A stretch of 64,000 bases of DNA from Patescibacteria group bacterium. Lineage in GTDB: Bacteria > Patescibacteriota > Minisyncoccia > UBA6257 > 1-14-0-10-40-38. Under the pieces are notes generated by a model. It had not been told where the DNA came from. It saw only the letters and a program-made list of their open reading frames with translations, and did no database searches. This document shows, piece after piece, positions 1 through 64,000 of this stretch. The DNA is taken from positions 79,154 to 143,153 of the forward strand of contig JBBTRX010000006.1 in assembly GCA_038064975.1 (NCBI GenBank), written 5' to 3'. Positions within the stretch are counted from its first letter, which is position 1. Every line of letters starts with the position of its first letter. The position numbers and the translations under genes are program-made.

Positions 1-1352
1 ATAGTAGTGGCGTTATTTCCCGCGCGTACACGGATCTTGGAAAAAAAGTATATAAGGGCCAAGTACTCGCAGAATTAAATACTAAAGATCTATGGGCGGG
101 AGTGCGTTCCGCAGAGGCGAGCGTGAATATCCAAAAAGCTACCCTAGAAGGATTAAAAGCTGGCTCACGTCCGGAAGATATCGCTTCTTCCCAAGCCGCG
201 CTTGATAAGGCAAAACAGGATCTTGAAAATATGTATTCCGGTATTAGCGATACCTCGTTTGATAGCTATGCAAAAGCAAATGATTCCGTGCGCATCCAGC
301 TTGACCCATTCTTTTCCAATGCAGAAACGACGAACCCCCAGCTTACATATACGACAGCAGACTATCAGTCGGAGACGAAAGCTGAAAACTTGCGCTATCT
401 TGCAACCGTTGCGCTAAACGCCTGGCAGGAAAAGTTACTCAGCATCAGCACTACAAATACTGGCCTTGAAACGCTTGTACAAGAAGAGCTTACATATCTC
501 GCGACAGCTCGCGATCTCATAAATAGTGTTTCAAAAACTCTGGATCTCGCGCCAGGGCTTACTGCAACAACACTCGCAACGTACAAAGCCGCAGTGTCCA
601 CTGCACTAAGCCAAGTGAACACAGCGATAAAAAATTTAAATACCATTTCGCAAAATATCGCTTCGCAAAAATTAACCGTTTCGCAATTGCAGGCACAATT
701 AAATCTTAAGATCGCGGGCTCTCTCCCAACCGACATCGCAGCGCAAGAAGCACAAGTAGGGCAGGCACTCGCAAGTTTGGATAGCGCAATCGCAAAACTG
801 CAAAACGCCCAGATCGTAGCTCCTATTAGCGGCATCGTCACGCAATTTGATGCAAAAATTGGCCAGCAAGCCTCCCAAGGCACTATTCTTGTTTCTGTCA
901 TGGCAGAATCTGGCTACGAAGTGCACGCCGGTGTTTCTGAAACCGATGTAGGGAAAGTTACGGTCGGGGATAAAGTCGCAATGACATTGGATGCTTTCGC
1001 TGGCGAAACATTCAACGGCACTGTTTTCTATATCGCACCTGCGGAAACGAATACCCAGGGAGTCGTAAGCTACGCGATTAAAATCTCATTTGATAAAGGC
1101 GAACCTCGGCTTAAAAGCGGGCTCACGGCAAACATAACCATAGAAACGAATCGTAAGGATAATGTGCTCATCCTGCCCCAATACGCCATTCTCCAAAATG
1201 ACGAGGGGATATTCGTTCAAGTATTGGATAGAGAAACGGTTAAAGACGTTCCAGTCAAGCTCGGCATTCAGGATCAAAACGGCAATGTAGAAGTGGTCTC
1301 TGGTGTTAAGGAAGGGGATCAAGTGTTGAACATCGGCCTCAAATCGCAATGA
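1..1352 (+). CDS. HlyD-family periplasmic adaptor (MacA-like membrane fusion protein), 5' end truncated by the window
   Basis: The reading frame is open from nt 3 and continues upstream of the window (SSGVISRAYTDLGKKVYKGQVLAEL...). It has a coiled-coil region plus a C-terminal beta-barrel with HlyD-like motifs, and is directly followed by an ABC ATPase and an FtsX permease. Confidence 0.75.
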   Translation, partial: SSGVISRAYTDLGKKVYKGQVLAELNTKDLWAGVRSAEASVNIQKATLEGLKAGSRPEDIASSQAALDKAKQDLENMYSGISDTSFDSYAKANDSVRIQLDPFFSNAETTNPQLTYTTADYQSETKAENLRYLATVALNAWQEKLLSISTTNTGLETLVQEELTYLATARDLINSVSKTLDLAPGLTATTLATYKAAVSTALSQVNTAIKNLNTISQNIASQKLTVSQLQAQLNLKIAGSLPTDIAAQEAQVGQALASLDSAIAKLQNAQIVAPISGIVTQFDAKIGQQASQGTILVSVMAESGYEVHAGVSETDVGKVTVGDKVAMTLDAFAGETFNGTVFYIAPAETNTQGVVSYAIKISFDKGEPRLKSGLTANITIETNRKDNVLILPQYAILQNDEGIFVQVLDRETVKDVPVKLGIQDQNGNVEVVSGVKEGDQVLNIGLKSQ

Positions 1353-2062
1353 TCACTGTTGAGAGTCTAAAAAAGGAATATTTAGAAGAAGAAACTCCCA
1401 CCTTAGCTCTGCAGGGCGTAACCTTCACTATTAAGAAAGGCGAGTTCGTTTCTATCATGGGCCCTTCCGGCTCGGGCAAATCAACCCTGCTCCACATTTT
1501 AAGCTTTCTAGATCGGCCTACCTCGGGTTCATATAAATTCCAGGGCAAGAGTATGGACGACATGTCAGACGAGGAGCTCGCGCATGTTCGGAATAAAGAC
1601 ATGGGCTTTGTATTCCAGTCGTTCAATCTGCTTTCGCGCCTTAGCGTATACGACAATGTAGAAATTCCTCTCCTCTATGCGAACGGCATTCCGCCCGGAA
1701 AACGGAAAGCGTTAGTAGAAGAAGCCGTTATCTCCGTGGGCCTGGAAGACAAGCTATATATAGAAGCGGGCAAGCTCTCCGGTGGGCAAAAACAGCGCGT
1801 AGCTATAGCACGCGCACTTGTGGCAGACCCGAATGTTATTTTTGCGGACGAGCCAACCGGCAACCTGGATTCCAAATCCGGCTTACAAGTCATGGAAATA
1901 TTGGAATCATTGCACGACAAGGGTCGCACCATAATACTCGTCACACACGAAACACAAACAGCGGAATTCGCAAATCGCATTATTAAAATAAAAGACGGCA
2001 TGGTAGAGAGTGACGAGCTGATTGCCTCAAATCGCAAGCGTAGGAACGGCGACTTAAAATAA
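1349..2062 (+). CDS. ABC transporter ATP-binding protein (MacB/LolD type)
   Basis: Walker [13 protein letters not shown] signature [15 protein letters not shown], Walker [16 protein letters not shown] start/stop overlap with the upstream adaptor gene. Confidence 0.88.
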
Positions 2063-2065
2063 TTC

Positions 2066-3316
2066 ATGCTCTTGAGAGACGCATTCAAAACTGCTACACG
2101 AAGTTTAACGCACGGCAAGATGCGCTCTATTTTAACGATGTTGGGGATCGTAATCGGCATTTCGTCCGTGATCGTCCTTATGTCCATCGGGCAGTCGGCG
2201 CAGGATCTTATTCTGGGCGAAGTGGAAAGTATCGGCTCCAACCTTATTATCGTGACCCCGGGTGCGCCAAGCGGGGACGCCTTTGCTCCGCCTCCTTCCG
2301 CGCAGGGGATAGTCATCACAACACTCTTAGAAAGGGATATTAAGGCCTTAGAGCGCGAGCCTTCCATTAAAGGCGCGGCTCCTATGGTAAGCGGCCAAGC
2401 AGAAGTTGTGTATGGAAATAATAATAAAACCGTAAGCTACCAGGGCTCTACGGCAGAATTATTTGTCATACAGAATCTTGAACTCAAGAGCGGATTTGCG
2501 TTTACTAAGTCAGACGTAAATTCTGGCAATCACGTGGCGGTAATCGGGCCTGACCTTGCAGAGACCTTATTCGGCAAGTACGTTAATCCGTTAAATAAAA
2601 CGATTCGGGTTAAAAATATTTCGTTTCGTGTCGTCGGAGTTTTGGAGGCGAGCGGTACAGGTGCTTTTGGCGTAAACCAAGGCGATATGGTGATCATTCC
2701 GATCACAGTCGCGCAAAAGGAACTTTTAGGCATCATCTATTTCAACAACATTCTTGTACAGGCGAATCCGGAATACGAAATTGATTTTGCAAAATCGCGC
2801 CTCACGTTCGCGCTTCGCCAATCACACGGCATCACGGATCCGAAAAAAGATGATTTTATTATTCAAACGCAGGCAGACATATTGTCTATCTTGGGGAGCA
2901 TCACTTCTATTCTCACGCTATTCTTGGCAGCGATCGCATCCATTTCGCTTATCGTGGGTGGCATCGGGATCATGAACATCATGTTAGTCGCGGTCACCGA
3001 GCGCACGCGCGAAATTGGTCTCCGTAAAGCCGTGGGCGCAACAGACGGGGATATTTTAAAACAGTTTTTAATTGAGTCGGTCTTGCTCACGTTTATCGGT
3101 GGTGCGATAGGTATAGCGGTGGGGGCGGGCATCGTGGGGTTAATTTACTTTGTACTTACCACGTTCTTTGCATCCCTAGGGTGGGTATTCGCGTTTCCAA
3201 TATCAGCGGTGGTCCTAGGCTTTGCAGTGTCGGGTATAGCAGGGTTAGTGTTTGGTATCTACCCGGCTCGCCAAGCAGGGAAGAAGAATCCGATAGATGC
3301 GCTGAGGTATGAATAA
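2066..3316 (+). CDS. ABC transporter permease, FtsX/MacB family
   Basis: N-terminal TM helix, large periplasmic domain, and a C-terminal four-TM FtsX domain ([30 protein letters not shown]). Confidence 0.85.
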
Positions 3317-3497
3317 CTCTTGGAATTTCCCGCTGGAAATTCCACTGCGGAGGGAAAAAGCTTCTCCAAAAAGCCGCAAAATCCCCAGGGCTGGTGAGTG
3401 GGAATTAGGTCTTTGCGTCGTAGATAGAGGATGTGATTTTGACGCCCCCGCCTTGCAAGCAGGACTGTTTTTATTTGTAAAAATATACGGTACAATA

Positions 3498-3698
3498 ATG
3501 AATATGATAATAAAGAGAATTTGTTTGTGGGTAGTTGTTACATCAATTATTCTTTTTGCGGTGATCGCGCTTCTTGCGATCTGGGATGTGATCAAAGACA
3601 ATAGTTTCGTCTGGAAATCACTCACTTCACTTGCCGTGGTCTGCTTCAGCGGCCTCGTGGGCGTTGTGCTAAGCGATAGGATAAAACCGATACAATAA
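3498..3698 (+). CDS. small membrane protein (66 aa, two predicted TM helices)
   Basis: MNMIIKRICLWVVVTSIILFAVIALLAIWDV... The ORF extends upstream to 3309, but the hydrophobic core starts at this ATG. A terminator follows immediately. Confidence 0.3.
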   Translation: MNMIIKRICLWVVVTSIILFAVIALLAIWDVIKDNSFVWKSLTSLAVVCFSGLVGVVLSDRIKPIQ

Positions 3699-3700
3699 TA

Positions 3701-3730
3701 AAAACCGAGCCTACTAGGGCTCGATTTTTA
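3701..3730. terminator. bidirectional intrinsic terminator between convergent genes
   Basis: Stem cgagcc/ggctcg with loop tactag. It is flanked by AAAA on the 5' side and TTTTT on the 3' side. Confidence 0.6.
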
Positions 3731-3740
3731 TTTGTAAATT

Positions 3741-4667
3741 TTATTGAGAAGTTTTCTCAATGATCATAGCAGTGTTTTTCAGACAAGTTTCTTTCTTCCT
3801 TTCTTGTTCTATAAATTCACAAACCGAAATGTCTGGCAATAAAGCAGCAACCGAATCAAAACAGCCGTCTTTATCGGTAAGATTAGTAAGATTATTACAA
3901 AGAGATGGATCGTGTTCTTGTACTGCTAAGTTAATATAACAAGCGCGTATAGTATATTTCCCCACATTAAGACAAATGTCAGAGTTTTTAGTCTGCAGAG
4001 CCGCATTGTTATAACAAATACCTTGCCAAATTTCACCTTTTAATAATTTACACGCTTCAGAGTCGCCAGTATTTCTTACCACTTCAGAAACGCATTCGGG
4101 AAATGTAGCGCTACTAGAAGGGTCATGAATTTTAAAACACAAAGAAATGTCATTTTGCGCAATCGCTTTTTGTTGTAAAAGCTTACTTTCTTCAGATGTC
4201 TGATATGAAGTAATTGAAAAAATAATAAAAACAAATAAAATAACGGACAGAAAATAATTAAATATCTCAATATTAGGGCGACGTTCCTTTTGTCTGTGTA
4301 GTATGGAAACGATAATTATTGAAACAATTGCGACCAACAAAGCAGGGGTGGCAAACCATAACAACTCACGGAACGAAACAAGATCTGCTTCCGGCAAAGC
4401 AATTTTATTGTAAACAAGCGGAGAGATAAAAACCCATACCATAGGAGCAATCCAGAGCAGTATTTTAGTCCTATGATAAAGAAGAAGAGATGCTAAAAAT
4501 AAAAGAAAAAGAATTCCAAAATGAGCTATTCCATACGAATTAAGGGTTGCGAAAAATCTGCCCTGATAACGGTAATTCAGAATAAGTCTTGGCAGAAGAG
4601 TAATAAGGGATGAGCCAATAATAGCAAGAGCAATATTATGTAGTATTTTTCTTAATGTTGCGTTCAT
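3741..4667 (-). CDS. integral membrane protein with a C-terminal Cys-rich extracytoplasmic domain (hypothetical)
   Basis: Five or six predicted TM helices in the N-terminal 170 aa, followed by a domain with more than 12 Cys. The DNA is AT-rich (island). Confidence 0.5.
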   Translation of the reverse strand: MNATLRKILHNIALAIIGSSLITLLPRLILNYRYQGRFFATLNSYGIAHFGILFLLFLASLLLYHRTKILLWIAPMVWVFISPLVYNKIALPEADLVSFRELLWFATPALLVAIVSIIIVSILHRQKERRPNIEIFNYFLSVILFVFIIFSITSYQTSEESKLLQQKAIAQNDISLCFKIHDPSSSATFPECVSEVVRNTGDSEACKLLKGEIWQGICYNNAALQTKNSDICLNVGKYTIRACYINLAVQEHDPSLCNNLTNLTDKDGCFDSVAALLPDISVCEFIEQERKKETCLKNTAMIIEKTSQ

Positions 4668-4727
4668 ATATAAATTCTATCAGATATTTTCTAGGTTTGC
4701 AGAATTGGGCAAAAAGGGGCAGAATAA

Positions 4728-4847
4728 TTTGAAGTTACTATTCCTATAGAAATAGTTCGCGAACTCAAATGGAAAGAGAGGCAGCGCGTAGTCGTAACCA
4801 AGAAGGAAAAATCTTTGATTATTAAGGACTATACTCCGAAGAAGTAA
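4728..4847 (+). pseudogene. AbrB/MazE (SpoVT-AbrB swapped-hairpin) antitoxin-like remnant without a canonical start codon
   Basis: Frame 3 translates FEVTIPIEIVRELKWKERQRVVVTKKEKSLIIKDYTPKK*, which contains the IPxEIR and KxGDxV-like core of AbrB/MazE domains. No ATG, GTG or TTG start lies after the preceding TAA, and no toxin partner follows. Confidence 0.25.
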
Positions 4848-4912
4848 GAGGGTGTAAAGAGATTTCTTACAGGGATATTTGAGGCAAAGGTTTTTCTGCT
4901 ATTGATATATCT

Positions 4913-5530
4913 ATGAATATTTTTCAAAAAGGAAATTTTGAACCATTGTCTAATGAATTTAAACGATTAGGATTTTTAGCTTTGCAACAACTATCAAAAT
5001 TTCAAAAAAAATTTAATATTAGTGACACAGACACAACAATTAATTCTATTAGAGATACTATTGTTTCTAGTTATTTAGGCTTTGATCTTATTAATAAGAA
5101 CAAGCATGGTTTCGATGCAAAAAATAGTAGAACCGGAGAGTTTCTTGAAGTTAAGCAGTGTAGTTCGTCTGCAAAAAGATGGGGTGGCACATGGAATGAT
5201 ACGAATTTTGAAAAAGCAAAAGCTTTTTCAAATGCAAAATTATTTACAGCAGTTGCTGTCTGGAGTGGCGCCAGTGATCTTCAATTTATTGTTTTTGGTC
5301 AGAATAAAAAGTTAGGTTTATATTTACTGGATAGAGTAAAAAATAGAAAAAGCGGAAGTCGTTCAACACAAACTATTAGTATAGAAAAACTTATAGAGTG
5401 GGGGTTTATCGTTATTGTGCCTCCCGACAAAAAAGTAAACGCAGTATTGAAACAATTAGCTGTATATAAAAAGGGAGTATCTAAATATCTTAATTCTAAA
5501 AACATTAAGAAAGTAAATAATTTTAGATAA
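4913..5530 (+). CDS. putative type II restriction endonuclease (PD-(D/E)XK fold) of an R-M module
   Basis: HGFDAKNSRTGEFLEVKQ gives D-x10-E-V-K, a canonical PD-(D/E)XK catalytic spacing. AT-rich, basic, and convergent to a DNA methyltransferase gene. No other family signal was recognised. Confidence 0.4.
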   Translation: MNIFQKGNFEPLSNEFKRLGFLALQQLSKFQKKFNISDTDTTINSIRDTIVSSYLGFDLINKNKHGFDAKNSRTGEFLEVKQCSSSAKRWGGTWNDTNFEKAKAFSNAKLFTAVAVWSGASDLQFIVFGQNKKLGLYLLDRVKNRKSGSRSTQTISIEKLIEWGFIVIVPPDKKVNAVLKQLAVYKKGVSKYLNSKNIKKVNNFR

Positions 5531-5532
5531 AT

Positions 5533-6228
5533 ATGTTAATAGATAAATTTAATAAATTTCTAAAATCGATTGATCTTGAGGCTTATAGAAATCAATATAG
5601 GCCCGTTAAGATTGTAGAAATGGATTTATCCAAAGAGATACAAGCAATTGAAATGCTTTATGAAGTTTATTGGCATCAAAAAAGATTTTTGACGTTTGAA
5701 GAATTTTATGAAGAATATTTAAAAAGTAAGGGAAAAGAGATTGAAGTTTTTAGAAAAAAGACTACGATGTGCAAAGATTGTTTCTATAGAGGATTGCCTG
5801 CAAGAATTTATAGAACATGGGCTAGTATTATTACTCAAATACATGCAGGATATGTCGCTGAGTCTGTTTTTGGAACAGGGACAGTCTCTATGTCTATAGA
5901 ACTTGATCATAAAGGAGCGGATTTTCAGGTTGAATATATAAAGAGAATTTTAAATTATCAAGTAAAAAAGAAATCTCTTGGCAGAGAAGTTAGACAAGAA
6001 AAACCAAAATCAAAGAACCCGTTAAAAGGGGAATTTGTAGATATTAAATACGAAGTTCCTAGTAGTGATTATTTTGAAAATCCGAAAAAGAAGAATGGGG
6101 ATTATAAATTGCCATATGAAAGATTTAAAAACAATAAAGAATTAGAAAGATTTTCAAACGGCTTTGTTGTTTTTACTCCCTATGTTTTTCAGAAAAAGAA
6201 AAAGGAAATAGATGATACTTTAAAATAA
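5533..6228 (+). CDS. hypothetical protein, probable second component of the R-M-like module (nuclease or specificity subunit)
   Basis: Begins 3 nt after the preceding stop (operon). Contains ELDHKGADFQVEYIK acidic/Lys motifs. AT-rich island composition. No confident family assignment. Confidence 0.4.
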   Translation: MLIDKFNKFLKSIDLEAYRNQYRPVKIVEMDLSKEIQAIEMLYEVYWHQKRFLTFEEFYEEYLKSKGKEIEVFRKKTTMCKDCFYRGLPARIYRTWASIITQIHAGYVAESVFGTGTVSMSIELDHKGADFQVEYIKRILNYQVKKKSLGREVRQEKPKSKNPLKGEFVDIKYEVPSSDYFENPKKKNGDYKLPYERFKNNKELERFSNGFVVFTPYVFQKKKKEIDDTLK

Positions 6229-6229
6229 T

Positions 6230-7744
6230 TCAAGAAATATTTACACTAGATACTATCTTTTCGGCCATCCGTACGTAATCGGGATTAATCTCAAAACCGA
6301 TATACGATTGTCCTAATTCTTTTGCTGCGACACATTCTGAACCAGTTCCCACAAACGGGACGAGAACCACGCCGTCTTTATTCGGAATTGCTGACCTGAT
6401 AAGCCTTCTAGAAAGCTCAAGGGGTTTCTGTGTAGGATGTTTCATTATTTCATGTCCTTCGTGTTTCTGTAATTGTCGTGGCGCATGTACTTCGTCGCAG
6501 GTTTTGCATAAAAACCATCTTTCAATCATTCCTGCTCCACCAGCTAAAGCAGCGATTTTAATAACATCTCGGGGCAATGCTCCACCAGCATGAGCGTTGT
6601 AAATAGTCTCAGTCCCTCCTTTACTGAATCTTCCCACCGTTCCTTTTCTTACTTTTCCAGCAGCTCCATTTAAAAATCCTTCGGTATAGGGTTCCCTAAC
6701 GTCATCTCTATTAAAATTTGGCTTCTCTTTCCAAGCGCAAATAATTGATTCATGACTTCTCTGCCAAAAATTTAAAGAAGCAACATTTTTATTCGTATAA
6801 TGCCAAATTAACCAGCGTTTATTTATAGGGATTTCTACAGAGAGATGAGCTAAAATTTCACTAAATCCATATATAAACATTGTTCCCGCTGGTTTCATTA
6901 TCCTAATACTTTGATTGATCCATTCTTTGCACCACGAAACATATTCACTTAATTCTCGTTTATCAATGTTATTTCCAAAATCTTTACCGATATTATATGG
7001 AGGATCAATTATAATAACGTCGCAACTTTCTGACGGCAAATCTGATAATCCTTTTATTACATCACTTAATAATATTTTATTGAGTGGGAGTTTTTGATAT
7101 TTTTTCTCTTCCCTTTTGATTTTCGGCAAAACCGAAACATTTTGAGGATTTTCTTTAATCACATCAAGTACGATTCCTTGTATAGAAACATCACGATCAT
7201 CTCGTAATATGATCGGCTCCATGTTTTTATTTGCCGGCTGTAATCGTATATGATTTTTTTCTTTATAGAATTTTTTTAACGTTGCTTCTTGATTATCTAT
7301 TAATGCAACAACTTTTTCTCCATTGTTTGCCGTTGATTGATGTTTGACAAGAATGATGTCCCCATCATTTATATTTTCTTCAACCATACTATTGCCAATC
7401 ACGCGAAGCGCATAAACATCTCCAGAAAGGGGGATTCTGTTTTGCGGTACAGCAATCGTTTCTTTTTCTACGTCAAAAAGAGTAAGGGGTTGTCCTGCGG
7501 CAATGGCGCCCAAGAGGGGAACTTTCACTAATTTTTCTGATCTGGATATCGTTATACTGCGCGGCTTATTGATTTGTTTATTTAATAAACCCATTTCTTC
7601 TAATGCGCTTACGTGCTGGTGTACGGTAGAGACTGCTCGCAATTTGAAATGATGCTTAATTTCTTGGAGTGAAGGAGCGTACCCCTTTTTAGCGGTGGAA
7701 GCGATAACAAAGTCGTAGATTTGTTTTTGTTTCCTTGTGAGCAT
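6230..7744 (-). CDS. LexA repressor fused to a beta-class N4-cytosine/N6-adenine DNA methyltransferase
   Basis: The N-terminal 200 aa align along their whole length with LexA: LTRKQKQIYDFV winged HTH, the Ala-Gly cleavage site in PLLGAIAAGQP, catalytic Ser in GNSM and Lys in ATLKKF. The C-terminal 300 aa carry IIIDPPYNIG (motif IV DPPY), HPTQKPLEL and VLVPFVGTGSE (motif I); this order is typical of pfam01555-type MTases. Confidence 0.8.
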   Translation of the reverse strand: MLTRKQKQIYDFVIASTAKKGYAPSLQEIKHHFKLRAVSTVHQHVSALEEMGLLNKQINKPRSITISRSEKLVKVPLLGAIAAGQPLTLFDVEKETIAVPQNRIPLSGDVYALRVIGNSMVEENINDGDIILVKHQSTANNGEKVVALIDNQEATLKKFYKEKNHIRLQPANKNMEPIILRDDRDVSIQGIVLDVIKENPQNVSVLPKIKREEKKYQKLPLNKILLSDVIKGLSDLPSESCDVIIIDPPYNIGKDFGNNIDKRELSEYVSWCKEWINQSIRIMKPAGTMFIYGFSEILAHLSVEIPINKRWLIWHYTNKNVASLNFWQRSHESIICAWKEKPNFNRDDVREPYTEGFLNGAAGKVRKGTVGRFSKGGTETIYNAHAGGALPRDVIKIAALAGGAGMIERWFLCKTCDEVHAPRQLQKHEGHEIMKHPTQKPLELSRRLIRSAIPNKDGVVLVPFVGTGSECVAAKELGQSYIGFEINPDYVRMAEKIVSSVNIS

Positions 7745-7875
7745 ATACTAATTTTAACAATAAAATACCGAAAGAAAACCGAAACTTATCCCCAGATTGC
7801 TTTGTGCATTTTTAGAGAGTAAAATACTAATGTAAATTTAAGGTCCGACTTAGAAAAAGCACTTCGTTTCTTCCA

Positions 7876-7902
7876 AGCCGGGCTCCCGCCCGGTTTTGTT
7901 TA
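7876..7902 (+). terminator. orphan intrinsic terminator-like hairpin 18 nt upstream of the next start codon
   Basis: ccgggc-tccc-gcccgg followed by ttttgttt. No plus-strand gene lies upstream. Confidence 0.4.
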
Positions 7903-7919
7903 GAAAAAATTAACAGTAT

Positions 7920-8855
7920 ATGATCAATGCAATAGAACTTTACGGAACCCTAATTCTTACTTTACTTGGCTTTATTGTTCCCATTCTAACGATTCTACTT
8001 TCTTTATTTCCACAAGGTACAAAATCATTAGCACTTAAATATGAAAATGAAAGAAAGCAAAGTGAAGAAAATATTTCAAATGAAATTAAAAAGAAAGAAA
8101 CAGAAAAAGGACTAGATTACGATTCTCTTAAGGAGACGCTGAAAGGTTTAGAAAAAAAGAGGTCAGAAGCTAAATCAAAGCTTGAGTATTTACATCCAGG
8201 CAGCTTTCTTTTCAAAACAACGATCCCATTCATTGTTGCATTCATGGGCGTATTACTCATATTACTTGACATACCAATTTTTGAAACGATTATAGTATTA
8301 ATCTCTAGCATTTTTGCTTTCGTAGCCGGAGTTATGACTTTATTTACTAGCATATCTGTTCTATTTGAAGTAGGAGAAATCACTAACCAAGCAAAAAATT
8401 CTAACGAAGAAAAAATAATTGAACTCTTATCAATTTTAGTTGAAAACAGTGGAACAGATAACCTTTATTTAAAAGAAGACGAAATCAAAGTGAAATTCGG
8501 TGATAAAAATCTAAAAGAAAACGAGAAGTTTGATTTTTCAGTTAACACTCAACATAAAATATCCATTAGGGTCCATAACAGCGCAGACAAGATGGCAAAA
8601 AATATTGAAGTAGGCTTTGTCTTTCCTAAAGATGTTTTAATAGAGAAAACATCTAATCTATCTTCAATATTTACAGATGAATCAATTCAAATTGTAAGAT
8701 TCAAGAATGAAATAATTCAGGCACATGAAAGTAATGATAAAGGTGCTCTACGAATTACTTTTTTGAAACCCGGAGAGGTGTCAATAGATCTATTTATAAA
8801 AGGAGAAAACGTAAAATACAAAAGATTTTCTTTCAAACTTAATATAATAAACTAA
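7920..8855 (+). CDS. membrane protein with charged coiled-coil segment (hypothetical)
   Basis: Two TM pairs flank a KE-rich segment; the C-terminal domain is soluble. AT-rich island composition. Confidence 0.5.
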   Translation: MINAIELYGTLILTLLGFIVPILTILLSLFPQGTKSLALKYENERKQSEENISNEIKKKETEKGLDYDSLKETLKGLEKKRSEAKSKLEYLHPGSFLFKTTIPFIVAFMGVLLILLDIPIFETIIVLISSIFAFVAGVMTLFTSISVLFEVGEITNQAKNSNEEKIIELLSILVENSGTDNLYLKEDEIKVKFGDKNLKENEKFDFSVNTQHKISIRVHNSADKMAKNIEVGFVFPKDVLIEKTSNLSSIFTDESIQIVRFKNEIIQAHESNDKGALRITFLKPGEVSIDLFIKGENVKYKRFSFKLNIIN

Positions 8856-8880
8856 TATAGTTCTAGAAAAAATAATAAAA

Positions 8881-9294
8881 ATGGAAATAATAAAAGATAT
8901 TAAAGATCGCATTCAGTTCCTAGTAACCATTGAAATATTTTTTCTGACTTTGACTTACTCTTTCTTTAGATCTGTGGGAAGTGATGAGTTGGTGTCTAAC
9001 AAGAATGCTTTCGCATGGGGAATAGGTGTTGCTTTTTGTATAGTGAATTATCTTTTGATCGGAAATTTTACTGAATTTAAAAGTTCTTTTCTTAAGAAAA
9101 TTTGCTGGACTATATCTGCAAATATTTTCTTTTTTATTATACCGATTCTGATTTTCGCCTCCGCCATGAGCAATCCATTACCATCTTATTATAATTTACC
9201 ATTTTATCTTTCTCTCACGGGAACATTATGGATGCCCATTATAACGACTGCTTTTATGGTTATAGGAGGAACTTATTTTAAATTTAAAAAATAA
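8881..9294 (+). CDS. hypothetical integral membrane protein (4 TM)
   Basis: Hydrophobic 137-aa ORF. It is the last gene of the AT-rich island. Confidence 0.45.
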   Translation: MEIIKDIKDRIQFLVTIEIFFLTLTYSFFRSVGSDELVSNKNAFAWGIGVAFCIVNYLLIGNFTEFKSSFLKKICWTISANIFFFIIPILIFASAMSNPLPSYYNLPFYLSLTGTLWMPIITTAFMVIGGTYFKFKK

Positions 9295-9296
9295 TT

Positions 9297-9773
9297 ATGA
9301 GGATAAACAACACATTCAAGCTCATTATAGCCATTGTTGTTTCCGAACTCGCCGGGATCATTGGCTCGGTATTCACGATATCGTCCGTCGCTGGCTGGTA
9401 TGCAGGAATCGTGAAGCCGGCAATTAATCCTCCAGCGTGGGTGTTCGGACCGGTCTGGACGACGCTCTTTGCGCTCATGGGCATCGCCGCGTTCCTCGTA
9501 TGGAAGAAAGGATTGGATCGTAGGGATGTAAAAATTGCCCTCGGTATATTTCTCGGCCAGCTAATCCTGAACACGCTTTGGTCAATTATCTTTTTCGGTC
9601 TACGCAGTCCTGGCGGTGCATTGATTGAGATCGTATTCCTCTGGCTCGCCATTCTCGCTACTATCATCGCTTTTGCAAAAATCTCAAAACCGGCAGCTTG
9701 GCTTTTGGCGCCGTATATCCTTTGGGTTAGCTTCGCGATGTACTTAAACTACGCAATCTGGGCATTGAATTAA
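9297..9773 (+). CDS. tspO: TspO/MBR family tryptophan-rich sensory protein
   Basis: Five-TM architecture with conserved Trp/Pro patterns (PPAWVFGPVWTTLF, LWSIIFFG, APYILWVSFA). GC content returns to the genome average here. Confidence 0.85.
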   Translation: MRINNTFKLIIAIVVSELAGIIGSVFTISSVAGWYAGIVKPAINPPAWVFGPVWTTLFALMGIAAFLVWKKGLDRRDVKIALGIFLGQLILNTLWSIIFFGLRSPGGALIEIVFLWLAILATIIAFAKISKPAAWLLAPYILWVSFAMYLNYAIWALN

Positions 9774-9783
9774 AACATGAGTA

Positions 9784-9819
9784 CAACATTCCAACATTCT
9801 GCAGATTGTTGGAATGTTG
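9784..9819. repeat. palindromic repeat copy 1 (CCAACATTCTGCAGAATGTTGG family), one mismatch; candidate operator/promoter element
   Basis: caacattccaacattctgcag/attgttggaatgttg pairs at 17 of 18 positions about a CTGCAG centre. It is followed by TGTAAATAT, which looks like a -10 box. Confidence 0.7.
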
Positions 9820-9907
9820 TAAATATTGCGCAATATTATTAATCAAATCACATTTTGTGCGTAATAGCGTTCATATATATACTAGATACAGAAAATAAAA
9901 ACTAATT

Positions 9908-10672
9908 ATGCAAAAAACATTACTTTCAATTGGAGGCGTTCTCATCATTCTCGTCGTGGGGTTCTTTGTGCTGAATAGCTACATATACAATGAAAAGCAG
10001 GCGGGCTTTACCGCAGGGGATACGGTTTCGGCTACAGGCACCGTGCTTGCTATTGATTTGGAACAGGTAGCCTTTGATGGGCCATTCCTGATTACCTTAA
10101 AGCCTGAGGACGGCAAGCTCCTCACAATTGCCGTGCCTTCTATGGGACTGCAACTCTGTGAGGCGTATAAGGCGCTCAATATTGGTGACGTATCGCTCAT
10201 TAAAGTAGGCGACGAGTTTGAAGTGCGCGGAATCGTAGGCGAAGACGGCTCAATCGTCCCATGCGAATCCGCGGATCACTATCTGCGCCCCACGCCACTT
10301 ATTGTGGAGGACTTTGAAGGCGAAGCAGATCCTAAAGTCATGACACTCAACATGAAAACGTGGAATTGGATATATGCAATGAGTGGTGGAGAGGAAATTC
10401 AACCAAAAGCTCCAGGCATATTTACGCTCACATTTGGTGAAGAAAATAGATTTACCGCCACAACCGACTGCAACGCCATGTCCGGCAGCTACTCTGTAGG
10501 TACCTCCACGATTGCGTTCTCAAAAATCATCAGCACAAAAAAATTCTGCTCAAATTCCCAGGAATCTGATTTCGCATCCATCCTTCAAAAAGCAACCGGC
10601 TACCACTTCACCTCCCGCGGCCAACTCATTCTAGACTTCAAAACCCCCTCCGACACCGCAGAATTCAACTAA
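9908..10672 (+). CDS. membrane-anchored extracytoplasmic protein with C-terminal META/HslJ-like (DUF306) domain
   Basis: N-terminal signal-anchor MQKTLLSIGGVLIILVVGFF. The C-terminus reads ...FTLTFGEENRFTATTDCNAMSGSYSV...KFCSNSQESDFASILQKATGYHFTSRGQLILDF, which matches the META-domain pattern. Confidence 0.6.
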   Translation: MQKTLLSIGGVLIILVVGFFVLNSYIYNEKQAGFTAGDTVSATGTVLAIDLEQVAFDGPFLITLKPEDGKLLTIAVPSMGLQLCEAYKALNIGDVSLIKVGDEFEVRGIVGEDGSIVPCESADHYLRPTPLIVEDFEGEADPKVMTLNMKTWNWIYAMSGGEEIQPKAPGIFTLTFGEENRFTATTDCNAMSGSYSVGTSTIAFSKIISTKKFCSNSQESDFASILQKATGYHFTSRGQLILDFKTPSDTAEFN

Positions 10673-10720
10673 CCCTTACCTCACGACACTCCAACATTCT
10701 GCAGATTGTCGGAATGTTGT
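10670..10720 (+). repeat. 51-bp direct repeat, copy A (begins at the stop codon of the preceding gene and includes palindrome copy 2)
   Basis: taacccttacctcacgacactccaacattctgcagattgtcggaatgttgt is identical to 11599..11649. Confidence 0.85.
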
Positions 10721-10740
10721 AAATAGAGCAAAACAACATT

Positions 10741-11601
10741 ATGCAAAAAACGCTACCAATAATTATCATCATGATAATCATCGTGGGTTTTGGTGTAGCG
10801 TGGAAGTTCGTAAACAATGAAGCGCCGAGGGGTATGAGCACTGAATGCACGAAAGATTCCGATTGCCCCTCTCTACTATATCTCTGTGAGGAAACACAGG
10901 GTTCGGGAACGGTGTGCTCCAGCACCGACCCCACATGTGTTCCTACGCACACGACCATTGCAGGAGAATGCAAAGTAAAAGAAGGTAATCGTTGTACGCT
11001 GGATTCAGACTGCGCTTCCGGAAATATATGTAATAACAACCTTTGTACAAGTCCGATCGGAAGGGAATGCAGCGGACCAAGCGACACGAGCTGTCCCACG
11101 GATTTTGAATGCATACAAGGGTGCGGTTCGCCAGTTGGGTATCCAGGTGAGCCACCGCCTCCATACTTCTGTCAGCTTAAAGGCTATATTCGCTCGTGCC
11201 CTATTTGTCTTGCCAAACATACGTTAATTGATACGCCGCTTGGTGCGGTAGCAGTAGAAAATTTACAAAAAGGTACACCAGTGTGGACGGTGAGTAGTTC
11301 CGGCGAGCGCGTTTCCGGAGTAGTTACGCTGACGAGCAAAACGCCCGTTCCGTTAAGTCACAGGATGGTACAGCTTGTACTACAAGATGGGCGTACGCTT
11401 TCTGTTTCTCCAGGACACCCGACTACTGATGGACGCAAGGTAGGAAGCCTCACTCCAGGCGAGGTATATGACGGCGCTCGGATAATTTCTTCTCACCGAG
11501 TTGCCTACGGAGACGGATATACCTACGATCTTTTACCCTCGGGCGAAACCGGATTTTACTTCGCAAACGGGATTCTTCTTGATAGTACACTCCGCCCCTA
11601 A
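10741..11601 (+). CDS. secreted/membrane-anchored Cys-rich protein with C-terminal Hint (bacterial intein-like/Hedgehog-type) autoprocessing domain
   Basis: Signal-anchor MQKTLPIIIIMIIIVGFGV, a region with about 20 Cys, then Hint blocks. Block A is CLAKHTLIDTPLG, block B (TxxH) is LSVSPGHPTT, and blocks F/G are YTYDLLPSGETGFYFANGILL. There is no terminal HN and no C-extein. Confidence 0.65.
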   Translation: MQKTLPIIIIMIIIVGFGVAWKFVNNEAPRGMSTECTKDSDCPSLLYLCEETQGSGTVCSSTDPTCVPTHTTIAGECKVKEGNRCTLDSDCASGNICNNNLCTSPIGRECSGPSDTSCPTDFECIQGCGSPVGYPGEPPPPYFCQLKGYIRSCPICLAKHTLIDTPLGAVAVENLQKGTPVWTVSSSGERVSGVVTLTSKTPVPLSHRMVQLVLQDGRTLSVSPGHPTTDGRKVGSLTPGEVYDGARIISSHRVAYGDGYTYDLLPSGETGFYFANGILLDSTLRP

Positions 11602-11649
11602 CCCTTACCTCACGACACTCCAACATTCTGCAGATTGTCGGAATGTTGT
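11599..11649 (+). repeat. 51-bp direct repeat, copy B (includes palindrome copy 3)
   Basis: Identical to 10670..10720. The TGgTAATAT extended -10 sits immediately 3' of it, and the ArsR start codon is about 7 nt beyond that, implying a leaderless transcript. Confidence 0.85.
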
Positions 11650-11665
11650 GTGGTAATATAGAGAG

Positions 11666-11953
11666 ATGGACAAGACGAAATCACCAAAACAGATGGAACG
11701 TCATCTGAAGGGGATGGCGAATCATTATCGTATTGAGATACTTCTTCTTATCGCCGATCGCTCGAAAATAACGCTGGAGGAAATTACCGACATAGTTGGG
11801 GCAAACGAGAAAACCCTTAGTGAACACACAGGTAAACTCTATCAAGTTGGACTGATCAATAAAAAATACCGCGGCAGGTTTGTAGAACACTCCCTGTCGC
11901 CCTACGGCAAAACATTCGTCCGTTTCTTACAATCATTCCAAAACACGCAATAA
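11666..11953 (+). CDS. ArsR/SmtB-family winged-helix transcriptional regulator
   Basis: HLKGMANHYRIEILLLIADRSKITLEEITDIVGANEKTLSEHTGKLYQVGLINKKYRGRFVEHSL matches the ArsR HTH-wing pattern. It is flanked on both sides by the palindromic repeat. Confidence 0.75.
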   Translation: MDKTKSPKQMERHLKGMANHYRIEILLLIADRSKITLEEITDIVGANEKTLSEHTGKLYQVGLINKKYRGRFVEHSLSPYGKTFVRFLQSFQNTQ

Positions 11954-11998
11954 CATTCCAACATTCTGCAGAATGTTGGAATGTTATTGTTTTTGTTT
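11951..11998 (+). terminator. palindromic repeat copy 4: perfect 36-nt palindrome plus U-tract, an intrinsic terminator
   Basis: taacattccaacattctgcagaatgttggaatgtta has 18-bp perfect arms around TGCA, followed by ttgtttttgttt. It overlaps the ArsR stop codon. Confidence 0.75.
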
Positions 11999-12073
11999 GC
12001 AAATCTCATGCGGTAAGAGCAGAATTAGCTTTTCAAACCCATTAACTCATCAACTGTTTAACTCATTAACTAC

Positions 12074-13819
12074 ATGAAGCTCCTCTGGCAATACATTAAG
12101 CAACAGAAAAAGATACTTATCCTTGCGCTTGTTTTAGCGACGATTAACCAAGTTTTCTCTCTGCTTGATCCGCAGGTATTTCGGCTTATCGTTGATAGAT
12201 ACGCTACGAATGCATCCTCATTTACTGCTTCGGAGTTCGCCCGTGGGATTTTAGGATTACTCTTGTTATCTATGGGAGTAGCGTTTGTTTCTCGTGTCGC
12301 GAAGAATTTCCAAGATTATTATGTAAGCATCATTACTCAGCGAGTCGGCGCTAATCTTTATGCCCACAGCATCCATCATTCATTCTCTTTACCCTACGCA
12401 GCGTTTGAAGACCAGCGTTCAGGTGAATTGTTGTTGAAACTACAAAAAGCGCGTACGGACGCGCAAACACTCATTACGAGTTTTGTGGGAATTATATTCC
12501 TATCCACGGTAAGTATGGTCTTTGTGGTTGGCTATGCCTTTACTGTTAATTGGATTATTGGCACGGTGTATTTAGCTATTATTCCGATTGTCGGTACAGC
12601 ACAGTTTTATCTCTCGCGACGTATTAAAGGGGCTCAAAAAGAAATTGTCACGCAGACTGCATCCCTCGCTGGAGCTACAACAGAAACATTGCGGAACGTT
12701 GAGCTCGTGAAAAGTCTTGGGCTTGAAGCCCAGGAATCTGGACGATTGAACGACGTGAACGAAAAAATATTAGGTTTAGAATTACGAAAAATTCGGTTAA
12801 TTCGCGCACTAAGTTTTATCCAAGGAACAACGATCAACGCTATTCGCTCGGCGCTTCTTTTCCTTATGATGTGGCTTATCTTCAAGCAGGCGATAACGTT
12901 TGGAGAATTTTTCAGTCTTTATATTTATCTCTTCTTTATAATGGAACCGTTATCCAGCTTGGGTACGATTGCAAATACGTACCAGGAAACCCGCGCGAGC
13001 ATGGAGAAGCTTCAGCAAATTTTAGATACTCCTGCAGAAAAGAAACCGGAACATCCGCATACGATTGGTTCGCTAGACTCCATCACATTTAAAGACATGA
13101 GCTTTGCGTACAATGCGGGCAGCGAGCATTCTGCGAAGCAAATTAATCTCACGGTGGAAAAAGGGCAGACCGTAGCATTCGTAGGACCATCCGGATCTGG
13201 AAAGACTACAATGGTTAAAATTCTCCTTGGACTCTATAGGCCGACGAGCGGAAAGCTGCTCATGAATGGCGTGGACAGTGAATCTATTGATTACGACGCA
13301 CTCCGTAGGCGTATTGGTTATGTCTCACAGGACACGCAACTCTTTGCCGGTACGATTCGAGAAAACTTATTATTCGTAAATCCCGAAGCAAGCGATTCGG
13401 AATGTATGGAGGCATTACGGCATGCATCCGCTCTGCCTATTATTGAGCGCGGAGGAAAGGGACTCGAGACAAGGATCGGAGAAGGTGGAATTAAAATCTC
13501 GGGTGGAGAGCGCCAGCGCCTCGCGATTGCCCGCGCATTACTTAGGAATCCGGACCTCATTATTTTTGACGAAGCGACGAGCAGTCTTGATTCCCTGACG
13601 GAAAAAGAAATTTCGGATACTATTAAAAGTATCGGTATTACGCGGCCGAACTTGATGACGATCATGATCGCGCACCGGCTCTCTACGATTGCCCATGCGG
13701 ATACGATCTACGTTCTAGAACAAGGCAGGCTAGAAGAGCAGGGGACGCATAAGGGATTGCTGGAAAAGCGTGGTTTGTATGCAGCATTATGGAGAGAGCA
13801 GGGAGCAAACAGAGAATAG
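12074..13819 (+). CDS. ABC exporter, fused permease-ATPase (MsbA/MdlB-like)
   Basis: Six-TM N-terminal domain. C-terminal ABC domain with GPSGSGKTT, ISGGERQRLAIARAL and IIFDEATSSLD. Confidence 0.88.
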   Translation: MKLLWQYIKQQKKILILALVLATINQVFSLLDPQVFRLIVDRYATNASSFTASEFARGILGLLLLSMGVAFVSRVAKNFQDYYVSIITQRVGANLYAHSIHHSFSLPYAAFEDQRSGELLLKLQKARTDAQTLITSFVGIIFLSTVSMVFVVGYAFTVNWIIGTVYLAIIPIVGTAQFYLSRRIKGAQKEIVTQTASLAGATTETLRNVELVKSLGLEAQESGRLNDVNEKILGLELRKIRLIRALSFIQGTTINAIRSALLFLMMWLIFKQAITFGEFFSLYIYLFFIMEPLSSLGTIANTYQETRASMEKLQQILDTPAEKKPEHPHTIGSLDSITFKDMSFAYNAGSEHSAKQINLTVEKGQTVAFVGPSGSGKTTMVKILLGLYRPTSGKLLMNGVDSESIDYDALRRRIGYVSQDTQLFAGTIRENLLFVNPEASDSECMEALRHASALPIIERGGKGLETRIGEGGIKISGGERQRLAIARALLRNPDLIIFDEATSSLDSLTEKEISDTIKSIGITRPNLMTIMIAHRLSTIAHADTIYVLEQGRLEEQGTHKGLLEKRGLYAALWREQGANRE

Positions 13820-13834
13820 GGTTTAGGTCGAGGA

Positions 13835-14131
13835 GTGGGAGCGACGAAGATGTCGCAGTTTAATAAAACGCGACGTACTATTGAATCTATGTACTCCGTC
13901 TACATTCTAGAGTGTGCTGATAAAACTCTTTACATAGGGTCTACAAACGATTTAAAAAAGCGACTAAAGGCACATAACGGATTAAAGGGCGGGGCGCATT
14001 ACACAAAAATTCGCCGCCCGGTGACACTCAAGTATTCGGAAAATGTGAGAACCTTTGCAAAAGCCCGTAGTCGAGAAGCGGAATTAAAAAGATTATCCAG
14101 AGAAGAAAAATTAAAACTTATACAATTATGA
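13835..14131 (+). CDS. GIY-YIG nuclease superfamily protein (UPF0213-like); the real start may be the internal ATG at 13889
   Basis: MYSVYILECADKTLYIGSTNDLKKRLKAHNGLKGGAHYTKIRRPVTLKYSE matches the GIY-YIG consensus. Confidence 0.7.
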   Translation: MGATKMSQFNKTRRTIESMYSVYILECADKTLYIGSTNDLKKRLKAHNGLKGGAHYTKIRRPVTLKYSENVRTFAKARSREAELKRLSREEKLKLIQL

Positions 14132-14313
14132 AACTATTTACATCATATACATTCACGTGGTGGCAGATCGGTATTTTTAAATTAGCGCTCCTTTCAATCG
14201 GTGCTGCAATCGGTGCGTATTGCTCTGAGTTTTTCCAAGCCAATATGACTGCGGTTATTATTGTTGCGGTTGTCTCAACCGTGTACGTCCTCTACGTAGC
14301 TTTGAAACAATAA
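14128..14313 (+). CDS. small membrane protein (61 aa, 2 TM), translationally coupled
   Basis: ATGA overlap with the upstream gene. Hydrophobic. Confidence 0.35.
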   Translation: MKLFTSYTFTWWQIGIFKLALLSIGAAIGAYCSEFFQANMTAVIIVAVVSTVYVLYVALKQ

Positions 14314-14315
14314 TA

Positions 14316-14618
14316 ATGGAAAAGTACAATAAGCTCGTAAGAGATAATATTCCCGATATTTTGGATAAAAAGAATATCCCGTACGAAAAGAGGATCGCTT
14401 CGGAGAGTGAATATAAAACCGAACTTATTAAAAAACTGGATGAGGAAATGAAAGAATTTTCTATTGAAGGCAGTCCGGAGGAACTCGCTGACATTCTAGA
14501 AGTAGTTGAAGCGTTAAAAACGTTGCCAGAATATGAAACGGTGGAAAAAATAAAAAAAGAAAAACGTAAAGAAAAGGGTGGTTTTGAAAAGCGGATAATT
14601 CTCCAAGGAGAGAAATAA
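14316..14618 (+). CDS. MazG-like all-alpha nucleoside triphosphate pyrophosphohydrolase (house-cleaning NTP-PPase) family protein
   Basis: N-terminal KLVRDNIPDIL and an ELADILEVVEAL helix are typical of MazG/YpjD-like proteins. Confidence 0.5.
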   Translation: MEKYNKLVRDNIPDILDKKNIPYEKRIASESEYKTELIKKLDEEMKEFSIEGSPEELADILEVVEALKTLPEYETVEKIKKEKRKEKGGFEKRIILQGEK

Positions 14619-14649
14619 GGCTTATAAAACAGCGTTCTTTTGGGGGTCA

Positions 14650-14678
14650 TTGACAAAATAGAGATTTAGGAGTATCAT
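14650..14678 (+). promoter_or_regulatory. sigma70-type promoter of the cold-shock gene
   Basis: TTGACA, a 17-nt spacer, then TATCAT. The 5' UTR is about 55 nt long, typical of csp genes. Confidence 0.6.
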
Positions 14679-14737
14679 CGTCTTAAGCAATTAAGAGATG
14701 TGGTCGGATTTCTAAGAAGCAGAACAAAACAATTACC

Positions 14738-14935
14738 ATGACAGGAAAAATCAAAACACTCACAGAAAGAGGATTTGGATTCATTTCTCGCGAAGGCGAA
14801 GCAAAGGATCTATTCTTTCATTCTAAAGAGTTGGTTGGTGTTACCTTTGATGAACTCAGCGTTGGCGACGAAGTCACCTTCGAAGTTGCTGAGGGAGAAA
14901 AAGGTCCGAATGCCGTAAAGGTATCTCGCGCATAA
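14738..14935 (+). CDS. cspA: cold-shock protein (CspA family)
   Basis: GFGFISREGEAKDLFFHSKEL...GPNAVKV carries the RNP1/RNP2 motifs. Confidence 0.92.
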   Translation: MTGKIKTLTERGFGFISREGEAKDLFFHSKELVGVTFDELSVGDEVTFEVAEGEKGPNAVKVSRA

Positions 14936-14954
14936 GACACTAATTTAAATCAAA

Positions 14955-14986
14955 AACCGCTTAGCCATTTGGCCGAGCGGTTTTTG
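14955..14986 (+). terminator. intrinsic terminator after csp
   Basis: ccgcttagcc-attt-ggccgagcgg followed by ttttt. Confidence 0.6.
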
Positions 14987-15059
14987 ATTGTGTATATTCA
15001 TGAGCAGTTCACGGTATGATTATTACGGTAAAAAGGAGTAGAATGTAACTATTAAACAA

Positions 15060-15473
15060 ATGGCAAAAAATAAAACAACAGATGGAAAATATGTAGACGG
15101 ATTTGTGTTTGTAGTTTCCAAAAAGAAACTGGGAGAATATATTAAAATGGCGCAGTGGGGAAAAGAACTATGGATGAAACACGGCGCATTGGATTACAAA
15201 GAGTGTGTAGGCGATGATCTTCAAATAAAAGCAATGGGCGGAGTAAAGCCATTATCATTTTCTAAAATGGCTCAAGCTAAAGCCGGGGAGACGGTTTGTT
15301 TTTCTTTTATTGTTTTTAAGTCAAAACAGCATCGCGATAGTGTTAACGCGAAAGTTATGAAAGACCCAGTCATGAATGATCCCAAATATAAAGATATGCC
15401 AATGCCCTTTGATATGAGACGGATGGCGTACGGAGGATTTCAAGTAATGGTGGATGGGGGGAATAAAATATGA
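15060..15473 (+). CDS. DUF1428 (YbaA-like) family protein
   Basis: KYVDGFVFVVSKKKLGEYIKMAQ...HGALDYKEC...ETVCFSFIVFKSKQHRDSVNAKVMKDP...MPFDMRRMAYGGF matches my memory of the DUF1428 consensus. Confidence 0.55.
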   Translation: MAKNKTTDGKYVDGFVFVVSKKKLGEYIKMAQWGKELWMKHGALDYKECVGDDLQIKAMGGVKPLSFSKMAQAKAGETVCFSFIVFKSKQHRDSVNAKVMKDPVMNDPKYKDMPMPFDMRRMAYGGFQVMVDGGNKI

Positions 15474-15865
15474 ACAGAATTGTACATTTTGAAATTCAGG
15501 TGGAAAATCCTGAACGGGTAATAAAGTTTTATCGCGATGTTTTTGGCTGGGAATTTCCAAAGTGGGTTGAAGAACCGCCCTATTGGGCAGTAATGACTGC
15601 TCCAAAGGATAGTAAAGAGCCGGGTATTAATGGCGGACTACTTTTGCGTCCATGTCCTGCGCCTGCACTAGAACAGGGAACTAATGCATTTACATGTACA
15701 GTACAAGTTGATGATTTTGATTCGATAGCAGAAAAAATAGAAAAAGCTGGTGGTAAAGTCGCAATGCCGAAGTTCGCGCTTATGGGAGTTGCCTGGCAAG
15801 GATACTTTATAGACACTGAGGGAAATACATTTGGAGTCCATCAGGCGGATAGTAATGCAAAGTAA
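15470..15865 (+). CDS. VOC/glyoxalase-bleomycin resistance family protein
   Basis: MNRIVHFEIQVENPERVIKFYRDVFGWEF... and C-terminal ...GNTFGV. ATGA overlap with the upstream gene. Confidence 0.7.
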   Translation: MNRIVHFEIQVENPERVIKFYRDVFGWEFPKWVEEPPYWAVMTAPKDSKEPGINGGLLLRPCPAPALEQGTNAFTCTVQVDDFDSIAEKIEKAGGKVAMPKFALMGVAWQGYFIDTEGNTFGVHQADSNAK

Positions 15866-15867
15866 TA

Positions 15868-16269
15868 TTGAGCATCATCAATCAATGCATGCAAGATAAA
15901 AAATTTTCTATCGCACAACGGGCAAAGAGTATAACTCACGCGTGGCGGGGAATATGGCTATTCATGAAAACCACACACAACGCGTGGTTACATGTCGTAA
16001 GTCTTATCGTCGCAATAGCGATGGGGTTTTATTTTGAAATTTCTCGCGCTGAATGGATGGCGCTCATTCTTGCAGGAGGGTTCGTACTCGCGGCAGAGGC
16101 ATTTAATACCGCAATTGAAATTGATATGAATCTTACTTCTCCCGACTTCCACCCCTTTGCACGAGACGCGAAGGATGTTGCAGCCGGCGCCGTGCTTATT
16201 ACCTCTCTTGCAGCACTTGTTATTGGGATTTTTATTTTCTGGCCTTATATCTCCTTAAGCGTATTTTAA
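15868..16269 (+). CDS. dgkA: diacylglycerol/undecaprenol kinase DgkA family
   Basis: Three-TM protein with AEAFNTAIEIDMNL and an AAGAV motif. Confidence 0.72.
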   Translation: MSIINQCMQDKKFSIAQRAKSITHAWRGIWLFMKTTHNAWLHVVSLIVAIAMGFYFEISRAEWMALILAGGFVLAAEAFNTAIEIDMNLTSPDFHPFARDAKDVAAGAVLITSLAALVIGIFIFWPYISLSVF

Positions 16270-16276
16270 AAACCAT

Positions 16277-16780
16277 ATGATATTTAAAAATATACTTATT
16301 ATCGCGTTAGTCATCGTGGCACTCTTGGGGGCGGGATATTATTTGTATACTACGCAAGATGTAGGACAAGTCGCGTGTACTATGGAAGCTAGAGAGTGCC
16401 CTGATGGATCATTTGTGGGACGTGGTGGTCCAAAATGTGAATTTGCGGCGTGCCCTAACGAAGGAATGGGTGGAATCCGCGGAATCGTACTCTTAGGCCC
16501 GATCTGTCCAGTTGTCCAAAATCCGCCGGCCGCGGAATGTGCGGATAAGCCGTATTCAACCCGGCTTGCAGTTACTGCTCCCAATTCATCGCAAGTGATA
16601 CGGGAAGTTGAGTCGGATATCAATGGGAATTTTAGCGTTGCTCTTGCTCCGGGGAACTATGTTGTTGCCTCCGCCATTGCGGCAAATGTGCTTCCGTATT
16701 GTGCGGCGAGCGAGGTGATAACCGTGCAGGCAGGAATATATAAGAATGTTACGATCTTTTGCGATACCGGAATCAGGTAA
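16277..16780 (+). CDS. secreted hypothetical protein (signal peptide plus Cys-containing domain plus beta-sandwich-like C-terminus)
   Basis: N-terminal hydrophobic signal. No family assigned. Confidence 0.5.
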   Translation: MIFKNILIIALVIVALLGAGYYLYTTQDVGQVACTMEARECPDGSFVGRGGPKCEFAACPNEGMGGIRGIVLLGPICPVVQNPPAAECADKPYSTRLAVTAPNSSQVIREVESDINGNFSVALAPGNYVVASAIAANVLPYCAASEVITVQAGIYKNVTIFCDTGIR

Positions 16781-16821
16781 GTGTATTGGCAAAGCCATAA
16801 AAATATGTCACTATAAGAACT

Positions 16822-16846
16822 TCAAGCCGTTGGGCTTGATTTTCTT
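16822..16846 (+). terminator. hairpin plus U-tract ending one nt before the ABC-F start codon
   Basis: caagcc-gttg-ggcttg followed by attttctt. Confidence 0.5.
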
Positions 16847-18301
16847 ATGCCAAGCAACGACGTTATTTTACGATTTGATACCGTATCGTTTGATTACGGG
16901 CCAAACGCCCCCATTTTAGACGGGGTAAGTTTTTCTGTGCGTACCGGAGCTAAAGTTACTATCATGGGTCAGAACGGTGCGGGTAAGAGTACGATCTTTA
17001 AACTCATAACAAGCACGCTTACGCCGGAAGGAGGCAATATCCATATCGGGCAAAAGCTCACGATCGCGACCGCAAAGCAGGTAATTCCACGGGATGACAT
17101 GGAACTGACCGTGCGAGAATTTTTTGAAAAATGCTTCAGTAAAAAAGTATATGACATTGATCCGCGCATTGATGATGTACTTGAGGTAGTAAATCTCCAT
17201 GCACCCCATGAAAAACAAATTAAAACATTTTCCGGAGGCCAGCAGGCACGCCTTTTGCTCGCTTCGGCGCTTATTCAAAGTCCGGATATTCTCCTTCTAG
17301 ACGAGCCAACAAATAATTTGGATAAAGCGGGGATTGAACATCTTACTAAGTTTCTTATTGATTATAAAAAGACGGTTATCGTAATTTCCCACGATGCGGA
17401 ATTTTTGAATGCGTTTACGCAAGGAGTGTTATATCTTGATGTATTTACGAGAAAAGTTGAACAATATGCCGGTAATTATTTTGATTTGGTGAAAGAAATT
17501 TCCGCACGTATTGAAAAAGAAAATCGCAAAAATGCTCGGCTCGCGAAAGAGATTCAAGAAAATAAAGATAAAGCGAACTTTTTTGCTCACAAAGGAGGCC
17601 AGATGCGTTTAGTCGCAAAGAAAATGCGTGAGAAAGCGGAAGAATTGGAGGCATCTAAAGTAGATGTCCGCAAAGAGGATAAAACCATCCGCCCGTTTTT
17701 CATCCAATCCCAGCCGGAACTTATTGGAGAAGTCGTAGGTATTACTGCGTTTACGATTATGAAAAATCATAAACAGGTAAAGAAAGAAGCGAAAATTTCT
17801 CTACGCAAGAAGCAACGCCTTCTTCTTAGGGGTCCGAACGGTATTGGCAAAAGCTCTCTTTTGGAATCCATGGTAAAAGGCACTGCAAAAGGAGTGACGA
17901 TAGCTCCCAGAGTCCACATCGGCTATTACCGCCAAGATTTTTCTACGTTAAATTACGACCACACGGTTCGCGAATCACTCTTGGAAGACGTAAGTCCAGA
18001 CCAAACGGAACAAAGCTTCCGGTCCGTGGCTTCAGGATTCCTTTTGGACGACGATATTTTAAAAGCAAAAATTGGCACACTCTCCGAAGGACAGAAGGGA
18101 CTTGTTTCGTTCGCTCGGTTAGTACTGCAAAAACCAGGGCTTCTTATTCTTGATGAACCGACAAATCATATTAACTTTCGCCATATTCCGGTTATCGCAG
18201 CAGCGCTCAATAAATACGATGGTACGATGATTCTTGTAAGCCACGTTCCTGAATTTATCGCGCAGATTCATATTGATGAGATTTTAGATTTGGATAAATA
18301 G
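16847..18301 (+). CDS. ABC-F family ATPase (tandem ABC domains, EttA/Uup-like translation factor)
   Basis: Two nucleotide-binding domains: GQNGAGKST / FSGGQQARL and GPNGIGKSS / LSEGQKGLV. No TM domain. Charged inter-domain linker. Confidence 0.85.
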   Translation: MPSNDVILRFDTVSFDYGPNAPILDGVSFSVRTGAKVTIMGQNGAGKSTIFKLITSTLTPEGGNIHIGQKLTIATAKQVIPRDDMELTVREFFEKCFSKKVYDIDPRIDDVLEVVNLHAPHEKQIKTFSGGQQARLLLASALIQSPDILLLDEPTNNLDKAGIEHLTKFLIDYKKTVIVISHDAEFLNAFTQGVLYLDVFTRKVEQYAGNYFDLVKEISARIEKENRKNARLAKEIQENKDKANFFAHKGGQMRLVAKKMREKAEELEASKVDVRKEDKTIRPFFIQSQPELIGEVVGITAFTIMKNHKQVKKEAKISLRKKQRLLLRGPNGIGKSSLLESMVKGTAKGVTIAPRVHIGYYRQDFSTLNYDHTVRESLLEDVSPDQTEQSFRSVASGFLLDDDILKAKIGTLSEGQKGLVSFARLVLQKPGLLILDEPTNHINFRHIPVIAAALNKYDGTMILVSHVPEFIAQIHIDEILDLDK

Positions 18302-18520
18302 GCTCGGTCAAATATTCTCCGTCATCCGCTTCTTTCGTCCTGCGACTCACTCGCTTGTCCTCATCGGTTCAGTCGCTTTTAGCGACACCATGCTAAACCG
18401 ATTGCGTGGAATCCGGAGAAATATCCGACCTCGCTTGATGGAAGAAAAGGCAAGGATATAGAGTCTAGTTGCAGGGTATAGCCACTAGGGGCTAGGGTTT
18501 AAAAGAAAATAAAAAAATAT

Positions 18521-18790
18521 ATGGAAAAGAAAATATGGTTTAAGCGTAAACAATATGGATGGGGCTGGTACCCGGTAACGTGGCAAGGCTGGACGGTTAT
18601 CGCTGCGTATGTTTCGCTTATCTTCTTCTTTGCAGGAACAATTGATCGTAATTCTCCGGTTCGAGAAGTGGCTTTTACCTTTCTTATTCCTGTTGCTGCG
18701 CTTACCGTAATGCTTATACGCGTATGCTATCGCACAGGAGAGAAACCGAAATGGCAATGGGGAAGCTCTAAAGAAGAAAAAGAGAAGTAG
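18521..18790 (+). CDS. small Trp-rich membrane protein (hypothetical)
   Basis: 89 aa with two TM helices. Confidence 0.4.
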   Translation: MEKKIWFKRKQYGWGWYPVTWQGWTVIAAYVSLIFFFAGTIDRNSPVREVAFTFLIPVAALTVMLIRVCYRTGEKPKWQWGSSKEEKEK

Positions 18791-18853
18791 AGAATTGACT
18801 TCCACTCGTTTTTTAATGTATTATCCTGAAACCTCCCGCGCGGAGATTTTTAT

Positions 18854-20635
18854 ATGGAAATTAGAAATATCGCAATTATCGCCCACGTTGACCACGGAAA
18901 GACTACTCTTACCGATGCTTTACTTCGACAGACAGGTGCGGAGAGTGAAGGCGTTTCTATGGATTCAAACACGCTTGAACAAGAGCGCGGTATTACGATT
19001 TATTCAAAAAATGCAGCAGTCTATTATAAGGATACGAAAATTAACATCGTAGATACTCCGGGCCACGCGGATTTCGGTTCCGAAGTTGAACGCGTACTCC
19101 GCTCCATTGATTCCGTGCTTTTGGTTGTAGATGCACAGGAAGGTCCAATGCCGCAGACACGCTTTGTGCTGAAGAAGTCCTTGGAACTTGGAATAAAACC
19201 GATTGTTGTTATTAATAAAATTGATAAGCCAGCGGCAGATCCGCATCGCGCGGAGACGCAAGTGCTGGAACTTTTCTTGGAACTTGGTGCAAGCGATGAA
19301 CAAGCCGACTTTCCGATCGTATACGCTGTAGGACGCATGGGTATGGCAAAGAAAAAGCTCACTGATGAATCTAGCGATCTTACGCCACTTTTGGATACGA
19401 TTTTAGAGCACGTAGATCCGGCATCCGACAACGCACCGGAACTTCCGCTAAAGTTTCAGCCATTCAATTTAGGATACGACAACTTTCTTGGGCGTCTTGC
19501 AGTAGGCCGTGTGTACGAAGGTACTATCGCGGCAGGACAGGATATTTTTATTAAAAAACCGCACGGCGAAACACGCAAAGGGAAAATAGCGAAGATTTTT
19601 GGATTCAAAGGGCTGCATAAAATAGAAACTGAAAAGGCTTTTGCCGGAGACATCGTTATGGTTGCAGGGCTTCCTGATATTGATATTGGAGAAACAGTAA
19701 CCACAAATCCGGATATTCATCCATTGCCAGCGATTGCAATTGACGCGCCGACTATCGTACTTAGTTTTCTTATTAATAATTCTCCGTTTGCCGGAAAGGA
19801 AGGAAAGTTTGTAACATCTCGCCAACTGCGTGACCGTTTGGAGCGCGAACTGGAAGTGAACGTCGGGCTTCGCGTTGAATTTAATGCTAACGATATGTTT
19901 GCAGTCTACGGCAGAGGAGAGCTCCATATTTCAATCCTTTTGGAGAATATGCGCCGCGAAGGATTTGAACTCCAGGTTTCCCAGCCACAAGTTATTATCA
20001 AAGAAGAACACGGCGTAAAAGTAGAGCCGTTTGAAGAAGTTATTATTGATACGCCAGGCGAATACCAAGGCGCTATTATTGAGAGGCTGAGTATGCGCGG
20101 ATTTGTGATGCAAAACTTGGAACCAATCGGCGAAGGTGTGCGTCTTACATTTGAAGGACCAACTCGCGGACTCTTGGGTTATCGCAGCCAGTTCGTTATT
20201 GATACGCGTGGAGAGGGAATACTTTCGTCCCGGGTTATCGGTTTCCGTAAACATGTAGGGGATATCCGCAAACGCGTTGTAGGATCAATGACATCTATGG
20301 TTGGCGGAAAAGTTTTGGGCTATGCCTTATGGAATTTACAAGAACGCGGCATGTTGTACGTTGCACCAGGTACTAACGTATATGAAGGTATGGTTATTGG
20401 TAATACATCCAAGGGCGAAGAAATGGCGGCAAATCCGACGAAAGGAAAACAGCTTTCTAACATGCGCGCATCCGGTTCGGACGATGCTATTGAACTCGTT
20501 CCTCCGTATGAACTCTCTGTTGAACGCGGACTTGAAGTGATGGCAGAGGATGAATATTTAGAAATTACTCCAAAGAGTATTCGATTACGCAAAAAATATC
20601 TGACGGAAAGCGAACGCTCCAAACACAAAAAATAA
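18854..20635 (+). CDS. typA: translational GTPase TypA/BipA
   Basis: [31 protein letters not shown]; about 593 aa with an EF-G-like domain order. Confidence 0.92.
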
Positions 20636-20678
20636 AAAGTAGCTCGCATTCTTTTCAAAAAGCTATCAGAGTTACTCG

Positions 20679-20723
20679 TATGCTCTTCACAAAGCTATCA
20701 GAATGACCTTTGTGAAGAGCATA
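20679..20723. repeat. perfect 16-bp inverted repeat with 13-nt loop (hairpin), flanked by AAAGCTATCAGA direct repeats
   Basis: tatgctcttcacaaag ... ctttgtgaagagcata. It lies between the convergent typA and a small membrane protein gene and is a possible bidirectional terminator without a clean U-tract. Confidence 0.5.
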
Positions 20724-20823
20724 TTCGCTTAGATTATGAAAAGATTTGAAAAAATACTCGCTTAGAATGACATAAGGTACGCGAGTAGTTCTCAAAAAGA
20801 ACCCTCGCTGAGAGTGGTTTAAA

Positions 20824-21072
20824 CTAGAGTTTCTGAATCTCTTTCAAGTCTTTATCAGGGAGATACAGTAGGGCAAAACCCAAAATAATGCCACCCAAGG
20901 AACTAAAATAATGGTTACCGCCGAAAAACATGCGGTCAAAACCATCTAGCATGAGCCAAATGTCTCGCCAGATCAGGACGAGGGCGATAACGATGACTAG
21001 ATTGTCGGCAAAATATTTGAACACATTTCGTTTCTTTTTCATACGCAATAAATCAATTATACTGGAGAGCAT
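20824..21072 (-). CDS. small membrane protein (hypothetical)
   Basis: 82 aa with two TM helices. Confidence 0.35.
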   Translation of the reverse strand: MLSSIIDLLRMKKKRNVFKYFADNLVIVIALVLIWRDIWLMLDGFDRMFFGGNHYFSSLGGIILGFALLYLPDKDLKEIQKL

Positions 21073-21088
21073 CCAATATTAAAAGATT

Positions 21089-21430
21089 ATGCATTCCTCC
21101 CGGGGGTTCCATGACTATATTGTGCATGATTTATGCCAGCATATCGCCGGCATAACGTCTCGTAAAATGTTTGGCGGGTATGGTATTTATAAAAAGGGGA
21201 TTATCTTCGCGATCATTGTAGATGGAAAACTCTTTTTTAAAGTCGGGGATACAAATAAGAATGATTATGAAAGCCGCGGACTCAAACCATTTACCTATGA
21301 AGGGCGCGGTGGCAAGCGATATGCGATGTCATACTTCGAAGTTCCTGAAGATGTTTTGGAACAGCAGGAGCTTTTTAGTGAATGGGTAGAAAAAGCTGTT
21401 CGAGTAAACCGTGAGAATAAAAAGACATGA
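21089..21430 (+). CDS. TfoX/Sxy N-terminal domain protein
   Basis: RKMFGGYGIYKKGIIFAIIVDGKLFFKVGD...YFEVPEDVLEQQELFSEWVEKAV matches the TfoX_N pattern. Confidence 0.6.
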   Translation: MHSSRGFHDYIVHDLCQHIAGITSRKMFGGYGIYKKGIIFAIIVDGKLFFKVGDTNKNDYESRGLKPFTYEGRGGKRYAMSYFEVPEDVLEQQELFSEWVEKAVRVNRENKKT

Positions 21431-22134
21431 GAAATCTTGCATCGCTTCGAAAAGAGCTTTACGGGCACGCAAATAAGGGGAAGGCAAAGATCCTATCCGG
21501 CTTTTTTAAGACCGGAAAAGGAGAATATGGCGAGGGGGATATTTTTATTGGTGTAACCGTGCCGCAATCCCGCGCCATCGCAAAGAAATTCCATCATCTT
21601 GAAATCCGCGACATCGGGAAACTATTGCGATCTAAAATCCACGAAGAGCGCCTCGTCGCCATACTTTTACTAGTTCATAGATTTATGGACGGCGGGAACA
21701 AGGCTCGAAAGGAAACATATGATTTTTATCTCAAGAATACAAAATATATTAACAACTGGGATCTTGTAGACCTTTCTGCAGACAAAATCGTCGGAGCATA
21801 TCTTTTAGATAGGAATACGGATATTCTCCACAAGCTTACGCGTTCAAAAAATATCTGGGAGCGGAGAATAGCCGTAATCGCAACATTCCAATTTATTAAA
21901 AATTATCATTATAACGAAACAATACGGGTTTGTAGTAATCTTTTAGAAGACGACCATGATCTTATCCATAAAGCGGCTGGCTGGATGCTTCGCGAAGTAG
22001 GCAAGCGATCACTAGCAACAGAAGAACTCTTTCTTAAAAAGAAGTATAAAAAAATGCCCCGCACTATGCTCCGCTACGCGATTGAACGATTTCCGGAGAA
22101 AAAGAGAAAGGAATATTTAGAAGGAAAACTATAA
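21427..22134 (+). CDS. DNA alkylation repair enzyme (AlkD-like HEAT-repeat family, pfam08713-like)
   Basis: HEAT-like repeats, a GWMLREVGKR motif and a typical length of about 230 aa. ATGA overlap with the tfoX-like gene. Confidence 0.65.
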   Translation: MRNLASLRKELYGHANKGKAKILSGFFKTGKGEYGEGDIFIGVTVPQSRAIAKKFHHLEIRDIGKLLRSKIHEERLVAILLLVHRFMDGGNKARKETYDFYLKNTKYINNWDLVDLSADKIVGAYLLDRNTDILHKLTRSKNIWERRIAVIATFQFIKNYHYNETIRVCSNLLEDDHDLIHKAAGWMLREVGKRSLATEELFLKKKYKKMPRTMLRYAIERFPEKKRKEYLEGKL

Positions 22135-22189
22135 AAAAGAAGAGCCCCGAGCGCGTGTGCGCCCGAGGCTGTGACTGTTGTGCTTGTGA

Positions 22190-22642
22190 CTAGCAGAGAA
22201 CCGGCTCTCTCTTGTCGTTGACACCGATGACGGCCATGCAGGCCGGATCAGATTTTTCCGCCGCAAGCGTACACCGTGTTCCCGGAGGCAGTTCTTGGAA
22301 ATCCGTCGGCAAGAACTCGGTTTGCAAATCGCGGACACCATCGTTCCAAGCGGCGACTACATTCATTGCCCAAGTGTGAGGAACGAAGATGCCGTCTTGG
22401 AATTCCTTGGGAGTCGGTGTTCTATCTCTCACAGTTTGACTCTCAAGACTCGGAGTCCACAGGAGAATGCCTTTGAATCCATTGCCTTCCGAACCGGACG
22501 CGAGACGGAAGAAGCGATCGAACACTTCTTGTGAGCTGATACCGCAGGTCTCTGCAAGTTCAGAGAGAGAAACCCACGCACGTCCCTGCGGACCCCAATA
22601 GCTTGCCGGAGCGAACTTATTGCCTTGTTTCATGTTGTGCAC
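22190..22642 (-). CDS. hypothetical protein on a high-GC insert (probable recent horizontal acquisition)
   Basis: GC about 55-60% against about 45% in the flanks. It has the only strong SD in the window (GGAGGTG 6 nt before ATG) and its own TTGACT-17-TATACT promoter. Confidence 0.5.
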   Translation of the reverse strand: MHNMKQGNKFAPASYWGPQGRAWVSLSELAETCGISSQEVFDRFFRLASGSEGNGFKGILLWTPSLESQTVRDRTPTPKEFQDGIFVPHTWAMNVVAAWNDGVRDLQTEFLPTDFQELPPGTRCTLAAEKSDPACMAVIGVNDKREPVLC

Positions 22643-22692
22643 CTCCTCGATGCCTTTTCAGGAGCTTGAAGAAAGAATGAAGTACTGAAATA

Positions 22693-22721
22693 AGTATATC
22701 ATACTTCAAACTTAAAGTCAA
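22693..22721 (-). promoter_or_regulatory. sigma70-type promoter of the high-GC gene
   Basis: On the minus strand: TTGACT, 17 nt, then TATACT. Confidence 0.5.
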
Positions 22722-22796
22722 GCATATACTCGTTATCCACATATCAATTCGTGAAAAAATAGGGTATGATTGCATATAGAAATTAGATACAAAAAA

Positions 22797-22822
22797 ACGG
22801 TGCGTGAGGCGCCGTTTTTTTG
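22797..22822. terminator. bidirectional intrinsic terminator downstream of the VIT gene
   Basis: aaaaaaa-cggtgcgtgaggcgccg-ttttttt. Confidence 0.6.
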
Positions 22823-22828
22823 TTGTGT

Positions 22829-23323
22829 CTATGAAGCGAGCTGGCCAACTCCAATACCAACGAGAATTGCGATGCCTCCCACAACTGCCATACGAAGCGC
22901 ACTCCGCCACGGGTTAATATGTGATGCTTTTCCACCAACCGCTCCTAAAATGAAGAGTGTGACAATGGAAGCCGAAACTGAAATAAAGAAAGCGCGTTCT
23001 ATAGTGAAAAGAAAATATGGAAAAAGGGGAATAAATCCAAAGATAAAATACGAGAAAAACATGACGACTGCGTTTACCGAAGGATTTTTAGAAGACCGAC
23101 GCCGATGAGTAGTAAGTTCTTCGGCTGATGATTCGGAAAGGAAACTTCCTGCGCCCATAGAAAAGGCTTCTACAAAAATTAGCACGATCCCCGTAAGAAA
23201 TATTTCAGTGCGCGGAATACCTGCGATTGCGATTCCTGAGAGAAGTCCGACGGTTGAGACGAGACTATCCTCAACGCCAAATACAAAATTACGATAACGG
23301 GCTGCTCGGATATTCTCTGACAT
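22829..23323 (-). CDS. VIT1/CCC1-family (DUF125) metal (Fe/Mn) transporter
   Basis: VFGVEDSLVSTVGLLSGIAIAG... plus a C-terminal TM bundle. The start codon sits 22 nt after a leader terminator. Confidence 0.7.
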   Translation of the reverse strand: MSENIRAARYRNFVFGVEDSLVSTVGLLSGIAIAGIPRTEIFLTGIVLIFVEAFSMGAGSFLSESSAEELTTHRRRSSKNPSVNAVVMFFSYFIFGFIPLFPYFLFTIERAFFISVSASIVTLFILGAVGGKASHINPWRSALRMAVVGGIAILVGIGVGQLAS

Positions 23324-23344
23324 AGTTCAAGTATATCATTATAT

Positions 23345-23529
23345 AAAAAAACCGCCGGGAAGGACCAATGTCCTAACCGGCGGAGGGACCAGCGTATGCG
23401 GGACGCTGAAGGCTCAAAGCGAGAGCACGGACCATCGCTGAACCGAGAAACATACGGCGTGTGGAGAATCGGAAAGGGAAACGTACGCTCCTCTCCCTTT
23501 TGCGAAAACGAAAGAGCTGATCACAAGCA
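23345..23529 (-). ncRNA. cis-regulatory leader RNA of about 185 nt ending in an intrinsic terminator; resembles a yybP-ykoY Mn riboswitch
   Basis: The minus-strand transcript contains AAAGGGAGAGGAGCG (compare the L1 consensus AAAGGGGAGUAGCG), a CGUAUG...CAUACG stem, and ...GGUCCCUCC. It ends with ccgccgg...ccggcgg followed by UUUUUUU directly upstream of a metal transporter gene. Confidence 0.35.
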
Positions 23530-23536
23530 CTCTCGT

Positions 23537-23565
23537 ACTCTAGCGCAGAAACCGTAATTTGTCAA
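23537..23565 (-). promoter_or_regulatory. sigma70-type promoter driving the leader RNA and VIT gene
   Basis: On the minus strand: TTGACA, 17 nt, then TAGAGT. Confidence 0.55.
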
Positions 23566-23571
23566 CTCAAT

Positions 23572-24687
23572 TTATGAAGAAGATGGCTTCGTTAAATGCT
23601 CAATGAGCGCTATTTCTAAGGGAATAGTTTGAAAGGGAGAATATCTCATATCGCTATAGCTTTTAATAAGAGCTTGAATGAGTCTAATATGTTCAGGATT
23701 TCTTATGAGATCTGCATGGCGAGAAAGCTGTTCCAATTCTCGATCCGTTAATTCTTTTTTTAATAATTCTTTAATCTTGGGATCAAATTTAAGCGTAATT
23801 GCACGGCGTAAATAATTAATCAGTTCTTTTGTGAGATCAATGGGGTTATATCCACCTTCATTTATTTCTGTGACGTATGTGAGCGCATCATCTAATTTGC
23901 CATTTAAAATCATTCCAGCGAACTCAGCGACCTTCTCGAAACCAACTTTCCCGATAATCTGTTCAACTGTTTCCACAGTAACTTCGTCTTCTAGTGAAGT
24001 GAGTTGGTCTAAGAGGGCTTCTGCATCGCGCAAACTACCTTCAGCTCCCGCGGCGATGAGTTCCAAGGCTTCATCCTGAACCTGTAATTTTTCTGCGGTC
24101 ACCACCATCGTTAATTTAGCGACAATTTCCGCGAGCGTAAGTTTACGTAAATGAAATCGCTGAGTGCGTGAGGCGATCGTTGCGGGAACTTTTTCATATT
24201 CCGTTGTCGCGAGGATAAACATCGCGTGCGCCGGAGGTTCTTCTAGAGTTTTTAAAAGCGCGTTGAATGCTTCTTTCGTAAGCTGGTGCGTTTCATCAAT
24301 AATAAAAACTTTAAAAGGATACGAAGAAGGAGAAAGCTTAATCGTTTCACGGAGAGAACGTATTTCATCTATGCCGCGGTTTGAGGCGGCATCAATTTCT
24401 ACGACATCCATACCACGCCCTGCGTCAATTTCCGTGCACGGTTTGCAGGTATTACAGGGTTCGCCTTTGGCATGGAATTTTTTATCTGTTCTTCGCGTTT
24501 CGCAATTCGCGATTTTTGCGACAATACGGGCAATAGTTGTCTTTCCGGTTCCCCGGGGACCATAAAAAAGATAAGCATGAGCAAGCCGGTCCTCACGCGC
24601 CGCGTTGCGGATGATTTCAGAAATATGTGTTTGACCAACGATATCCCCAAGCGTTCTCGGACGGTATTTTCGATAGAGAGCATTCAT
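23572..24687 (-). CDS. dnaX: DNA polymerase III subunit gamma/tau (short form)
   Basis: MNALYRKYRPRTLGDIVGQ, GPRGTGKTT, and a zinc-module CETRRTDKK..CNTCKPC. The ORF can be extended to 24714, but the conserved start is here. Confidence 0.85.
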   Translation of the reverse strand: MNALYRKYRPRTLGDIVGQTHISEIIRNAAREDRLAHAYLFYGPRGTGKTTIARIVAKIANCETRRTDKKFHAKGEPCNTCKPCTEIDAGRGMDVVEIDAASNRGIDEIRSLRETIKLSPSSYPFKVFIIDETHQLTKEAFNALLKTLEEPPAHAMFILATTEYEKVPATIASRTQRFHLRKLTLAEIVAKLTMVVTAEKLQVQDEALELIAAGAEGSLRDAEALLDQLTSLEDEVTVETVEQIIGKVGFEKVAEFAGMILNGKLDDALTYVTEINEGGYNPIDLTKELINYLRRAITLKFDPKIKELLKKELTDRELEQLSRHADLIRNPEHIRLIQALIKSYSDMRYSPFQTIPLEIALIEHLTKPSSS

Positions 24688-24752
24688 AATAGAAAAATTG
24701 TAGCATAAATTCATTAATTACTGATTTTAGTACTATTGTTCTCACTTTTTCA

Positions 24753-26084
24753 TTGTTCATTATTTATTTCTTATTGTTCATTATTGAATTCTTGACTACA
24801 ATTGAGCATATGCGATTCAGAATTGGCCTTACAATATTTCTTCTTGCCGGACTTGTGAGTTCGTTTGTTCTTTTTTTATTTGCAACCGGCATTTTAACTC
24901 GAGTGAGTACATTTACCATAATCATTTCCGACTCTTCGGATATTAATCTCCCTCCCAAAACACTCGTAGTGAGTTCGCCAACTTCCAGCAAACTAGGTAC
25001 GGGCTTTACAGATATTCCTCCGCAGAGTCCGCTTGCAAATCCGCCAGAAATTATCAAAGCCATATATGCCACAAGCTGGTCCGCAGGAAGTAAAACAAAG
25101 ATGGACTATCTTATTGATCTCATAGCAAAGACGGAATTGAACGCAATAGTGATTGATGTAAAAGATTTTTCCGGTTTTATTACGTACGACACAACATTAC
25201 CTCAAGTATTAGAGTATGGTGCACGGGAAATACGCATCGGAAAAATAAACAGTCTTGTAAAACGACTGCATGATGAGGGGATTTATGTAATCGGCCGCGT
25301 TTCCGTTTTCCAAGATGAACGGCTTGCGACGGCACGCCCTGATCTTGCTGCAGTAAGCAGTACGACACAAACAATTTGGCATGACCGAAAAGGACTACCA
25401 TGGATCGATCCCAATTCTAAAGATGCATGGGATTATAATATTGCCATAGCAAAGGATGCGCTTGCACGAGGATTTGATGAAATTAATTTTGATTACATCC
25501 GCTTCGCCTCCGACGGAAATTTGAAAGACATCGTCTACCCGCATTGGGACGGGAAAACATTCCACGCAACCGTAATCCATAACTTTTGGAAATATGTCCG
25601 TGAGCAAATTCCCGACCGACCAATTTCCGCAGATCTCTTTGGACTCACAACCGTGAATTATGATGACCTCGGCATCGGACAAAAACTGGAGAACGCCATT
25701 CCTTATTTTGATGCGATTGCACCGATGGTGTACCCATCACATTACTATCCAGGATCTTTTGGACTCCAAAAACCAGCACTCTATCCTTATGAAGTAGTAA
25801 AAAAGTCCATGGATGTTGCCGTCACGCGTTTAATAGAGAAAAGCAGGCAAGTTACTGGGAATTTCAGTACCACAACTCCCGTTATACCCATCTCAACCTT
25901 CCGGCCATGGCTACAAGACTTTAATCTTGGTGCCGACTATACGGCAGAAATGGTGCGTGCCCAGATTCAAGCGACCTATGATGCAACGGCGGACTATCCG
26001 GGAACACTCTCCGGCTGGATGCTTTGGAACCCTTCCAATAACTATACGAAAGGTGCATTATTAGGGCCTGAAGCGGAGGAATAG
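24753..26084 (+). CDS. membrane-anchored putative glycoside hydrolase-like TIM-barrel protein (DUF4015/GHL family)
   Basis: AIYATSWSAGSK...LNAIVIDVKDFSG...GIYVIGRVSVFQD...GFDEINFDYIRF matches my recollection of the pfam13200-like pattern. Confidence 0.5.
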   Translation: MFIIYFLLFIIEFLTTIEHMRFRIGLTIFLLAGLVSSFVLFLFATGILTRVSTFTIIISDSSDINLPPKTLVVSSPTSSKLGTGFTDIPPQSPLANPPEIIKAIYATSWSAGSKTKMDYLIDLIAKTELNAIVIDVKDFSGFITYDTTLPQVLEYGAREIRIGKINSLVKRLHDEGIYVIGRVSVFQDERLATARPDLAAVSSTTQTIWHDRKGLPWIDPNSKDAWDYNIAIAKDALARGFDEINFDYIRFASDGNLKDIVYPHWDGKTFHATVIHNFWKYVREQIPDRPISADLFGLTTVNYDDLGIGQKLENAIPYFDAIAPMVYPSHYYPGSFGLQKPALYPYEVVKKSMDVAVTRLIEKSRQVTGNFSTTTPVIPISTFRPWLQDFNLGADYTAEMVRAQIQATYDATADYPGTLSGWMLWNPSNNYTKGALLGPEAEE

Positions 26085-26091
26085 GATTCGT

Positions 26092-26841
26092 ATGACAACT
26101 ACGCGGTACAGCGTTACCTTAGAGCAGTTTTCGGGCCCTCTGGATAAGCTCCTTGAGCTTATTGAAGCACAACATCTTGATATTACGGATGTAAGCCTTG
26201 CTGCCGTTACGATCGATTTTTTAGAGTACATTAAAAAACTTGAATCCGAAATTCATCCAGCGATTCTCGCCGATTTTTTATCTGTTGCAGCAAAGCTGAT
26301 GCTTATTAAATCAAAAATCCTTTTGCCAGATATTACACTTACGGAAGACGAAGAAAGCGACATTAAAGATTTAGAATCACGCCTCACAATCTACAAACTT
26401 TTTGCGGCGCGAAGCGGCCCGGCAAGTTTAGGACTCCAGGAACTCTGGAATAAAGGACTTACGATGTATTCGCGGCCACTTTTTACTGAACTCGGAGATA
26501 CGACAATTTTTTATCCCCCGAAGACACTGACTGCAGGGGATTTGGTATCGGCACTCCAAAATGTGCTTGCAGCAGTTGAGGAAATTACTCCTCCGGACAA
26601 AGGTAAGGTAAAAAGTATTCTCGTTACGCTTGAAGAAAAAGTGCAGGAACTTATCCATCGTTTTACCCAAGCGGCACGGCAAAGCTTTTCGGAGCTCCGA
26701 GAAAACAAATCTAAATCAGAAATTGTCGTTCTATTTTTGGCGATTCTGCATCTCATGCGACAGAAAGAAATACGTGTTGAACAAGAGGGAGCATTCAATG
26801 ATATAATTATGGAACGCGAAAGTAAGAATATTCATGAATAA
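26092..26841 (+). CDS. scpA: segregation and condensation protein A
   Basis: LDKLLELIEAQHLDITDVSLAAVTIDFLEYI matches the ScpA N-terminus. It is followed by scpB. Confidence 0.8.
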   Translation: MTTTRYSVTLEQFSGPLDKLLELIEAQHLDITDVSLAAVTIDFLEYIKKLESEIHPAILADFLSVAAKLMLIKSKILLPDITLTEDEESDIKDLESRLTIYKLFAARSGPASLGLQELWNKGLTMYSRPLFTELGDTTIFYPPKTLTAGDLVSALQNVLAAVEEITPPDKGKVKSILVTLEEKVQELIHRFTQAARQSFSELRENKSKSEIVVLFLAILHLMRQKEIRVEQEGAFNDIIMERESKNIHE

Positions 26842-27400
26842 TCCGGCTGAACAACCAGAAAACGTAACGGCACGCCTTGAAGCGCTTCTTTTTTCATATG
26901 GGGAGCCAATTTCCCATAAAAAAATCGCCGTCTTTTTAGGCATTGAGGAAGGCAGAGTTGCGGAACACGTTACGGTACTTCGAACAGAACTTATAAACAG
27001 TAATCGCGGTATTGTGCTGGTGGAGGAGGATAATCGCGTCCAGATCGCGACGAAGCCGGAATTCGGAACAATGATGCAGAGTATTATGAAAGAAGAGTTT
27101 TCGGAAAATCTTACTCCAGCAGCGCTTGAAACACTGGCGATTGTGGCTTACGCGGGACCAATACCCAGAAGTTCAATAGATTACGTGAGGGGAGTAAATT
27201 CTAGTTTTATTTTGAGAACATTAATGCTCCGAGGACTTATTGAACGTAATTCCGCTCCGGAAAAAGGTAATGTATTTGTCTACTCTCCCAGTTTTGATTT
27301 TTTGCGCCACCTTGGCCTTTCCAAAAAAGAAGATATGCCGGAATTTGAACGGCTGAGCGGCGCACTACAAAAACTGCAAGGAACGCCTTCACTACAATAA
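26834..27400 (+). CDS. scpB: segregation and condensation protein B
   Basis: Tandem winged-helix repeats with LEALLFSYGEPIS... It overlaps the scpA stop. Confidence 0.8.
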   Translation: MNNPAEQPENVTARLEALLFSYGEPISHKKIAVFLGIEEGRVAEHVTVLRTELINSNRGIVLVEEDNRVQIATKPEFGTMMQSIMKEEFSENLTPAALETLAIVAYAGPIPRSSIDYVRGVNSSFILRTLMLRGLIERNSAPEKGNVFVYSPSFDFLRHLGLSKKEDMPEFERLSGALQKLQGTPSLQ

Positions 27401-28375
27401 ATGTCTCGAACAAATTACCAAAGTCTGCTATTTGCTTTACTCGTCCTCGGTTTTGCGTTGGTTCAAAAAACCGAATCCGGTGCAGAAGAATTTCGTAACC
27501 AACAAGGATTAAAGCTATATGATCCGACGTTTGCTGCAGAAACGATACCCACCACTCGTGAAGCAAATATTATAAACACGGTTCCTCAGGGGAAAAAAAT
27601 GATGGGAAGTGCTCAATCAGTAAGGTTTGTACCCCAAGGAGAGGAGCGGCGGATAACCATGCCGAATTTGAGCGCACAAGCAGTTTTTGCGCGCGATTTA
27701 GGAGGGCCTCGCATCTATGCGGCGAAAGCAAGCGATACCGTGTGGCCAATTGCCTCTATAACGAAACTCATGACTGCTGTGATCGCCGAAGAAATGCTGA
27801 ATGAGGAAAATCTCATCACCTTAAGTGAAACAGCGATAGCGACGGAAGGATTCTCTGGTGACTTTGCACTTCACGACATGTATGCGCTTTCCGATATGAT
27901 TTCTGCGATGTTGGTAATTTCTAGCAACGATGCGGCGTACGCGATCGCGGAATATATGGGATATGATACTTTCGTCGCGGAAATGAATAAAAAAGCGGGC
28001 GTTCTCGGGATGGCACGAACATCGTATGCCGATCCGACAGGACTTTCTCCAATCAATACGTCCACACCGGAAGATATTGAGAAATTAGTAAGCTATATTC
28101 TTGTACATCATCCACATATTTTTGAAATCACAAAACAACCCTCTATTACAGTGCGTGAATTAACGAAAAATCGTGAGCACGTTATCATAAACAATAACGC
28201 TTTTTCCGGACGCCGCGATTTTCTGGGGGGTAAAACCGGTTATCTTGATGAATCGCTTGGAAACCTTATCTCCCTTTTTACCTTTGGGGAAAAACAATAT
28301 CTTATCATTCTTTTTGGATCACAAAGCAGATTTAACGATACGGAAAAAATATATAATGCCATCAGGCAGATTTAG
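27401..28375 (+). CDS. D-alanyl-D-alanine carboxypeptidase (PBP5/6 family, serine-type)
   Basis: SxxK ASITKLMTA, SxN SSND, KTG GKTGY. N-terminal signal peptide. Confidence 0.8.
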   Translation: MSRTNYQSLLFALLVLGFALVQKTESGAEEFRNQQGLKLYDPTFAAETIPTTREANIINTVPQGKKMMGSAQSVRFVPQGEERRITMPNLSAQAVFARDLGGPRIYAAKASDTVWPIASITKLMTAVIAEEMLNEENLITLSETAIATEGFSGDFALHDMYALSDMISAMLVISSNDAAYAIAEYMGYDTFVAEMNKKAGVLGMARTSYADPTGLSPINTSTPEDIEKLVSYILVHHPHIFEITKQPSITVRELTKNREHVIINNNAFSGRRDFLGGKTGYLDESLGNLISLFTFGEKQYLIILFGSQSRFNDTEKIYNAIRQI

Positions 28376-28381
28376 CGGACT

Positions 28382-29431
28382 ATGACAATTCTTTTACTTG
28401 AAGCCATCAAGGTTCTTACGCTCTCTATGGTCGCGTTTATCATAGCGCTCGCGATAACGCCCGTCGTCGCTAATATGCTCACGCGCATGAAGGCGGGGAA
28501 GCAGATTAGAGCAAGCGGTGAGACTCCTATCTATACACGCCTCCATAGCGCGAAAGCAGGTACTCCAACCATGGGAGGAATAATCGTGTGGGGGACCGTT
28601 GCCTTACTCGCGTTTATTATTTTTATTTTTCACGCAATATTTGACGGATTCTGGAGTTATATTAATTTCATTGACCGCGCGGAAACATATCTTCCATTTG
28701 CAGCGATGATTCTTGCGGGAACAATTGGACTCATTGATGACGCACTCGGTATTTTACGCATTGGTCCAAATAACGGCGGCATCTCAGTGCGTCAAAAACT
28801 CGTCGCGTATTTCTTAATCGCTGTTATCGGAGCATTATGGTTTTATTATCGTCTTGATTGGGACACGCTTACGATTCCGCTCGTGGGAAGCATCTCTATA
28901 GGCTGGCTCTATATACCTCTTTTTATATTCGTCATCGTTGCGAGCGCTTTTTCTGCCAATGAAACGGATGGTTTAGACGGTCTTGCGGGAGGCGTTATGC
29001 TTTTCGCTTTTATTGCACTCACAATCGTTGCTTTTGCGCTGGGACGATACCATCTTGCTACGTTCGGAGGAGTAACAATCGGAGCATTGCTCGCATTCTT
29101 GTGGCACAACATTTATCCAGCTCGGTTTTTTATGGGAGACACTGGATCAATGGCGCTCGGCATCACGATGGGAATGATTGCAATGTTTACAAACACTACG
29201 CTCCTACTGCCGTTTTTTGCTCCCATTCTCGTGCTGGAATCCTTATCGGTTGTCATTCAGATCGCAAGCAAGAAATGGCGAGGCAAGAAAGTATTTCTTT
29301 CAACGCCAATTCATCACCACTTTGAGGCTCTAGGATGGCATGAAACCAGAATTACTATGCGTTTTTGGATTATTTCCGCTATCGCTTCCATTTTCGGACT
29401 CGCTATTTTCTTTCTGGACCGCTTACTTTAA
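28382..29431 (+). CDS. mraY: phospho-N-acetylmuramoyl-pentapeptide transferase
   Basis: NETDGLDGLAGG, GDTGSMALG, about 10 TM. Confidence 0.9.
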   Translation: MTILLLEAIKVLTLSMVAFIIALAITPVVANMLTRMKAGKQIRASGETPIYTRLHSAKAGTPTMGGIIVWGTVALLAFIIFIFHAIFDGFWSYINFIDRAETYLPFAAMILAGTIGLIDDALGILRIGPNNGGISVRQKLVAYFLIAVIGALWFYYRLDWDTLTIPLVGSISIGWLYIPLFIFVIVASAFSANETDGLDGLAGGVMLFAFIALTIVAFALGRYHLATFGGVTIGALLAFLWHNIYPARFFMGDTGSMALGITMGMIAMFTNTTLLLPFFAPILVLESLSVVIQIASKKWRGKKVFLSTPIHHHFEALGWHETRITMRFWIISAIASIFGLAIFFLDRLL

Positions 29432-29467
29432 ACAATAGTACTTTCTTAAAATGGTATAATTAAGCCA

Positions 29468-30958
29468 ATGATTTTGATTCGTGGCGGAGTAATTGTTGAC
29501 GGAACCGGCGCTAAACCTTTTACAGGAGATGTAGCGATAAAACACAATCGCATTGTTGCCGTGGGAGAAAAATTTCCACGCGAACATGCTGAAGTTATTA
29601 TTGATGCTAAAGGAGGATACGTTTTTCCGGGTTTTATTGATATTAATACGGAATCAGATCACTATCTCACGCTTTTTACCGAACCGGCGCAAAAAACATT
29701 CCTTCTCCAAGGCGTTACTACAATTATCGGAGGGAATTGCGGCACATCTCTTGCTCCAATCCTTTCAGGGACACTTGAACCGTTTAAAAAATGGACGAGT
29801 ACCGACAAAATAAATATAGGATGGCATTCGGTAAAGGAATTATTAAATATACTTCGAAAACAAAAGCTGGGCGTCAATTTCGGAACGCTTGTGGGATACG
29901 ATACTGTCCGTCATGAGATTGCAGGAGATGATTCGCGAGACCTTACGGAAAAAGAACTCGCTGTGGTCCAAAAATTAGTAGAGAGCGGCCTTAAGGATGG
30001 GGCATTCGGACTCTCTGCGGGTTTAGGCCATGTGCCAGGCAAATTTGTTCCCTACGGAGAACTCGCAAAGATATTAGAGAGCGTTCGCGAAGTAAAGGGA
30101 ATTTTTTCTATCCATCTTCGCAACGAAAAGGAAAAACTTTTTGAATCCATGCGGGAAGCAATCCGTTTTGCCGATGAAACGCGCGTCACCACGCTCGTCA
30201 GCCATTTTCGCCCACTGAAAGGTTTTGATTCTGAATTTAATAAAGCATTGAAGGCAATAGAATTTGCGAGTAAGCGCTTGCAACTCTATTTTGACACCTA
30301 TCCATTTGATACGGCACTCGTTCCGATTTCAGGATTGCTTCCCGAGTGGGCACGGCACAGTACGCTTCGTGAGATGTTGTTCCATCTTTCAAGCCATGAA
30401 ACGGCAAAAAAGATTATGGATTCGTTTCCAGCGTATAGCGCAAAAGATATCACTATTATTCATGCAGATAGCGCACCGTATGCAATTCATAAAACAATCG
30501 GAGAATTTGCAGAAAGCAGGGGGCTCACGATTTCCGAAGGGATTATTGAGCTCATGAAAGTCACGAAACTACGTGCCGCAGTCTTAGTGCGGAGCGTTCA
30601 TATGGATCTCGCGATCCAAAGCATGGCAAGCTCTCGAGCTATTATTGCATCCCACGCCCCAAGTTTTCATGATTCAGAGCACTACGCGAGACTTTCATCC
30701 ACGTTCCCTACGTTTATTGAAATCATGGAAAAAACGGGGATTATGAAGGTTGAGTCAGCTATTCAAAAGATAACATCATTGCCGGCGAAACTTCTCAACA
30801 TTCACGACAGGGGAACTATCGCAGTAGAGAAAAAAGCGGATGTTACGGTGATGCAAAACGGAAAAATCTCCCACGTCATTGTGAACGGTACTCTAGCTGT
30901 GGAAGACGGCACGTCTTTGGGAACCCTTAAAGGAACAATTCTTGAACACGAATCATGA
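29468..30958 (+). CDS. amidohydrolase-superfamily protein, N-acyl-D-amino-acid deacylase (D-aminoacylase)-like with a degenerate HxH metal site
   Basis: MILIRGGVIVDGTGAK...AIKHNRIVAVG...GYVFPGFIDINTESDHY: the canonical HTHxD is replaced by NTESD. GGNCGTS, SIHLRNE and VSHFRP are retained. Confidence 0.7.
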   Translation: MILIRGGVIVDGTGAKPFTGDVAIKHNRIVAVGEKFPREHAEVIIDAKGGYVFPGFIDINTESDHYLTLFTEPAQKTFLLQGVTTIIGGNCGTSLAPILSGTLEPFKKWTSTDKINIGWHSVKELLNILRKQKLGVNFGTLVGYDTVRHEIAGDDSRDLTEKELAVVQKLVESGLKDGAFGLSAGLGHVPGKFVPYGELAKILESVREVKGIFSIHLRNEKEKLFESMREAIRFADETRVTTLVSHFRPLKGFDSEFNKALKAIEFASKRLQLYFDTYPFDTALVPISGLLPEWARHSTLREMLFHLSSHETAKKIMDSFPAYSAKDITIIHADSAPYAIHKTIGEFAESRGLTISEGIIELMKVTKLRAAVLVRSVHMDLAIQSMASSRAIIASHAPSFHDSEHYARLSSTFPTFIEIMEKTGIMKVESAIQKITSLPAKLLNIHDRGTIAVEKKADVTVMQNGKISHVIVNGTLAVEDGTSLGTLKGTILEHES

Positions 30959-32070
30959 TATTTTTCTCTCCACGCAGAACGGGCAGGCATGTTGATTATC
31001 TTATCGTCGCCATTCTCGCGATTTTGGTTATTTTTGGCTTGGTCATGCTGGGAAGCGCTTCGTCTCATCTGGGAGAAACAAGATATCAGGATTCATATTA
31101 CTATCTGAAACACCAAATTATGAGTGGTCTTATTGTAGGAATAGTCGGATTTTTTTTAGGATTAATAATCAACTATACCCTGTATCGAAAAATAGCCCTG
31201 CCGGCACTCCTTATTTCTATTGCGCTTCTTGCGCTCGTTTTCACACCGCTTGGTGTTGACGCAAATAACGCAACGCGGTGGGTGAAGTTAGGCCTCATTA
31301 CGTTTCAGCCCGCCGAAATTCTAAAAATTACCCTCATTATCTATCTCGCAAGTTGGCTTGCAAATTCAAAATCCGAACGCCAGAGAAGCATTACAAAAGG
31401 ATTCATTCCACTTCTTATTGTTCTCGGCGTGGTTGGAGGAATGTTAATCAAACAGCCGGCAACGAGCATCGTTGTAGTCCTTCTTGGGACGGGAATGGCT
31501 ATGTATTTTACGAGCGGAGCAAAGATGACTCATGTGCTTAGTATTATAGGAATCGGAGTGGGAGCAATAGCACTTGTTATTGCTTTAGGGGGAGGATATC
31601 GATTAAATCGAATAAAAGCATTTTTAAATCCGGAACAAAACGCACAAGGATCAGCGTTTCACATTAATCAAGCGCTCATCGCCGTGGGATCGGGTCAAAT
31701 GTATGGAGTAGGATACGGAGAGTCCACAACGAAGCTACAATATCTTCCGGAGCCTATGGGAGATTCTATTTTTGCAATTATCGCCGAAGAGTTCGGTTTT
31801 GTAGGAGCCATTACGTTAGTCGGACTATTTCTCACGCTCGTGATTAGAGTATTTATTCTGGCATGGCGCGCTCCCAGCCGCTTTGCGTCGCTTCTCCTTA
31901 TTGGATTTGCAACGTTAATAGCGGTCCAATCATTTATCCATATTGGCGCAATTTCAGGTATCATTCCTTTAACGGGAATGCCGCTTCCGTTTATCAGCTA
32001 CGGAGGTACTGCGCTCGCGGTATTTATGACTATCGGAGGAATTATTGTTAATATTTCAAAACACGCATAA
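30955..32070 (+). CDS. ftsW: SEDS-family peptidoglycan glycosyltransferase FtsW/RodA
   Basis: Ten-TM protein with SEDS motifs (QPAEILK, GYGESTTKLQYLPEPMGDSIFAII). It lies between mraY and murG. Confidence 0.85.
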   Translation: MIFFSPRRTGRHVDYLIVAILAILVIFGLVMLGSASSHLGETRYQDSYYYLKHQIMSGLIVGIVGFFLGLIINYTLYRKIALPALLISIALLALVFTPLGVDANNATRWVKLGLITFQPAEILKITLIIYLASWLANSKSERQRSITKGFIPLLIVLGVVGGMLIKQPATSIVVVLLGTGMAMYFTSGAKMTHVLSIIGIGVGAIALVIALGGGYRLNRIKAFLNPEQNAQGSAFHINQALIAVGSGQMYGVGYGESTTKLQYLPEPMGDSIFAIIAEEFGFVGAITLVGLFLTLVIRVFILAWRAPSRFASLLLIGFATLIAVQSFIHIGAISGIIPLTGMPLPFISYGGTALAVFMTIGGIIVNISKHA

Positions 32071-32071
32071 C

Positions 32072-33241
32072 ATGGCTCGTGTAAAAAAAATAAAAATTCT
32101 GTTCGCAGGAGGAGGTACGGGAGGGCATATTTTTCCCCTTATCGCAGTAGGGGAACATCTCATGCATCGTATTACGGATGAAGGACTTGTTCCCGATATC
32201 CGCTATTTCGGCTCACCGGGAACGTTCCGCGGGGCGCTTGAAGAAAGCAATATCCGCGTCACTCCAATTGCATCCAGTAAATGGCGAAATTATGTATCAA
32301 TTCTTAACATTCTGGATATTTTTAAATTTGCGATTGGACTCATCCAGTCGTTTTGGAAAGTGTATTGGTTTATGCCGCATGCAGTTTTTACGAAAGGGGG
32401 ACCGGGAACCGTTCCTATTATCTACGCGTGCCGTTTTTATACTATTCCAATTATCGTCCATGAATCAGATGCTATTCCGGGACGCGCAGTACGTATTGCA
32501 GCGAAGCGAGCAAGACGCATAGAACTTTCCTTTCCTGATGCTGCCCCATATTTCCCCAACAACATCCCCTCTCAAGTAACCGGAAATCCCGTGCGTTCAG
32601 ATATTGTTAAGCGCTCCGGCACGACAACAAAAGACGGAGTACGTGCTTCAAAACTAGAATTTGGTTTTAATCCCGATGAACCTGTTGTTTTAGTAATAGG
32701 AGGATCTCAAGGAGCCGCGAAACTCAATGAATTTGTTTTAGAAAATCTTTCCGAACTGCTCGTCCAATTTCAAGTACTTCATCAAACGGGGCTAGAACAA
32801 TTTACGGGGTACAACCAAGAATATTCTTTTATGCACAAAGGAATGAGCGATGAGACGAAGCGCAGATATCATGTTGTGCCATTTTTTAGCCACAATATCG
32901 CATCCGCGTATGAAGCCGCAGATATTGTTATCGCGCGTGCAGGATCAGGGCTTATTTTTGAAATAGCTGCAATGAGAAAACCGGCAATTTTGATACCGCT
33001 GGAGAATTCCGCTCACGATCACCAAAAAATAAACGCGTATGCCTACGCCAAGTTGGGAGGAGCGAGTGTCGTAGAAGAAGATAATATGCTGGGAGGTATT
33101 CTTATTACTGCAATTCAGAAAATTCTTTCTCACGAAGAAATAAAACAAAATATGGCAAATGCCGCCGAAGGATTTTTCCGTCCTGACGCCGCTATGAAGA
33201 TTGGAGACGACATTGTTTCAGTTATTGCGAACGAGAAATAA
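32072..33241 (+). CDS. murG: undecaprenyldiphospho-muramoylpentapeptide beta-N-acetylglucosaminyltransferase
   Basis: KILFAGGGTGGHIFPLIAV and a C-terminal GT-B domain. The ORF could start at 32045, but 32072 avoids overlap with ftsW and matches the conserved N-terminus. Confidence 0.85.
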   Translation: MARVKKIKILFAGGGTGGHIFPLIAVGEHLMHRITDEGLVPDIRYFGSPGTFRGALEESNIRVTPIASSKWRNYVSILNILDIFKFAIGLIQSFWKVYWFMPHAVFTKGGPGTVPIIYACRFYTIPIIVHESDAIPGRAVRIAAKRARRIELSFPDAAPYFPNNIPSQVTGNPVRSDIVKRSGTTTKDGVRASKLEFGFNPDEPVVLVIGGSQGAAKLNEFVLENLSELLVQFQVLHQTGLEQFTGYNQEYSFMHKGMSDETKRRYHVVPFFSHNIASAYEAADIVIARAGSGLIFEIAAMRKPAILIPLENSAHDHQKINAYAYAKLGGASVVEEDNMLGGILITAIQKILSHEEIKQNMANAAEGFFRPDAAMKIGDDIVSVIANEK

Positions 33242-33246
33242 AAAAA

Positions 33247-33282
33247 GGCTACTTCGATCCAATAAGATCGTAGTAGCCTCGT
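33247..33282 (-). terminator. intrinsic terminator of the minus-strand Zn-ribbon gene
   Basis: aggctacttcgatc-caataa-gatcgtagtagcct with a U-tract on the minus strand. Confidence 0.55.
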
Positions 33283-33298
33283 TAATGACTGACTGGTG

Positions 33299-33952
33299 CT
33301 AGGCGATTGTCTCCTGTGCTGCTTCAAGTATCTTGCGTCGTGTGCAGACAGAAATACCCAGATTCCTACGGAATTTCCCGATGGCCTTTGCTGTAAGTCC
33401 AGAGACTTCAGCAATGATCGTATCAGGAAGCCGGCCCAAGAAAGGTGTGAGTTTTTCCATAGGATCAGTGAGTTCTGTATAGAAATAATCAATTCCAATC
33501 TTTGAGAAGGCATTTCTTAGCGTTCCATAGTGAGCCAGGGCGCTATGGTAAACAGCAGAATACTTACGCTCGAACTCTTGAGGATCGAAGTGTCCTCCAA
33601 TTCGTTCCATTTGAGCAATGGTCTGAGAGGCACAATAGAAAGCAAGCTCTACAGATCCTCCACCGCTTCGCCAAATGAGTTTCGGTGTAAAGCGTGTGGA
33701 GCAGCGAGGGCAAGATGTGCTGTAATCGTTGGGATCAGCATTGAAGCCCTGGAGGATTTCCAAAGCAGTCAGCCGTCGACTGCACTTCGGGCAGGTTCCT
33801 TCAGGCTTATAGCTAGCATTACTTCCCACGGTCCCGTGAAGAACGGCAACCAGTTCCAGTCGCAACCCAATGGTTTGTTGGGCCAAGGATTGTCTCTGTT
33901 CGGTAGACAGCCGTTGTTCAAGATGCTGGCGTTGACGTAGACCAAAACCCAT
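33299..33952 (-). CDS. hypothetical protein with Gln/Leu-rich N-terminus, C4 zinc ribbon and C-terminal HTH-like KxR motif, on a GC-richer insert
   Basis: LRQRQHLEQRLSTEQRQSLAQQTIGLRLEL; CPKC...CPRC; LTAKAIGKFRRNLGIS. GC is higher than the flanks, and a 500-bp noncoding gap lies upstream. Confidence 0.45.
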   Translation of the reverse strand: MGFGLRQRQHLEQRLSTEQRQSLAQQTIGLRLELVAVLHGTVGSNASYKPEGTCPKCSRRLTALEILQGFNADPNDYSTSCPRCSTRFTPKLIWRSGGGSVELAFYCASQTIAQMERIGGHFDPQEFERKYSAVYHSALAHYGTLRNAFSKIGIDYFYTELTDPMEKLTPFLGRLPDTIIAEVSGLTAKAIGKFRRNLGISVCTRRKILEAAQETIA

Positions 33953-34468
33953 GACTTTCTCCTGGTAAAGAACTGATTAGAAGAGACTCTCATAGAGAGT
34001 GGAAATATGATAACTTATTTTTATAAAAAGTCAAACTATAGCTCCGTGGATTGCGAACGGAAAATAAAAAAAGACCCCCCGACCGCGCAGTATGCGTGGA
34101 CGGAGGGGGAGAAAAGCCGATGATGCTGATTTTTTCGTGGGCGTATTGGGACACCACTAGGCTTCCTTCAAAGCCAGAATCAACACCATCGGTAGTAATC
34201 GTAAGCAGAGAGTGCCAGTATCCCTGCAGTGGCGAAATACCGAGTAGCCACCATCGTTCTACTATTGAGTGAAAATTGTCCCGTCTTTTCACTCTCTTAG
34301 AGGTAAGGACCTTCTGAGGAAGGAGACTCTAAGTTAGTAGCTCGGCGTCTTTCGAAAAGAGCTAACCCCATAACTGTTCTAAGTATAGCATATCCATAGA
34401 TATTGTCAAGTTTCACCACAAGATATCCAAAAAAGCCATAAAACAAGGTATTATAGAGGAATACACAT

Positions 34469-35884
34469 ATGTCCCCAGAACGTCATATACGGGTGCGAAT
34501 AGCGCCTAGCCCAACAGGATCCCTCCATATCGGAACGGCGCGTACAGCGCTGTTTAACTGGCTTTACGCGCAAAAGCACGGCGGGACGATGATTTTACGC
34601 ATTGAAGATACCGACCGCGAAAGATCCAAACCGGAATTTGAGCAGGACATTATAGAAAGTTTAAAATGGCTAGGTATAACAATTGACGAAGGACCAATCC
34701 GCCAAAGCGACCGAACGGATCTCTATCGGATACGTTTAGAAGAACTTCTTACATCCGGCCATGCCTATTATTGTTTTTGCTCTAAAGAAGAGTTGGAAGG
34801 CGAACGGGCAAGTATGATGTCTCAAGGCATGCCGCCACGCTATTCAGGAAAATGTCGAGCACTTACCCAGCCCGAGGTGCGCGAAAAATTAAGAACCCAT
34901 GCTAAATCAGTTATCCGTTTTAAAATGCCAGAAACCCGCATTTCATTCACGGATATAATTCGCGGGAAAATAGAGTTTGACCTTGGACTGATCGGCGACA
35001 TAGCTATCGCAAAAAATATTGAAGAACCGCTTTATAATTTCGCGGTTGTTATTGATGATCACGATATGCGCATTTCACACGTTATACGAGGGGAGGATCA
35101 TCTCGCTAATACGCCGAAACAAATAGCGATTCAGCGGGCTTTTGGCTTTCCTGATATGCACTATGCACATCTTCCCTTAATTCTTGATAAAGATCGCAGT
35201 AAAATGTCAAAACGCAACGCGGCGACCGCAATTCGTGAATATCGTGAAGCCGGTTACTTGCCCGAGACGATAATCAATTTCATTGCCTTTCTCGGATGGC
35301 ATCCGCAGGACGATAAAGAAATTTTTTCCGCTCGCGAACTTGTCGCGGCATTTAACCTGGAACGCGTACAAAAAGCGGGCGCGGTTTTTAACGTTGAGAA
35401 ACTAGATTGGTTAAGTGGGCAATATATTCGCAGTTTGGCTCCGGAAGAATTAGCAATCCGTATCCAAGAGCATCTTAAACTTGATGCTGATATGGAAAAA
35501 ATAATTCAAGCACTGGGACTTGTCCAAGAACGAATGAAGCGACTCAATGATTTTTCAGATCTCGCGCAATTTCTATTTGAACGGGAAACGTATCACTCGG
35601 AAATACTCGTATGGAAAGAGGGGACGCCTACAGAAACAAAGGATAATCTGGAGGCAATGATAGAAGTATTAGAAACTCTTGCCGAAAAGGCATTTACCCG
35701 CGAAAATATACAAGCGGCACTAGAAACTCTTACGACTGAACGGGGACGTGGCAACGTATTATGGCCGCTTCGCGCCGCACTTTCAGGAAAAGAGGCATCT
35801 CCCGGGCCGTTTGAGATAGCCGAGATCTTAGGTAAGAAGGAATCTCTGGAGAGAATTAATATCGCAATTCGTAAATTAGAATAA
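34469..35884 (+). CDS. gltX: glutamate--tRNA ligase
   Basis: HIGH motif PSPTGSLHIGTART and KMSKS KMSKR. Class I GluRS length. Confidence 0.9.
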   Translation: MSPERHIRVRIAPSPTGSLHIGTARTALFNWLYAQKHGGTMILRIEDTDRERSKPEFEQDIIESLKWLGITIDEGPIRQSDRTDLYRIRLEELLTSGHAYYCFCSKEELEGERASMMSQGMPPRYSGKCRALTQPEVREKLRTHAKSVIRFKMPETRISFTDIIRGKIEFDLGLIGDIAIAKNIEEPLYNFAVVIDDHDMRISHVIRGEDHLANTPKQIAIQRAFGFPDMHYAHLPLILDKDRSKMSKRNAATAIREYREAGYLPETIINFIAFLGWHPQDDKEIFSARELVAAFNLERVQKAGAVFNVEKLDWLSGQYIRSLAPEELAIRIQEHLKLDADMEKIIQALGLVQERMKRLNDFSDLAQFLFERETYHSEILVWKEGTPTETKDNLEAMIEVLETLAEKAFTRENIQAALETLTTERGRGNVLWPLRAALSGKEASPGPFEIAEILGKKESLERINIAIRKLE

Positions 35885-35889
35885 AAATA

Positions 35890-37158
35890 ATGAAGAAGTA
35901 TTTTCGCAATCACAAATTCATGCGCGTTCTTGCCGTTTGCGGCATAAGCATGGTTTTTGTTCTTTTTGGATTTTCTACACTCCATGCGCAGACTCCGGAC
36001 GATCTTAAAAAATCCATAGAGCAAAAAGCAAAAGAACTGCAGGAAGTGAATCAAAAGATCCAAGAAACCCAGCAAAGTCTTACGACAACTACGGCAAAAT
36101 CAAAAACATTAAACCAAGAGATTAAAAAGATTGATTATCAGATCAGTCAGCTTAATTTGGGTGTAAAATCCAGCGAATTGAAACTGGAAAAACTCAAGCT
36201 GGAAATTGATTCCATAAGTTATGAAATAGCGGAAAAAGAAGAGGAAATCTCTCTCAAAAAAGGAGCGATTACGGAATTTTTACGACAATTGCAGGAAAAG
36301 GATAAAGAAGGGGTATTACTTATCTTTTTGAAGAACCAAAGCCTTGCGGATAGCTTATTTGAGTCCGAAACTATCCGCCAGCTGAATAGCGAGCTATCCT
36401 ATGAGGTAACAGCACTCTTTAACGTTCGTGAAGCGCTCGCTGCGGCTAAAAGTTCTGCCGATCAAAAGAAAAACGATACTCAAATTGAAAACAAAGTTTT
36501 AATAAACAAGAAGACGATCGTTGAAGACCAAAAAGATAATAGGAAACAGCTCCTTACCGAGACTAAGAATCAGGAAAAACTTTACCAGGCGCAACTCACT
36601 GATCTTGAAAAGAAGCAGAGAGAGATTGGAGCGGAGATTGATAATATTGAAACCGAACTCCGCAAAAACTTTGATGATAGCTCATTACCAATTAAACGAC
36701 CCGGTGTTTTAGGTATTCCGATCTTGTCACCAATACTCACGCAGAGTTATGGCGCTACAACGTTCGCGCAAAAAGCATATTCGTCAAAATTTCATAACGG
36801 TCTTGATTTCGGAGCACCGATTGGAACTCCTATTATTGCGTCGCGCGAAGGAAAAATTATGACGGTAGGGAACAACGGGAAGTATCAGTACGGAAAATAT
36901 GTCGTTATTGAGCACGATAACGGCTTAAGCACGCTGTATGCCCATATGTCTAAACAGGTAGTAACCGGAGGTCAAACAGTCTCTCGCGGCGATATTATTG
37001 GATATATCGGTAATACCGGCTATTCCTTTGGAGCTCATCTTCATTTTACGGTGTATTGGACGCCAAGTTTATTATTAAAATCTTTGCCAGCATGCAATTG
37101 CGGCTTAGTTCCTGTCGGCGTGACGATCAATCCTATTGAATACATGGATAATATTTAA
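35890..37158 (+). CDS. M23-family peptidoglycan endopeptidase with N-terminal coiled coil (EnvC-like)
   Basis: Signal or TM anchor, a long coiled coil, and a C-terminal HNGLDFGAPIGTPI...YAHMS...GNTGYSFGAHLHF. Confidence 0.8.
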   Translation: MKKYFRNHKFMRVLAVCGISMVFVLFGFSTLHAQTPDDLKKSIEQKAKELQEVNQKIQETQQSLTTTTAKSKTLNQEIKKIDYQISQLNLGVKSSELKLEKLKLEIDSISYEIAEKEEEISLKKGAITEFLRQLQEKDKEGVLLIFLKNQSLADSLFESETIRQLNSELSYEVTALFNVREALAAAKSSADQKKNDTQIENKVLINKKTIVEDQKDNRKQLLTETKNQEKLYQAQLTDLEKKQREIGAEIDNIETELRKNFDDSSLPIKRPGVLGIPILSPILTQSYGATTFAQKAYSSKFHNGLDFGAPIGTPIIASREGKIMTVGNNGKYQYGKYVVIEHDNGLSTLYAHMSKQVVTGGQTVSRGDIIGYIGNTGYSFGAHLHFTVYWTPSLLLKSLPACNCGLVPVGVTINPIEYMDNI

Positions 37159-37208
37159 TGAATGATAGACAATAAGAACTAGCAACTTATAACTGATAAC
37201 TTACGACG

Positions 37209-37236
37209 AAAACGACCCATACGGGTCGTTTTTATG
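37209..37236 (+). terminator. intrinsic terminator after the M23 peptidase gene
   Basis: acgaccc-ata-cgggtcgt followed by tttta. Confidence 0.65.
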
Positions 37237-37562
37237 GATTATGAGGCCTAGGAGAGCCTTAGGACGTGTAAAACAGCCTGAAACATGTGAAACACAATCT
37301 AGGTAGAATCTAGTAGCTAGAATCTAAAAAATAGAAGTTCAGAGAGAGATAATAAATAAAGAAAATAACTCATAACGCACAGTGGAGATGTAGTAGAAAA
37401 ATAATTAATTACAGATAAATATATTAGGGAATAGAGGACAAACAGAATAAATTATTATCCATTGTACATTGTTTATTATTTACAGAATCAAACAATTCGA
37501 GAGTTAAATACTATATATGTCGTAAAAGGTATATTGTGCGACATATCTAAATAATAAGAAAC

Positions 37563-37597
37563 CGGCAGAAGGATTTACATCCCCTGCCGGATAGTAG
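37563..37597 (-). terminator. intrinsic terminator of minus-strand gene 37601..38095
   Basis: ccggcag...ctgccgg with a T-rich tract on the minus strand. Confidence 0.55.
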
Positions 37598-37600
37598 GCT

Positions 37601-38095
37601 TTACGCAAGACTGCTTGCGATATCGCCTACGGGTTGAGCTTTTTCGTCAATAACTGCGATTGTATCTCCTTTGGGAGCCCTTGAAAGTTCTACTGCAAAT
37701 CTTTTCCGCGACCGAGTCTCTTGAACAATACCAACCCATTTTTCTTCTGCCTTCGCAACGTCGAGGTCAAGATCCTCAGGAAGAAGACTCCCCGACCCGG
37801 GAATAGTACAGCCAGCAAGCACTTGATACGAAACTCCCTTTTCCAGTCTGGTAATAGAATCAAGTGTCCCTTTTTCTCTCTTTGTGGTGATAATATCTGT
37901 AAGTATTATCGAACCCGCAGCTGTTACAATTGCTAGTAGGGACCCGAAGAAAAAAATCATGCTACTTTCATCCGCAAAGATTCCGCTGATCAATGCGAAA
38001 ATAAGTGACAAAATAACAAGACCGGGTACTCGTAGCACATGACCTCCTTGCGGTTCGTGGGAAAGAGCAGAAAAACCTTCAATAACATATAGCAT
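37601..38095 (-). CDS. membrane protein with C-terminal soluble beta-rich domain (hypothetical, possibly NfeD-like)
   Basis: Three TM helices in the N-terminal 100 aa, then a soluble tail. No confident family assignment. Confidence 0.4.
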   Translation of the reverse strand: MLYVIEGFSALSHEPQGGHVLRVPGLVILSLIFALISGIFADESSMIFFFGSLLAIVTAAGSIILTDIITTKREKGTLDSITRLEKGVSYQVLAGCTIPGSGSLLPEDLDLDVAKAEEKWVGIVQETRSRKRFAVELSRAPKGDTIAVIDEKAQPVGDIASSLA

Positions 38096-38155
38096 GCATT
38101 CATAGGAAACGTCAAATATGAATTGTTATAAGTTGTTTCTATTTTAAGTGGTATA

Positions 38156-38941
38156 ATGTCTTTTAATATGGATTGGTTTAAAGATGAAAAAGAATTTATG
38201 GAAGCGTGCGGATACGATATCGACGGCAAGTGGTATCCCCGCGTGACAAAGATTATCTCTATTAAGGCAAAACCCGCGCTCTATAGATATTACGGCGAGG
38301 CTGCGAGCTATAAGGCGGCGCAAGAAAGCACTCAAAAGTCCGCCGAAGAAGGAACCCTTATGCATGAAGTGGTTCAAAAAATAATGGTCGGGGAAAGCCC
38401 TGAAGTCCCCCCTTCTATCGCTCCGGCAGTTAAAGAGACAATTGATATATTGGAACGCCGCAACATCCAAATAGATCCGGAATCCATTGAGCGCCGTATC
38501 GTTAACTTTAATGAGCGCTATGCCGGCACAATAGACGCTACGGCCCTTATTGACGGCCGATTTGGAGTTCTAGACATCAAGACCTCACAAGCGATATATA
38601 GAGATTATAATTTGCAGACTTCGGCGTATATGGACCCTTTGAGCCGTGAGCGCGCTCACGTGCAAAGCCGATGGATATTGCGTATTGATCAGAATCAGAT
38701 ATGTAATCGCTGCAGTGCTACGCTCCGAACAAAAGGAGGAAGGGCAAAGCTAAAAAAAGCATATGGTAATGGCAAACGGGCATGTCCTGACGAAAGCCAT
38801 GAATGGTCCGAAATGCGTGGAGTTGTAGAACTAAAAGAATTCCCCTACTGGAAAACAGATTATGAGGCATTTCTTTCGGCAAAAAAATTGTGGGAGTGGG
38901 AAAATGATTATTGGCTAAGAAGGATTGGATATCTAAGTTAA
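38156..38941 (+). CDS. PD-(D/E)XK nuclease superfamily protein (RecB/Cas4-like exonuclease fold) with Cys4 insertion
   Basis: YPRVTKIIS, LMHEVVQK and GTIDATALIDGRFGVLDIKTS give a D..D-I-K catalytic motif. CNRC...CPDESH forms a zinc ribbon. Confidence 0.55.
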   Translation: MSFNMDWFKDEKEFMEACGYDIDGKWYPRVTKIISIKAKPALYRYYGEAASYKAAQESTQKSAEEGTLMHEVVQKIMVGESPEVPPSIAPAVKETIDILERRNIQIDPESIERRIVNFNERYAGTIDATALIDGRFGVLDIKTSQAIYRDYNLQTSAYMDPLSRERAHVQSRWILRIDQNQICNRCSATLRTKGGRAKLKKAYGNGKRACPDESHEWSEMRGVVELKEFPYWKTDYEAFLSAKKLWEWENDYWLRRIGYLS

Positions 38942-38974
38942 ATTTAACTTAATTATTTTTCGCATCAGCATAAA

Positions 38975-39300
38975 AAAAGACCCCAGCTCTCGTAGAACGA
39001 GATCAGGGGTGGAGGAACCAGCGAAAGCATTCTGGGATGTCGGTCTCTCAAAGCTTTAGCTCAAACAACTAGGAAACGTGGGGAAGAGTGACCACGTCAG
39101 ACCCGGAAAGAGGAAGTCCGGTTCTTAGTTGAAGCACCGAGCAAAGAGAGAACTGTGCAATTCCTTTCACTTCTTTGAGCGAGAGATTTTACACAGCCCA
39201 TCCGACTAACGCCAGCGCTTTCGCCGGTCACGGAAACAAGAAACTGGCAAAAGGGAAAAACCCGCGACAGGACACGCGTCATCCACTAAAGCCAAGTACA
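38975..39300 (-). ncRNA. candidate stand-alone noncoding RNA of about 325 nt (unknown family)
   Basis: Bounded by a TTGACA-16-TAATAT promoter (39306..39333) and a terminator (38975..39012: cccctgatctcg...cgagagctgggg followed by UCUUUUUUU). There is no convincing ORF or RBS. It contains a GACCCGGAAAGAGGAAGUCCGG hairpin. Confidence 0.3.
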
Positions 39301-39305
39301 ATATG

Positions 39306-39333
39306 TGCTGCCGTAATATTACCTTCTCACGCT
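39306..39333 (-). promoter_or_regulatory. sigma70-type promoter of the candidate ncRNA
   Basis: On the minus strand: TTGACA, 16 nt, then TAATAT. Confidence 0.45.
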
Positions 39334-39409
39334 ACGATGTCAAGGGGTAGATGTATTCCCATAATTAGTTATGGTTATACACAATAAATACTGTTCTAAG
39401 CTTCTACTC

Positions 39410-40078
39410 TTAAAAATGAAAAATTTGTGAAAGCTCTCCCCCCTGAAGTACTACCTTTTGTTTAGGTTCGAAAATATGATATGAAAATTGGTCAATAAAA
39501 TCTTCGTTTTTAACGCGAACCGCTTTAAAATTCTTAAATGATTGGGCGGCGGTGTCAAAAACCTCTCTTGCCCGAAAGGGAGTATTCGCGCTCGTTACGA
39601 GGCGCATATTCATAGCACTCCCCCGCTTTTCCGGCTTGGATATGACTTGAAATGAAGCGGATTCTCCCAAAAGTTCTACCGTAGAAAGTTCTTTTGCCAT
39701 GCGCGAAAATGCTGTCATTTCTCCCGATGCCTCTGTAGTTTTATTTTTAGGCACAAGATAACCTGCTTCCACGGCATGACCCACAGAAAAAAGATTGTAG
39801 TCGTGCATGGCATACATCTCCGTTCCGGGCAGAGCTTTTTTAAGATTATGTTCTATGAGCGGGTACACAGAAATAGGCATGGCCATATACCATGCGATTT
39901 CTTTACCAAAATTATGAACTGCTGCTTCTAACGTGAATGGAATTCGCGAGCGTTCTAGAGTGTCGTAGAACTCCGCGGCTTTCCCCGGATACCCCATTCT
40001 AAACACAGTTGGAGTTTTAACGGTAAAAAGTTGGACGCGTTCAAGGTGTCGTGAAAAATACTGAAATGGGTTTTGCAT
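39410..40078 (-). CDS. hypothetical protein (222 aa)
   Basis: Clean ORF with normal composition. No family recognised. Confidence 0.5.
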   Translation of the reverse strand: MQNPFQYFSRHLERVQLFTVKTPTVFRMGYPGKAAEFYDTLERSRIPFTLEAAVHNFGKEIAWYMAMPISVYPLIEHNLKKALPGTEMYAMHDYNLFSVGHAVEAGYLVPKNKTTEASGEMTAFSRMAKELSTVELLGESASFQVISKPEKRGSAMNMRLVTSANTPFRAREVFDTAAQSFKNFKAVRVKNEDFIDQFSYHIFEPKQKVVLQGGELSQIFHF

Positions 40079-40088
40079 TATAGAGACG

Positions 40089-41087
40089 CTATGCTGAATG
40101 CTTTATCAGTATAACATCTCCATCTTTCATGCGATATTCTTTTCCCTCGGTGTGGATAAGTCCTTTGCGTTGCGCCTGCGTCCATCCGCCCGCGTGAAGT
40201 AAAACATTCCATGCCACGACATCCGCGCGAATAAATTTCTTTTCAAAATCAGAATGAATAGCTCCGGCAGCCTGTGGCGCGGTAGATCCATCCACGATAA
40301 TCCAACTGCGCGTTTCTTCCGGTCCTGTCGTAAAAAAACTAATAAGGCCGAGCTCCCGATACGCAGCCTTTACCAACTCCCCGATATCAGTATCTGATCC
40401 GAGATCCGCGATAATACTCGCTCCCCCTAGGGAGGTAATAGCGCTCTTTAATGCCTCTGGCACATGGCTCTCTTTTCCGTTCAAAAGATAAATCTGTTTT
40501 TTTGCCGTTAGAAGCTGAAGTTCTTTAATAAGCGGTTCGTTAGCAAAAGCAATCACAAGCTTACCTTTCAAAAGTTCTTCCCGAACCTGATTTCCAACCT
40601 CAAGATTTTTTTTAGCATCCTTATCTCCCGATCGAGCCTCCGCTTCAAGTTTTTTTATACGCTTCTCAAGAATATCTAAATCCTTCAAAATAAGCTCCGT
40701 GTTAATAATTTCCATGTCCCGAAGCGGATCAATAGATTCTTCCACATGGATAATAGACTCATCGGAAAAGCACCGCAAAACCTGGACAATGATTTGAGTT
40801 TCGCGGATATGCGTCAAAAATTGATTACCTAATCCTTCTCCCTTATTTGCTCCCCGCACGAGTCCGGCTATGTCATAGAACTCAACAACCGCAGGGATTT
40901 TCTTCGCCGATTCAGAAAGTTTAGCAAGGTTGTCTACGCGTTCATCCGGAACAGGAACAATACCTACATTAGGATCAATAGTGCAGAAAGGATAGTTCGC
41001 GATATTTACATCATTATTAGTGATGAGATGGAAGAGCGTTGATTTGCCGACATTCGGGAGACCAACAATGCCTACGGAAAGTTTCAT
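40089..41087 (-). CDS. ychF: ribosome-binding ATPase YchF
   Basis: MKLSVGIVGLPNVGKSTLF, ANYPFCTIDPNVG and a C-terminal TGS domain (FFTTGPEETRSW...GKEYRMKDGDVI). The 95 codons upstream in the ORF are not conserved and were treated as spurious. Confidence 0.85.
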   Translation of the reverse strand: MKLSVGIVGLPNVGKSTLFHLITNNDVNIANYPFCTIDPNVGIVPVPDERVDNLAKLSESAKKIPAVVEFYDIAGLVRGANKGEGLGNQFLTHIRETQIIVQVLRCFSDESIIHVEESIDPLRDMEIINTELILKDLDILEKRIKKLEAEARSGDKDAKKNLEVGNQVREELLKGKLVIAFANEPLIKELQLLTAKKQIYLLNGKESHVPEALKSAITSLGGASIIADLGSDTDIGELVKAAYRELGLISFFTTGPEETRSWIIVDGSTAPQAAGAIHSDFEKKFIRADVVAWNVLLHAGGWTQAQRKGLIHTEGKEYRMKDGDVILIKHSA

Positions 41088-41116
41088 ATTCAAAATAGTA
41101 TACTTTGATTTACTAT

Positions 41117-41157
41117 AAAAAAGAAGAGCCCCACGGCAACCGAAGTTGCCGTGGGGC
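41117..41157 (-). terminator. intrinsic terminator (perfect 13-bp stem) of the upstream minus-strand operon
   Basis: gccccacggcaac-cgaa-gttgccgtggggc with a U-tract on the minus strand. Confidence 0.7.
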
Positions 41158-41376
41158 GGGAGTCTTTGAAATCGTCGTTGCTCGAGGAGCGATCGTCTCA
41201 CTGGCTTCCATATCGAGAAGAAGTCGAAGGATAGGGAGCGCCGTCTGATCGAGGAACTAGAGTTCCTCGAAATCAGCTCGATGTGTTCGCGGAGGGTGTA
41301 AGGAGTACGAAGAGGTGGCGTAGTTTTTCCCCCACAAGCGACAGAGAAGAGAGCGAAATGAACCTCAAGCACTATC

Positions 41377-41790
41377 TTACCTCTTTTGTGCTCTCTTCGC
41401 TTTCAATGACTCGCTTTCCCCATTATGTATCATGTTTAAATTAATGTCAAGCTCCTCAAGAATATCTTGCGGTATAGGAATAGCATTTCCTGGCTTTGAA
41501 ATTCCCGGATAGCGCCACGCGGAAATCATGAGAACTTTCCCTGCTTTTGACTGAAAACGATCTGCTTTTTTCTTAGGCATAAACATAACCCAAATTTCTT
41601 CGGGATTTTTTCTCTGTTTGCTTTTCTGCATTACCGCGGAAGTTTGCTCGGCCACGCCTTCCTCTAAGCGATCGGGAGACTTCATAACTCTCCGTATTCG
41701 CTGTTCACTAAGCCCATAGAAGAGCATTTTATTTTTAATATGCCGTGTCCACGCAAACTGCCGGTCGTCCTTGGGAAAAGAAAATCTCAC
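41377..41790 (-). CDS. hypothetical protein (137 aa)
   Basis: ORF only. Confidence 0.45.
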   Translation of the reverse strand: MRFSFPKDDRQFAWTRHIKNKMLFYGLSEQRIRRVMKSPDRLEEGVAEQTSAVMQKSKQRKNPEEIWVMFMPKKKADRFQSKAGKVLMISAWRYPGISKPGNAIPIPQDILEELDINLNMIHNGESESLKAKRAQKR

Positions 41791-41795
41791 GATAA

Positions 41796-42575
41796 TTAGA
41801 GTTCTTTTACGTAGAGTTTGCCTTCTACCCTGCCATCAATATATTGGATACGATTCGCTTTTGTTTGATTAAAAACTTTTTCCATAGCGGCGAGTGTTTC
41901 CTGAGGATCAAAACGAAGACTGAATAATAAACTTTTTCCTCCCGGAAGAGTGGCTGTTACTTCGTATGAACTTCTCTCTACAAGAAAAGCCGTGGTCGCG
42001 ATCTGCATCTCCCCTACTCCATGAACAATATCTCGTAAACGAACATATTCTTCGCTAGGTAAAATAATTCTGCCGAGACCGAGATTTGCATCCTCCTTAT
42101 CAAGGATTTTAGGGATTAATCCACCATCAGGAACAAGTGCTTCTTCAAAGGCAAACCCATGCCCCTCGTCAATCCAAAGACAGGATTTTAAAGACTCATC
42201 ACACCATACTGCGAAAAGACTGTATTCCGTTATATTAATAGTTACCGTACGTCGGATCCAATTTTTAGTTATAGAAGCTTCTTTAAAGAAAGGCAAACTG
42301 ATTGTTCCCTTTTTCCAAAACAACATATTTTCAGGACCCACAAGATTCAAAAAACTGTCATCCACCATTTGAGCGCGAATATTTGTCATCACGATATCAG
42401 CATTCCCTGAAAACTCACGCAGAGTAACATCAGTCACCCGAAAGAAACCCGATTCACGAATAAAAAAGATGAATGCTACGCCAGCGAGCACTAAACAACA
42501 AAACACGATATATGTCATAGCGCGTTTTTTAAAGCCTCGCTTCAGCCGTAAAAGATGCATTGAGGAGGGCTGCAT
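41796..42575 (-). CDS. FtsQ/DivIB-like cell division protein (TM plus POTRA)
   Basis: Single TM near the N-terminus followed by a POTRA-like beta-alpha domain. Adjacent to alr. Confidence 0.45.
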   Translation of the reverse strand: MQPSSMHLLRLKRGFKKRAMTYIVFCCLVLAGVAFIFFIRESGFFRVTDVTLREFSGNADIVMTNIRAQMVDDSFLNLVGPENMLFWKKGTISLPFFKEASITKNWIRRTVTINITEYSLFAVWCDESLKSCLWIDEGHGFAFEEALVPDGGLIPKILDKEDANLGLGRIILPSEEYVRLRDIVHGVGEMQIATTAFLVERSSYEVTATLPGGKSLLFSLRFDPQETLAAMEKVFNQTKANRIQYIDGRVEGKLYVKEL

Positions 42576-42585
42576 ATGAAAAAAA

Positions 42586-43731
42586 TTATACTACGACGCG
42601 CAAAATAAGGGGGTTAATGCACGTTACTACTTCATAATGAGTGGTGCCCATTTTTTCGGCCAAAGATTCCGCACGAATTTCTTCCTTACCCTGTTTTCCG
42701 ATAAGCGTCGCAATATCTCCTGGTTTGCAAGAAATCCCAGTCACATCTAAGGTCACGAGATCCATAGAAACCCGTCCAATAACGCGGGCGTATTTACCGT
42801 TTACAAGAGCTTGTCCGGTATGCGAAAGCTTCCTATTAAAGCCATGCCAATATCCAATAGGAAGAATTGCGATATCCGTAGGTCTTATAGTACGTTCCGC
42901 AAGGTCATATCCTATAAATGAACCCTTAGGGATATGCTTTGTCTCACTAATAACAGCATGCCATGAGAGAACTGGCCGCAAATCAAATTGCTCGCCGAGC
43001 TGTGCCTCAAGTTCCTTTGAAGGCCACATCCCATAGAGTCCAATACCGACACGAATAGCATCCCGATGATATTCAGAGGAAACCATCATTCCTCCCGTAG
43101 CGGCAAGATGTTCTAAAATCTTTTGCTTTACCCCACCTTTACGAAGATTTTCTATAGCCGTATCAAACGCGATAACCTGCATGTCAGTGAATGTTGGATA
43201 ATTAATGTCCTTAGCCGCCGCAAAGTGAGTAAATATTCCGGAGAGCATTGCCTGAAATTCTTCACCTGCTTTTACAATAGTTTCTCCTACTTTTTTCATA
43301 TCGCCGGGATCAAAACCCTGGCGATGCATGCCGGTATCAATCTTGAGTTGAAACGGAACTTTTAGCTTTGTCGCTATCAAACGCTCTAATGCTTCGTGCG
43401 AAGAAATAGAAAGCTGGAGATTATATTCCGCAGCAGCCTCAATAAGATCTTGAGTAAGAGTAGGGCCGATGACAAGAATATTTTTAACGATTTTGCCATC
43501 ACGTAATTTTACTCCTTCAATAACGCTATCTACACAAAAACCATCTACACCCGCCTGCTCCGCGATTTGAGAAAACTGGAGCAAGCCGTGGCCATACGCG
43601 TTAGACTTTACTACTGCGAATAACTGCGTTGTCGGACGAAGCTTTGATTTGATTAGCCTTATGTTATGCTCGGCATTCGCCCGATTAATCTCAATCCAAA
43701 CTTTTTTCTGAAAGTTTTGAGTTTTATTCAT
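42586..43731 (-). CDS. alr: alanine racemase
   Basis: PLP-lysine motif AVVKSNAYGHG and a C-terminal beta domain. Confidence 0.85.
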   Translation of the reverse strand: MNKTQNFQKKVWIEINRANAEHNIRLIKSKLRPTTQLFAVVKSNAYGHGLLQFSQIAEQAGVDGFCVDSVIEGVKLRDGKIVKNILVIGPTLTQDLIEAAAEYNLQLSISSHEALERLIATKLKVPFQLKIDTGMHRQGFDPGDMKKVGETIVKAGEEFQAMLSGIFTHFAAAKDINYPTFTDMQVIAFDTAIENLRKGGVKQKILEHLAATGGMMVSSEYHRDAIRVGIGLYGMWPSKELEAQLGEQFDLRPVLSWHAVISETKHIPKGSFIGYDLAERTIRPTDIAILPIGYWHGFNRKLSHTGQALVNGKYARVIGRVSMDLVTLDVTGISCKPGDIATLIGKQGKEEIRAESLAEKMGTTHYEVVTCINPLILRVVV

Positions 43732-44954
43732 CTTCGTATTACATCAAAGCCGGTATACGATCGGAGGGCTTTAGGAATCGTGACTGATCCGTCAGATTGG
43801 GAATGATTTTCCAAAATCGCGATAATAATTCTACCAATTGCAATTGCAGTCGCATTCAACATATGGACGTATGCTGGCTTGCCATCCGCAGCACGATATT
43901 TCGTTCCAATACCGCGAGCTTGGTAGTCCCCCGTATTTGAAGCGGAATTTGTTTCCCTATACCTGTTCTCACTAGGCATCCAAGTTTCAAGATCAAATTG
44001 CCGTATATCACCGAACCCCATATCCCCCGTCACAACCTCCACCACTCTATAAGGCAGTTCTAGTCCCTGTAACAACGATTCTTGGAGCGCTACGAGCCCT
44101 CCATGCTCCTTATCAGACTCCTCGGGCTTTACGAAGGCAAATAACTCAACCTTATCAAACTGGTGAACACGAAGAATGCCACGAGTATCTTTACCATACG
44201 ATCCCGCCTCTCTCCTAAAACACGTAGAAAAGCCGACATATTTTTTCGGCATATCATTGTCATCAAAAACCTCATCCGCATGCATTGGCCCAATCGTGTG
44301 CTCAGAACTCCCCGCAAGGTAAAGATTATCTTTTTCTAAAAAGAAAGCGTCTTCGTCTTTGATAAATTTTTGTTTACCCATACCCACAAGCATTTCAGGC
44401 TTAACGAGTACCGGCGGGACAACGGGGATAAATCCCTTCGCCATGGCCATATCTAAAGCGTAACGGACAAGAGCGAATTCAAGAATAACAGCTTCGTTTT
44501 TTAAATAGCCAAATCGGCTTCCCGCAACTTTTCCGGCACGGTTGATATCAATAAGATCCATCCGTTCCGCTATCTCAAGATAATCCGCTTTCTTAGCATT
44601 TGGTTCTCCGTGTACGCGAATGACAACATTGTCCACTTCAGATTTTCCAATAGGAGCGGATTCAGAAGGAATATTGGGTAATTCTTTAAGCCGAGTATTT
44701 CGTTCCACCGTGAGCGTACGAAGAGCTTCTTCTCCTGTTTTTATTTTAATTTTAACGGCTTTTGCAGCTTCAATATTTCTTTCCTTGCTTAAACGGTTTA
44801 ATTCCGCACGCAACGTATCAACTTCGTTTATAACCTCCCGCCACGCGTTATCAACGCGCAAAAAAGCTTCCGCAAGATCGGAGTCCATGTTCCGATTTTT
44901 AAGGGCGCTTTTTAATGCTTCTGGATTTTCGCGGATACGCTGTGGATCAAGCAT
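43728..44954 (-). CDS. serS: serine--tRNA ligase
   Basis: N-terminal coiled-coil arm and class II motifs 1-3. Confidence 0.9.
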   Translation of the reverse strand: MLDPQRIRENPEALKSALKNRNMDSDLAEAFLRVDNAWREVINEVDTLRAELNRLSKERNIEAAKAVKIKIKTGEEALRTLTVERNTRLKELPNIPSESAPIGKSEVDNVVIRVHGEPNAKKADYLEIAERMDLIDINRAGKVAGSRFGYLKNEAVILEFALVRYALDMAMAKGFIPVVPPVLVKPEMLVGMGKQKFIKDEDAFFLEKDNLYLAGSSEHTIGPMHADEVFDDNDMPKKYVGFSTCFRREAGSYGKDTRGILRVHQFDKVELFAFVKPEESDKEHGGLVALQESLLQGLELPYRVVEVVTGDMGFGDIRQFDLETWMPSENRYRETNSASNTGDYQARGIGTKYRAADGKPAYVHMLNATAIAIGRIIIAILENHSQSDGSVTIPKALRSYTGFDVIRR

Positions 44955-44957
44955 AGT

Positions 44958-45350
44958 TTATGGATTGTGGTGTTGATTTTTTTCGCTCGCCGTAAGCACT
45001 ACAATTTCGGGATGGATTCCAGCATAAGGAATAGCATCTCTAATTTCTTGTTCAAGAATACTCTGATTCGCGGCGCACGTGATAACATCCGGCTTATATT
45101 GCTTAATGAGTTGTATCGGTGGCATATCAACATTACCAATAACCACCTTCACAACACCGTCATTCTTTTTAAGTTCCTCAAAGCGGAGAGCGAGATTAGC
45201 GTGCGGCAGGCGTCCCAATAAATGCTCCACAACATGATCCTGAGCTACGACGACAATAAGCTCATCGCCATGTTCCCGTGCTTCAGTAATAAGAGCTTTA
45301 TGCTCCTCATGCTCGCCGTCAAAAATACCGAAAAGAAGTACGCGTCTCAT
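44958..45350 (-). CDS. HIGH-superfamily nucleotidyltransferase (cytidylyltransferase-like) domain protein
   Basis: LLFGIFDGEHEEH is a variant of the (T/H)xGH motif. Rossmann-like, 130 aa. Confidence 0.4.
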   Translation of the reverse strand: MRRVLLFGIFDGEHEEHKALITEAREHGDELIVVVAQDHVVEHLLGRLPHANLALRFEELKKNDGVVKVVIGNVDMPPIQLIKQYKPDVITCAANQSILEQEIRDAIPYAGIHPEIVVLTASEKNQHHNP

Positions 45351-45355
45351 GACAG

Positions 45356-46804
45356 TTATTTTTTTCTTACCAAGGGGAATATCACGGTTTCTCGTACCGG
45401 TTTATCCATAAGGATAGCAAAAAAACGTTCCGATACCCCAAATCCAGCCGTAGGAGGCATGCCATATTCCATCGCCTCAAGATAATCCTCGTCAATCATC
45501 TGCGCTTCTTTATCCCCCCTTTCACGAAGTGCCATTTGATCCTCAAATCGTTTTCGCTGATCTAACGGATCATTTAATTCTGAAAATCCTTTTCCTAATT
45601 CTGTCCCGCACGCAACAATTTGGAAACGTTCTACACGATTCGAATCTTCTTCGCTTCGTTTTGCGAGCGGCTCGAGAGTGAGAGGAGGATTAATCAAAAA
45701 TGCAGGCTGTATAAGCGTGTGACGGACCGTATGCTTGAAAAGGAGATCAATAAGCCGGCCTTCTCCCATTTCTCGGGAAACGCCAGGAATATTAAGTGAC
45801 ATAGCCTTTGCAAGCAATGCCTCATGCGTAGTAGTAGAGAGATCAATGCCGGTCCCCTTCTTGAAGAGGGTATAGTAATCAAGGCGAGGCCATTTTTTGC
45901 CCCAGGCGATGGTTTTGCCGTCGCGCACAGTCACGAGTTTGCCGCACGTTTCTTTAATGGCAGATTTCAGTGTTTTTTCCAAAAACTTCATGAGTCCATG
46001 ATAATCCTGATACGCCCAATACATTTCCATCTGCGTATAATCCTGAAGATGTTCAGCATCAATGCCTTCATTTCTAAATATACGCCCGATTTCAAATACT
46101 TTTTCAAAACCCGCAACCATAAGTCGCTTCAAGGGAAGTTCAAGAGAAATACGCAAATAGAAATCCTGATTTAGTGCGTTGTGATGAGTAACAAATGGTT
46201 CGGCTTCTGCACCGCCGGGAATCGTTTCTAAAACCGGAGTCTCAACTTCAAGAAATCCTTCGCCCAAAAGAGATCTGCGAATTGAATTCCAAAAAGCAGC
46301 TTTTTTCTCAAAAAGTTTTTTAGTTTCCGAATTGAAAAGAATATCAAGATACCGTTTACGAAATCTTGTTTCCGCGTCAGTTAGCCCATGCCACTGAGAG
46401 GGTAAGGGTAGAAGGCTTTTTGAGAGCATCGCCATTTTCTTAACAGCTAAACTCTTTTCTCCGCGTTTCGTTTCAAAAACAGTTCCGAATGCGTTTAAAA
46501 AATCGCCGATATCAAGCGCATCATAAAATAAAGTAAATTCCGAAAAATCTTCTTTTTTAACAACCAACTGCAGAGATCCGCTTTCGTCTTCCAGATCCGC
46601 AAAAATAAGCGAACCCTGTTTACGGAGACCGCGCACTCTTCCCACGATTGCAATTCGCTTTTTTGATTTTACAAGGATCCCAAAACTATCCCGCACATCT
46701 CCTATGCGATGTGTTCTGGTAAGACGGGCCGGATATGGATCTTTCCCCGCTGACTTTAAAAGTTCGAGTTTTTTTACCCTCTCATTGCGAAGTTCATCAA
46801 GCAT
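45356..46804 (-). CDS. lysS: lysine--tRNA ligase (class II)
   Basis: N-terminal OB anticodon-binding domain plus class II catalytic domain (GGAEAEPF, ELGKGFSELNDP). Confidence 0.9.
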   Translation of the reverse strand: MLDELRNERVKKLELLKSAGKDPYPARLTRTHRIGDVRDSFGILVKSKKRIAIVGRVRGLRKQGSLIFADLEDESGSLQLVVKKEDFSEFTLFYDALDIGDFLNAFGTVFETKRGEKSLAVKKMAMLSKSLLPLPSQWHGLTDAETRFRKRYLDILFNSETKKLFEKKAAFWNSIRRSLLGEGFLEVETPVLETIPGGAEAEPFVTHHNALNQDFYLRISLELPLKRLMVAGFEKVFEIGRIFRNEGIDAEHLQDYTQMEMYWAYQDYHGLMKFLEKTLKSAIKETCGKLVTVRDGKTIAWGKKWPRLDYYTLFKKGTGIDLSTTTHEALLAKAMSLNIPGVSREMGEGRLIDLLFKHTVRHTLIQPAFLINPPLTLEPLAKRSEEDSNRVERFQIVACGTELGKGFSELNDPLDQRKRFEDQMALRERGDKEAQMIDEDYLEAMEYGMPPTAGFGVSERFFAILMDKPVRETVIFPLVRKK

Positions 46805-46816
46805 AAGAGAACGCTC

Positions 46817-47269
46817 CTATTCAATTTTGGTAATAGTATATACGCGAACGCCGTTGGGAGTTTTTACAGAAACCTTGTCTCCTTCCTTCTTTTCTAAAAA
46901 TGCTTTTCCGATGGGAGATTCATTGGAAATTTTTCCTGCATCAGGAGCTGCTTCGTTTGATCCTACGATAGCAAACACACGTTCCGTTCCATTACATTCA
47001 GCACTCACGGTTGATCCCACTTGCACGCTAGAATGTGTCTTCGGCTTAGTAATAATAACGGCATCTTTGAGCATTTGCTCGATATCATAAATCCTGCGCT
47101 CAACTTGGCGCTGTTCGTCCCGTGCTTCCGCGTATTCTGCATTTTCAGAAAGATCACCGAGCTCTTTCGCCCGCTTGAGACGTTTCGCAACCTCAATACG
47201 TCTTGTTGTTTGTAAATATTCTAATTCCACCTTTAATTCCTCAATACGCTCTTTGCTTAGATATTCCAT
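46817..47269 (-). CDS. greA: transcription elongation factor GreA
   Basis: Coiled-coil N-terminal domain with DLSENAEY and an FKBP-like C-terminal domain. Confidence 0.85.
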   Translation of the reverse strand: MEYLSKERIEELKVELEYLQTTRRIEVAKRLKRAKELGDLSENAEYAEARDEQRQVERRIYDIEQMLKDAVIITKPKTHSSVQVGSTVSAECNGTERVFAIVGSNEAAPDAGKISNESPIGKAFLEKKEGDKVSVKTPNGVRVYTITKIE

Positions 47270-47320
47270 AAATGATATGTGTTCGGTTTACGGGTTTTTT
47301 ACTTTTCAATAACCTTAATA

Positions 47321-48067
47321 CTATACGGCGTTTGAGGGCATCTCTTCTACTCGGCTTTTCCGCCGAAGCTGCCACCAGATTGTAGCGGTTTCACGGCCTG
47401 TTTGCAAGTATGAAATAGGGTTTTTCTGCGATTTAATTACCATAGAAACGGGAATCTCTTCAATCCTGTAGCCTAGCGCCGTGCCACGAGTAACCGCTTC
47501 ACACAAATAGCCGAAGTCTTGAGATTGCATACGTGAGAAAATAGGATCTACAATTTCTTCGGAAACACATAAAAATGGAGTCAAAACGTCTCTCACGGAC
47601 GATTTATGCGCAAGACGAAACGCTATATTCATCCCCCCCTCTATTAATCTCCTCATGATTGGCATGCCTTTTACGCTTGATTCGGGATGACTGCGCGAAG
47701 CAATAAACATATGGGTATTTTCCCGGGGCGCAATGCGAGGAATAAGGGCGGCGAACTCCGCAACAGAAATTGATTCATAAGGATCAGTAACAAGCCGCCA
47801 TACCCCTTTACTTGTAAGAACTCCAATTTTCACCGCGGTTCCAATACCTCTCGTTCCTGCATTTTGGATAATTTTAAGATTTTTAACGGTAGGCACTAGA
47901 GCATTTACTGCCGCAGCAGTCCTATCTTCCGATCCATCATCAACCACCAAGATCTCATAGGAGAATTTCTTTTCACGGAGATAGCGATCAACATCAAGAA
48001 GCATGAGAGAAATAGTTTCTCCATTATCGCGCGTTGGAATAATTACAGAGAGGTAAGGCTTTGCCAT
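47321..48067 (-). CDS. family 2 glycosyltransferase (dolichyl/polyprenyl-phosphate sugar transferase-like)
   Basis: LSVIIPTRDNGETI and VVDDGSEDRT (DXD). Confidence 0.8.
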   Translation of the reverse strand: MAKPYLSVIIPTRDNGETISLMLLDVDRYLREKKFSYEILVVDDGSEDRTAAAVNALVPTVKNLKIIQNAGTRGIGTAVKIGVLTSKGVWRLVTDPYESISVAEFAALIPRIAPRENTHMFIASRSHPESSVKGMPIMRRLIEGGMNIAFRLAHKSSVRDVLTPFLCVSEEIVDPIFSRMQSQDFGYLCEAVTRGTALGYRIEEIPVSMVIKSQKNPISYLQTGRETATIWWQLRRKSRVEEMPSNAV

Positions 48068-48074
48068 GGAATTC

Positions 48075-48839
48075 TTATAATAGCGGCGTGAGTATTTCCG
48101 GCAGTGTTTTGGTTACGAGAACGGTATGCTCAAAATGTGCGCTCAAACTTTTATCTTTCGTCCCATAACTTTCATCTTCTTTTTGGATGATCTCTCCCGA
48201 CCCAACGGTAAACATCGGTTCAAGAGCAAAAACCATTCCCGCTTCAAGCTTGCGACCCTTTCCCTTATCCGCCTCATTCCAAACTGGAGGATCTTCGTGA
48301 AGCCGAGATCCGATAGCATGGCCTGTGAGTCCTTTGGCAACCGAAAATCCATACGCCCTAGCGATTGATTGTATCTCGTATCCAACGTCTCCCAATGTAT
48401 TTCCTGGAACCATTTTTTTAATAGCGCGAGCAAGACCCTCTTCAGTTGCAGTAATTAATTTTTGCGCCGTCTCGGAAACCACATCAATAGGAACGGTAAC
48501 TGCAGCGTCGGCATGATATCCTTCCCAAATAACACCAAGGTCAATTTTAAGAATATCCCCTTTTTTGAGCGCATAGCCGCTTGGCACGCCATGGACGATT
48601 GTATCGTTAACAGAAGCACACAGAGTCGCCGGGTACGGCCGTGTAGCACCGTCAGGACGATACCCAAGAAACGATGGCCTTGCACCAGCGTCTTGGATCA
48701 TCCGAAATGCTATCCGATCAAGATCAATAAGACGAATACCTGGTTTCGCTTCTTTTTTTAAAATTGACAAAACGGCACCTAGTAAGGCACCAGCTTTTCT
48801 CATCTTATTGATTTCTTGTTCGGTTTTTATGAGAGCCAT
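48075..48839 (-). CDS. map: type I methionine aminopeptidase
   Basis: Pita-bread fold; the conserved Asp/His/Glu ligands are present. Confidence 0.9.
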   Translation of the reverse strand: MALIKTEQEINKMRKAGALLGAVLSILKKEAKPGIRLIDLDRIAFRMIQDAGARPSFLGYRPDGATRPYPATLCASVNDTIVHGVPSGYALKKGDILKIDLGVIWEGYHADAAVTVPIDVVSETAQKLITATEEGLARAIKKMVPGNTLGDVGYEIQSIARAYGFSVAKGLTGHAIGSRLHEDPPVWNEADKGKGRKLEAGMVFALEPMFTVGSGEIIQKEDESYGTKDKSLSAHFEHTVLVTKTLPEILTPLL

Positions 48840-49519
48840 GCGTCAATTGCCTGAAAAACTTGATATGGCTTTAGCGCTCCATTTACGGTATGCATATTAT
48901 ATCCTTTTTCTTCTAACGTGCGGATAACAGGAAGCGTTTCCTCTTTAAATATCTCATATCGATGCTTAATGACGCGAGGAACATCCAACTTTCTCTTTCT
49001 TAGTTTGCCTCGACAGACCGCACAGGACGTAACGCCGGGCATAGCAGACGCTCCACACACCGAGCAGATTTTCCGTTTAGAATTTCTAGTGATGGATTCT
49101 TTTTCAGAAACCGCAATATGGAAAAAATATAGGTTCTCTTTCCCATAGAGGTTTACAAGAAGATCTAACACTCCTTCTCCATGAGGCTTATCAAATGTCT
49201 CTTCTTTAGTACGAAGCGATCCGCTTAAAATAATACCCATACCACACTTCGCAAAATATTTAATTTCTTGAAGGAAAATCTTAAGTACCCAGTCAGGATC
49301 GCATAATTCGCCGCCGTCAAAGCGCTTGCGCTGTTCTTGAATGAAAGCGTCATTTTTATTTTTCGGATCGTGCACAATAGACTCCAAAATTGATCCGGTA
49401 TCAATATTATTGAGCCCTCTTTTTTTGCCCAATAAATACGCTTGAGTTCCCTTTCCTGAACCTGGAGGCCCATACAATATGACAGCGTTGTTCTGCATTT
49501 TTGGATTATAACATATCAA
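48827..49519 (-). CDS. adk: adenylate kinase with Cys4 zinc lid
   Basis: GPPGSGKGTQA, and a lid CSVCGAS...CAVCRG. Confidence 0.85.
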   Translation of the reverse strand: MICYNPKMQNNAVILYGPPGSGKGTQAYLLGKKRGLNNIDTGSILESIVHDPKNKNDAFIQEQRKRFDGGELCDPDWVLKIFLQEIKYFAKCGMGIILSGSLRTKEETFDKPHGEGVLDLLVNLYGKENLYFFHIAVSEKESITRNSKRKICSVCGASAMPGVTSCAVCRGKLRKRKLDVPRVIKHRYEIFKEETLPVIRTLEEKGYNMHTVNGALKPYQVFQAIDAWLS

Positions 49520-49653
49520 GGAGCTCGAGGAGCGAAGAGCGTCGAGGAGTGAAGAACGACGAAGATACTAAGCTTAGCAAAGCGGAGTGATACATTACTT
49601 GTTTCGTCGTAGTTTAGCAAAACGCGACGAACCTTATTGTTTTTCGCATCGGT

Positions 49654-49690
49654 ATAAAAAAAGTTCCCACCAACGGATTCGTTGGTGGGA
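49654..49690 (-). terminator. intrinsic terminator after the 100-aa ORF (end of the secY transcription unit)
   Basis: cccaccaacg-gatt-cgttggtggg with a U-tract on the minus strand. Confidence 0.65.
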
Positions 49691-49712
49691 GCGTAGTAGA
49701 GTCTTCCCTGTA

Positions 49713-50015
49713 TTACTCCAAATTGCGACCCATTCTCTCAAGAACAGCATTTGCTCTATGAATGATGGTAGTCTGCCCCATCCTGTATTCTTTCGCCGCC
49801 GCGGCAAGTTCACTTGCCTCCGTGCCGTGGTCAGCAACCAATCTCAAAATTCTTTCTTCTGATTCCCTGATCCCCGTCTCACGCCAGGCACGTTCCACTT
49901 TCTCCCGCTCCGCTAGCGAAACCACCTTCCCATTTGCGAGATCTGGGAATCGCACCGGAATAATCCTCCACAGGATTGCCACGTTCCCCTTCTCCACTGC
50001 GGTACTTACTTGCAC
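49713..50015 (-). CDS. hypothetical 100-aa protein between secY and adk
   Basis: Charged alpha-helical composition; directly followed by its own terminator. Overlapping ORFs on both strands (local GC-rich composition) lower the confidence. Confidence 0.35.
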   Translation of the reverse strand: MQVSTAVEKGNVAILWRIIPVRFPDLANGKVVSLAEREKVERAWRETGIRESEERILRLVADHGTEASELAAAAKEYRMGQTTIIHRANAVLERMGRNLE

Positions 50016-50154
50016 ACCGTCCTCCTCTTTAGGTCTCTTAAAGGAAAAACATCAACTCAAGAGCGGGTTGATGTTACCTTTCACGGAATCATATTCCTAT
50101 CCGAAATTATTAGCAAGCCCTCTTAACTTTCTAAAAGTTGGGAGAGTAAATACC

Positions 50155-51426
50155 CTATTGTATTCCCTCGTATTCGCGAAGAATGAGCTGAGAATCAATC
50201 TGTTGCATCGTTTCAAGAGCAACTGCAACAACAATAAGGAGCGCAGTGCCACCGATCGTAAGTACTTGGACTTGAGTAATAAGCTGAGTGACGTTCGGAA
50301 GAACCGCTACGATACCAAGAAATACTGCACCGAAGAACGTAATGCGCTTCGTTAATTTTCCCAAAAATTCACCGGAGGGTTCGCCCGGGCGGATACCAGG
50401 AATAAATCCGCCGCTCCGCTGGAGATTTTGTGAAATCTTTTTCGTATCAAAGGTAATCGCGGTATAAAAATACGTAAATACAACAACGAGCGTGAAATAG
50501 ATAATACTGTAAATAATCTGATTATTAAGAAATCCGTTCACGAATGCGAACGCGCGACTAGAAAGTCCAGGAGAAATAATTGCAATGATCTGCGCCAGAA
50601 ATTGCGGAAAGAGTAAAATAGAAATAGCGAAGATAATAGGAATTACTCCTGCCTGGTTAACGCGAAGCGGAAGATAGCTTGTAGAACCTCCATACATTCT
50701 ATTGCCGCGCACCCGCTTTGAATATGAAATAGGAACCTTGCGCTCTCCTTGATTAACGAAGACAACTCCGGCGATAATCACCACGCTCAAAACTAAGAAA
50801 GCGATGTATGTCGGAAGAAGTGATGAGTTATACGAAATAAATGCCTGGCGAATTGACGTCGGAATTCCAGAAACGATACCGGCGAAGATAAGGAGCGAGA
50901 TACCATTACCGATTTTATACTCGCTGATAATTTCTCCGATCCACATAAGAACGATGGATCCTGCGACAATAACCGCGATATTTGAAAGTAAAGACGCGGT
51001 TGAAAGATGCGTAATAACATTCTGGCTCTCTAAAAGCTTCAAGAAGCTGTATCCCTGCAAGAAGGCAAGCGGAACCGTAAGGTAGCGGGAATACCGGTTG
51101 AACTTTGCCTTTCCCATTTCTCCTTCCTCGTAGTACATAGCTTTCATCGCAGGAAAAATCATCGTCAAAAGCTGCATGATAATGGTCGCCGTGATATACG
51201 GTCCAACGCCCAACATCATAATAGAGAGGTTAGAAAACGCCCCTCCTGAAAATAGGTTCAAAAAGCCAAAAAGCTGGTTCCCTTCCAAGAAAGCGCGAAG
51301 CTGTGCAGCATCTACTCCTGGAATTGGAATTACGGCTAGTAAACGAAAAATGCCCAACCAGAGCAAGACCATAAAAATTTTCTTGCGAAGGTCGGGAATT
51401 TTGAAGATTTGCAGAAATTTACCCAT
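50155..51426 (-). CDS. secY: preprotein translocase subunit SecY
   Basis: Ten TM helices and a conserved plug/hinge. It follows rplO. Confidence 0.92.
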   Translation of the reverse strand: MGKFLQIFKIPDLRKKIFMVLLWLGIFRLLAVIPIPGVDAAQLRAFLEGNQLFGFLNLFSGGAFSNLSIMMLGVGPYITATIIMQLLTMIFPAMKAMYYEEGEMGKAKFNRYSRYLTVPLAFLQGYSFLKLLESQNVITHLSTASLLSNIAVIVAGSIVLMWIGEIISEYKIGNGISLLIFAGIVSGIPTSIRQAFISYNSSLLPTYIAFLVLSVVIIAGVVFVNQGERKVPISYSKRVRGNRMYGGSTSYLPLRVNQAGVIPIIFAISILLFPQFLAQIIAIISPGLSSRAFAFVNGFLNNQIIYSIIYFTLVVVFTYFYTAITFDTKKISQNLQRSGGFIPGIRPGEPSGEFLGKLTKRITFFGAVFLGIVAVLPNVTQLITQVQVLTIGGTALLIVVAVALETMQQIDSQLILREYEGIQ

Positions 51427-51429
51427 GAT

Positions 51430-51864
51430 TTATTTTATATCAGAAACAATTTTTCCGCCCGCGGCCTCAATTTTCTTTCTCGCTTCAGCAGAAACCGGAA
51501 TGTTATGAATAGTAACTGCGCTTTTGATTTCCCCGTCTCCCAAGATCTTAACCATTTGATCCCGTTTCGTAATGAGTCCAATCTCCTGGAGCGTCGAGAT
51601 ACTCACTTGTCCTCCGGAAAACTTTTTACCAATAATTCCGACGTTGAGCGCAATGATTTTAGTACGAAGATTTCTATTCTTAAAACCACGCAATTTTGGA
51701 ATGCGTTGGATCATGTCCCGCTCCGCAGGGCGAATACGCCGTCCCGATCGGGATTTTTGTCCCTTTGTTCCTTTGCCGGATGTTGTACCACGCTTACCTC
51801 CTCGGCCAACGCGAGTTTTCTTTTCCTTTCGGGCGTGATGCGATGTAAGTTTGTGCAATTGCAT
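51430..51864 (-). CDS. rplO: 50S ribosomal protein L15
   Basis: GRGGKRGTTSGKGTKGQKSRSG. Confidence 0.88.
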   Translation of the reverse strand: MQLHKLTSHHARKEKKTRVGRGGKRGTTSGKGTKGQKSRSGRRIRPAERDMIQRIPKLRGFKNRNLRTKIIALNVGIIGKKFSGGQVSISTLQEIGLITKRDQMVKILGDGEIKSAVTIHNIPVSAEARKKIEAAGGKIVSDIK

Positions 51865-51865
51865 A

Positions 51866-52372
51866 TTAGTCGTTTAAAATTCTTACTCCCACATACGCTT
51901 TCGCGCCATGAAGTTGTTTTAACGCTTCAATAGTAGCGAGAGCATTCGTAAGTTTATTCGGAGTGCGTCCGACGCACTTCGCACTGATATCCTTCACTCC
52001 CGCGAGTGAGAGCACCACACGCGCTGCTCCTCCGGCAATAAGTCCGTGTCCGGTTTTCGCAGGCTTTAAGCGGATCTTTGCCGCGCTAAATTTCGCCTCA
52101 ACTTCATGAGGAATCGTTCTCCCCTTGAGAGGAATAGAAATTAAATTGCGTTTTGCGTTTGAACGGGCTTTTTGGATAGTCGTTTGAACATCAAGTCCTT
52201 TTGCAACTCCTGCTCCTACTTTTCCTTTTTCATCGCCAATAACTACCGTAGCGCGAAAACGGAACCGTTTGCCTCCTTTTGTAACACGAGAAACACGGCG
52301 CAAATCAAGCAATGCGTCTTTGAATTCATCCTTTTTAACTTGCGGGCGTCCTCCCCGTTGTTGAGGTCTCAT
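51866..52372 (-). CDS. rpsE: 30S ribosomal protein S5
   Basis: S5 dsRBD plus a C-terminal domain. Start chosen at MRPQQRGG. It abuts rplO directly, with no rpmD (L30) in between. Confidence 0.85.
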   Translation of the reverse strand: MRPQQRGGRPQVKKDEFKDALLDLRRVSRVTKGGKRFRFRATVVIGDEKGKVGAGVAKGLDVQTTIQKARSNAKRNLISIPLKGRTIPHEVEAKFSAAKIRLKPAKTGHGLIAGGAARVVLSLAGVKDISAKCVGRTPNKLTNALATIEALKQLHGAKAYVGVRILND

Positions 52373-52376
52373 AATG

Positions 52377-52727
52377 TTATATCGTAATTCCGGCCTTGCG
52401 CACGCCATCTGCCAAGCTTTTTACTCTGCCGTGGTATTTATATGCTCCTTTATCAAGAACCAAGGCCTTTACTCCCTTTTCTTGAGCTTTCTTCGCCAAA
52501 TCACCTCCAAGCTTCTCCGCTTGTTCGGCTTTCTTCTTCGGCGATTTCATACCACGAGTTGATCCGCTTGCGAGAGTAACACGAGCGTCGTCATTAATAA
52601 TCTGCGCATGCAGATAGCGATTACTGCGAAAAATCGTAAGACGCGGACGTTCGTTCGTGCCCCTGATTTTTGCGCGAATCCTTGCTTTGCGCCGATCTCT
52701 AATTTGTACAATAGTCTTCTTTTTCAT
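52377..52727 (-). CDS. rplR: 50S ribosomal protein L18
   Basis: Conserved RLTIFRSNRYLHAQIIDD. Confidence 0.88.
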   Translation of the reverse strand: MKKKTIVQIRDRRKARIRAKIRGTNERPRLTIFRSNRYLHAQIINDDARVTLASGSTRGMKSPKKKAEQAEKLGGDLAKKAQEKGVKALVLDKGAYKYHGRVKSLADGVRKAGITI

Positions 52728-52732
52728 ATCCG

Positions 52733-53281
52733 TTATGCTGCGCCAGCGCCTGCAACTTTCTTACCGGCCTTGCGGCGGACAGCTTCTCCGGTGTAGCGAA
52801 TACCCTTACCTTTATATGGCTCCGGCTTTTTAACTTTACGGATAGTCGCAGCAACTTGGCCTACTATCGCCTTATCAATTCCCGTAACCGTAATGGTGTT
52901 TTTCTCTACAGTAACCGAGGCACCTGGGACCGAGTCTACTTTAATTGAGTGGGAAAATCCAACATTCAAAAGAAGCTTATCTCCTTCCATACTTGCTTTG
53001 TAGCCGACGCCTTCAACTTCAAGTTTCTGCGTATATCCTTCCGTTACCCCTATAAAAGCATTCTTCACTAAAGCAGTGACCGTTCCTACGTTGGAGCGTG
53101 CCTGCTTCGTAAAACCATTGGTAGAAATCATGATCGCATTATCTTTGATCTCTGCAGCAATAGATTGGAGTACTGGAATGGTAAGTTCTCCTTTCGCGCC
53201 CTTAATCAAAAGCTTGCCATCTCCTTTAGTGATGGTTACTCCCTGCGGTATCGCAATTGGTTTTCGTGCAAGTTTGCTCAT
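52733..53281 (-). CDS. rplF: 50S ribosomal protein L6
   Basis: Tandem L6 domains. Confidence 0.88.
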   Translation of the reverse strand: MSKLARKPIAIPQGVTITKGDGKLLIKGAKGELTIPVLQSIAAEIKDNAIMISTNGFTKQARSNVGTVTALVKNAFIGVTEGYTQKLEVEGVGYKASMEGDKLLLNVGFSHSIKVDSVPGASVTVEKNTITVTGIDKAIVGQVAATIRKVKKPEPYKGKGIRYTGEAVRRKAGKKVAGAGAA

Positions 53282-53291
53282 AGGATTCTAT

Positions 53292-53672
53292 TTACCAAAT
53301 TTCAAATAATACTTCGCCGCCCAACTTTTTAGCGCGAGCATCTTTATTCGTCATGATGCCCTGTGGAGTGGAAATAACCATCATGCCGTAGCCCTGTTTA
53401 ATGGCACGGATATCACGGTAGCCCACGTATTTCCGAAGTGACGGTTTGCTGACGAACTTAACACCGCGAATAGCGCCTCTGCCTTCTTTATAGTTGAGGC
53501 CAATTTCAATAATGCGCTTAGAAGTACGTCCTTTCTTTTCAGCGCCAGCAATATACTTGTTTGCCGCGAGCACTTCAGCAACCGCAAAATCCATGTTGGA
53601 ATACGGAGCTTTTACAGAGTCCCGTTTTACCGCTTGCGCATTTTTAATTCTAGTTAAGAGATCAATATACAT
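53292..53672 (-). CDS. rpsH: 30S ribosomal protein S8
   Basis: MYIDLLTRIKNAQAVKR. Confidence 0.88.
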   Translation of the reverse strand: MYIDLLTRIKNAQAVKRDSVKAPYSNMDFAVAEVLAANKYIAGAEKKGRTSKRIIEIGLNYKEGRGAIRGVKFVSKPSLRKYVGYRDIRAIKQGYGMMVISTPQGIMTNKDARAKKLGGEVLFEIW

Positions 53673-53676
53673 ATAA

Positions 53677-53862
53677 TTACCACGATGCTTTTTTTACTCC
53701 TGGAATTTCGCCTTGGGATGCAAGTTCACGGAAACAAATTCTGCAAACGTTAAACATGCGCATATAGCCATGACGCCTTCCGCAGCGAAAACAGCGCCGG
53801 ACGATTCTGCTGGAAAATTTCGGTTTCTTTTTCGCTCGCGCTATGGTAGATTTCTTTGCCAT
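53677..53862 (-). CDS. rpsN: 30S ribosomal protein S14 type Z (zinc-binding)
   Basis: 61 aa, [10 protein letters not shown]...CRIC. Confidence 0.88.
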
Positions 53863-53864
53863 AA

Positions 53865-54407
53865 TTATGCTTTTTTGAGCGGAATGCTAAGCGACCGATA
53901 AAAACCAATTGCCGCCTCCCTCGTCATGCGTGATTTGGGAACGATAGTAATCTGAAGTCCAAACCCCGTTCGTGCGACATCAGGCATGATTTCCGGAAAA
54001 ACTATAGTTTCTTTAATGCCTACAGTCAAATTACCATTCTCATCAACAGTAGAAAGCGCGATGCCTTGGAAATCTTTAATACGAGGAAAAACGATAGCAA
54101 CGAGGCGCTCCAAGAAATGCTGCATGCGACGTCCGCGAAGCGTTGTTTTAAGACCAATCGTCATCCCCTCACGGAGCTTGAAGTTTGCAATAGATTTCTT
54201 CGCTGGACATGGAGCCGGTCTCTGTCCGGTAATCGCAGCAACGTCCTCAATAAGATTAGGGAGGATTTTGTCCTCAAAATGCGCTTGTGCCGTAGCAAGG
54301 CGGCCAAAACCCACATTGACGACAATTTTATCAATGCGCCGAAGAAGCTCGTCGGGGAGCATGAATCCTTTCTCTTTATGATCCTTATGTTTTGCCTCGG
54401 TAGTCAT
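53865..54407 (-). CDS. rplE: 50S ribosomal protein L5
   Basis: L5 fold; position in the spc operon. Confidence 0.88.
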
Positions 54408-54414
54408 GGTTTCG

Positions 54415-54729
54415 TTATGAGCTGATTACTTTACCACACTTTTTACAAACACGGGAGAGGCTACCTTTTTCGCCTCCCATACCGACGCGAACTCCCTTTT
54501 TGCACGAAGAGCAATACGGCAAAACTTTTGCAGCATTAAGCGGTCGTGCGAGCGAAACAATCTCCCCTTTTTGACCTTCCTTTTTGGGGCGCACGTTCTT
54601 TTTGTACATATTAATACCGTCAACAAGAACCATGTTGCGTTCTGTGTCTACGGAAATAACCTTGCCGGTCTTTCCCTTATCTTTTCCGGCAATAATCTGT
54701 ACAGTATCGTTTTTTTTGATTCTCATCAT
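54415..54729 (-). CDS. rplX: 50S ribosomal protein L24 with C-terminal Cys4 zinc-ribbon extension
   Basis: MRIKKNDTVQIIAGKDKGKTGKV, then a tail CSSCKKG...CKKCGKV. Start chosen at the conserved Met, since the longer ORF overlaps rplN. Confidence 0.8.
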   Translation of the reverse strand: MMRIKKNDTVQIIAGKDKGKTGKVISVDTERNMVLVDGINMYKKNVRPKKEGQKGEIVSLARPLNAAKVLPYCSSCKKGVRVGMGGEKGSLSRVCKKCGKVISS

Positions 54730-54733
54730 AAAT

Positions 54734-55102
54734 TTAGACAATTTCTTCGGCAAGTGAAAATACTCCTTCATATCCCTTCTCTTTTACTTCGCGAGGGATA
54801 GGACCAAAAACGCGGGTTCCTTTCGGATTCTTTTTTTCATCAATGATCACAACCGCATTTTCATCAAAACGGATCCGAGTGCCATCCCCTCTCCGAATTG
54901 CGTCCTTACTGCGCACAACCACCGCTTTCACGATATCCTTCTTTTTCAAACCCTTCCGAGGTTCGGCAACTTGGACTGAAGCAATAACAACATCGCCAAC
55001 GCCCGCGTAACGTTTGCGGCTTCCGCCGAGCACTCTAAAACAGCGGACGATTTTCGCTCCGGAATTATCGGCAACTTTTAAAATTGATCGTTCTTGTACC
55101 AT
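54734..55102 (-). CDS. rplN: 50S ribosomal protein L14
   Basis: MVQERSILKVADNSGAK. Confidence 0.9.
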   Translation of the reverse strand: MVQERSILKVADNSGAKIVRCFRVLGGSRKRYAGVGDVVIASVQVAEPRKGLKKKDIVKAVVVRSKDAIRRGDGTRIRFDENAVVIIDEKKNPKGTRVFGPIPREVKEKGYEGVFSLAEEIV

Positions 55103-55103
55103 A

Positions 55104-55352
55104 TTACTGTTCTACTTGTTTTACCGCTTCGCGGGAAACCACTTTCCAGCGCTTCTCCCGACTCATCGGACGAGATTCTTGGATAACGACGGTATCTCCA
55201 ATCTTGCATTCATTGTTTTCATCATGAGCCTTAAACCGCGTCGTAACCTGGTACGGCTTTCCATACTGTTTGTGTTTCTTAATCGTTGAGACAACGACGA
55301 CGACAGTCTTATTCATTTTGTCTGAGGCAACAATGCCAGTAAGTTTTCTCAT
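55104..55352 (-). CDS. rpsQ: 30S ribosomal protein S17
   Basis: OB fold, 82 aa. Confidence 0.85.
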   Translation of the reverse strand: MRKLTGIVASDKMNKTVVVVVSTIKKHKQYGKPYQVTTRFKAHDENNECKIGDTVVIQESRPMSREKRWKVVSREAVKQVEQ

Positions 55353-55356
55353 AAAT

Positions 55357-55551
55357 TTATTTAGTATTCAAAATGGTAAGAATGCGCGCGATATCATGCT
55401 TAACTTGCTTAATTTCGCTCACATTTTTTACCTTCCCGGACGCGAGATCGGTTTTTAAATTCCACAAACGATCCTGCTGAGCTTTCAGTTCCTTAGAAAG
55501 CTCATCGGGCGTCGCGTTTTTCATTTTTTTAATAATTTCTTTTCCTTTCAT
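55357..55551 (-). CDS. rpmC: 50S ribosomal protein L29
   Basis: 64-aa helical hairpin; operon position. Confidence 0.8.
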   Translation of the reverse strand: MKGKEIIKKMKNATPDELSKELKAQQDRLWNLKTDLASGKVKNVSEIKQVKHDIARILTILNTK

Positions 55552-55557
55552 ATATTT

Positions 55558-55971
55558 CTATTCTCCTCCGACAACGCGGGTCCGTACAGGAAGCTTGAAT
55601 CCGGCAAGACGAAGCGCCGCTTTTGCGGTCTCGGGCGAAAGGCCATCCACCTCAAACAATATCCTTCCTGGTTTTACCGGGAAAACATAGTGGTCAACTG
55701 CTCCTTTTCCTCCTCCCATAGTAACTTCCGGTGGGCGTGAAGTAACCGGTTTGTCGGGGAAAACTCGGATCCAAATACGTCCTTGGCGTTTTGCAAAGTT
55801 AGTAATTGCGCGACGGCCCGCTTCAATCTGGCGGGAAGTAACCCATGCAGCGCTTTCAGATTTCAATCCAAAATTTCCATACGCAAGGCGGGTACCGCGT
55901 GTTTCAACAAGGCGCTTACGTGAGCGTCCTTTATGCCATTTGCGATGTTTTACTTTTTTTGGAATTAACAT
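55558..55971 (-). CDS. rplP: 50S ribosomal protein L16
   Basis: MLIPKKVKHRKWHKGR. Confidence 0.9.
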   Translation of the reverse strand: MLIPKKVKHRKWHKGRSRKRLVETRGTRLAYGNFGLKSESAAWVTSRQIEAGRRAITNFAKRQGRIWIRVFPDKPVTSRPPEVTMGGGKGAVDHYVFPVKPGRILFEVDGLSPETAKAALRLAGFKLPVRTRVVGGE

Positions 55972-55980
55972 ACGATTTGT

Positions 55981-56667
55981 TTATTTTCTTTCTTCTCGAG
56001 TATCAAAAACTTCGCCTTTATATACCCACACCTTAATACCAACTGATCCATAGGTATTGTGGGAAGTAACTTGGCCGTAATCAATATTAGCGCGGAGCGT
56101 CTGGAGTGGGAGCTTACCTTTAGAGAGCGTTTCGCGGCGGGCGATTTCGTTGCCGTCAATGCGTCCTGAAACTAGGATTTTTCCACCTTCAACGTCGCGG
56201 TTCTGCATAACCAGATCAAGATACTTCTTAATCGTTCTGCGTGTACCAATACGTTTTTCAATATCCCATGCGATAGATTGGGCAATATACTGTGCGGAAA
56301 TTTCTGTCCGCTTCAACTCTTCTACGTTTAAATTTACGGAGATTTTTTGAGTGAAGTTATGGCGGGCGAAATAGAGTTTATGGAGCGCCTTAATAACCGT
56401 TTTAGAAAGTTCTTCAATCCCCTTTCCTCCATGGCCGATAACAAGTCCCGGGCGAGCAACTTTAAGGGTGATACGATGAGCGTTATCCGCGCCGCGTTCA
56501 ATATCAATGCGAACAATGCCAGCAAGTGTGGCATATTTCTGGATAACACGGCGAATCAAAACATCCTCTTCGAGTTGTTCCCGATAGTTCTTTTTTGGCC
56601 ACCATCTGCTTCTCCAATTTTCGATGATGCCAAGACGAAGTGAATTTGGTCTAATTTTCTGTCCCAT
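55981..56667 (-). CDS. rpsC: 30S ribosomal protein S3
   Basis: KH domain plus the S3 C-terminal domain. Confidence 0.9.
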   Translation of the reverse strand: MGQKIRPNSLRLGIIENWRSRWWPKKNYREQLEEDVLIRRVIQKYATLAGIVRIDIERGADNAHRITLKVARPGLVIGHGGKGIEELSKTVIKALHKLYFARHNFTQKISVNLNVEELKRTEISAQYIAQSIAWDIEKRIGTRRTIKKYLDLVMQNRDVEGGKILVSGRIDGNEIARRETLSKGKLPLQTLRANIDYGQVTSHNTYGSVGIKVWVYKGEVFDTREERK

Positions 56668-56672
56668 ACTAT

Positions 56673-57209
56673 TTAGATAGTCTTGCGTCTAAACATTTTC
56701 CTAAGTACGCCGTCGCCTTTTCCTTTAACCGGTTCTGCTTTGCGCGGAGCGTCAGTCGCCTTTTTCTGCGGTTCGTCGTGATCTTCTTTTTTCTGGATCT
56801 TTTTCTCTGTTTTATTCGGAGCATCTTTCTTTTTCTTTTCCGGAAGCTGGATGATAAAACGTTCCGCTCTTCCCTTACTTTCATGAAGCACGATAGTAAC
56901 GTGGCTCATTTTTTTCTGGATCGGCGTAGCGCGGCCCATGGCGCGCGGAAGGAAACGCTTAAGCATCGGGCCTTGGTCAACAAAAATTCTTCCAACAATA
57001 AGTTTATCAGGATCAAGCTTATGATTCTGTTTTGCATTCGCGATAGCGGAACGGAGTAATTTTAAAAGCGGCTTTGAACTCCGCTGAGGGCGAAGCAAAA
57101 GCTGTGCTTCCGCTTCCTGGGCGGATAAGCCTTTAAGAGTATTAGCAACAAGCCGGACCTTACGGGGAGCAATATGCAGATAATTCAATTTTGCGACCTG
57201 TTGCTTCAT
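56673..57209 (-). CDS. rplV: 50S ribosomal protein L22 with about 60-aa Lys-rich C-terminal extension
   Basis: L22 core up to about aa 115, then a KKKKDAPNKTEKKIQKK... tail. Confidence 0.85.
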   Translation of the reverse strand: MKQQVAKLNYLHIAPRKVRLVANTLKGLSAQEAEAQLLLRPQRSSKPLLKLLRSAIANAKQNHKLDPDKLIVGRIFVDQGPMLKRFLPRAMGRATPIQKKMSHVTIVLHESKGRAERFIIQLPEKKKKDAPNKTEKKIQKKEDHDEPQKKATDAPRKAEPVKGKGDGVLRKMFRRKTI

Positions 57210-57214
57210 AAGGA

Positions 57215-57553
57215 TTATTTCTTAGCTGGTTCAGGTTTAACTGCCTTAGCTTTTTCAACCTCAGCTGCTTTTGCTGCAGCTTCAAGTTGTTTTTGCATTT
57301 TTCCTCCGTGGCGAACAAATTTGCGCGTTTGTGCAAATTCACCAAGGCGATGGCCCACCATTTCTTCGCGAATCATGACGGAAATAAAATCTTTGCCGTT
57401 ATGGACGCCAAATGTGTATCCGACCATCTCAGGAGCTATCGCAGACTGGCGAGCCCATGTCTTAATAGGCTCCGTGTTTCCGGGCTGAAATTTCTTAAGC
57501 TTCCTCTCAATGCGAGGATCAATATAAGGGCCTTTTCGAGATGATCGTGTCAT
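57215..57553 (-). CDS. rpsS: 30S ribosomal protein S19 with short Ala/Lys-rich C-terminal tail
   Basis: MTRSSRKGPYIDPRIERKLKKF...GHRLGEF. The ORF can be extended 5' into rplB, so the conserved Met was chosen. Confidence 0.82.
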   Translation of the reverse strand: MTRSSRKGPYIDPRIERKLKKFQPGNTEPIKTWARQSAIAPEMVGYTFGVHNGKDFISVMIREEMVGHRLGEFAQTRKFVRHGGKMQKQLEAAAKAAEVEKAKAVKPEPAKK

Positions 57554-57602
57554 GATGATGCGTATAAGCGCGATAGATTCTATCACAAACGCTTTTTCTG
57601 CG

Positions 57603-58445
57603 CTACTTTCCTTTGCGCTTCGGGCGGCGCTGTAATATAAGGTTCCGCGACCATTTCTTCTTATTGCGGGTTTTTCTGCCTCCGGTGACTTTACCCCACA
57701 TAGTTTTAGGCCGTTTTGTACCTCTTGGTTGTACGCCTTCTCCTCCTCCATATGGGTGGTCAACAGGGTTCATAGCAGTTCCTCGTACGGTTGGACGAAT
57801 ACCAAGCCAGCGGGACCGTCCTGCTTTTCCAAGATTTACCAAGCTGTAATCCGGGTTAGACATCTGCCCGATAGTGGCCAAGCTCATAACCGGAACTTTT
57901 CTCGTTTCTTTAGAAGCAAGTCGAATAATCGCATACGTTCCTTCGTGCGATAAAATTTCTACTGACGAACCTGCCGAGCGAGCAAACTTGCCGCCGCTTC
58001 CCGGACGATTCTCCACATCTGATACCTGCGTTCCCACCGGAATACTCTTCAAAGGAAGGCGGTTGCCAATCGTAAGTGGAGCCGTTTCAGAGGTAATAAT
58101 AGTCTGCCCTACTTCTAATCCTTTCTGAGCAAGTACGTATGTCCGTTCTCCGTCGGCATAAATAATACGAGCAAGAAAACCGCTACGATACGGATCGTAT
58201 TCAATAGCCTCAACAATTGCCGGCACGTTCATTTTAGAACGGGCGAAATCAACAACGCGATAGAGTTTCTTGACGCCTCCCGATTGATGGCGAGTAGTGA
58301 TGACTCCACGATTGTTTCTTCCTGCATGCGTTTTCAATCGCAAGAGCTTTGCTTTGAGAGGTTTTGTGTTCGGTGTTAAGAATAGCCGGTATTCTATTCC
58401 GGTCATTCCTCTTCGCGATGGAGTTGTGGGTTTATATTTTTTCAT
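57603..58445 (-). CDS. rplB: 50S ribosomal protein L2
   Basis: KPTTPSRRGMT and a His-containing C-terminal domain. Confidence 0.9.
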   Translation of the reverse strand: MKKYKPTTPSRRGMTGIEYRLFLTPNTKPLKAKLLRLKTHAGRNNRGVITTRHQSGGVKKLYRVVDFARSKMNVPAIVEAIEYDPYRSGFLARIIYADGERTYVLAQKGLEVGQTIITSETAPLTIGNRLPLKSIPVGTQVSDVENRPGSGGKFARSAGSSVEILSHEGTYAIIRLASKETRKVPVMSLATIGQMSNPDYSLVNLGKAGRSRWLGIRPTVRGTAMNPVDHPYGGGEGVQPRGTKRPKTMWGKVTGGRKTRNKKKWSRNLILQRRPKRKGK

Positions 58446-58451
58446 ACAGGC

Positions 58452-58733
58452 TTATGCGTGCGGGAGAATATCAAGCTGTTCCCCTGCTTGAAGGCGCACC
58501 ATCGCTTTTTTATATCCCGGCTTTATGCCGATACTACGTCCCAATACTCTGGTTTTTGGTTTTGTATTTAAAACACGAACTGCATCAACATGCACTTTAT
58601 AGATAGCTTCAATCGCTTTTCTAATTTCTGGCTTTGTGGATTTTGAATCAACTAAAAATACGTACGTTCCTAAAGATCCGCTCGTTGTGGATTTCTCACT
58701 GATAATAGGTTTTTTAATAAGAAACTTATTCAT
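58452..58733 (-). CDS. rplW: 50S ribosomal protein L23
   Basis: KKPIISEKST. Start trimmed to the conserved Met. Confidence 0.82.
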   Translation of the reverse strand: MNKFLIKKPIISEKSTTSGSLGTYVFLVDSKSTKPEIRKAIEAIYKVHVDAVRVLNTKPKTRVLGRSIGIKPGYKKAMVRLQAGEQLDILPHA

Positions 58734-58734
58734 A

Positions 58735-59358
58735 TTATGGAATGAATTCAATAGCGTTTTTATCAATTAAGACGTTTTTATACTGAATAACATCTTTAAC
58801 GTTGATTGATTTCGCATCTAAACTTTTAACCTTAGGAATATTTGCAGAAGCGCGATAAATATTTTTTGAATCCGGTCCCGCGATAATGAGCGCTGAAGGC
58901 ACTCCGATTTTCCCGCCAAAAAATCCTGTAAGAGTTTGGAAAAGTTCTTTTGTTTTTGGTTCTTTAGGAGACAACGAATCAACGATCCTAAGCTCCTGAT
59001 CTTTTAATTTTTTTGAAAGGGCGCTATAGAGTGCAGCACGACGCATCTTTTTATTAATTTTTACTTCAAACTTCTTGTCATTGCGTGGACCATGGGAAAC
59101 ACCGCCTCCTACCCAAAGAGGAGAACGTGTAGATCCGTGACGAGCGCGGCCCGTTCCTTTTTGGCGCCATGGCTTTTTACCTCCTCCGCGAACTTCTCCG
59201 CGCATCTTAGTATGAGCAACTGGCTTGCGAATAGCGAGTTCTTGAGCACGCACGGCTTGTGTTACGAGATCAGCATTCCAGCGTGCATCAAAAATAGCAT
59301 CGGAAAGATTAATTTCCCCTACTTCTTTGCCTTGTACATTATAGACTGGAGCTTTCAT
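58735..59358 (-). CDS. rplD: 50S ribosomal protein L4
   Basis: L4 fold; operon position. Confidence 0.88.
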   Translation of the reverse strand: MKAPVYNVQGKEVGEINLSDAIFDARWNADLVTQAVRAQELAIRKPVAHTKMRGEVRGGGKKPWRQKGTGRARHGSTRSPLWVGGGVSHGPRNDKKFEVKINKKMRRAALYSALSKKLKDQELRIVDSLSPKEPKTKELFQTLTGFFGGKIGVPSALIIAGPDSKNIYRASANIPKVKSLDAKSINVKDVIQYKNVLIDKNAIEFIP

Positions 59359-59375
59359 AACAATAGTGGTGCTTT

Positions 59376-59870
59376 TTAGAAGTGAACGAGAACGCGGCTG
59401 TGATTTGTGCCGGGAACCGATCCTTCCACGAAAAGTATTTTTTTCTGCGTATCAACATCAGCGACGCTCAAATTTTTAACCGTAACGCGCACACCGCCCA
59501 TGCGGCCTGCCATTTTTTTTCCCGGTACAACACGCTGAGGAGCAGTACTACCGATTGATCCCGGAGCGCGATAGCGGTTCTTTTGTCCGTGCGTTTTTGG
59601 TCCACCATGGAAGCCATGGCGTTTTACAACTCCTTGAAATCCGTGGGATTTCGTAATGCCGCTTACAGCAATCAAAGTCCCCTCTTTTAACTCAGGAAGT
59701 TCAATTTCCGCATCAAACTGAAGAGGCGTAACCCCTATTGCGCGGTCTTGCTTGAAAATCTGAGTCATCTTTAATTTTTTTGCGTTGCCTTTTATTTTCT
59801 TCATAAGAAAGTATCTAACAAAAACTGCCAGGGGATTTGTCCTAGCAGCTTTCGCGGCCAAAACCCTCAA
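59376..59870 (-). CDS. rplC: 50S ribosomal protein L3 (compact form; conserved start may be at 59804)
   Basis: KKLKMTQIF...PGSIGSTAPQRVVPGKKMAGRMG. About 60 aa shorter than E. coli L3. Confidence 0.8.
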   Translation of the reverse strand: MRVLAAKAARTNPLAVFVRYFLMKKIKGNAKKLKMTQIFKQDRAIGVTPLQFDAEIELPELKEGTLIAVSGITKSHGFQGVVKRHGFHGGPKTHGQKNRYRAPGSIGSTAPQRVVPGKKMAGRMGGVRVTVKNLSVADVDTQKKILFVEGSVPGTNHSRVLVHF

Positions 59871-59880
59871 GGGTTATATA

Positions 59881-60207
59881 CTATACCATCTTTATCTCAA
59901 TGTCTACTCCCGCCGGCAGATTGAGTCTGGAGAGGGATTCTACGATACCCTGATTGGGATTTACGATGTCAACGAGGCGTTTATGCACCCGAAGTTCAAA
60001 CTGCTCACGGGAATTCTTATGCACAAATGTGGAGCGATTTACCGTATAGCGCTTGATTTCGGTCGGAAGCGGAATCGGTCCGATAACTTCCGCATCATGG
60101 CGCATCGCAGTCTCAATAATCTGCTTGCAAGAGTTATCAATCAGCTTATGATCGTACGCTCGAATGCGAAGGCGAAGTTTTTCTTTTTCAATATCCTTTT
60201 TTGCCAT
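59881..60207 (-). CDS. rpsJ: 30S ribosomal protein S10
   Basis: [15 protein letters not shown]. Confidence 0.9.
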
Positions 60208-60223
60208 GTGCGCAGTTCGCTTG

Positions 60224-61426
60224 TTACGCGATAATCTTAGTTACTACGCCAGCGCCAACCGTGCGTCCGCCTTCGCGGATAGCAAAACGCTGTCTCTCTT
60301 CAATAGCAATCGGGTTGATGAGTTTCACTTTAAAGGTAATCGTGTCACCTGGCATAACCATCTCGGTTCCTGCAGGAAGTTCAACTTCTCCGGTAACATC
60401 CGTAGTACGGATATAAAATTGCGGTTTATATCCTTTAAAGAACGGTGTATGACGTCCACCTTCCTCTTTAGAAAGGACATACACTTCTGCTTCAAATTCA
60501 TTACGAGGTTTGAGTGATCCCGTTTTTGAGAGCACTTGTCCGCGTTCCACATCTTCTTTCTTAACACCGCGAAGAAGAATACCAACGTTATCGCCGGCTT
60601 TTCCTTCGTCAAGAAGCTTATTGAACATTTCAATACCCGTCACAACTGTTTTAACAGTCGGGCGAATACCAACTATTTCAATTTCTTCGTTCAATTTTAC
60701 AATACCGCGCTCAATCCTTCCCGTTACCACTGTTCCACGGCCTTCAATAGAGAAGATGTCCTCAATAGGCATAAGAAATGGCTTTGCGATGTCGCGTTCC
60801 GGCTCCGGAACATGACTATCAAGTGCGGCGAGAAGTTCTTTAATAGCATTCGTTCCTTCGTCAGTCGCAGTTTTTGCTTCAAGAGCTTTAGTTGCTGAAC
60901 CACGAATAATCGGAGTCTCGTCGCCTGGGAAATCATATTTCTTAAGCAACTCTCGGATTTCAGTTTCAACGAGTTCAATAAGTTCCGGATCATCAACGAG
61001 GTCAACTTTGTTCAAGAAGACAACGATAGAAGGAACACCAACCTGGCGCGCGAGCAAAATGTGTTCACGAGTTTGAGGCATTGGGCCGTCTGCAGCGGAA
61101 ACGACGAGAATAGCTCCATCCATTTGCGCAGCGCCCGTGATCATGTTTTTAACAAAGTCCGCGTGCCCTGGGCAGTCAATGTGGGCATAGTGGCGTTTAT
61201 CGCTTGAATATTCAACGTGTGAAAGCGAGATGGTAACCGTTTTCGTTGCGTCACGAACCGTACCTCCTTTAGTAATTTCAGCATAGGATTTCTCCTTTGC
61301 ATTTCCCATGAGCGAAGCAACATGGACGATAGCCGCAGTGAGCGTGCTTTTTCCGTGGTCGATGTGACCGATGGTTCCCACGTTAACGTGAGGTTTTACG
61401 CGTTCAAATTTTTCTTTTTCAGCCAT
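60224..61426 (-). CDS. tuf: elongation factor Tu
   Basis: [21 protein letters not shown]. Confidence 0.95.
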
Positions 61427-61509
61427 AGATTGATGAGCTTATTAATAATTAATAATAATTGGTTGTTTTTTATGATTATCGCCTTTTCGACGCGGAAACA
61501 GTAACTCTG

Positions 61510-61539
61510 ATTTTATGCTATAGCAGACACCCTTGTCAA
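61510..61539 (-). promoter_or_regulatory. internal sigma70-type promoter for tuf between fusA and tuf
   Basis: On the minus strand: TTGACA, 18 nt, then TAAAAT, with a 5' UTR of about 95 nt. Confidence 0.5.
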
Positions 61540-61543
61540 GAAC

Positions 61544-63673
61544 TTACTTCTTCCCCTCGGCTATTTCCTTCGCGATATTGCCTGGAACCTCCTCATAACT
61601 GGAAAATTCCATCGTAAAATTGCCGCGACCTTGGGTCATAGACCGAAGCTTGGTGGCATATCCGAACATTTCGGAGAGCGGAACCAAAGCGTCAATCACT
61701 TTTGTATTCATGCGATCAGTCATTTCTTCAATGCGTCCCCGCTTGGAAGATATGTCTCCCGTGATATCACCCAAGAAATCTGGCGGAATGAGTACCTGTA
61801 CTTTCATGATTGGCTCAAGTACAACCGGCTTTGCCATTTTTGCGCCTTCCTGGAATGCCATTGATCCTGCGATCTTGAACGCCATTTCAGAAGAGTCAAC
61901 TTCGTGGAACGATCCGTCATAGAGCGTCACCTTAATGTCGGTCATTTGGAATCCGGCAACAACACCCTTACTCATAGATTCCTTGATACCTTTTTCAGCC
62001 GGAGCGATAAATTCATTTGGAATAGAACCGCTCTTAATCGCATTAACAAATTCAAATCCTTTACCCCGTTCCATGGGTTCTAACCGAATGCGTACGTGTC
62101 CGTATTGTCCTTTACCTCCTGATTGGCGGATATATTTTCCTTCAGCCTCCGAATTGGTCTTAATAGTTTCTTTGTAGGCAACCTGCGGTCGGCCAACATT
62201 TGCTTCAACGTTGAATTCCCGCTTCATGCGGTCCACAATAACGTCTAAATGCAGTTCTCCCATGCCAGCAATAAGCGTTTCTCCCGTATCTTGGTTGGAC
62301 GAAACTCTAAACGTTGGATCTTCTTCCGCGAGACGGTGGAGCGCAAGACCCATTTTTTCCTGGTCAGCTTTTGTTTTCGGTTCAATGCGAATCGCGATAA
62401 CCGGTTCAGGGAATTTAATTTTTTCTAAAATAATAGGATGTTCAATATCGCAGAGTGTGTCCCCCGTTGTCGTGTCCTTGAGTCCAACGATTGCCGCGAT
62501 ATTCCCAGCATCAACTTCGTCCACTTCTTCACGATGGTTTGCATGCAAGCGTACGATACGCCCGACGCGCTCTTGAATATTCTTTGTTGAATTTAAAATA
62601 TAACTGCCGCGTTTTAAGACCCCAGAATATACACGGAAAAAGGTAAGCGCACCCACAAACGGATCCGCGGCAACTTTAAATGCGAGAGCGGCAAGTGGCT
62701 CATCTTTATGCGGTTTGCGTTCAATCGGCTGATCAGTTTCCAAATCAAGTCCTTTTGTTGGAGGCAAATCCGCCGGCGACGGCAAGTAATCCACTACGCC
62801 ATCTAGCACGAACTGAGTACCCTTGTTTTTAAGAGCAGAACCGGTAAATACCGGGATGATATCCAGATTAATCGTAGCTTTGCGAAGAATCTTTTTAAGC
62901 GTCGCAAGATCCGGCTCTTTGCCTTCTAAATAGGCAGTAAGAAGCGTATCGTCTTGTTCAACGATTTTTTCAATTAACGTATGCCGGCGAGCTGCAACTT
63001 CACTTTTCAAATTTTCTGGAATGGGTATCTCAATAATGTTTTCCCCTCGCTCCCCTTCAAAGTGATATGCCTTCATCTCTAAGAGATTAACCAACCCTTC
63101 GAAATTCCCTTCAATGCCGATTGGAATCTGAACCGCAATTGCGTTCGGGTTCAACCGGTCTTGGATAGAAGCCAAGCTTTTTTCAAAATTTGCTCCCATG
63201 CGATCAAGTTTATTAATAAAACAAATACGAGGAACATGATATTCGTCCGCGTAACGCCAGTTGGTTTCCGATTGCGGCTCAACACCCGCTACGCCATCAA
63301 AAACCACGACTGCGCCGTCTAAAACGCGCATAGATCGTTTCACCTCAACAGTGAAGTCAATGTGACCTGGAGTATCAATGAGGTTAATTCTGTGTTCGTA
63401 CAGTTTCTTTATCTCATCTTTATTTTTTTCTCCTTCGCGGCGATAGGTAGGAATCCAGAAACAGGTCGTTGCGGCAGATGTAATAGTAATACCACGCTCG
63501 CGTTCCTGTTCCATCCAGTCCATAACGGTGTCTCCCGTGTGCACTTCGCCGATTTTGTGCGCGACTCCAGTATAAAAAAGAATACGCTCAGAAACTGTAG
63601 TTTTTCCGGCATCAATGTGAGCAATGACACCAATGTCTCTTATTTTCTCAATTGGGTATGTAGCTTTTTCCAT
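61544..63673 (-). CDS. fusA: elongation factor G
   Basis: [17 protein letters not shown]; 709 aa with five domains. Confidence 0.95.
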
Positions 63674-63740
63674 TTTGAAACAAAGAAAATTCCCTAGCCC
63701 CTACCTATTTTCTAGTGGCTAGTATTAGTTAATCCTTCCT

Positions 63741-64000
63741 TTACCACTTAAAGTGAGCGAATGCCCGATTTGCTTCCGCCATGCGATGCATGTCCTGTTT
63801 TTTCTTGATTGCGATTCCTTCGTTGTTCGCTGCAGAAAGGAATTCTTCCGCAAGCTTCATCGCCATCGGCTTTCCCTTTTTTGAACGGGCAGCGTCAATG
63901 ATCCAGCGGCATGCAAGCATGAACTTGCGTTCCGGTCGCACTTCGCGGGGAACCTGGTAGTTAGCACCTCCCACTCTTCGGGAAGCAACCTCAACGGTAG
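63741..64000 (-). CDS. rpsG: 30S ribosomal protein S7 (3' part; gene continues beyond window end)
   Basis: The S7 C-terminal region ...NRAFAHFKW* lies directly upstream of fusA. Confidence 0.85.

Follow-up and report, generated by a model that had tools for sequence, protein, structure and literature searches.

A 95-residue ArsR-type protein in a Patescibacteria genome and the dispersed 34-bp palindrome that it probably uses as its operator

The repressors of the ArsR/SmtB family (SmtB, CzrA, CadC, ArsR, HlyU and BigR) are small winged-helix proteins of the HTH_5 type which bind an inverted repeat over their own promoter. A protein of this type and an inverted repeat over its promoter are also found at the locus described here, with occlusion of the promoter as the presumed mode of action. 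Unlike these repressors, the ArsR-type protein encoded in the window (the whole 64-kb stretch of Patescibacteria DNA that was analysed) is devoid of metal or thiol ligands, and its putative site is a 34-bp palindrome of the form ACA-N5-ACA / TGT-N5-TGT instead of a 12-2-12 repeat. Additionally, its gene is located between two sites, the second of them on the stop codon, its mRNA is predicted to be leaderless, and extra copies of the site are present in coding sequences and in other phyla.

Other described systems share part of this organization. In REP/REPIN elements with RAYT genes, a gene is flanked on both sides by a dispersed palindrome whose type matches the type of the gene; the gene flanked here, on the other hand, codes for a 95-aa HTH_5 binder and not for a HUH/Y1 (IS200/IS605-like) transposase. 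REPs are species-specific, whereas the copies of the present palindrome are seemingly few, not solely extragenic and conserved across phyla. Rickettsia palindromic elements (RPEs), of approximately 100–150 bp and restricted to Rickettsia, are likewise palindromic DNA carried in frame in housekeeping genes as a short tolerated peptide loop, and no cognate protein is known for them; the element studied here measures 34–36 bp, is present in metagenome-assembled genomes (MAGs) of Patescibacteria and PVC bacteria, maintains its symmetry and seems to serve a neighbouring regulator as operator. An extra operator within or past a coding sequence, as in lacO2 in lacZ and galOI in galE, is comparable to the spacing of 335–338 bp across the gene in this case, but the lac and gal operators arose where they now stand and are degenerate, while the palindrome is a near-perfect 34-mer in many unrelated genes. 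The parS/ParB and Noc/NBS systems also comprise few highly conserved palindromes, one by the gene of the binder and others inside ORFs; they differ in protein class, and the fixed promoter geometry observed here suggests a role in transcription. For comparison with the terminal inverted repeats of a MITE, the palindrome may be read as two abutting inverted repeats. No account of this regulator–site pair was found in the literature, which was searched for the sequence, the peptide and the topic.

The features of the locus are the following:
9297–9773, plus strand: TspO/MBR gene (Pfam TspO_MBR, E = 8.9e-51)
9782–9821, no strand: palindrome copy 1 (34-mer core 9785–9818; RNA fold −22.7 kcal/mol, z = −5.8)
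9908–10672, plus strand: gene of a membrane-anchored META-domain protein beginning with MQKTL (Pfam META, E = 8.6e-16)
10670–10720, no strand: 51-nt unit with palindrome copy 2 (TAA stop codon, 12 nt and the 34-mer at 10685–10718; repeat family D1)
10741–11601, plus strand: gene of a Cys-rich membrane-anchored protein beginning with MQKTL, with a Hint-like C-terminal domain (Pfam Hint_2, borderline)
11599–11649, no strand: 51-nt unit with palindrome copy 3 (34-mer 11614–11647; presumed operator of the ArsR promoter)
11651–11659, plus strand: extended −10 element TGGTAATAT, whose hexamer ends 6 nt before the ATG
11666–11953, plus strand: gene of the ArsR/SmtB-type winged-helix protein, 95 aa (Pfam HTH_5, 28 bits; cut-off 22)
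11948–11989, no strand: palindrome copy 4, perfect, 21 + 21 nt (presumed terminator hairpin and second operator)
11990–12000, plus strand: T-rich tail TTTTTGTTTGC, directly after copy 4

The 34-mer AACATTCCAACATTCTGCAGAATGTTGGAATGTT was found in the 64-kb window in four copies with 0–4 mismatches, starting at 9785, 10685, 11614 and 11952, at the places given in the initial annotation, with spacings between successive copies of 900, 929 and 338 bp. The 22-mer core with up to 3 mismatches matched exactly four sites (9791, 10691, 11620 and 11958), against a chance expectation of 0.00 in 64 kb (shuffles), and a looser scan of the 64 kb with four family consensus sequences and up to 7 mismatches detected no fifth palindrome. 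Copy 1 has arms of 20 nt each (9782–9801 and 9802–9821), 95% complementary with one T.T mismatch, and is placed 8 nt past the TspO stop codon and 88 nt ahead of the start of the META gene. Copies 2 and 3 were described as imperfect and identical to each other; they contain 13 of 17 Watson–Crick pairs plus one G.T, and their identity reaches even 51 nt (10670–10720 and 11599–11649), both units starting exactly at stop codons. The flanks CTTACC and GGTAAT of copy 3 carry the symmetry over the −10 region, and about 35 nt separate its dyad centre from the ArsR ATG downstream. Copy 4 proved to be perfect, as stated, although with arms of 21 nt and not of 18, and it encloses the ArsR stop codon TAA (11951–11953), which had been placed before the palindrome. 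All copies in the window are within 12 nt of a stop codon; copies 1–3 are 8–12 nt past one, and thus may belong to the upstream genes instead.

The TAATAT hexamer after copy 3 ends 6 nt ahead of the ArsR ATG at 11666; given this gap, transcription is expected to begin with the A of the start codon and to give a leaderless mRNA, as had been predicted, and the same geometry was present in 55 of 64 distinct homologous loci. The −10-like strings were TGTAAATAT after copy 1, TGTAAATAG after copy 2 and TGGTAATAT after copy 3, the first two being weak because the final T of the hexamer is missing (they end in A or G). A sigma-70-like promoter, TTGTGC-17-TATACT, is closer to the META gene than copy 1 and better by eye. 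The earlier reading of copies 1–3 as promoters agrees with the geometry of copy 3 (TAATAT 6 nt from the ATG) and is weak for copies 1 and 2, with their poor −10 and, in copy 1, a distance of 88 nt. A promoter scan called no plus-strand promoter at any copy and matched only the minus-strand TTTACA-16-CAGAAT inside copies 1 and 2; no weight was given to it, since it returned fewer matches than chance (3 vs. 5.5).

With respect to the neighbouring genes, the palindrome follows the TspO gene of the window and does not precede it, and no in-frame palindrome is present inside this gene. The META protein has an N-terminal hydrophobic segment, read from the translation, and no homolog of it was detected by tblastn in the other 198 loci. 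The Hint_2 match of the second protein (27.6 bits) was just below the cut-off of 28.4, and its EB module match was weak. Both genes upstream of ArsR open with ATGCAAAAAAC, encoding MQKTL, in agreement with the initial annotation. No Rfam family at gathering thresholds and no tRNA genes were detected in the window.

The 95-aa protein belongs to the winged-helix HTH_5 proteins of the ArsR/SmtB family and is 100% identical to a protein of a Patescibacteria MAG. Its family comprises 1,986 or more clusters at 90% identity, but only 69 at 50% identity with E up to 1e-10. The family profile matched CadC, HlyU and ArsR chains in PDB with E = 1e-4 to 1e-3, and the protein scored 40.3 bits with NCBIfam HTH_metalloreg, below the cut-off of 55. 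Its recognition helix is KTLSEHTGKL. No sensory site (alpha3 CXC, alpha3N, alpha5 D/H/H/E or redox Cys pair) was found in its sequence; cysteine is totally absent, and the C-terminal helix (SPYGKTFVRFLQSFQNTQ) is devoid of Asp, His and Glu. The label "ArsR" should not imply metal sensing, as there is no cysteine and no ligand set of the alpha5 type. Given the lack of recognisable sensor residues, "regulator" may even be the wrong word, and the protein a constitutive DNA binder instead. No effector is obvious; the linkage to TspO hints at tetrapyrrole or oxidative stress. An AlphaFold model from a shallow alignment (pLDDT 63) was too poor for use.

The organization of the locus was compared in 80 metagenome loci with ArsR-type homologs of 72–78% identity, 64 of them distinct. 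Two palindromes flank the 95-aa gene in 53 of the 64 distinct loci, most often 335 nt apart. The order is palindrome, 1–3 nt, TATAAT, 6 nt and ATG: at the 6-nt gap the hexamer was perfect in 42 of the 64 loci and matched in five of six positions in 13 more (at least 5/6 in 55 of 64), and in these loci the dyad centre coincides with a −35-like TTGAGA, 16 nt away from the −10. The second palindrome lies over the stop codon or right next to it, the 34-mer beginning at its second base in 26 of 55 homologous loci, as in copy 4. The proposal of a site over the promoter, a leaderless ATG and a second site at the stop codon was thus borne out by a conserved layout (−10 in 55/64 and both palindromes in 53/64). 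TspO was the commonest neighbour of the family, found by tblastn in about 20 of the 80 loci and often 40–60 nt past the ArsR-type stop codon; other neighbours were non-recurrent. Bracketing by two palindromes was also seen in the loci L002, L031, L066 and L084. When loci were retrieved with a 20-mer alone, an ArsR-type homolog (49–58% identical) was directly beside the site in about 20 of 118, and it was the only recurrent neighbour among the 148 flanking-protein clusters of the 20-mer loci listed. The regulators of PVC phyla are 77–84% identical to those of Patescibacteria, which implies transfer between phyla.

The sequence type of the palindrome correlates with the recognition helix of the regulator, a correlation largely confounded with phylogeny, for which the window protein is a single independent case. 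The helix KT[IL]GEHTRRL is paired with ACATCCTTACAAACT[TG]GAG... sites and KTIS[QE]HTR.L with ACATTCCAACATTCTGCAG... sites, and locus L135 contains a tandem of the two paralogs, each accompanied by the site type of its kind. In its backbone, the window protein is of the KT[IL]GEHTRRL kind, yet it has a Ser in its helix (KTLSEHTGKL), alone at that position among its 120 closest relatives, and sites of the CTGCAG type. In the Gly-helix group, sites vary (CCAAC vs. CTTAC) without a change of helix. Over 156 distinct sites, dyad pairing was 78% Watson–Crick vs. 69% in column shuffles (maximum 70%); shifted partners paired only in 21–37%, and six dyad pairs showed 2–3 pair types. Intragenic copies in pyrC are diverged and still have 13–15 of 17 pairs, and diverged intragenic copies retain their dyad symmetry by compensatory changes. 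Template-switch correction of quasi-palindromes is an established mutational mechanism which keeps symmetry without selection, and the symmetry could also be kept by it or by selection on an RNA hairpin.

Judging from the conserved layout and from the site type tracking the helix, the palindrome and the adjacent ArsR-type protein are very likely a cognate pair of site and binder. This 95-aa protein most probably acts, through binding to the 34-bp palindrome, as a repressor of its own leaderless promoter, and the stop-free palindromic operator would be portable. With the centre of copy 3 some 35 nt ahead of the start point and 3 nt between its end and the extended −10, a protein bound there would exclude RNA polymerase from the ArsR promoter. 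Copy 4 would end the transcript as RNA, by its 21-bp stem plus U tract, and as DNA it would be a second operator, approximately 338 bp from copy 3. Copies 1 and 2 would be further binding sites between the TspO and META genes and between the META and Hint genes; because of this position, the three genes are probably tied to the same regulator, by repression or roadblock. Regulator and two sites probably constitute a Patescibacteria module that is old, conserved and open to horizontal transfer, and the palindrome, being stop-free, could be copied to new places, even inside genes, without destroying them. Binding, repression and in vivo termination are what we infer for the system of the window.

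The distribution of the palindrome was, on the other hand, wider than that of a local control system. The identical 34-mer was found in at least 110 loci from MAGs of Patescibacteria, Verrucomicrobiota, Kiritimatiellia and Lentisphaerae, and the regulator-plus-site pair in about 100 other genomes and metagenome contigs sampled. Dispersed 34-mers adjoin unrelated genes (148 clusters among 181 flanking proteins) and often abut stop codons, so that a self-contained ArsR mini-regulon, as first proposed, was too narrow a description. The palindrome can be read without stops as 12 codons in the frame xAA CAT TCC AAC ATT CTG CAG AAT GTT GGA ATG TTx, encoding the peptide (K/E/Q)HSNILQNVGM(L/S/F), and in this one fixed frame it was present within at least 14 ORFs of other genomes, none of them in this window, such as pyrC, fba, pgk, gltX, tsaD, murD and miaA, where the copies correspond to extra loop residues in PDB alignments. 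The pyrC insertion is patchy, with and without it among orthologs of 66–84% identity; no target-site duplication was visible there, in a loop whose variable length blurs the boundaries of the insertion. Other site variants are in frame in tspO, and several TspO genes outside the window carry one, downstream of the site in front of tspO. An adapter or assembly artefact was discarded: several assemblers, in several studies, produced long contigs with the element in their interior, the two halves of a single protein lie on either side of it, and its length is below that of the final k-mers, as indicated by contig names of the k141_ type. A DNA-uptake sequence (density far too low) and an integron attC site (too short, without R'/R'' cores) were also rejected, and matches in Acidobacteria and Bacteroidales (L015, L027, L048, L061, L075, L080 and L114) covered the searched core only and were attributed to chance or coding.

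A selfish palindromic repeat (REP, MITE or RPE-like), copied by an enzyme encoded elsewhere and without regulatory role, the ArsR-type gene being a by-product or a part of it, would account for the identical 34-mer beside unrelated genes in many genomes and phyla, for the in-frame copies in housekeeping genes and the patchy pyrC insertion, for a gene placed between two repeats like RAYT genes between REPs, for the transfer between phyla implied by the PVC regulators and for the identical 51-nt duplication in the window. This explanation is nevertheless unlikely, as no transposase or recombinase was detected within about 5 kb in the window and no target-site duplication was visible, the bracketed gene codes for a 95-aa DNA binder without catalytic domain, the promoter geometry is precise and conserved, old intragenic copies stay symmetric and do not decay, and viral contigs were found to contain no copy. 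Copy number also seems low beside the tens to hundreds of extragenic copies per genome of a REP system: the 64 kb contain four, none of them away from the regulator, and other genomes at least 3–5 loci each. The initial annotation had proposed that occurrence at dozens of unrelated sites would make the palindrome a REP-like element; the distribution is in part REP-like, but the copy number is seemingly low and the regulator gene travels along.

The palindromes could also be mainly RNA hairpins (terminators, mRNA stabilisers or RNase III sites), with the ArsR-type gene one of many so ended. Copy 4 is a textbook intrinsic terminator, with a 20-pair stem, the tail TTTTGTTTGC and a fold of −30.9 kcal/mol (z = −7.7), which sustains its earlier reading as a terminator. 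Besides the proximity of all window copies to stop codons (≤12 nt), many copies elsewhere abut one, seven long ORFs take the first codon of the element as their TAA stop, and a T tract follows 45 of 187 non-regulator sides, often as AAAAACATTCC...GGAATGTTTTT; T.G also exceeds C.A among the non-Watson–Crick positions, at pairs 8–27 and 11–24. With regard to the operator reading, no fixed-offset −10 was enriched beside non-regulator sites (19 of 187 sides). Site flanks face gene 3' ends more often (84) than 5' ends (62), a bias more in keeping with a terminator or selfish element than with a regulon of the classical kind. However, an invariant 34-nt sequence across phyla is not required for a hairpin, and the sequence type follows the protein type. 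In the window, a GC-containing stem-loop with a U tract was found only at copy 4; copies 1–3 carry no U tract in their sequence, copy 2 folds weakly (−13.4 kcal/mol), and the mismatches are T.T and A.C rather than wobble pairs. Moreover, the upstream copies precede the predicted start point and would thus be absent from the regulator's own mRNA. A role mainly as RNA hairpins is considered quite improbable.

Very little probability was assigned to a role of the ArsR-type protein outside transcription, in chromosome organisation or otherwise (parS/ParB-, Noc- or MatP-like), with the palindromes as its anchoring sites. Few copies, extreme conservation across phyla, tolerance in coding sequences and one site by the gene of the binder are parS-like traits, and the protein has no sensor residues; but it is a minimal ArsR-type winged helix without ParB, NTPase or oligomerisation domain, its site is fixed over a promoter, and the sites are concentrated in the few kb around the gene. 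Finally, a site-specific recombination site with 14-nt arms around a 6-nt CTGCAG centre and genes as cassettes, suggested by an arm–centre–arm layout like loxP or dif cores, by copies delimiting genes at 900, 929 and 338 bp, by 51-nt identical junctions which begin at stop codons, by the constant bracketing of the regulator gene and by foreign GC-rich segments inserted exactly at the palindrome centre in L166 and L193, is highly implausible, since no recombinase gene is among the neighbours, a symmetric centre gives no directionality, in-frame intragenic copies need insertion and not recombination between existing sites, and the identity of copies 2 and 3 runs 15 nt beyond the palindrome on one side only, which duplication or gene conversion fits better than a crossover at the centre.

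Beyond the autoregulation of the ArsR-type gene through its palindrome, which is the preferred reading, it is tentatively suggested that regulator and operator form a portable unit: the winged-helix protein and its 36-bp site would move between phyla, and the site would be copied into intergenic positions and, in one frame, into essential genes, kept symmetric and tracking the specificity of the protein. If true, mobile DNA of a new kind would be at work, partnered by a DNA-binding protein and not by a transposase; alternatively, minimal genomes would wire housekeeping genes to one regulator by intragenic operators, acting as roadblocks or loops. The symmetric in-frame copies raise the question of whether transcription-factor sites can spread like mobile DNA and then act inside genes. 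In practice, the peptide (K/E/Q)HSNILQNVGM(L/S/F) in a protein flags an inserted DNA element and not a protein motif. In Patescibacteria, regulators are scarce and hardly any regulon is known from experiments; an ArsR-type family whose 34-bp site is sharply delimited and simple to synthesise, and whose promoter is predicted to be leaderless, would offer a direct entry to transcriptional control in this group.

When a 22-mer core was searched with up to three mismatches, the palindrome was found at exactly four sites in the 64 kb of the window, at 9791, 10691, 11620 and 11958 (0.00 expected from shuffled sequences). Four consensus variants with up to seven mismatches recovered the same four sites alone and gave zero matches in 677 kb of shuffled sequence, confirming the four copies of the initial annotation. 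The perfect form in the window is AACATTCCAACATTCTGCAGAATGTTGGAATGTT. Copies and genes are arranged as follows:

9297–9773, TspO
9785, start of the copy 1 34-mer
META-domain protein
10685, start of the copy 2 34-mer
Cys-rich protein with a borderline Hint domain
11614, start of the copy 3 34-mer
11666–11953 (+), 95-aa HTH_5 (ArsR-type) regulator
11952, start of the copy 4 34-mer
ABC exporter

Copy 4 is perfect (21+21 nt, 11948–11989), copy 1 has arms of 20+20 nt with a single T.T mismatch, and copies 2 and 3 are identical to each other and of poorer symmetry. In each arm an ACA block occurs twice, 8 nt apart, the full site being ACA-N5-ACA-N10-TGT-N5-TGT. Copies 2 and 3 belong to a 51-nt identity between 10670–10720 and 11599–11649, which begins exactly at the TAA stop codons of the two preceding genes, themselves unrelated, and extends through the palindrome, pointing to a recent duplication or gene conversion; the Hint-domain gene may have arrived in this event, within a unit of 929 bp. 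At copy 3 (11604–11656; RNA fold of -22.9 kcal/mol) the dyad symmetry continues outward, CTTACC pairing with GGTAAT, and the -10 region is mirrored across the dyad by a degenerate copy (GTGAGGTAAG versus GTGTGGTAAT). Three unrelated 34-nt near-palindromes with 14/17 pairs are present elsewhere in the window (14952–14985, 33246–33279 and 49661–49694), the first of which, AAAAACCGC...GCGGTTTTT, resembles a bidirectional terminator.

The regulator was 100% identical to a protein of a Patescibacteria metagenome-assembled genome (MAG). It has no cysteine and no alpha5-type ligands and scores under the metalloregulator cut-off. The label of metal sensor should not be applied to it; the only clue to its signal is the TspO gene that recurs beside it. 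The family is compact but widespread, with at least 1,986 clusters at 90% identity and, at 50% identity, 254 clusters with E ≤1e-3 and 69 with E ≤1e-10. Directly upstream of TspO, the segment 7920–9294 carries two ORFs (311 and 137 aa) without Pfam match at a GC content of 28–31%, versus 42–51% in the genes to the right, and probably entered as AT-rich foreign DNA. A TaqI-type restriction endonuclease gene (5533–6228, +) adjoins a 504-aa fusion gene (6230–7744, -) of LexA DNA-binding domain, S24 peptidase and N6/N4 DNA methylase; such a LexA-methyltransferase fusion within a restriction-modification pair is unusual.

The layout was compared with that of 80 metagenome loci, 64 of them distinct, encoding regulator homologs 72–78% identical to that of the window. 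The order 34-bp palindrome, 1–3 nt, TATAAT, exactly 6 nt, ATG was near-universal, with a perfect TATAAT at the 6-nt gap in 42 of the 64 distinct loci and a 5/6 match in 13 more. The -10 element of the window, TGGTAATAT (11651–11659), likewise lies 6 nt before the ATG. At this distance transcription would begin with the A of the ATG itself, and the conservation of the gap is therefore strong support for the earlier proposal that the regulator mRNA would be leaderless. The palindrome of these homologs differs from that of the window, being AACATCCTTACAAACTTGAGAATGTAAGGATGTT or a form containing ACTGGAGTTTGT (TTGAG/TGGAG-type, as opposed to CTGCAG-type). Its central TTGAGA resembles a -35 hexamer and is separated by 16 nt from the -10 element, and the dyad thus sits on the -35 region, a classical position for repression. 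A second palindrome was found on or abutting the stop codon, and in 26 of 55 loci its first base is the second of the TAA; 53 loci had both palindromes, with 335 nt as the commonest distance between them. At two comparison loci from other genomes or contigs, the upstream palindrome of L166 and the downstream one of L193 are interrupted exactly at the centre, between ACTTG and AGAAT, by GC-rich stretches of about 21 nt and 33 nt, respectively (CCTGCCCGCCTCTGGAGGGAG; CCTCGCCCGTCCGTAGCTTTACGCGAAGGAGGG), which suggests a second small element targeting the dyad centre.

Judged from sequence, the regulator would most likely repress its own leaderless promoter through copy 3, and copy 4, with a predicted stem of -30.9 kcal/mol followed by a U tract, would end its transcript and offer a second putative operator 338 bp away. 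The reading as operator, leaderless promoter and terminator is probably largely right for the regulator gene itself. Roles are less clear for copies 1 and 2, whose -10-like strings (TAAATA) lack the final T, which is critical. The META gene starts 88 nt from copy 1 and has a more promoter-like sequence at a shorter distance, and copies 1–3 each lie 8–12 nt past a stop codon. Copies 1 and 2 could act in repression or against read-through, or could have arisen by recent duplication. A promoter scan of the region gave fewer matches than chance. It called a minus-strand TTTACA-16-CAGAAT inside copies 1 and 2 (9796–9823 and 10696–10723); transcription from there would run back into the TspO and META genes, and the call may mean nothing.

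Regulators with the recognition helix KT[IL]GEHTRRL were associated with TTGAG/TGGAG-type sites, and those with KTIS[QE]HTR.L with CTGCAG-type sites; the recognition helix aligns with the S-x-H-L-R helix of CadC. The window protein has the backbone of the first kind (77% versus about 55% identity), stands alone among its 120 closest relatives in having Ser at the Gly/Ser position of the helix (KTLSEHTGKL), and carries CTGCAG-type sites. Such co-variation is what a protein and its operator would show, but with the window protein aside the correlation follows phylogeny. In L135 (234–1745), two regulator paralogs in tandem are each flanked by their own palindrome type (TTGAG-type and ATTCTCAAG-type), which looks like insulated duplicate systems. 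The Ser-helix loci L092, L111, L033, L077, L022, L090, L062, L064 and L105 have ..TTCCAAC..GTTGGAA.. upstream and ..TTCTAAC..GTTAGAA.. downstream, a conserved paired difference suggesting unlike affinities or roles of the two sites.

Over 156 distinct sites, Watson-Crick pairs were present at 78% of positions, compared with 69% in column shuffles (maximum of 500, 70%) and 21–37% with shifted partners, and 6 of 17 pairs showed two or three pair types. Such symmetry agrees with a dimeric protein that contacts the two half-sites; a hairpin in RNA or DNA, or the correction of quasi-palindromes by template switching, could also account for it. A role in RNA alone is disfavoured by the invariance of the sequence itself across phyla, by the window mismatches T.T and A.C, which are not wobble pairs, and by the position of the promoter-proximal copies upstream of the inferred start point.

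A scan for the central 20-mer, with one genome per species, gave at least 118 loci, in about 110 of which the flanks beyond the searched bases were also conserved; among the matches listed, positions -7 to -1 and +20 to +26 agreed in 93–120 of 123 sites, so the full 34-mer is nearly invariant. The view of a self-contained mini-regulon is therefore too narrow, the site being dispersed in at least 110 loci over several phyla. Among the matches listed, hosts comprised many Patescibacteria lineages and Verrucomicrobiota, Kiritimatiellia and Lentisphaerae MAGs at 52–59% GC. The regulators of the latter are 77–84% identical to Patescibacteria ones, a closer match than between some pairs of Patescibacteria regulators, implying that the gene has passed from phylum to phylum. 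A regulator homolog lay directly beside the site in about 20 of the loci listed and was the sole recurrent neighbour (148 clusters from 181 flanking proteins); site flanks there faced gene 3' ends 84 times and 5' ends 62 times. In seven long ORFs, as in the window's regulator, the stop codon TAA is the element's first codon, and a T tract follows about one quarter of the non-regulator sides.

The CTGCAG-type palindrome is stop-free in all six frames. At least 14 long ORFs continue across it, all in one frame, xAA CAT TCC AAC ATT CTG CAG AAT GTT GGA ATG TTx, encoding (K/E/Q)HSNILQNVGM(L/S/F); other frames were read only at high-GC loci, where spurious ORFs are common. By translations and PDB matches, host proteins include dihydroorotase (two species), fructose-bisphosphate aldolase, phosphoglycerate kinase, glutamyl-tRNA synthetase, TsaD, MurD, MiaA and a glycosyltransferase, the peptide being extra loop sequence relative to solved structures. 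In dihydroorotase, about 25 of 120 orthologs (63–84% identical), patchily among close relatives, have an insertion in one loop, the rest having the short loop VP-G--FEPL. The inserted peptides vary (HSNILQNVGM, HSSILQNTRI, HSNVLKNIRI and others), and all are still palindromic in DNA (13–15/17 pairs) via paired changes on both arms. In genome JAUSFV01 the identical 34-mer occurs in all three contexts: flanking the regulator (L092), at a gene 3' end (L029) and in frame in fba (L047). In seven loci the TspO gene next to the regulator contains, at codon ~75, an in-frame palindrome of the type present locally (HPYILENVRM or HSNILENVRM); none was found in the window's TspO or its 120 closest homologs. 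TspO of other lineages (L206:3137–3170 and L207:1308–1820; 85–87% identical to that of the window) has unrelated in-frame hairpins in the same TM2-TM3 loop, one being ACCCCCACACCAAA-GAT-TTTGGTGTGGGGGT, which encodes NPHTKDFGVGV, and the second having a 12-bp stem; the loop seems a hotspot or tolerated spot for palindromic insertions of several families.

Among known systems, autoregulated ArsR/SmtB repressors are alike in domain and putative mode, but the sensory-site test was negative for the window regulator. REP/RAYT systems share a bracketed gene and dispersed palindromes, but the bracketed gene here is no transposase, and no recombinase or transposase was present within about 5 kb in the window. 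Rickettsia palindromic elements also have in-frame copies; here the element is of 36 bp, in other phyla and with a putative cognate protein. There is also a partial resemblance to intragenic auxiliary operators (lacO2, galOI) and to parS-type sites. No Rfam family matched, no copy was found in the viral contigs searched, and no description of the palindrome/regulator system was found in the literature searched by sequence, peptide and topic. The novelty lies in how widely the site is spread and how it behaves: a stop-free palindrome of nearly constant sequence accompanies its putative binding protein across phyla and also occurs inside essential genes with its symmetry kept.

Follow-up and report, generated by a model that had tools for sequence, protein, structure and literature searches.

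The 64,000-nucleotide stretch of DNA analysed here (the window) contains a perfect 52-bp direct repeat, probably the product of a recent duplication in which the upstream half of an arsR operator-promoter was copied locally, and the palindrome within each repeat copy is likely the cognate site of an ArsR-like protein encoded just downstream, as judged from sequence. The palindrome is nearly unchanged in more than 100 candidate-phyla-radiation (CPR) and PVC-group genomes, all data deriving from uncultured MAGs, and together with its winged helix-turn-helix (wHTH) protein it apparently forms a dispersed pair that was previously undescribed; a literature search found neither the sequence nor the peptides it encodes in any publication, and no ArsR palindrome from CPR bacteria.

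The two repeat copies occupy positions 10669 to 10720 and 11598 to 11649. The preliminary description had reported a 51-bp repeat, and exactly two occurrences of that 51-mer were recovered (10670-10720 and 11599-11649; 0 of 100 shuffles matched); an additional identical C upstream, at 10669 and 11598, brings the true length to 52 bp, with identity ending at 10668/11597 (a versus c) and at 10721/11650 (a versus g). As had also been noted, each 51-bp copy opens with the TAA stop codon of the preceding gene, at 10670-10672 for ORF 9908-10672 and at 11599-11601 for ORF 10741-11601, and these two genes, encoding a META-domain protein and a Cys-rich protein with a Hint_2 domain, are mutually unrelated (best BLASTP E = 0.88). 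Behind the shared C and stop codon, the first copy continues with CCCTTACCTC and a palindrome, with no -10 box following, while the second continues with the same flank and a palindrome that forms part of the putative arsR operator; each copy can be read as a 13-bp flank joined to a 38-bp imperfect palindrome. The repeat is supported by an independent assembly, in which Logan unitig L129 (937 bp, 3 samples) spans from the interior of the first copy to the interior of the second at 100% identity to the window and breaks inside the copies, the behaviour expected of a k-mer graph at a true repeat. A recent common origin of the copies, as originally proposed, is borne out by the 13-bp non-palindromic flank and the four departures from the family consensus that both have in common. 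In JGI metagenomes, a scan for a 28-mer that includes the substitutions specific to the window returned 0 matches, and thus no strain-level variants, whether having the middle gene or missing it, were found.

The palindrome has the consensus AACATTCCAACATTC-TGCA-GAATGTTGGAATGTT, measuring 34-38 bp with two AACATTC heptads per arm. While the 51-mer itself is limited to its two occurrences, the palindrome embedded in it is present in four copies within 2.2 kb around arsR, with 0 elsewhere in the 64 kb. The copies bracket every gene of a TspO-META-Hint-arsR-ABC cluster oriented on the positive strand, and none lies inside a gene. This four-copy family was overlooked in the preliminary description. 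The first gene of the cluster, TspO/MBR (9297..9773), recurs near ArsR homologs in other lineages, and is separated by palindrome 1 (9783..9820; ACAACATTCCAACATTC TGCA GATTGTTGGAATGTTGT, one mismatch to the 34-bp consensus) from the gene for a membrane-anchored META-domain protein (9908..10672). Palindrome 2 (10683-10720), with four mismatches to the consensus, lies in the first repeat copy ahead of the middle gene, which encodes the membrane-anchored Cys-rich/Hint_2-domain protein (10741..11601), and palindrome 3 (11612-11649) lies in the second repeat copy, overlapping the arsR promoter. Palindrome 4 (11950..11987) is a perfect consensus copy that overlaps the arsR stop codon TAA and precedes a T-run that extends to about 12000; 86 nt separate it from the gene for an ABC exporter with fused transmembrane domain and ATPase (12074..13819), and similar exporters were identified in 7 other loci, within the 8-kb locus of the palindrome. 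Stop-to-core spacing is 18-19 nt in the window and often 5-30 nt outside it.

Palindromes 1 to 3 share a GATTGT substitution found at 0 of 122 other sites, and this exclusivity indicates local descent of the three copies. Palindromes 2 and 3 carry four symmetry-breaking substitutions, two of which fall in the inner heptad, elsewhere almost invariant, so that binding to these copies may be weak. At palindrome 3, the flank TTACC pairs with a downstream GGTAA to form a longer palindrome (about 11604-11657), and the same extended palindrome stands in front of the arsR gene of locus L111; palindrome 2 has the left extension of palindrome 3 and lacks both the right extension and the -10 box. The pairing at palindrome 3, its likeness to L111 and the missing right half of palindrome 2 suggest that copying proceeded from palindrome 3 to palindrome 2. 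Copies within other genomes likewise share copy-specific flanks (L117 and L037). The preliminary description had speculated that the repeat could recruit new genes into a regulon, which is not supported: both the N- and C-terminus of the Hint protein are native, and in another lineage (L130) a 67% identical homolog lies upstream of an ArsR homolog, at a distance of about 1.1 kb, so that the Hint gene looks like an old neighbour and not a new recruit. Two further candidate relationships were rejected. The META and Hint genes have only a signal-anchor start in common, the MKKTLPII-type N-termini being native to the Hint family, and are not considered tandem paralogs; the gene upstream of arsR in L077 is not supported as a Hint ortholog (E = 0.004).

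The arsR-like gene (11666..11953, positive strand) encodes a 95-aa ArsR/SmtB-like winged-helix protein, the putative binder of the palindrome, with a match to Pfam HTH_5 (PF01022, 28.0 bits against a cutoff of 22). Among PDB structures, phmmer matched it to ArsR (6j0e) and HlyU (4k2e, E = 1.8e-4), and the NCBIfam HTH_metalloreg model scored 40.3, under its cutoff of 55. A search for a metal- or metalloid-sensing Cys/His site (alpha3N, alpha5 and similar) found none, with 0 Cys in the 95 aa and no conserved Cys across 31 homologs. There are about 2000 homologs of the protein, and an exact-sequence look-up returned no record. The AlphaFold model built with 31 homologs reached a pLDDT of 54.6, too poor to be used for mapping covarying residues.

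Palindrome 3 ends 16 nt before the arsR ATG and directly 5′ of a putative extended -10 box, TGgTAATAT (11651..11659, positive strand), which is not part of the repeat and whose distance of 6 nt from the ATG implies a leaderless mRNA. This promoter architecture is conserved in about 20 loci, where 42-56 nt separate the start of the palindrome core from the arsR ATG, a TATAAT-like box lies at a spacing of 17 bp from the right-arm TTGGAA, and the ATG comes within about a further 7-15 nt. Among 122 family members, on which the promoter-side and in-gene statistics are based, a -10 box at 16-18 bp from TTGGAA was found on 58% of arsR-upstream sides, and at 6% of other gene starts, on a par with the 8% of gene ends; overall, such a box is found on 3-8% of sides other than those of arsR. 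The difference between arsR sides and other gene starts indicates that the element is not a portable operator-plus-promoter cassette. The earlier reading of the repeat as a cassette of operator and promoter therefore survives in one part: the palindrome is very plausibly the operator of the adjacent ArsR-like regulator, whereas a complete promoter is not contained in the repeat, the arsR -10 hexamer TAATAT (11654-11659) lying beyond it and palindrome 2 having AAATAG in its place.

The exact 22-nt core of the palindrome was identified at more than 118 loci in CPR, Verrucomicrobiota, Kiritimatiellia and Lentisphaerae. Of these loci, 28 contain an ArsR homolog, nearly always directly adjacent to the palindrome, with the site usually overlapping its -35; apart from arsR, no recurrent target gene family was found beside the site. 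According to crude gene calls on both sides, 30 sites lie between convergent genes versus 15 between divergent genes. Complementarity continues 2-3 bp past the conserved core with several pair types, and A- and T-runs often flank the element in AT-rich genomes. Viral contigs contained 0 matches to the palindrome and one ArsR homolog, and so give no phage link.

Residues of the recognition helix and wing covary with the palindrome type. The window protein, with recognition helix KTLSEHTGKL and wing GRFVEHSL, resembles in both elements a clade of 50-62% identical proteins associated with the consensus palindrome. By comparison, its closest homologs (n = 119, about 73-79% identical) all have the helix KT[ILV]GEH.[RL]RL, in 112 of the 119 as KT[IL]GEHTRRL, and the wing GKFVEHTL is found in the 30 that were aligned; homologs of this closest type (77% identical), in L119, L125, L130 and L131, have another 34-bp palindrome, AACATCCTTACAAAC..GTTTGTAAGGATGTT, on either side of their genes. 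In L035 and L012, SEHV occurs together with the variant ACATACC..GGTATGT. This covariation suggests that the ArsR-like protein binds the palindrome in a sequence-specific manner.

About 20 of the 122 family members lie in frame inside housekeeping genes, in ORFs with Pfam-verified domains, with copies in PrmC, MurD, MiaA, GltX, FBA, TsaD, MnmA and 6PGD, and the AACATCCTTACAAAC-type palindrome lies inside TspO in L119. Read from the consensus, all frames of the element are free of stop codons. For PrmC in four genomes, the element is 97% invariant versus 71% for its flanks, which points to constraint at the DNA level, although 22 of the 34 nt are fixed by the search pattern. Among FBA orthologs the insert is present, decayed or absent, all in one hypervariable loop; the idea that every FBA ortholog holds a lineage-specific palindrome in this loop was rejected, the inserts of L134, L135 and L136 being tandem heptamers and that of L132 a short direct repeat. 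No target-site duplications were seen around in-gene copies.

Under the proposed explanation, the palindrome would act as a double-stranded DNA site of the 95-aa protein. Palindrome 3 would span roughly -54 to -17 of the leaderless arsR promoter, and protein bound there would occlude RNA polymerase, resulting in autorepression of arsR. Palindrome 4 with its T-run may also terminate arsR, and palindromes 1 and 2 would be extra sites between TspO and META and between META and Hint, palindrome 2 being derived from palindrome 3 and serving at most as an additional binding site or roadblock, not as a promoter. This operator function is weakened by the many sites where a classical operator makes no sense, namely the convergent and in-frame ones, by the missing recurrent target family besides arsR, and by pairing beyond the core, which a dimeric protein alone need not have. 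A broader and more tentative possibility, somewhat doubtful at present, is that protein and 34-bp palindrome constitute a mobile site with a dedicated binder, common to CPR and PVC bacteria. New copies of the site would arise behind stop codons, in the gaps of convergent gene pairs and, in frame, within loops of essential genes, and would then be kept invariant at the DNA level, the specificity of the protein having switched between lineages along with all of its sites. The protein may then work across the genome as a roadblock, insulator, cruciform-control or chromosome-organising factor, similar to ParB-parS, instead of a classical regulon repressor.

A selfish dispersed palindromic repeat, similar to RPE or REP, is an unlikely alternative, in which the element would be copied and pasted into spacers and tolerant protein loops, the repeat identity would mark the latest transposition or template switch, the ArsR-like protein would use or tame one copy, and palindrome 2 would be functionless. 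The in-frame copies in housekeeping genes and the other palindrome type inside TspO are consistent with such an element, as are its open frames, its variable presence and decay in FBA, the private extensions and one-sided flanks common to copies within one genome, and the lack of a recurring neighbouring gene family. However, copy number is low (four copies in the 64 kb, each of them at arsR, with single matches on contigs of 220-290 kb), neighbour clustering found no transposase or recombinase family recurring near the element, target-site duplications are missing, the pattern-limited invariance in PrmC exceeds that of its flanks, and function is favoured by the promoter geometry at arsR, which is tight and conserved. 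That the palindromes act at the RNA level, as hairpins serving as terminators, processing sites or 3′-end stabilisers between cistrons, with the repeat as a terminator duplicated after two stop codons, is improbable. Such a role would account for the closeness of sites to stop codons, the excess of convergent gene ends, the A- and T-runs in AT-rich genomes and the complementarity beyond the core, and stable hairpins are predicted for palindromes 1 (-22.7 kcal/mol, z -5.8), 3 (-22.9 kcal/mol) and 4 (-30.9 kcal/mol), with z-scores of -5.6 to -7.3 for the three. In a terminator scan palindrome 4 alone passed (11947-11990), scored as a bidirectional intrinsic terminator; both repeat copies failed, palindromes 1 to 3 have no U-tract, and palindrome 2 folds weakly (-13.4 kcal/mol, z -2.5). 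Terminators are moreover not conserved in sequence, whereas the 34-mer is nearly invariant across phyla, the family-wide T-runs are not on the side predicted by the direction of transcription, G·U wobbles are not enriched in sense RNA (9 sense versus 20 antisense), and a search of Rfam gave no family match, with only sub-threshold miRNA-like hairpins.

The least credible alternative is a gene-cassette boundary, of the integron attC type or another site-specific recombination system, by which the Hint gene and a palindrome would have entered as a circle at a resident palindrome to give an A-B-A arrangement. Circle integration does yield an A-B-A direct repeat, three consecutive genes are each individually bracketed by palindromes, and the Logan graph taken alone is compatible with L-A-R plus a circular A-B. 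Against this, clustering of neighbours at 118 loci revealed no recurrent integrase, the element is invariant in sequence instead of in structure only and measures 34-38 bp compared with 57-141 bp, its ends GTACAAC and GTTGTAA do not fit RYYYAAC/GTTRRRY, a crossover inside the palindrome leaves the common 13-bp flank unexplained, and the Hint homolog lies close to an ArsR homolog in another lineage. Local duplication of an arsR operator half remains the preferred reading, by which the 51-bp identity in the window would reduce to an ordinary local operator duplication.

CPR bacteria have tiny genomes that encode very few regulators, and hardly any of their regulatory DNA is known from experiment; the conserved 95-aa winged-helix protein and exact 34-bp site, with their clear promoter architecture, offer one testable regulator-site pair. 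The two protein-palindrome clades provide a natural specificity switch for comparison, and a site unchanged across phyla and present in frame in essential genes raises the question of how binding palindromes spread and persist.

ArsR/SmtB autorepressors, including SmtB, CzrA, CadC and ArsR, act at 12-2-12 inverted-repeat operators. The pair described here resembles them in its small winged-helix protein with an HTH_5 match, in the palindrome over its own promoter and in the conserved xTxSxH recognition helix; unlike them, the window protein has no Cys or metal-binding site, and the site is a much longer, nearly perfect 34-bp palindrome of four heptads that further occurs scattered at gene ends and within genes, with its exact sequence kept across phyla. 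HlyU of Vibrio is an ArsR-family wHTH protein that attenuates a DNA cruciform and has an inverted repeat as its binding site (PMC10325908). It is among the best structure-sequence matches of the window protein, and its palindrome near a promoter can extrude as a cruciform; HlyU, however, de-represses a virulence promoter at one locus, whereas the present site overlaps the -35 of the regulator's own gene and is found at several places per genome that are unrelated to one another. As with CIRCE/HrcA and parS/ParB, a perfect palindrome is near-invariant across phyla with few copies per genome, one of them at the gene of its binder, and some parS sites are likewise intragenic; the protein family is unrelated to those systems, and no conserved target regulon was found. 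The density of DNA uptake sequences (DUS/USS), about one per kb genome-wide, differs from four clustered copies in the window, neither repeat copy combines a stem-loop with the U-tract of an intrinsic terminator, and the core sites, structure-only conservation and nearby IntI of integron attC sites were not found, integrases having been sought by neighbour clustering. REP/BIME elements with RAYT ('REPtron') occur in hundreds of copies, with a HUH Y1 transposase and a GTAG head. Like the present element, they are short palindromes located behind gene ends, with a dedicated gene that has palindromes on either side, but the bracketed gene here encodes an ArsR-like wHTH protein, copies are few per genome, and neither a GTAG head nor the high copy number and HUH Y1 transposase of REP/BIME was found. 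Rickettsia palindromic elements (RPE) were reportedly described by Ogata and colleagues in 2000 and are mentioned in PMC1779305. RPE are about 100-150 bp long, confined to Rickettsia and not known to have a cognate gene for a binding protein. They share with the present family the in-frame palindromic insertion into housekeeping protein genes, tolerated as extra loops, and differ from it in that the element here is 34-38 bp long, low in copy number, hosted by CPR and PVC MAGs and paired with a wHTH gene; the family provides a second, independent example of the RPE phenomenon, now with a candidate binding partner.

The 51-bp sequence TAACCCTTACCTCACGACACTCCAACATTCTGCAGATTGTCGGAATGTTGT occurs exactly twice in the window, at 10670-10720 and 11599-11649, and has no match in any of 100 shuffled sequences. 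Reading of the sequence adds one identical base upstream, giving a true length of 52 bp (10669-10720 and 11598-11649), and the identity breaks off abruptly at both ends. The first copy opens with the TAA closing an ORF with a META domain (9908-10672) and the second with the TAA closing a Cys-rich ORF with a Hint_2 domain (10741-11601), the two proteins having no relationship to each other. An independently assembled 937-bp Logan unitig from three samples (L129) runs from the interior of the first copy to the interior of the second at 100% identity; collapse in the assembly is unlikely, because a k-mer graph breaks in this manner at a genuine repeat. The exact repeat at the stops of two unrelated genes, as reported in the preliminary description, is therefore confirmed.

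Both repeat copies include members of a four-member palindrome family that had previously been left unconnected, with the unit AACATTCCAACATTC-TGCA-GAATGTTGGAATGTT, each arm of which contains a pair of AACATTC heptads at a spacing of 8 bp. Copy 1 (9783-9820) has one mismatch to the consensus, copies 2 (10683-10720) and 3 (11612-11649) have four in common, and copy 4 (11950-11987) is perfect; no fifth copy was found in the 64-kb window with nine mismatches allowed. Together they bracket each member of a cluster of genes in one orientation, encoding TspO, the META protein, the Hint protein, an ArsR-like protein and an ABC exporter. TspO, which opens this cluster, is also a recurrent neighbour of ArsR homologs elsewhere.

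The product of the arsR gene (11666-11953) is an ArsR/SmtB-like winged-helix protein of 95 aa that lacks cysteines, and the ATG of the gene lies 16 nt past the end of copy 3. Between them is an extended -10 (TGgTAATAT) only 6 nt from the ATG, implying a leaderless transcript. Among the matches listed, about 20 arsR-bearing loci have the palindrome core starting 42-56 nt upstream of the arsR ATG, with 17 bp separating the right-arm TTGGAA from a TATAAT-like box that the ATG closely follows. A -10 at 16-18 bp accompanies 58% of arsR-facing sides of the listed family sites, compared to 6% of other gene-start, 8% of gene-end and 3% of remaining sides. The conserved promoter-operator arrangement is thus specific to arsR, a pattern pointing to autoregulation. 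A promoter within the repeat itself, as previously proposed, is not borne out, since the -10 occurs mainly at arsR sides and is missing from copy 2.

A family scan using the 22-nt core as query and one genome per species identified more than 118 loci among the matches listed, in Saccharibacteria, many Parcubacteria lineages, Verrucomicrobiota, Kiritimatiellia and Lentisphaerae, as well as three MAGs labelled Gammaproteobacteria, with up to four matching contigs from a single genome. The 34-bp consensus is near-invariant across these listed loci. In 28 of them there is an ArsR homolog, in most cases sharing 50-62% identity with the window protein, and it is nearly always the direct neighbour of the palindrome; arsR apart, no recurrent gene family adjoins the site at the listed loci. 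Where crude gene calls were available on both sides of listed sites, convergent-gene spacers outnumbered divergent ones (30 vs 15).

The recognition helix and wing of ArsR/SmtB proteins such as CzrA and SmtB touch DNA. All 119 of the closest ArsR homologs (approximately 73-79% identical) carry the helix KT[ILV]GEH.[RL]RL, 112 of them as KT[IL]GEHTRRL, and alignment of 30 gives the wing consensus GKFVEHTL. In the four of these lineages inspected (L119, L125, L131 and L130), arsR is bracketed as in the window, with its stop codon within the downstream palindrome, and the palindrome is a 34-mer that differs from the consensus, AACATCCTTACAAAC-..-GTTTGTAAGGATGTT. The window protein groups overall with this clade, yet has KTLSEHTGKL and GRFVEHSL, in agreement with a more distant clade bearing the consensus palindrome. 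SEHV is paired with the variant palindrome ACATACC..GGTATGT in L035 and L012, and in an alignment to ArsR 6j0e the window-protein Ser falls on the conserved T-I-S-H-H motif. This covariation is the strongest available evidence suggesting that the ArsR-like protein reads the palindrome, a role that stays inferential, the AlphaFold model (pLDDT 54.6) being too poor for use.

Copies 2 and 3 have four derived substitutions in common, along with 13 bases of non-palindromic sequence, and copies 1 to 3 share a GATTGT change seen in 0 of 122 listed sites of other genomes, indicating that the copies descend locally from one another. The shared flank TTACC of copy 3 pairs with GGTAA on its far side, and the same extended palindrome (ACCACAC..GTGTGGT) precedes arsR in L111. 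This two-sided extension and its parallel, against a copy 2 that has the left extension only and no -10, suggest that copy 2 was duplicated from copy 3. Comparable events are seen in L117, where both copies carry a private CCACG..CGTGG extension, and in L037, where approximately 30 nt of 3′ flank plus palindrome are common to two consecutive genes. Copying may have occurred by template switching at the hairpin, by recombination or in a cassette-like event. With native N- and C-termini and a 67%-identical homolog in L130, approximately 1.1 kb upstream of an ArsR homolog, the Hint gene is not obviously a newcomer. Recent duplication of the segment, as first interpreted, stands and its operator is probable, whereas a promoter-bearing, gene-recruiting cassette is not supported. 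The L130 Hint homolog, the closest one, itself lies between the copies of a 23-nt direct repeat, AAAAATGGGATAATTCGGGGGAA (755-777 and 1848-1870, 96% identical), that includes a TGnGATAAT-type extended -10 and looks like one promoter sequence reused ahead of consecutive genes.

About 20 of the 122 listed sites lie in frame within long ORFs, encoding HSNILQNVGM or TFQHSAECWNV, and the element is free of stop codons in all frames. Pfam-confirmed examples are PrmC (L019:4575, L063:7642, L097:252 and L110:905), class II FBA (L045:3536), MurD (L057:689), MiaA (L071:3544), GltX (L095:2190), TsaD (L038:5227), MnmA (L108:4710) and 6PGD (L042:438). The PrmC element occupies an identical site in four PVC genomes, with 97% invariant columns compared to 71% in flanking coding sequence, and two other gene pairs give 94-97% compared to 66-84%, values subject to ascertainment bias because the search fixed 22 of 34 nt. 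The AACATCCTTACAAAC-type palindrome of the closest ArsR homologs likewise occupies, in frame, a variable TspO loop (L119:5193-5226, within 4982-5479). The FBA loop is hypervariable and accepts repeats although the enzyme is essential: among orthologs it contains the palindrome, decayed versions of it, nothing, or in-frame tandem heptamers, GCATTCA x4 and CAACTTA x3-4 (L134:10406-10446, L135:2213-2245 and L136:2527-2560), the palindrome and the heptamers occurring in different CPR lineages.

Base complementarity runs 2-3 bp past the conserved core, where several types of pair occur, and the score for covariation is higher than in any of 500 shuffles or any slid control; common ancestry within extended subfamilies could be part of the reason. 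An RNA-level role for the palindromes is a weak alternative to the operator reading. Copy 4, overlapping the stop codon of arsR and with a T-run after it, alone among the four scores positive as an intrinsic terminator. However, the side of the T-run does not follow transcription direction, G·U pairs in the sense RNA are not enriched (9 vs 20), and Rfam holds no matching family. We consider the palindrome a probable operator.

Small GIY-YIG proteins, PD-(D/E)XK nucleases and PIF1-like helicases are repeatedly found close to ArsR-like genes and palindromes (L119, L120, L122, L121, L125 and L126; window 13835-14131), the PIF1 3′ end bearing a palindrome in L119 and L121, and a link to hairpin-DNA processing is possible. 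Directly upstream of the TspO-arsR cluster, a low-GC stretch (~4000-9300; 29-36% GC vs ~44% elsewhere) contains a 504-aa ORF on the negative strand (6230-7744) fusing LexA DNA-binding, S24 peptidase and N6/N4 DNA methyltransferase domains. Elsewhere in the window, an exact 21-nt repeat, ACTATAAAAAAGAAGAGCCCC, occurs at 22128-22148 and 41112-41132, 19 kb apart, and a separate tandem repeat (2 x 32 nt, 81% identity) lies at 20638-20701. Cumulative GC skew rises to ~39 kb and then falls (turning point about 38000-40000), suggesting that the window contains a terminus or origin of replication, or else a major strand switch; no tRNA genes were found across the 64 kb.

Searches of the literature and Rfam found no published description or entry for the element family. 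Membership of REP/RAYT elements is ruled out by low copy number and the lack of a recurrent transposase nearby, of integron attC sites by the core sites, the invariant sequence and the absence of any recurrent integrase, and of DNA uptake sequences by density. In-frame intragenic palindromes are otherwise known from Rickettsia palindromic elements. The local duplication is an ordinary event. The palindrome family, together with the winged-helix protein dedicated to it, seems to represent a so far undescribed variation on known kinds and merits experimental follow-up. In working principle, the pair is closest to ArsR/SmtB autorepressors acting on inverted-repeat operators, and its greatest resemblance is to HlyU, a member of the ArsR family whose binding site is an inverted repeat able to form a cruciform (PMC10325908); unlike in these systems, however, the site here is long, perfect, invariant across phyla and dispersed, including in frame within genes.

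Follow-up and report, generated by a model that had tools for sequence, protein, structure and literature searches.

The gene at positions 10741 to 11601 (forward strand) of the 64-kb window, the whole stretch of 64,000 nucleotides analysed in this study, originates from an uncultured ultra-small Patescibacteria bacterium and encodes a precursor that ends in a Hint domain. We estimate at roughly two in three the probability that this precursor is exported and that its Hint domain then cleaves itself from the preceding region at the N-terminal junction, in the manner of Hedgehog/Hog proteins or B-type bacterial intein-like (BIL) domains and without splicing, the gene being repressed in this genome by an ArsR-like regulator. 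The assignment of the C-terminal domain to the Hint fold is far beyond chance, and the fold, the conservation of its motifs, the architecture of the precursor, the modularity of the domain and the joint occurrence of palindrome and regulator were directly observed; export, the disulfide pattern, autoprocessing, the identity of the nucleophile and the regulation are what we infer from sequence.

The open reading frame encodes 286 aa (30.3 kDa) and closes with a TAA stop codon at 11599-11601, as given by the ORF list and the sequence. Its coordinates are exactly those of the first-pass annotation, which had also proposed the C-terminal Hint domain, a proposal now substantiated by the Pfam family Hint_2, by profile searches and by Foldseek. 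The precursor is composed of three parts, these being an N-terminal hydrophobic helix, a region containing 16 Cys residues (residues 36-155; 10846..11205, forward strand) and the Hint module (residues 156-283, 128 aa; 11206..11589, forward strand), followed by three residues. Homologues of the 286-aa protein number 863 at E ≤ 1e-3, and the homologue N-termini (MKKTLPIII...) favour the ATG at 10741 while offering no backing to the alternative start 10 codons downstream, which yields the publicly recorded product of 276 aa (P0001). Residues 5-25 (10753..10815, forward strand; PIIIIMIIIVGFGVAW) form a helix in the AF2 model, and their hydrophobicity predicts a signal anchor or an uncleaved signal peptide and, with it, export of the 286-aa precursor; 85 of the 107 complete representatives of the family begin with a similar hydrophobic stretch. 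A second copy of the Hint gene was not found in the 64-kb window, and the ORF at 16277-16780 has in common with the longer family members only a single 28-aa module with four Cys residues.

Concerning the identity of the C-terminal domain, Hint_2 (PF13403) is the best-scoring Pfam family, matching all 34 family modules at E ≤ 0.1 (best E=2e-11). The whole protein scores 27.6 bits (E=4.3e-6) against a cut-off of 28.4, the isolated query domain exceeds this gathering cut-off with 30.1 bits, and the alignment spans only model positions 1-81 of 147. Of the two Pfam families initially suggested as a check, PF01079 (Hint) is matched marginally, by just 4 of the 34 modules (best E=0.006), and PF07591 (PT-HINT) weakly, by 2 of 34. 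An engineered consensus intein was matched with E=1e-3 by phmmer and 9e-7 by the family profile, and mini-inteins are the closest solved relatives when the family profile is compared with PDB sequences (9e-7 and 1e-4). For the AF2 model (mean pLDDT 89.3), Foldseek returned over 50 chains of inteins, BILs and Hedgehog with a probability of 1.00 and target-normalised TM scores (TMt) of 0.66-0.79, including the gp41-1 intein (6qaz; E=1.4e-7, TMt 0.75), 1mi8 (TMt 0.77), a BIL of C. thermocellum (2lwy; TMt 0.79), the Tetrahymena BUBL BIL2 (6y75/6tmm; TMt 0.70) and Hedgehog (1at0; E=1.6e-5, TMt 0.68).

The sequence motifs of the Hint domain were all found as originally quoted, with block A CLAKHTLIDTPLG at residues 156-168, block B (SPGH) at residues 223-226 and blocks F/G YDLLPSGETGFYFANGILL at residues 262-280, and the key residues are Cys156, Thr161, His207, Ser223-x-x-His226, Thr261, Asp263 and Asn276. 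Among 121 homologues, Cys156 (Cys1, the first residue of block A) is Cys in 120 and Ser in one, while Ser223, His226, Thr261, Asp263 and His207 are invariant; the same catalytic residues show no variation in 34 modules that come from unrelated cargo contexts and share only 44-72% identity. Blocks A, B and F and the '...YxANGIL' of block G align residue for residue to mini-inteins; Ser223-Pro-Gly-His226 aligns to the intein sequences CSDNH and CSEEH, and Asp263 lies in a stretch aligned to block F of gp41-1, where its pairing with gp41-1 Asp107 was read by eye. This pattern bears on the possibility that the Hint domain has lost its catalytic activity and that surface proteins carry it at their end for structure, binding or adhesion, a reading with which the missing terminal Asn and the score of the full-length protein slightly below the Pfam cut-off would agree. 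In degenerate Hint domains, as known from inactive inteins, Cys1 or block B should be the first to disappear. In this family, however, the thioester-forming residues are invariant or nearly so as the rest of the module falls to 44-72% identity, and further Cys residues have been purged, 272 of 275 family modules having no Cys except Cys1; we consequently regard loss of catalysis as improbable.

At the C-terminal end, alignment to gp41-1 and to the consensus intein places Asp281-Ser282 at the positions of the intein His-Asn pair. This is a family trait, position 281 being Asp in 59, Gly in 51 and Asn in 5 homologues and position 282 being Ser in 118 of 120. Thr283 falls at the intein +1 position (Thr in 114 of 119 sequences) and usually precedes only one to approximately four variable residues; in the present protein it is followed by the tail Leu-Arg-Pro (11590..11598, forward strand), in keeping with a family consensus of ...S-T-L-[H/R] and then 0 to approximately 20 variable residues. 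In 111 of 121 representatives no more than nine residues follow ..ST (2-9 aa in most members), and the module is exactly 128 aa long in 116 of 121. The absence of a terminal His-Asn and of a C-extein, which the first-pass annotation had remarked upon, was thereby borne out, although two of its measurements are to be corrected: the protein ends six rather than eight residues after ...ANGILL (DSTLRP), and the Hint part, given as 140 residues, comprises the last 131 residues of the protein, namely the 128-aa module and its 3-aa tail.

As both the terminal Asn and a C-extein are lacking, splicing is impossible and only N-terminal cleavage or transfer is left to the module. The contrary view, that the domain is a true intein or BIL which splices the cargo to the Thr-Leu-Arg-Pro tail, could draw on the location of Thr283, which would act as the +1 nucleophile; with Ser in place of Asn and Asp/Gly in place of the penultimate His, however, Asn cyclisation is impossible, and moreover the tail past Leu284 is variable, some members stop at Leu284 or one residue on, and the domain does not interrupt a conserved host protein. 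Splicing is consequently scarcely conceivable here.

The junction Cys153-Pro154-Ile155/Cys156 (11197..11208, forward strand), within which Ile155-Cys156 is the predicted scissile bond, is near-invariant. Among close homologues CPIC is invariant save for one Ile-to-Val and one Cys1-to-Ser replacement; in the wider family the junction is CPI/C in 101 of 121 parsed representatives, CPV/C in 5 and CPK/C in 3, and of 73 genome loci almost all retain CPIC despite variation in the sequence upstream of it. Plain autoproteolysis does not account for the near-invariant Cys-Pro-Ile before Cys1 or for the conserved S-T-L end.

The region preceding the junction was defined by conservation and by a cargo-only AF2 model, which predicts a well-ordered, beta-rich fold (pLDDT 89.4). 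An extracytoplasmic stretch of about 120 aa behind a signal anchor had been proposed and is retained here, whereas the accompanying count of about 20 Cys is reduced to 16 in the cargo and, with the catalytic Cys156, to 17 in total. The 16 cargo Cys, all of which are kept in at least 90% of homologues, are arranged as three C-x2-DSDC-like modules and one CG[SP]PV...PPPxY.C module. Comparison of the cargo model with the PDB gave no significant fold match, the best whole-domain match being the N-terminal region of Dkk4 (E=0.36); the resemblance to EETI-II-type trypsin inhibitors is local and non-significant (22-23 residues, rmsd 0.7 Å, E of approximately 2-4), and Pfam offers only weak hints (EB, DUF7107 and Squash).

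In 242 of 268 sequences the mature cargo has an even number of Cys when Cys(-3) is counted, which indicates that Cys(-3) forms its disulfide with another Cys of the cargo, leaving Cys1 as the only free thiol; one unpaired thiol acting as the nucleophile is the pattern expected of an extracytoplasmic protein. The predicted disulfide pattern derives from Cys parity only. A CxxC 'redox trap' formed by Cys153 with Cys156, for which an engineered CPGC DnaE intein (PDB 3nzm) is reportedly a precedent, is disfavoured as the resting state by the same even number of cargo Cys, and a Cys153-Cys156 disulfide may form transiently.

The Hint module defines a large family, comprising 1,428 clusters (50% identity) at E ≤ 1e-3 and 1,166 at E ≤ 1e-10. 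It forms the C-terminal end of at least 1,100 protein clusters, and over 1,000 related clusters repeat the architecture of the present protein. The Hedgehog-type architecture that had been suggested for this protein is thereby upheld, by its layout, by the near-invariant residues of the N-S acyl shift and by these more than 1,000 clusters. The family is concentrated in Patescibacteria, the labels of genome matches being mainly Patescibacteria, Chloroflexota and Actinomycetota; some assembly labels (Gammaproteobacteria and Methanoperedens, for example) may reflect mis-binning. Several of the contigs analysed stem from groundwater of the Hainich aquifer. Its cargoes range from 15 to 864 aa and are mutually unrelated, including GSDH with dockerin, PG_binding_1, TIG, Gmad2, Cys-rich and unknown domains, and some contain just two Cys residues. 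Clustering of the ORFs of 80 genome loci revealed no conserved operon partner, the most recurrent neighbours (P-type ATPase, GIY-YIG, TspO and ABC proteins) occurring in at most six of the 80 loci, and as no neighbour is conserved in more than six loci the module needs no dedicated partner. We suggest that it would serve as a portable, partner-independent maturation cassette for surface or secreted proteins of Patescibacteria, Chloroflexota and Actinomycetota.

Taken together, the sequence features allow a processing pathway to be proposed. The precursor would be exported with its N-terminal hydrophobic helix as signal or anchor, and outside the cytoplasm the 16 cargo Cys would form eight disulfides, one of them via Cys153, three residues before the junction. 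The 128-aa Hint domain would fold, and its sole Cys, Cys156, would attack the carbonyl of Ile155 in an N-to-S acyl shift aided by block B (Ser223/His226) and block F (Asp263). The ensuing thioester would be resolved by a nucleophile, in the simplest case water, to give a 13.9-kDa Hint fragment and a disulfide-rich part of 14-16.5 kDa ending in ...Cys-Pro-Ile.

The gain from merely hydrolysing off a 128-aa domain is hard to see, and this leaves room for a transfer reaction in which the Ile155 thioester is attacked by a specific acceptor rather than by water. The Hint domain would then act as a built-in 'self-sortase', the cargo C-terminus becoming covalently attached to an amine of a peptidoglycan stem peptide, to the head group of a membrane lipid or to a host-cell molecule. 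Precedents for transfer are the attachment of cholesterol to Hedgehog and that of a ubiquitin-like domain to targets by the Tetrahymena BUBL BIL domains, and both BUBL BIL2 and the Hedgehog Hint are among the structural neighbours of the module. The module is situated at the extreme C-terminus, the place of C-terminal sorting signals, of exported proteins with cell-surface cargo (dockerin, PG-binding, TIG/Ig-like and Gmad2 domains), and its hosts are mainly the three lineages named by the genome labels. Furthermore, the near-invariant Cys-Pro-Ile would stay on the product, disulfide-stapled to the cargo, which suggests that the new C-terminus matters. Against this, the module lacks an adaptor region akin to the sterol-recognition region of Hedgehog, having a tail of 2-9 aa, and no conserved partner or acceptor-synthesis gene is located near the 80 loci. 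A transfer reaction thus appears rather unlikely, and we would put forward only tentatively the corresponding view of the CPI/C Hint as a self-contained ligation device in which the C-terminal thioester of an exported protein is captured by a nucleophile of the envelope or of the host. If true, this would provide ultra-small episymbionts and other single-membrane lineages with sortase-independent covalent anchoring or with a means of 'harpooning' targets, and it would represent a bacterial counterpart of Hedgehog cholesteroylation, possibly its evolutionary source.

Regulation of the Hint gene is suggested by its immediate surroundings. Downstream of the Hint gene lies a gene (11666..11953, forward strand) for a 95-aa winged-helix regulator of the ArsR family (HTH_5, PF01022; E=2e-6, 28 bits, cut-off 22), and a palindrome of 38-40 nt occurs in four copies, confined, within the 64-kb window, to the four intergenic regions of the cluster and situated upstream of the Hint gene, the ArsR-like gene and two other genes. 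Copy 1 (9782..9821) lies between a TspO gene (9297-9773) and a META-domain gene (9908-10672). Copy 2 (10683..10720) ends 21 bp before the ATG of the Hint gene and lies inside a 52-bp direct repeat, 10669-10720 being identical to 11598-11649; copy 3 (11612..11649) has its centre 35 bp upstream of the ATG of the ArsR-like gene. Copy 4 (11948..11989) is perfect over 21+21 nt, overlaps the stop codon of the ArsR-like gene, is followed by a T-run and is located 85 bp upstream of an ABC exporter gene (12074-13819).

More than 120 metagenomic contigs contain the core of the palindrome. Of the 120 palindrome-bearing metagenomic loci listed, 30 encode an ArsR-like homologue (50-71% identity), and in 23 of these 30 the ArsR-like gene is inferred to start 20-60 bp downstream of the palindrome centre, so that the palindrome is probably the operator of these regulators. 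The window's palindrome is probably an operator of the ArsR-like regulator, own promoter included (autoregulation), and in this genome the adjacent regulator probably represses transcription of the Hint gene via the copy upstream of it. As a Hint-family gene is present in none of the 120 palindrome-bearing loci listed, ArsR regulation is not a property of the family and the link is local to this genome; likewise, counterparts of the ArsR-like and META proteins of the window were absent from the 80 other family loci. The ArsR-type control initially proposed is accordingly retained as regards the HTH_5 neighbour and the shared palindrome, but the linkage does not extend to the family at large. 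The palindromes were also considered as integron attC-like boundaries or REP/terminator hairpins, and the constant spacing at which they precede ArsR-like genes in metagenomes fits an operator better. The co-oriented genes, the units of 338-929 bp and the position of each palindrome just past a stop codon would suit attC or REP elements; the short, near-perfect stems, the lack of an integrase nearby and the T-run at copy 4 alone would not.

The adjoining regulator gene also invites a reading in which the Cys-rich region is a metallothionein-like metal binder controlled by a metal-sensing ArsR/SmtB protein, as in SmtB-SmtA, and the presence of the Hint domain is incidental. At one related locus (L003), a P-type ATPase, a DUF305 protein and a 'Heavy_Cys_CGP' protein are encoded close by, and P-type ATPases occur in six of the 80 loci. 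ArsR/SmtB sensors typically have a Cys-based metal site, yet the ArsR-like protein contains no Cys and four His residues and thus no Cys-containing (alpha3/alpha3N) metal or arsenite site, which makes it unlikely to recognise arsenic or thiophilic metals by the Cys sites usual in such sensors. In addition, the cargo sits behind an export signal and is predicted to be well ordered and beta-rich, its even Cys number and conserved Cys spacing are typical of disulfide modules, the ArsR adjacency is missing in the 80 other loci, and the Hint module also follows cargoes with only two Cys. Metal binding by the cargo is therefore highly improbable, and it was rejected on the grounds of a regulator devoid of Cys, the export signal, the ordered fold and the even number of Cys.

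Hint domains confined to N-terminal cleavage or transfer are best known from animal Hedgehog proteins, and bacterial counterparts of the Hedgehog-type Hint have been noted already, without being characterised. Our literature searches found no paper joining a Hint domain with Patescibacteria, nothing on the CPI/C-Hint family among publications on Chloroflexi or C-terminal bacterial Hint domains, and, under the name Hint_2, only the unrelated human gene HINT2. What is new in this study is a 128-aa module with a near-invariant CPI flank which ends at least 1,100 clusters, follows unrelated cargoes and has no gene partner. The family is sharply defined by a fixed, terminal 128-aa module, a near-invariant Cys-Pro-Ile/Cys junction and a single thiol. 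The cell-surface biology of Patescibacteria is, to our knowledge, almost unknown. Should the family autoprocess, it would furnish a bacterial model of the Hedgehog type of processing, together with a candidate ancestor of this architecture that can be put to the test; should the thioester be transferred rather than hydrolysed, it would disclose a new covalent anchoring route for surface proteins. In practical terms, a compact N-terminal-cleaving module with no extra Cys and an oxidising extracytoplasmic setting would suit expressed-protein ligation and the removal of tags from disulfide-rich proteins. The palindrome and the ArsR-like gene, moreover, offer a ready-made putative regulator-operator pair for bacteria with few known regulatory circuits.

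Comparison with known systems delimits the proposed N-terminal self-cleavage further. PT-HINT domains (PF07591) resemble the present domain as Hint domains of secreted bacterial proteins, but they precede a C-terminal toxin domain, which they release, whereas nothing comes after the query Hint. Unlike the mini-inteins (gp41-1, DnaB and the consensus 'Cat'), the family lacks the terminal Asn, the penultimate His and a C-extein, does not sit within a conserved essential protein and cannot splice. A-type BILs keep the C-terminal His-Asn (PMC7765530), at the positions of which the family has Asp/Gly-Ser. The A-type BIL 2lwy and the Tetrahymena BUBL BIL2 have the fold in common with the family, and like it represent non-intein Hint domains by which secreted or ubiquitin-like cargo is processed or conjugated. 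The entry title of the BUBL BIL2 crystal construct contains N143A, from which it follows that an Asn lies near the C-terminus of that domain, and BUBL domains are flanked on both sides.

Parallels are also found among the Hog proteins and the C-terminal Hint-like proteins of bacteria. As in Hedgehog/Hog proteins (PF01079, 1at0), a secreted N-terminal domain precedes the Hint domain, which lies in the C-terminal part of the precursor, with Cys1, the block B [ST]-x-x-H and the block F Asp in place and with neither a terminal Asn nor a C-extein. In contrast to Hedgehog, the query Hint lacks the sterol/adduct recognition region of approximately 60-70 aa, only three residues coming after the module, the junction is Cys-Pro-Ile/Cys-Leu rather than Gly/Cys-Phe, the similarity of the family to PF01079 is marginal and the hosts are bacterial. 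In non-Hedgehog Hog proteins the N-terminal domain often has conserved Cys residues (PMC2362128). The C-terminal Hint-like proteins of unknown function discussed by Burglin (2008) and by Dassa & Pietrokovski, among them Myxococcus MXAN_6253 and Photorhabdus plu1731, similarly possess a C-terminal Hint-like domain, some signal peptides and conserved upstream Cys; by description, on which this comparison is based, they differ in belonging to Proteobacteria/Myxobacteria, in having mainly motifs A and B and in their Hog-like size (PMC2362128).

The B-type BILs, finally, are described as having every intein motif except the C-terminal one (PMC7765530), and the family correspondingly possesses blocks A, B and F together with the beginning of block G, without the C-terminal His-Asn, and is found in non-conserved host proteins of bacteria. 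It departs from them in being strictly terminal, with no C-flank to cleave, in its near-invariant Cys-Pro-Ile N-flank and fixed 128-aa size, and in its hosts, these being Patescibacteria, Chloroflexota and Actinomycetota. The placement of the protein in the BIL family by the first-pass annotation thus agrees with Hint_2 as the best Pfam family and with the B-type motif pattern, but less well with the partial model match and the strictly C-terminal position. Because the domain is strictly C-terminal and without a flank, unlike described BILs, the module is more fittingly regarded as a HINT subfamily of its own, Hog-like and related to the B-type BILs.

The Hint gene occupies positions 10741-11601 of the forward strand, as the first-pass annotation had placed it, and encodes a product of 286 aa. 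This frame is the sole long conserved one at the site, where an ORF on the reverse strand (10665-11114) overlaps it, and its product is matched by 863 database proteins at E≤1e-3. A 100% identical public entry of 276 aa (P0001, 'hypothetical protein AAB407_02945, Patescibacteria group bacterium') begins 10 codons later, at an internal Met (10771 versus 10741); since homologues open with MKKTLPIII, a conserved N-terminus, sequence comparison indicates that the ATG at 10741 is the true start. The gene has a G+C content of 49.5%, against 43% across the window. Its start region (10738-10756) is nearly identical to that of the META-domain gene (9905-9923; ATTATGCAAAAAAC...), and consequently both proteins open with MQKTL followed by a hydrophobic helix.

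Four lines of evidence concur that the C-terminal part of the protein is a Hint domain. In Pfam, Hint_2 matched the whole protein with 27.6 bits (E=4.3e-6), just below the 28.4 cut-off, and the isolated module with 30.1 bits. The same model was matched by all 34 of 34 diverse modules (best 2e-11), among which Vint (21), Intein_splicing (5) and the two families originally named for checking this domain, Hedgehog Hint (PF01079; 4) and PT-HINT (PF07591; 2), were also recovered. When compared with PDB sequences, the family profile found an engineered consensus intein (9e-7) and the gp41-1 intein (1e-4) and, more weakly, a C. thermocellum BIL (0.02) and Hedgehog (0.4). An AlphaFold2 model of the protein, built on 70 sequences, attained a mean pLDDT of 89.3, and its C-terminal half matched solved structures of inteins, BIL domains and the Hedgehog Hint, more than 50 in all, at a Foldseek probability of 1.00 (e.g. 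6qaz, E=1.4e-7, TMt 0.75; 2lwy, TMt 0.79; 1at0, E=1.6e-5). The motifs singled out in the first-pass annotation proved to be genuine Hint blocks: block A has Cys156 as its Cys1, block B is formed by Ser223-x-x-His226, Asp263 falls within block F and ...YFANGILL begins block G.

The main new result of this analysis is that the Hint module is portable across unrelated cargoes; its family is both bigger and better delimited than a single gene had suggested. Among 185,579 species genomes scanned, 231 relatives were found, many of which match only at residues ~153-285 (57-65% identity). In the 73 loci whose ORFs were parsed, the module is C-terminal with a tail of few residues (one exception, ~60 aa), measures 128 aa from Cys1 to ...S-T in 71 (insertions being present in two) and is preceded by Cys-Pro-Ile, save for one CAIC and one CPVC, while the sequence ahead of this tripeptide is wholly different between loci. 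When 1.84 billion representative proteins were searched exhaustively with phmmer, 1,428 clusters matched at E≤1e-3; of these, 1,166 reached E≤1e-10 and 322 reached E≤1e-30. Among the 121 representatives parsed from the top 143 clusters, the junction reads CPI/C in 101, CPV/C in 5 and CPK/C in 3; 116 have a module of 128 aa, the tail past ..S-T does not exceed 9 aa in 111, and the cargoes are between 15 and 864 aa long. The N-terminus is hydrophobic in 85 of 107 complete representatives. Cargoes include glucose/sorbosone dehydrogenase with dockerin, peptidoglycan-binding domain, TIG and Gmad2 types, besides several small domains without a Pfam match. Host labels are mostly Patescibacteria, with some Chloroflexota and Acidimicrobiia and a few others that are possibly mis-binned. 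Many members of other lineages (L045, L051, L058, L064, L066 and L078, among others) open with MNQKGF[IT]N and a hydrophobic stretch, which resembles a prepilin-type (class III) signal, K-G/F, except that the Glu normally found at +5 is missing; such N-termini may point to an export or processing pathway of their own.

In the protein under study, a hydrophobic helix (residues 5-25 of the AlphaFold2 model) is followed by a Cys-rich region of the expected length of about 120 aa, although the number of Cys had been overestimated at about 20: residues 36-155 contain 16, each kept in at least 90% of homologues and arranged in three 'C-x2-D-S-D-C...' modules and one 'CG[SP]PV...PPPxY.C' module. A model of this cargo alone (pLDDT 89.4) found no significant relative among solved structures, the best whole-domain match being the Dkk4 N-terminal Cys-rich region (E=0.36); a stretch of 22-23 residues superposes on squash-type trypsin inhibitors (EETI-II) at 0.7 Å rmsd, a match that is likewise not significant. 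Longer homologues are common; between anchor and Cys-rich region they have a Gmad2 immunoglobulin-like domain together with a four-Cys module of 28 aa (ACTxEAxxCPDGSxVGRxGPxCEFxxCP). The four-Cys module recurs in other cargo types (loci L044, L046 and L084), and has the look of a small unit shuffled among the surface proteins of Patescibacteria. Within the window, a 167-aa exported protein (16277-16780, forward strand) shares only this module with the longer family members.

Alignment of 121 sequences was informative as to the chemistry available to the module. Cys156 is Cys in 120 and Ser in one, and His207, Ser223, His226, Thr261 and Asp263 do not vary. As had been noted, a terminal His-Asn and a C-extein are missing: in alignments to gp41-1 (...ANDILTHN) and the consensus intein, the His-Asn positions are held by Asp281-Ser282 (position 281 being Asp in 59, Gly in 51 and Asn in 5, and position 282 Ser in 118 of 120), Thr283 and Leu284 are kept, and beyond these the proteins end or add a few variable residues. 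The N-S acyl shift machinery is thus intact and that for C-terminal cleavage absent, which rules out splicing and leaves only cleavage or transfer at Ile155-Cys156. The first of these, autoprocessing through N-terminal cleavage, is the reading we favour, at a probability of about 0.68, and in this respect the original interpretation holds up, self-cleavage itself being a prediction. The precursor would be exported, the cargo would fold oxidatively and the Hint module would then fold, upon which an N-S acyl shift at Ile155-Cys156 and resolution of the thioester would release a 13.9-kDa Hint fragment and a Cys-rich product of 14-16.5 kDa. In this scheme, export, the disulfides, cleavage and the nucleophile are predictions, whereas the fold, motifs, architecture and modularity were observed. 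Transfer, in which the thioester is instead handed to a specific acceptor (self-anchoring), draws on the same junction and appears considerably less probable; a non-catalytic domain, splicing or a metal-binding role are, even taken jointly, improbable.

Cysteine counts bear on the state of the precursor in the favoured cleavage scheme. The module has no Cys besides Cys1 in 272 of 275 family members, and the mature cargo, Cys(-3) included, has an even Cys count in 242 of 268, with exactly two in 56 members. The simplest reading is that all cargo Cys would be disulfide-bonded, with Cys(-3) stapled to the cargo and Cys1 left as the sole free thiol; a lone free thiol is what one would expect if the nucleophile were active in an oxidising compartment. 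Since C-P-x-C resembles the active-site motifs of thiol-disulfide oxidoreductases, a resting Cys(-3)-Cys1 'redox trap' was considered, and is disfavoured by the even counts that include Cys(-3). The strong conservation of Pro-Ile and of the stapled Cys may reflect strain on the scissile bond or a role on the product.

Control by an ArsR-type regulator, as first proposed, is probable in this genome. The downstream gene (11666-11953) encodes an ArsR-family winged helix (HTH_5, 28 bits) without Cys, and a near-perfect palindrome of 38-40 nt (ACAACATTCCAACATTCTG/CAGAATGTTGGAATGTTGT), each arm of which carries two AACATTC repeats, is confined within the 64-kb window to four copies, one in each of four successive intergenic regions: ahead of the META-domain gene (9782-9821), before the Hint gene (10683-10720, ending 21 bp ahead of the ATG), before the ArsR-like gene (11612-11649, centred 35 bp ahead of the ATG) and between the latter and an ABC exporter gene (11948-11989). 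The second and third copies lie inside an exact 52-bp direct repeat (10669-10720 and 11598-11649), each copy of which begins one base ahead of the preceding gene's stop codon and includes it. As this exact repeat brackets the Hint gene while the other palindrome copies are only 82-87% similar, the Hint gene and its operator would appear to have been recently duplicated or inserted together. The 22-nt core is present in more than 120 metagenomic contigs; among the 120 loci listed, the ArsR-like family (50-71% identity) is the only recurrent gene adjoining the palindrome and is found in 30, with the palindrome centred 20-60 bp upstream of the inferred start in 23 of these. The palindrome is therefore probably the operator of this regulator family, its position ahead of the ArsR-like gene being the signature expected where a repressor is autoregulated. 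A small ArsR-like regulon in this genome probably includes the Hint gene. The link is local to this genome, as none of the 120 listed palindrome loci held a Hint-family gene and none of 80 Hint-family loci had the regulator beside it.

Nor was any conserved neighbour gene found across those 80 loci, the maximum recurrence being 6. A TspO/MBR gene (9297-9773) and a small GIY-YIG gene (13835-14131) flank the cluster, and each has homologues close to Hint-family genes (5 kb or less) in a further 5 of the 80 loci, probably as residual synteny among related genomes. P-type ATPases occur near Hint-family genes in 6 of 80; in locus L003 (entries at 1470-2390, 7781-9904 and 9934-10563) the gene sits amid genes for a P-type ATPase, a DUF305/DUF4142 protein and another for which a 'Heavy_Cys_CGP' match had been precomputed, together a weak hint of a metal-related context. 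Elsewhere in the window, a TaqI-like restriction endonuclease gene (5533-6228, forward strand) adjoins a gene (6230-7744, reverse strand) for a 503-aa fusion of a LexA DNA-binding domain, an S24 peptidase domain and an N6/N4 DNA methyltransferase, which is unusual for a restriction-modification system.

A literature search found no paper on this family. It does not represent a canonical intein, as Asn, an extein and a conserved host protein are lacking, nor an A-type BIL, which would require His-Asn, nor a PT-HINT, as no toxin domain follows the module. Nor does it belong to the Hedgehog/Hog family, given the missing adduct-recognition region, a different junction and a marginal PF01079 match. 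By description, it resembles the bacterial C-terminal Hint-like proteins with signal peptides and conserved upstream cysteines reported in 2008 from Myxococcus, Photorhabdus and others, to which no function was given (PMC2362128). Assignment to the BIL family, as initially suggested, is borderline: Hint_2 scores straddle the gathering threshold, the alignment stops at position 81 of the 147 in the model, and the module fits the description of B-type BILs as having 'all intein motifs except the C-terminal one' (PMC7765530). By analogy, the module would function in the manner of a Hog domain, or of a B-type BIL that cleaves on its N-terminal side.
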